Shown here: piece by piece, positions 1 through 10,280 of the stretch
Position numbering within the stretch: the stretch's first letter is position 1
Layout: every line of letters starts with the position of its first letter
Assembly: GCA_040770465.1 (NCBI GenBank)
Contig: JAXGJB010000054.1
Location: 1 to 10,280, forward strand
DNA from: Methanothrix sp.
Lineage (GTDB): Archaea > Halobacteriota > Methanosarcinia > Methanotrichales > Methanotrichaceae
Direction: 5' to 3'
DNA length: 10,280 nucleotides
Translations under genes and position numbers: made by a program
The notes under the pieces: generated by a model
The model's database searches: none
Seen by the model: only the letters and a program-made list of their open reading frames with translations
Told to the model about the DNA's origin: nothing

Positions 1-54
1 GGGTCGGACAACGTCCTGATGACCGTGGAGCTGCCAAAGCCGAGCAGGGCCTGA
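1..54 (+). CDS. Probable 3' end of an upstream gene entering the window (...GSDNVLMTVELPKPSRA*)
   Basis: Frame 1 is open from base 1 to TGA at 52-54 with GC-rich third positions like the other genes. Only 17 codons are visible, so no product can be assigned. Confidence 0.4.
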   Translation, partial: GSDNVLMTVELPKPSRA

Positions 55-61
55 AGGGAAA

Positions 62-126
62 GCGCAGAGCTGAGCCGAGTTTAGCTGAGCAGAGCAGGGC
101 CGACCGAGGAGGGGCAGGGCAGAACC
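62..126. repeat. Degenerate pentamer tandem repeat, consensus G(A/G)GCN
   Basis: In 5-nt register from 62: gcgca gagct gagcc gagtt tagct gagca gagca gggcc gaccg aggag gggca gggca gaacc. GAGCAGGGCC occurs at both 42-51 and 92-101. Confidence 0.55.
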
Positions 127-139
127 CGATCCTCCCCCT

Positions 140-165
140 CAATCATCTCCCCACAATCATCCCCA
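140..165. repeat. Short imperfect tandem duplication
   Basis: CAATCATCTCCCCA (140-153) is followed directly by CAATCATCCCCA (154-165). Confidence 0.5.
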
Positions 166-166
166 C

Positions 167-181
167 CACAAAGTTATTTAT
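167..181 (+). promoter_or_regulatory. Putative archaeal BRE/TATA promoter of the AI-2E gene (possibly an AI-2E-mtaB operon)
   Basis: CACAAAG followed by TTATTTAT (174-181), the clearest TATA-like box in this spacer, about 35 nt upstream of the TTG at 217. Confidence 0.45.
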
Positions 182-216
182 CGATTGATGGTCCAGTCAG
201 GCCTGGGGCAAATTAC

Positions 217-1437
217 TTGGAGAAAGATCTTCGATCCCAGCTAGCCGAGAACGCCTGGATCATTCTGCCCATCCTTTTCATACTTCTCCTCATATCCTAC
301 TTCCTCTTCCCCCTCATGGACGGGATCATCCTGGGGGTCGTCTTCGCCTACGTGGCAAGGCCGATAAGAGACAAGTTCGGACGGCGAAGACGCCTCGGCT
401 CGGTGGTCGCCACCACCGCCATCATCCTCCCCATCATCCTAATCCTGGGCCTCGGCGGGGTCGAGGTGATATCCCAGCTGAACTGGATGGTGGAAAACCA
501 GGGCGAGATCATCCGGAGGGTCGGAGCCTTCCTCAGTGGCCTCGAGATCCCCCTCGAAAATAGCGAGCTTCTCTCCGCCATATACGAGATCCCCCCCCGG
601 ATCTACGAGGACCTGACGGGAAGCCTCAGGACGATGATAGAGCTTTTGGCAAGGATCCTCTCTAGCTTTCCCGTATTCTCGTACGGGATGTCCCTCGTCC
701 TCACTGCCCTCAACCTGATAGCCTCGGTATACGTCTGCTACTTCCTCCTCATGGACGGTGGAAGGCTGGCAAGAGGTGTCCTCACCATCCTCCCCTCTGA
801 GAACATATCAGTCTACAAAAAGTACAGCACCAGGATCGACAGCATCCTCTCCGGCATATTCATCGGGGCGATCTACACCGCCATCGTCAGCGGCCTGATA
901 TCTGCCACGGTCTTCTACGCCTTCGGGATACCAAGACCCTTCGCCCTCGCCAGCATCGTCTTCATATCAGGGATGATCCCGGTCCTCTCGTCGTGGCTTG
1001 TGATAATCCCCATAACCCTCTATCGATACTTCGAGCTGGGACTCTTCGACGCCCTCTTCTTCTTCGCCGTCGCCACCGCCTTTATTTACCTACCCTCGGA
1101 CCTGATCATAAGGCCCTACATAGTCTCCACGAAGTCGACGATCCATCCCTTGCTCGTCATCCTCTCCTTCGTCGGCGGGGTGCTGGTGGCGGGGATCGGC
1201 GGGTTCTTCCTGGCCCCCGCCCTGATGGGGATCGTGGTGGGGGTGTACCAGGTCCACAAAGAGGAGAAGACCGGCTCTCTGGATACTTCCCTGGAGGCAG
1301 ATGGGGCCGAAGACTGGCCGGGAGGCGAAGATGCATCCGAGGATGAGGGAGCAGCCCACGGGGCAGAGGTGCAGGAAGAACATCACGGAGACGAAAGTCT
1401 CGAAGATGACACCGGACTGCAAACCTCGGGACCGTAG
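217..1437 (+). CDS. AI-2E (UPF0118/PerM) family membrane transporter
   Basis: 406 aa with multiple hydrophobic segments. Family-typical motifs: N-terminal 'GVVFAYVARP', 'YFLLMDG', 'MIPVLS', 'DLIIRPYI', and 'IHPLLVILSFVGG...GIGGFFLAP'. TTG start, exact start uncertain. Long acidic C-terminal tail. Confidence 0.9.
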   Translation: MEKDLRSQLAENAWIILPILFILLLISYFLFPLMDGIILGVVFAYVARPIRDKFGRRRRLGSVVATTAIILPIILILGLGGVEVISQLNWMVENQGEIIRRVGAFLSGLEIPLENSELLSAIYEIPPRIYEDLTGSLRTMIELLARILSSFPVFSYGMSLVLTALNLIASVYVCYFLLMDGGRLARGVLTILPSENISVYKKYSTRIDSILSGIFIGAIYTAIVSGLISATVFYAFGIPRPFALASIVFISGMIPVLSSWLVIIPITLYRYFELGLFDALFFFAVATAFIYLPSDLIIRPYIVSTKSTIHPLLVILSFVGGVLVAGIGGFFLAPALMGIVVGVYQVHKEEKTGSLDTSLEADGAEDWPGGEDASEDEGAAHGAEVQEEHHGDESLEDDTGLQTSGP

Positions 1438-1470
1438 ATCTGCTGGGCAGCGGCTAGAAGGCTCGAAGAT

Positions 1471-2697
1471 ATGAGATTCTACCTTGAGACCTACGGCTGC
1501 ACCGCAAACCAGGGGAACTCCGACGCCTTCAGCTCTGCCCTTATGGAGAGGGGGCACCTTCCCTCACCGCTGGAGAAGGCCGATTTGGTGATCGTCAACA
1601 CCTGCGCCGTCACCGAAAAGACCGAGAGGAAGATGGTGAAGAGGCTATCCCAGCTCCAGGGCAAAAAGCTGATCATAGCCGGCTGCCTCCCATCGGCGAT
1701 CCCCGAGGCGGTCCGGGATATGCCCTGCAGAGAGGTAGTGGGGGTACTCGACCGGCCCGCGGCCATCAGAATCGGCGATTCATTCCCCCCCGAAGAGCCG
1801 AGATCGCGGCGCCTCAAGCCAGCCGAAAAACTCTGCGCCGTCGTCAACATCTCGGAGGGATGCGCCGGAGAGTGCAGCTACTGCATCGTCAGACGGGCTA
1901 GAGGGGAGCTTTTGAGCAGGAGCGTCGGAGAGGTGGCTGAAGAGGTCCGCCGCCGCCTGAAGGAGGGAGCGGTGGAGGTTCAGCTCGCCTCTCAGGATGC
2001 CGCCGCCTACGGCCTGGACATGGGATCGAGCCTCCCGGAGCTTATCGATGCAGTCACCGGGATAGAGGGCGACTTCAGAGTGAGGATCGGGATGATGAAC
2101 CCGGACCGTTTGAGCCCCATCCTCGGCGACCTGATCCGCTCTTACGAGGACCCCAAGGTCTACAAGTTTCTCCACATCCCCGTCCAGTCCGGTTCGGAGA
2201 GGGTCCTCAGGTCCATGAGGAGGGGGTACTCGCCCCGAGATTTTCTGGATATGGCGGCAAGTTTCAGGGCATCCTTTCCCGATCTGACGCTCTACACCGA
2301 CGTCATCGCGGGCTTTCCTGGTGAGACCGATGAGGATTTCAGGGCCACCGAGCTTTTGATCAGGAAGATAGAGCCCGATAAGGTCAACGTCACCATGTAC
2401 TCCCCGCGGCCCGGAACTTTGGCCAACGACCTCGAGGATATGCCATCGAGGTTCAAGAAGGAAAGATCAAGACGGATCACCCGGCTCTGGCAGGAGATCG
2501 CGGGGCGGAGAAACGGCCGTTATCTCGAAGAGACGATCATCGCGCAGGTGACGGAGATGGGAAGGGAGGAAACCGCGATGGCGAGGTCGGAGAACTACAG
2601 GAAGATCGTCGTTTGCGAGCCGCTTCCTCTCGGGAGCGTCCACGAGTTCGAGATCGTCAAGACGACCCCCTTCTACCTTGTAGGAGAGGTGGTCTGA
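1471..2697 (+). CDS. mtaB: MiaB-like radical SAM tRNA methylthiotransferase, archaeal MtaB/CDKAL1 type (t6A37 to ms2t6A37)
   Basis: N-terminal UPF0004 domain with three Cys (TYGCTAN, VNTC, AGC), radical SAM CxxxCxxC motif (CAGECSYC, 1861-1884), 'RIGMMNP', 'FLHIPVQSGS', 'GFPGETDEDF', 'YSPRPGT', and a C-terminal TRAM-like region. It lacks the GCQMN motif typical of MiaB. Confidence 0.88.
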   Translation: MRFYLETYGCTANQGNSDAFSSALMERGHLPSPLEKADLVIVNTCAVTEKTERKMVKRLSQLQGKKLIIAGCLPSAIPEAVRDMPCREVVGVLDRPAAIRIGDSFPPEEPRSRRLKPAEKLCAVVNISEGCAGECSYCIVRRARGELLSRSVGEVAEEVRRRLKEGAVEVQLASQDAAAYGLDMGSSLPELIDAVTGIEGDFRVRIGMMNPDRLSPILGDLIRSYEDPKVYKFLHIPVQSGSERVLRSMRRGYSPRDFLDMAASFRASFPDLTLYTDVIAGFPGETDEDFRATELLIRKIEPDKVNVTMYSPRPGTLANDLEDMPSRFKKERSRRITRLWQEIAGRRNGRYLEETIIAQVTEMGREETAMARSENYRKIVVCEPLPLGSVHEFEIVKTTPFYLVGEVV

Positions 2698-2698
2698 T

Positions 2699-2751
2699 GG
2701 ACCAGCAGCTGCCTGATTGGTCCGGCGTTTCAGTTTCAATCTCATCTTTTT
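2699..2751 (+). terminator. Putative terminator after mtaB
   Basis: GGACCA (2699-2704) / TGGTCC (2718-2723) stem directly after the stop, then pyrimidine-rich sequence ending in T5 (2747-2751). Confidence 0.4.
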
Positions 2752-2897
2752 AGAGAAGGGATCGTCGATTTGGCCCGAGATTATCTATAGCCCTCCAATT
2801 CGGCCTCTTTTGCCGATACTAAATCCGGGACGAAGTCGGAGATTACGCAATCTTCACTTAAAATTATTTTTTTATAATTACCCAAATTCTTGACACT

Positions 2898-2951
2898 ATA
2901 ACGATTAACAAAGCAGTAACTTTATTAATCATGAACATTGTTAATCGTGAT
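2898..2951 (+). promoter_or_regulatory. Putative promoter of acs copy 1: TATA box bracketed by an inverted repeat
   Basis: TTTATTAA at 2921-2928 lies between ATAACGATTAACAA (2898-2911) and TTGTTAATCGTGAT (2938-2951), which are 13/14 complementary. An alternative TATA-like TTTATAAT is at 2871-2878. Confidence 0.6.
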
Positions 2952-3097
2952 GGTTCTGCTCGATTGCACGTGATGAGTGGAAAGAATGTTGGGCGGCCTT
3001 GAAGGCAGACATTCCAGATGCCGAAGGAGGATATGCCCAGCATATGGGAGAGACGGAGCGCAAATATCCGAATCTGTAGGATAAGGAGGGTCTAAAA
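2952..3097 (+). promoter_or_regulatory. Predicted long 5' leader of acs copy 1 with SD AGGAGG (3084-3089)
   Basis: Transcription start inferred about 30 nt from the start of the TATA box. SD lies 8 nt before the TTG. Local hairpins at 2984-3014, 3031-3045 and 3065-3083. Confidence 0.5.
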
Positions 3098-5098
3098 TTG
3101 GCTGAAAAGGTAGAGAAGAAGGGGAAGACGAAGGTTCTGATGGAGGAGACGAGACTCTTCGAGCCCCCGAAGGAATTGGTCGAGAAATCCAACGTCATGC
3201 AGTGGATGAAGAAGAAGGGCTTCAAAACCGAGAAGGAGATGCGAAAGTGGTGTTCTGACAATTATCTTGAGTTCTGGGACGAGATGGCCAAGACCTATGC
3301 CGACTGGTTCAAACCTTACTCCAAGGTCATGGACGATTCGGATAAGCCCTACTTCAAATGGTTCACCGGCGGCCTCATCAACATGACCCACAACGCCGTG
3401 GACCGCCACGCCAAAGGGGCCAAGAAGGACAAAGTGGCCTACATCTGGGTCCCCGAGCCGACGGACCAGGCCACCCAGAAGATCACCTACGGCGAGCTGG
3501 CAAAAGAGGTGAACAAGTTCGCCAACGGCCTCAAGAGCCTCGGCGTCACGAAGGGCGACAGGGTCAGCCTCTACATGCCCATGATCCCCCAGCTCCCCAT
3601 CGCCATGCTGGCCATCGCCAAGATCGGGGCCATCCACAGCATAGTATTCTCCGGATTCAGCGCCAAGGGGTTCGGCGACAGGGTGAAGGACTGCGAGGCG
3701 AAGGTGGCCATCACCACCGACGGCTTCTATCGACGTGGAAAGCCGATGCCATTGAAGGCGAACGCCGACGAGGCCATCGCCGATGCTCCGAGCGTCGAGC
3801 ACCTGATCGTCTACAAGAGGACGGGCATCGACGTGGCGTGGAAGGAAGGAAGAGACATCTGGTGGCACGACCTGGTTAAGGGCAAGTCCGAGGAGTGCGA
3901 AGCAGAGAAGCTCGACCCCGAGCACAGGCTCTTCATCCTCTACACCTCCGGCACCACAGGTAAGCCCAAGGGGATAGAGCACGCCCAGGGAGGATACTGC
4001 GTCGGTCCGGCCCAGACGCTCCACTGGGTATTTGACCTGAAGGACGACGACGTATGGTGGTGCACCGCAGATATCGGATGGATCACAGGCCACTCCTACA
4101 TCGTATATGGGCCGTTATGTCTCGGCGTGACCGGCATCATGTACGAGGGGTCTCCTGACTTCCCGGACTTCGGAAGATGGTGGAATCTGATCCAGGATCA
4201 CAAGGTCACAGTCCTCTACACCGCCCCCACGGCTATACGTATGTTCATGAAGCAGGGACCGGAGTGGCCTGCCAAGTACGACCTCTCGAGCCTGCGGCTC
4301 CTTGGGTCGGTCGGCGAGCCGATCAACCCGGAGGCCTGGATGTGGTATCGTGAGCACATAGGAGGAGGCAAGCTCCAGATCATGGACACCTGGTGGCAGA
4401 CGGAGACTGGAACCTTCATCTGCTCGCCGCTGCCGATAACCCCGCTGAAGCCCGGGTCGTGCACCTTCCCGCTTCCGGGATTCAACACCACCATCTACGA
4501 CGAGCTTGGAAACGAGGTGCCTCTTGGGGAGGGCGGCAACATCGTCAACGAGACGCCGTGGCCTTCGATGCTCAGAGCCTTCTACGGCGACAAAGAGAGG
4601 TACCAGAAAGAGTACTGGGAGATGTACTGGGAAACGCCCAAACGCGGCACCTACCTCGCCGGCGACAAGGCCACCAGGGACAAGGACGGCTACTTCTGGA
4701 TCCAGGGCAGAATCGACGACGTTCTGAGCGTCGCCGGTCACAGGATCGCCAACGCCGAGGTGGAGTCCGCCATCGTGGCCCATCCCAAAGCCGCTGAGGC
4801 CGCCGTCGTCGGAAAGCCCGACGAGATCAAGGGCGAGTCGATCGTCGCCTTCGTCATACTGAAGGTGGGCGTCGATCCGAGCCCGGAGCTGGCCAAGGAC
4901 GTGATAAGCCACGTGAGGAAGACCCTCGGCCCCGTGGCTGCGCCGACGGAGGTCCATTTCGTCAACGACCTGCCCAAGACGAGGAGCGGCAAGATCATGC
5001 GCCGTGTTGTCAAGGCCAAAGCCCTCGGCAACCCCACCGGCGACACCTCCGCTCTCGCCAACCCCGAGGCTGTAGAAGGCATACCGCTCATCGTTTAG
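3098..5098 (+). CDS. acs: Acetyl-CoA synthetase, AMP-forming (acetate--CoA ligase), copy 1
   Basis: 666 aa. AMP-binding motif [39 protein letters not shown], and [11 protein letters not shown] containing the catalytic Lys. TTG start with AGGAGG. Confidence 0.97.
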
Positions 5099-5121
5099 AT
5101 GAGCGATCCTTTCTTATTTTT
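5085..5121 (+). terminator. Putative terminator of acs copy 1
   Basis: Perfect 8-bp stem CGCTCATC (5085-5092) / GATGAGCG (5098-5105) around the stop codon, followed by TTTCTTATTTTT (5110-5121). Confidence 0.7.
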
Positions 5122-5409
5122 GCATTCAATCCAACCTGTGCCTTGTCTCCTGAGCTTATCGTCTTCGATGAAAGCAGGACTTTTGTCGGCCATATATTTA
5201 GTCCGAACACGAAGAGCTCTTTATTGAAAATGCAAAGCAATTTGTAATTATCATTTCAACAATTAGCATCTCAATAAGAACGCGAATCGGGTTTGTGAGA
5301 TGTTTAGATATATAAAATTCAAACTATGGAGAATAATACTTCACCTCACCAAGCTGAAAAGGGCATGTAAAAAAGGGCTTTGGGGCGACTGGCCCGCCGA
5401 ATAGAAATT

Positions 5410-5425
5410 TAAATTATATAATTTA
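5410..5425. promoter_or_regulatory. Perfect 16-bp AT palindrome, possible protein-binding site or TATA element
   Basis: TAAATTATATAATTTA is its own reverse complement. Function is not demonstrated. Confidence 0.35.
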
Positions 5426-5597
5426 TATTAACTACCTTTATATTATACCGGGTGCCTTTTTATATCAGTATGACAACGATTTGACCTGAGTTGGCGGAGG
5501 CAGACTATCAATTATCGTCGAATTAAAAGCATCCCAATTGAAGTTCTTGTTCTCGAAATATGCAAATCCGCATTTAGAATTAAGTTTTTAAGATATT

Positions 5598-5664
5598 CTT
5601 AATAATTGTGCCGAATACATCATGATAAATCATTATAATATTCGTTCTCGATAGATTTATAAAC
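5598..5664 (+). promoter_or_regulatory. Promoter of acs copy 2 (upstream conserved block plus BRE/TATA)
   Basis: TTTATAAA at 5656-5663. 5645-5664 matches 8282-8301 at 17/20, and 5598-5638 matches 8233-8273 at 30/41 without gaps. Confidence 0.75.
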
Positions 5665-5685
5665 AAAGGAAGTATAGAGTACGCC

Positions 5686-5853
5686 GGTGTTTCCAGAGCG
5701 ACTCCACGGTGTGGAGGGGATATTCCGACAATGGTCGCCCGAGTGCGTTCAATTATCCCGAAAGACTGGATCTAAACGCGGATCTATCGGTAGATGGATC
5801 TGGTAATCGGTGTGGAGGAGCGGGAACATCTCAATTTGAGGGCTAAAAGGAGG
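5686..5853 (+). promoter_or_regulatory. Predicted structured 5' leader of acs copy 2, SD AGGAGG 5848-5853
   Basis: Begins GGTGTTTCC about 30 nt from the TATA start. 5686-5707 can pair with 5812-5830. Internal stems: 5717-5722/5754-5759, 5726-5737 and 5782-5795. Confidence 0.6.
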
Positions 5854-5860
5854 ATTTTAA

Positions 5861-7849
5861 TTGGCTGAAGGAAAGACAGGAACTACCAAGGTTCTGATGG
5901 AAGAGACCAGAATTTTTGAGCCGCCAAAGGCCTTGGCCGAGAACTGCAACGCCTGGCAGTGGGCGAAGAAGAAGGGGTTCAAGAGCGAGAAGGAGATGCG
6001 CGCCTGGTGCGGCGAGCACTACATCGAGTTCTGGGACGAGATGGCCAAGACATTCGCCGACTGGTACGAGCCCTACACCAAGGTGATGGACGACTCAGGC
6101 ATGCCCTACTTCAAGTGGTTCACCGGCGGCAAGATCAACGTCTTCTACAACGCCGTCGAGAGGCACATCAAGGCAGGAAAGGGCGCGAAGGTCGCATACC
6201 ACTTCATCCCCGAGCCCACCGACCAGCCCGAGAAGGCCTACACCTACCAGGAGATTTATGAGACTGTCAACAAGCTGGCAAACGGCCTGAAGAGCCTTGG
6301 CGTAAAGAAGGGTGACAGAGTATCCATCTACATGCCCATGCTGCCTGAGACCGTCATGGCGATGCTGGCCTGTGCCAAGATCGGCGCCATCCACAGCCTG
6401 GTCTTCTCCGGGTTCAGCTCCAAGGGGTTCGGCGACAGGGTCCAGGACTGTGAGGCGAAAGCGGTCTTCACGTCTGACGGCTTCTACAGGCGCGGAAAGC
6501 CGATGCCCCTCAAGCCCCAGGCTGACGAGGGCGTCAAGGACGCTCCCAGCGTAAAGAACGTCATCGTCCTCAAGAGGACCGGCCTTGAGGTCCCATGGAC
6601 CGAGGGGAGAGACGTCTGGTTCCACGAGCTTGTAGCAAGCCAGTCAGCTGACTGCGCGACTGAGGTCATGGACGCCGAAGACAGGCTATTCATCCTCTAC
6701 ACCTCCGGCACCACCGGCAAGCCCAAGGGTATAGAGCACGCCCACGGCGGATACTGCGTCTGCCCCGCTCAGACACTCAAATGGGTCTTCGATCTTAAGG
6801 AGGGTGATGTATGGTGGTGCACCGCCGACGTCGGCTGGATCACCGGCCACTCCTACGTCGCCTACGGGCCGCTCTCCCTGGGCGCGACCAGCATAATGTA
6901 TGAGGGGTCTCCCGACTTCCCGGACTTTGGCCGCTGGTACAAGATCATCCAGGAGCACAAGGTATCAGTGTTCTACACAGCACCGACCGCCGTGCGGATG
7001 CTGATGAAGCAGGGTGAAGAGTGGCCCGAGAAGTACGACCTATCCAGCATAAGGCTGCTCGGGTCCGTCGGCGAGCCTCTCAACCCCGAGGCCTACATCT
7101 GGTACAGGAAGAACTTCGCCTATGACAAGGCCCCCATCATGGACACCTGGTGGCAGACCGAGACCGGCTGCTTCGTCATATCCCCGCTGCCCATGACGCC
7201 CTGCAAGCCCGGCTCCGTCGCATACCCGCTGCCCGGCTTCAACACCACCATCTACGACGAGGACGGAAACGAGGTCCCCCTGGGAGAGGGCGGCAACATC
7301 GTCAACCCGACCCCCTGGCCGTCGATGCTCAGAGCCTTCTACAAGGACGAAGTCCGGTACAAGAAAGAGTACTGGGAGATGTACTGGAAGGTCAAGCCCG
7401 GCACCTACCTCGCCGGCGACAAGGCGACCAGAGACAAGGACGGATACTGGTTCGTCCAGGGCAGAATCGACGACGTCCTGAGCGTCGCCGGTCACAGGAT
7501 CGCCAACGCCGAGGTCGAGTCCTCCCTCGTAGCCCACAAGGCGGTATCCGAGGCTGCAGTCATCGGCAAGCCCGACGAGGTCAAGGGCGAGGCGATCGTC
7601 GCCTTCGTCATCCTGAAGAAGGGAGTCAACCCCACCGACGATCTCGCCAAGGAGCTGAAGACCCACGTCAGGACCACCATGGGACCCCTGGCCATACCCG
7701 CCGGCGTCTTCTTCGTCGACGACCTGCCCAAAACGAGGTCCGGCAAGATCATGCGCCGCGTCGTAAAGGCCAAGGCCCTCGGAAACCCCACCGGCGACAC
7801 CTCAGCTCTCGCCAACCCCGAAGCAGTGGACGGAATCCCCCTCATCTGA
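5861..7849 (+). CDS. acs: Acetyl-CoA synthetase, AMP-forming, copy 2
   Basis: 662 aa with the same signature motifs as copy 1 ([45 protein letters not shown]). TTG start 7 nt after AGGAGG. Confidence 0.97.
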
Positions 7850-7884
7850 GGGCGCCCGGCCACCGTCCGCCTTTTTTTATTTTT
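7839..7884 (+). terminator. Putative terminator of acs copy 2
   Basis: CCCTC-ATCT-GAGGG hairpin over the stop (7839-7852), an overlapping GGCG...CGCC stem (7851-7871), then TTTTTTTATTTTT (7872-7884). Confidence 0.7.
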
Positions 7885-8232
7885 CGTTGCTGCCTTTTCT
7901 CGGCGTATTTAAATTGGGTTCACCCGGATATTTTCGATTTTGCAAAGATTATAACGTCGATCTTTTATCCCCCCAGTTGACAGAATATGCCCGATATCGA
8001 GGGCAGCCTGCATCGGACGGGAGCACGGTCTCAGGACTATTTTAATTCCAAATCTGAAATGAGCTTGAGCTATTCAGTTCTCTCCAGATGGTCGACTGCG
8101 AAATCTCCAGCTCAATTCGGGCGAGAATAGACCGATCTTCGTCTCCAATCTCGGGGACGACACCCTCATCTTTTATCCTCAAAACTCGCCAAGAATCGAA
8201 CTCCACTTTTTGAATTAAAAATCTCCATAATC

Positions 8233-8301
8233 CTTAACAATTTTCCATCATATATCGTTATAATTCCTTATAAAAACACATTTTTCGACACATTTATAAA
8301 C
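8233..8301 (+). promoter_or_regulatory. Promoter of acs copy 3 (upstream conserved block plus BRE/TATA)
   Basis: TTTATAAA at 8293-8300. Homologous to the copy-2 promoter, with tandem decamers ATCGTTATAA-TTCCTTATAA at 8254-8273. Confidence 0.75.
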
Positions 8302-8322
8302 GAGAAGGGGAAGATCGCATCA

Positions 8323-8511
8323 GTGTTTCCGAGAATGCCCACGATAAAAGGAGTTTGCTTTGCGGTCGGTCGCAAAAAGGGAGACTCAAACCCGCACCGC
8401 ATGGCAGAAGGGAGGCGCGCTTCATCCAGACCATTTCCGTCTCCAGGTCGATCTCGTCGTTTTGAAGGGTCTTTTTGAGGAAACGCTTCAAGCTGAAAGT
8501 CAAAAGGAGGT
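8323..8511 (+). promoter_or_regulatory. Predicted structured 5' leader of acs copy 3, SD AGGAGGT 8505-8511
   Basis: Begins GTGTTTCC 30 nt from the TATA start. 8323-8345 can pair with 8456-8486. Internal hairpin at 8351-8387. Confidence 0.6.
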
Positions 8512-8517
8512 AGAAAA

Positions 8518-10280
8518 GTGGCTGAAGGAAAAACCGGAACAACCAAGGTTCTGATGGAAGAGACCAGAATTTTTGAGCCGCCAAAGGACCTCGCCGAGAA
8601 CTGCAATGCCTGGCAGTGGGCGAAGAAGAAGGGCTTTAAGACCGAGAAAGAGATGAGAGCCTGGTGCGGCGAGCACTACATCGAGTTCTGGGACGAGATG
8701 GCCAAGACCTTCGCCGACTGGTATGAGCCCTACACCAAGGTGATGGACGACTCCGCCAAGCCCTACTTCAAGTGGTTTGTCGGTGGCAAGATCAACATGT
8801 TCTACAACGCCATCGAGAGACACATCAAGGCAGGAAAGGGCGCCAAGGTCGCATACCACTTCATCCCCGAGGCGACCGACCAGGCCGAGAAGGCCTACAC
8901 CTACCAGGAGATGTACGAGACCGTCAACAAGCTGGCGAACGGTCTGAAGAGCCTCGGCGTGAAGAAGGGGGACAGAATCTCCATCTACATGCCCATGCTC
9001 CCCGAGACCGTCATGGCGATGCTGGCCTGCGCCAAGATCGGCGCCATCCACAGCCTCGTCTTCTCCGGGTTCAGCTCCAAGGGGTTCGGCGACAGGGTCC
9101 AGGACTGTGAGGCGAAGGTCGTCTTCACCGCTGACGGCTTCTACAGGCGCGGCAAGCCTCTGCCCCTCAAGCCCCAGGCCGACGACGGCGTCAAGGACGC
9201 TCCCAGCGTAAAGAACGTCATCGTCCTCAAGAGGACCGGCCTTGAGGTCCCATGGACCGAGGGGAGAGACGTCTGGTTCCACGAGCTTGTGGCAAGCCAG
9301 TCCGCAGACTGCGCGACCGAGGTCATGGACGCAGAGGACAGGCTCTTCATCCTCTACACCTCCGGTACCACCGGCAAGCCCAAGGGTATCGAGCACGCTC
9401 ACGGCGGATACTGTGTAGGCCCCGCTTACACCAGCAAGTGGGTATTCGACCTGAACGAGGATGACGTCTACTGGTGTACCGCCGACGTAGGCTGGATCAC
9501 CGGCCACTCTTACGTCGCCTACGGACCTCTCTGTCTGGGCGTCACCAGCGTCATGTACGAGGGTTCCCCCGACTATCCCGACTTCGGCCGCTGGTACAAG
9601 ATCATCGAGGACTACAAGGTCTCCGTCTTCTACACCGCTCCGACCGCAGTGCGGATGCTGATGAAGCAGGGCAACGAGTGGCCCACGAAGTACGACAGGT
9701 CCAGCGTCAGGCTGCTCGGATCCGTCGGCGAGCCCCTCAACCCCGAGGCTTACATCTGGTACCGCAAGTTCTTCGGAAACGAGGTCTCCCCCATCATGGA
9801 CACCTGGTGGCAGACCGAGTCCGGGTGCCACGTGATCTCCCCGCTGCCCATGACCCCCTGCAAGCCCGGCTCCGTCGCATACCCCCTGCCCGGCTTCAAC
9901 ACCACCCTCTTTGACGAGGACGGAAACGAGGTGCCCCTGGGATCCGGCGGCAACATCGTAAACCCGACCCCCTGGCCGTCGATGCTCAGGGCCTTCTACA
10001 AGGACGAAGTCCGGTACAAGAAGGAGTACTGGGACATGTACTGGAAGGTCAAGCCCGGCGCCTACCTCGCCGGCGACAAGGCCACCAGGGACAAGGACGG
10101 ATACTGGTTCGTCCAGGGCAGAATCGACGACGTTCTGAGCGTTGCAGGTCACAGGATCGCCAACGCCGAGGTCGAGTCCGCTCTGGTAGCCCACAAGGAC
10201 GTCGCTGAGGCGGCCGTCATCGGCAAGCCCGACGAGATCAAGGGCGAGGCCATAGTCGCCTTCGTCATCCTGAACGAGGG
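8518..10280 (+). CDS. acs: Acetyl-CoA synthetase, AMP-forming, copy 3 (3'-truncated by the window edge)
   Basis: Not in the ORF track. Translated by hand from GTG at 8518 ([22 protein letters not shown]...): 587 full codons with no stop, ending ...AFVILNE. Contains [34 protein letters not shown] and GRIDD. Colinear with copy 2 at offset 2657. Confidence 0.97.

Follow-up and report, generated by a model that had tools for sequence, protein, structure and literature searches.

The window analysed here, that is the whole stretch of 10,280 nucleotides from a Methanothrix contig, contains three acetyl-CoA synthetase (acs) genes in tandem, beside an AI-2E-type transporter gene and a radical-SAM/UPF0004 gene. 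The genes and the promoter and ribosome-binding signals of the second and third copies are given below, where A1 denotes an alignment of 15 copy-2-type leaders.

3098-5098: acs copy 1, in tandem with copies 2 and 3
5656-5663, plus strand: acs copy-2 promoter, TATA box (TTTATAAA), the same in all 15 aligned promoters
5849-5853, plus strand: Shine-Dalgarno (SD) sequence GGAGG of acs copy 2, invariant in A1
5861-7849, plus strand: acs copy 2, 662 aa, TTG start
8293-8300, plus strand: TATA box (TTTATAAA) of the acs copy-3 promoter, predicted start A8322 or G8323
8506-8510, plus strand: SD sequence GGAGG of acs copy 3
8518-10278, plus strand: acs copy 3, GTG start at 8518, running past the end of the window

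Counting 30 nt from the start of the TATA box predicts transcription of copy 2 to begin at G5686, while the same count from the first T of the copy-3 box leads to G8323, with A8322 one base earlier. The closest titled relatives of acs copy 2 lie in metagenome-assembled genomes (MAGs) named Methanothrix harundinacea, Candidatus Methanocrinis and Methanotrichaceae, and so bear out the taxonomic guess made in the first-pass annotation. The TTG start of this copy at 5861 is backed by the paralogue behind leader L026, which has ATG in the same alignment column, and one copy-2 orthologue (G046:C56:7846-8145) has a single in-frame TAG within its first 100 codons, which could mean that the gene is broken, that the sequence contains an error or that the codon is read through. 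Upstream of the copy-2 TATA box, at a distance of 20-40 nt, lies an AT-rich palindromic element (ATCATGAT..ATCATTAT, 5618-5639). It also precedes leaders L059-L066, L077 and L080, its conservation exceeds that of the leader, and its form in another genus is a pair of ATCATTATGAT copies; we regard it as a candidate transcription-factor operator of acs promoters.

The first-pass annotation had proposed, from two leaders of this window, that the 5' end of the acs leader pairs with the region just upstream of the SD and that selection maintains this closed structure. We call the closing helix P1. The letters and coordinates on which the proposal was built hold: in copy 2, GGTGTTTCC (5686-5694) faces GGGAACATC (5822-5830) and, further inward, GCGACTCCAC (5698-5707) faces GTGGAGGAGC (5812-5821); in copy 3, the octamer GTGTTTCC (8323-8330) faces GGAAACGC (8479-8486), and the 3' segments of the two copies are identical at 22 of 32 positions, as reported. 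The structural features of the two leaders are as follows.

5686-5695, plus strand: P1 5' arm of copy 2 (GGUGUUUCCA), at the predicted mRNA 5' end; 9 of 10 positions pair with 5821-5830
5698-5707, plus strand: P2 5' strand of copy 2 (GC-GA-CUCCAC), from the consensus fold of A1
5780-5801, plus strand: internal hairpin of copy 2 (GGAUCUAUC-GGUA-GAUGGAUCU), in the MFE and consensus folds
5812-5821, plus strand: P2 3' strand of copy 2 (GUGGAG-GA-GC), from the consensus fold of A1
5821-5830, plus strand: P1 3' arm of copy 2 (CGGGAACAUC), ending 30 nt ahead of the start codon
8322-8331, plus strand: P1 5' arm of copy 3 (AGUGUUUCCG), 9 of 10 positions paired, P1 pair probability 0.99
8478-8487, plus strand: P1 3' arm of copy 3 (AGGAAACGCU)

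By the 30-nt count from the TATA box, the conserved 5' arm corresponds to the predicted first bases of the transcript. RNA contigs from three RNA-library runs of one study (X1-X3) cover the copy-2 leader together with its coding sequence, free of mismatches, at 5697-6051, 5701-5930 and 5696-5983, and other contigs stop at 7871, 22 nt past the stop codon of acs copy 2. They point, as weak evidence from a single study, to a leader that from 5696 onward is joined to the coding sequence, and none of them contains a joint across the leader. The contigs start 2-7 nt after the octamer and are therefore uninformative as to whether the 5' arm is present in the RNA. The regions 5300-5695 and 7922-8491 have no RNA contigs and copy 3 is almost uncovered; since neither contig ends nor uncovered parts prove anything, these data neither place the transcription start nor rank the expression of the copies.

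Folding of the individual leaders leaves the question undecided. The closing stem is present in the MFE and centroid structures of copy 2 (5686-5860), whereas in copy 3 it is seen only when the RNA begins at A8322 and ends before the SD (A8322-8505, again in both MFE and centroid); folded from 8323 to 8517, the copy-3 octamer pairs elsewhere. The first-pass annotation had taken a folding energy no better than that of shuffled sequence to count against the element, and this is what we find: the energy of copy 2 is ordinary (z=-0.79, with 41 of 200 shuffles folding as well), as are those of the two copy-3 segments (z=+0.50 for 8323-8517 and z=+0.55 for A8322-8505). Because none of these z-scores is significant, folding energy alone gives the element no support.

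The case for P1 is instead comparative. When searched for as DNA, the copy-2 leader has full-length relatives in 12 genomes from its own genus, which are 72-83% identical to it. In A1 the promoter is almost invariant and both arms nearly so, and variation is greatest in the interior of the leader; because the arms change so little at such distance, the covariation term of the consensus fold is close to zero. We found acs N-termini in 96 of 101 Methanotrichaceae genomes and read 82 upstream regions, of which 59 are distinct leaders of the P1 class, 16 belong to a second, unrelated class (the copy-1 type), five are genus-specific, one is a hybrid and one has no recognisable start. The 59 P1-class leaders, from 12 genera, make up alignment A2, which was produced by MAFFT and was not fitted to structure. 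Although blind to structure, MAFFT set both arms of all 59 leaders in register, with a consensus of about 10 nt, R-R-U-G-U-U-U-C-C-N, pairing with GGAAAC-R-Y. Standard pairs fill 82.2% of the 639 cells in columns 13-23 against 258-268, compared with 27-57% when the partner columns are slid by 1-3 positions. None of 500 shuffles reaches the observed paired share, the covariation score or the 48 cells with double-sided changes, a control that overstates the case as the sequences are related; this kinship spares the slid-register comparison and the evidence from TATA offset, interior loss and further genera presented below.

Double-sided changes occur in seven of the 11 column pairs tested, and, together with pairing that exceeds that of the shifted registers, are what a conserved RNA helix should display. 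Covariation is seen at pairs 13/268 (AU 19, GC 17, GU 10), 15/266 (UA 41, UG 12, CG 3), 19/262 (UA 45, UG 9, CG 3), 21/260 (CG 41, UG 5, GC 2) and 22/259 (GC 22, CG 14, AU 4, GU 2, UG 1). The outermost of the column pairs tested, 23/258, is unpaired in 48 of 59 leaders, so that P1 comprises 10 bp. Its core, UUUCC/GGAAA, is nearly invariant (for example, GC in 56 and CG in 54 of 59), and it is the surrounding pairs that covary. There are 42 distinct arm combinations, most of them paired at 9 or 10 of 10 positions. With each leader folded from column 13 up to a point 12 nt ahead of the start codon, the P1 pairs have a mean probability of 0.80, and 48 of 57 leaders reach 0.5 or more. Some orthologues have uncompensated mismatches (A.G in L016 and L021, C.A in L018 and L019), and in L075 and L076 only 7 of 10 positions pair and the pair probability is 0.00. 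The arms recur in a third acs copy of genus g7 (L095, L099) and in another acs copy of genus g9 (L096). In all, P1 occurs in 13 of the 16 genera sampled, a count in which the upstream regions of g3 and g11 were left out and g8 yielded no acs.

It is possible that the two arms are conserved as DNA rather than as RNA, for example as an initiator, as transcription-factor sites or as the terminal inverted repeats of an inserted element. The 5' arm does overlap the predicted start site, the upstream promoter region is conserved even better than the leader, and FilR1 binds acs promoter fragments in M. harundinacea according to excerpts of PMC3991700, although this binding bears on the promoter and not on the P1 helix. 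However, among the 400 cells of 40 distinct arm pairs, G.U (49) outnumbers A.C (17), which fits a helix in the sense-strand RNA and not a DNA palindrome; the flanking positions covary, and an arm-to-arm span that ranges from 30 to 179 nt is unsuited to a dimeric DNA binder. In the window's own genome, moreover, the pattern TATA-N22-25-RTGTTTCC has just two matches, both of them acs leaders, so the arm is neither a general initiator nor part of a repeat family. The octamer is not enriched either (31 matches versus 47 for the reversed control), on which ground we rejected a repeat or MITE. We consider a role confined to DNA scarcely credible. On comparative sequence grounds, we show P1 to be a conserved sense-strand RNA helix that is specific to acs, in agreement with the proposal of the first-pass annotation that selection keeps the 5' end of the leader paired with the segment ahead of the SD and with its expectation of covariation in homologues.

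The specificity for acs is apparent at several scales. Within the genome of the window, the combination of TATA box, GTTTCC and a downstream GGRAAC is confined to the two acs leaders with P1. The pattern TTTATAA-N22-25-RTGTTTCC, sought in 301 genomes of the class, is present in 66 of 104 Methanotrichaceae genomes, sporadically in three other families (18 of 134, 4 of 32 and 2 of 12 genomes) and in none of 18 genomes from the remaining four families; a cruder motif pattern was absent from all 39 acs loci titled as other taxa. Of six matches retrieved away from known acs genes, within or outside the family, five (L091-L094 and L097) were discarded, as no acs or SD-led gene follows them. A genome-wide comparison of 5'-end/pre-SD pairing in 38 strict-TATA leaders, a set with little power, gave six cases versus three in controls at -12 kcal/mol or below and no clear trend. 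The first-pass annotation recognised no named RNA family, and neither do we: Rfam 15 has no match at the gathering threshold in the window or in 20 further loci. At E up to 10 the window gives six matches, all far below their gathering scores, the best in a leader being AsdA (19.9 bits versus a gathering score of 52, E=2.3), and at E up to 1 none of the matches in the 20 further loci falls inside a leader. In one of the flanks, L022:1949-2141, there is a tRNA (46 bits) beside a C/D-box-like match below the gathering score (37.4 versus 45 bits). Our literature search found no description of an acs leader, untranslated region or start site in Methanothrix/Methanosaeta. The P1 fold is conserved family-wide and, as far as this search shows, undescribed.

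The distance from the TATA start to the first base of P1 is 29-31 nt in 56 of the 59 leaders, which places the helix close to what is, by prediction, the 5' end of the mRNA. The three exceptions (L072, L074 and L081, of one clade), in which this distance is 38 nt, have extra 5' bases that pair with extra bases 3' of the 3' arm, to give a helix of about 17 bp in L081; with this lengthening the helix again starts at about TATA+29, near the predicted +1. At the other side, the 3' arm ends 20-33 nt ahead of the start codon, and the stretch that follows it is partly conserved, as CUUCAA or CUUGAUC. Five leaders from several genera (L062, L075, L076, L078 and L079) contain the short palindrome GATCTAGAT(T) in the stretch that separates the 3' arm from the SD. 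The interior is dispensable: L059 retains only 68 nt, and two copy-3 orthologues (L032 and L033) have lost the whole interior, which leaves the P1 hairpin alone, closed over a loop of 9 nt, and then the SD tail, ahead of open frames of 677 aa.

These natural variants bear on the possibility that the leader is a ligand-sensing riboswitch, in which a metabolite would bind a closed multibranch fold and alter access to the SD. Elements that such a switch might use do recur. In the largest orthologue group (A3, 21 leaders from many genera), single-sequence MFE folds show a pyrimidine-rich/G-rich P2 (CYUCC/GGGAG) directly inside P1 in 11 of 21 leaders and a recurrent long-range P3, GGUCAGGGC/GCCUGACC. 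The CUCC strand of P2 in copy 2 is, in addition, complementary to the SD as well as to its GGAG partner, and alternative pairing with the SD columns is conceivable, making a switch possible from the sequence. However, the consensus fold of the same 21 leaders contains P1 only, a comparison of cognate with non-cognate duplexes for inner helices in 12 representatives is not significant (permutation p=0.115), a naive column-pair scan for inner helices was swamped by chance runs of 4 bp, and, as already noted, Rfam holds no match. The interiors of the paralogue groups do not align with each other in A2 and thus have no conserved core in common; since the interior both differs between paralogue groups and can be lost altogether, a riboswitch is very unlikely. 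Among the functions suggested by the first-pass annotation, the riboswitch-like sensor is not supported by this comparison; a stability or processing element and a protein-binding platform are both compatible with it. In their modelled folds, the A3 leaders resemble a single elongated and irregular hairpin more than they do a sensor with several branches.

The finer structure that had been read into copy 2 fares less well than P1. The consensus fold of A1 consists of the closing stem, GC/GC, CUCC/GGAG and two small hairpins and nothing more, which does not amount to the "multibranch" RNA that had been envisaged. The P2 pairs (13-14/173-174 and 17-20/167-170 in A1) are kept in 12-15 of the 15 leaders with one-sided changes only, CUCC/GGAG included, and no double-sided change. 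The internal hairpin at 5780-5801 has one double-sided change in each of three of its six pairs; in L021 (G035), a 34-nt insertion duplicates the internal hairpin region, aligned to about 5770-5800 of the window. The supposed tandem G.A/A.G is found in two of the 15 copy-2-type leaders. The mini-hairpin after the 3' arm, presented as showing a compensatory change, keeps all four pairs in eight of 15 copy-2-type leaders, most changes break a pair, and in seven of nine copy-3 orthologues C.A replaces C-G; moreover, its first base, C5830, is also the last base of P1 and is claimed by both. A conserved upstream open reading frame is not apparent, the ATG of the copy-2 leader being present in three of the 15 aligned leaders only.

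The P1 class is not the only type of leader upstream of acs. Copy 1 and its relatives (window 2880-3097; L037, L044-L049, L053-L058, L067, L068 and L070) form the second class, in which the TATA box stands in different surroundings (CTTATTAATCATG). A conserved hairpin, GCGUUCUC...GAGAGAACGC, recurs among the relatives together with a GGCAGAU...AUCUGCC helix, a pattern from which the window's own copy-1 leader has diverged. Copy-1-type leaders have no consistent 5'-end/pre-SD pairing (z ~0), and their consensus fold contains the GCGUUCUC/GAGAACGC hairpin and a GGCA/UGCC helix only. At two loci, L026 (G048) and L028 (G038), the gene in the copy-1 position has a copy-2-type leader and promoter with one P1 pair switched from C-G to G-C, which suggests exchange or conversion of leaders between paralogues. 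In the hybrid L027 (G050) the promoter and 5' end are of the copy-2 type and the 3' part is of the copy-1 type; its altered arm (AUGUCUCC) pairs with a different partner, UUGGAGA. Genus g7 has two further acs leaders (L084, L085 and L087; L086 and L088) that differ in sequence from P1 and are comparable in layout: close to the predicted 5' end they have UGCCUC or AUCUGCCGC, which pairs with GAGGCA or GCGGCGGAU immediately ahead of the SD.

P1 is, then, a structured cis-acting mRNA leader element. Why should a helix at this position be maintained across a family while the RNA that it encloses is free to change? The reading that we favour, albeit tentatively (at a probability of roughly 0.45), is that P1 is a 5'-terminal closing helix that shields the mRNA from decay initiated at its 5' end and at the same time insulates the SD. 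We infer this role from a conserved, acs-specific, sense-strand helix that extends from the predicted +1 to 20-33 nt before the start codon. By burying the 5' end of the mRNA, P1 would slow 5'-end-dependent decay, and by sealing off the fast-evolving interior it would keep the context of the ribosome-binding site constant and open, with the SD left in a short A/U-rich single-stranded tail. The outcome, in an organism that grows very slowly, would be an mRNA that lives long and is translated well, coding for the first enzyme of acetoclastic methanogenesis. A ribonuclease that could be held off in this way appears to be present in the host, as the genome encodes an RNase J family protein of 446 aa (TIGR00649, 453.4 bits versus a cut-off of 400).

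A shielding helix does not by itself explain why the UUUCC/GGAAA core is more constrained than a purely structural helix needs, a constraint that argues for recognition by something. The main rival to the closing-helix reading is therefore that P1 is a sequence-specific double-stranded operator, in which a putative protein or small RNA reads UGUUUCC/GGAAACA beside the SD and controls jointly how those acs paralogues that have this leader are translated or degraded, perhaps as acetate or the energy state varies. A core that stays nearly invariant over 12 genera and across paralogues with otherwise unalignable leaders would be expected of such a site, as would the confinement of the motif to acs, the position of P1 20-33 nt from the start codon, and the anti-SD-like CUCC strand directly inside P1, which could instead pair with the SD. 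However, the same conservation could stem from a promoter-proximal constraint on the 5' arm that the 3' arm merely tracks, and core bases are changed in several natural variants; we hold this operator to be conceivable but doubtful. Its extension to a regulon is a little more doubtful still: P1 would then be the shared operator through which acs is controlled post-transcriptionally, the putative factor and the CUCC strand switching SD access or decay according to the supply of acetate or energy.

Perhaps, alternatively, P1 serves as a processing signal, with an endonuclease cutting the single-stranded stretch 3' of the helix to release an mRNA with a short leader. In the 5' untranslated regions of Methanolobus psychrophilus, most of the sites at which processing occurs fall 20-30 nt ahead of the start codon, and such processing makes for greater stability and more translation, as stated in excerpts of PMC5499594; P1 ends at a similar distance, 20-33 nt, and the partly conserved CUUCAA or CUUGAUC directly after it could be where such a cut is made. 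However, the RNA contigs hold the copy-2 leader and coding sequence in one piece, at a depth like that of neighbouring contigs from the coding sequence, and the bare-hairpin leaders have almost nothing that could be removed. We thus consider processing unlikely to be what maintains P1.

Methanothrix and its relatives produce a large share of biogenic methane, and Acs, which they encode in several copies, catalyses the first and ATP-costly step. To our knowledge, almost nothing is known of how these copies are regulated, and the organisms have no genetic system. The interest of P1 lies in where the helix sits and in the breadth of its conservation: located at the predicted 5' end of most acs mRNAs in 13 genera, it gives a concrete point at which post-transcriptional control can be tested, indicates where transcription probably starts in MAGs and adds a candidate to the very short list of cis-acting mRNA structures in archaea. 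It could also be used as a portable leader to obtain stable expression in engineered methanogens. Should the operator and its regulon prove true, P1 would be the first family-wide cis-RNA control element for an archaeal methanogenesis enzyme.

Among known systems, the closing-helix reading most readily recalls the 5'-terminal stabiliser stems of bacteria, such as the leader hairpin of E. coli ompA and the leaders of B. subtilis aprE and ermC. P1 likewise begins a few nt from the predicted mRNA 5' end, upstream of a free SD, in a very highly expressed gene and in a host with an RNase J type enzyme. Unlike these local hairpins, it joins arms that lie 30-179 nt apart, its host is archaeal and its core sequence is conserved family-wide. 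Archaeal rRNA and intron processing stems, with their bulge-helix-bulge motif, also use distant inverted repeats to enclose a variable interior, but P1 lacks the pair of 3-nt bulges separated by 4 bp. A kink-turn of the L7Ae-binding kind is evoked by the 3-nt bulge that follows P1 in copy 2 and by the possible tandem G.A two pairs further inward; we rejected it, as two Watson-Crick pairs separate the bulge from the G.A and GA/GA occurs in two of 15 leaders. Riboswitches and other cis-regulatory families of Rfam share with the acs leaders a structured 5'-leader element beside the SD and an anti-SD-like strand at hand, but the acs leaders have no conserved ligand-binding core and can dispense with their interior. 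In archaea, the processed 5' untranslated regions of Methanosarcinales mRNAs, as described for the related methanogen Methanolobus psychrophilus in excerpts of PMC5499594, come close in several respects, being long, structured leaders of housekeeping or energy genes whose functional site lies 20-30 nt ahead of the start codon and which are linked to stability and translation; the cleavage sites mapped there by 5'P-seq carry a loose U-rich motif, whereas what the acs leaders have at this position is a conserved closing helix.
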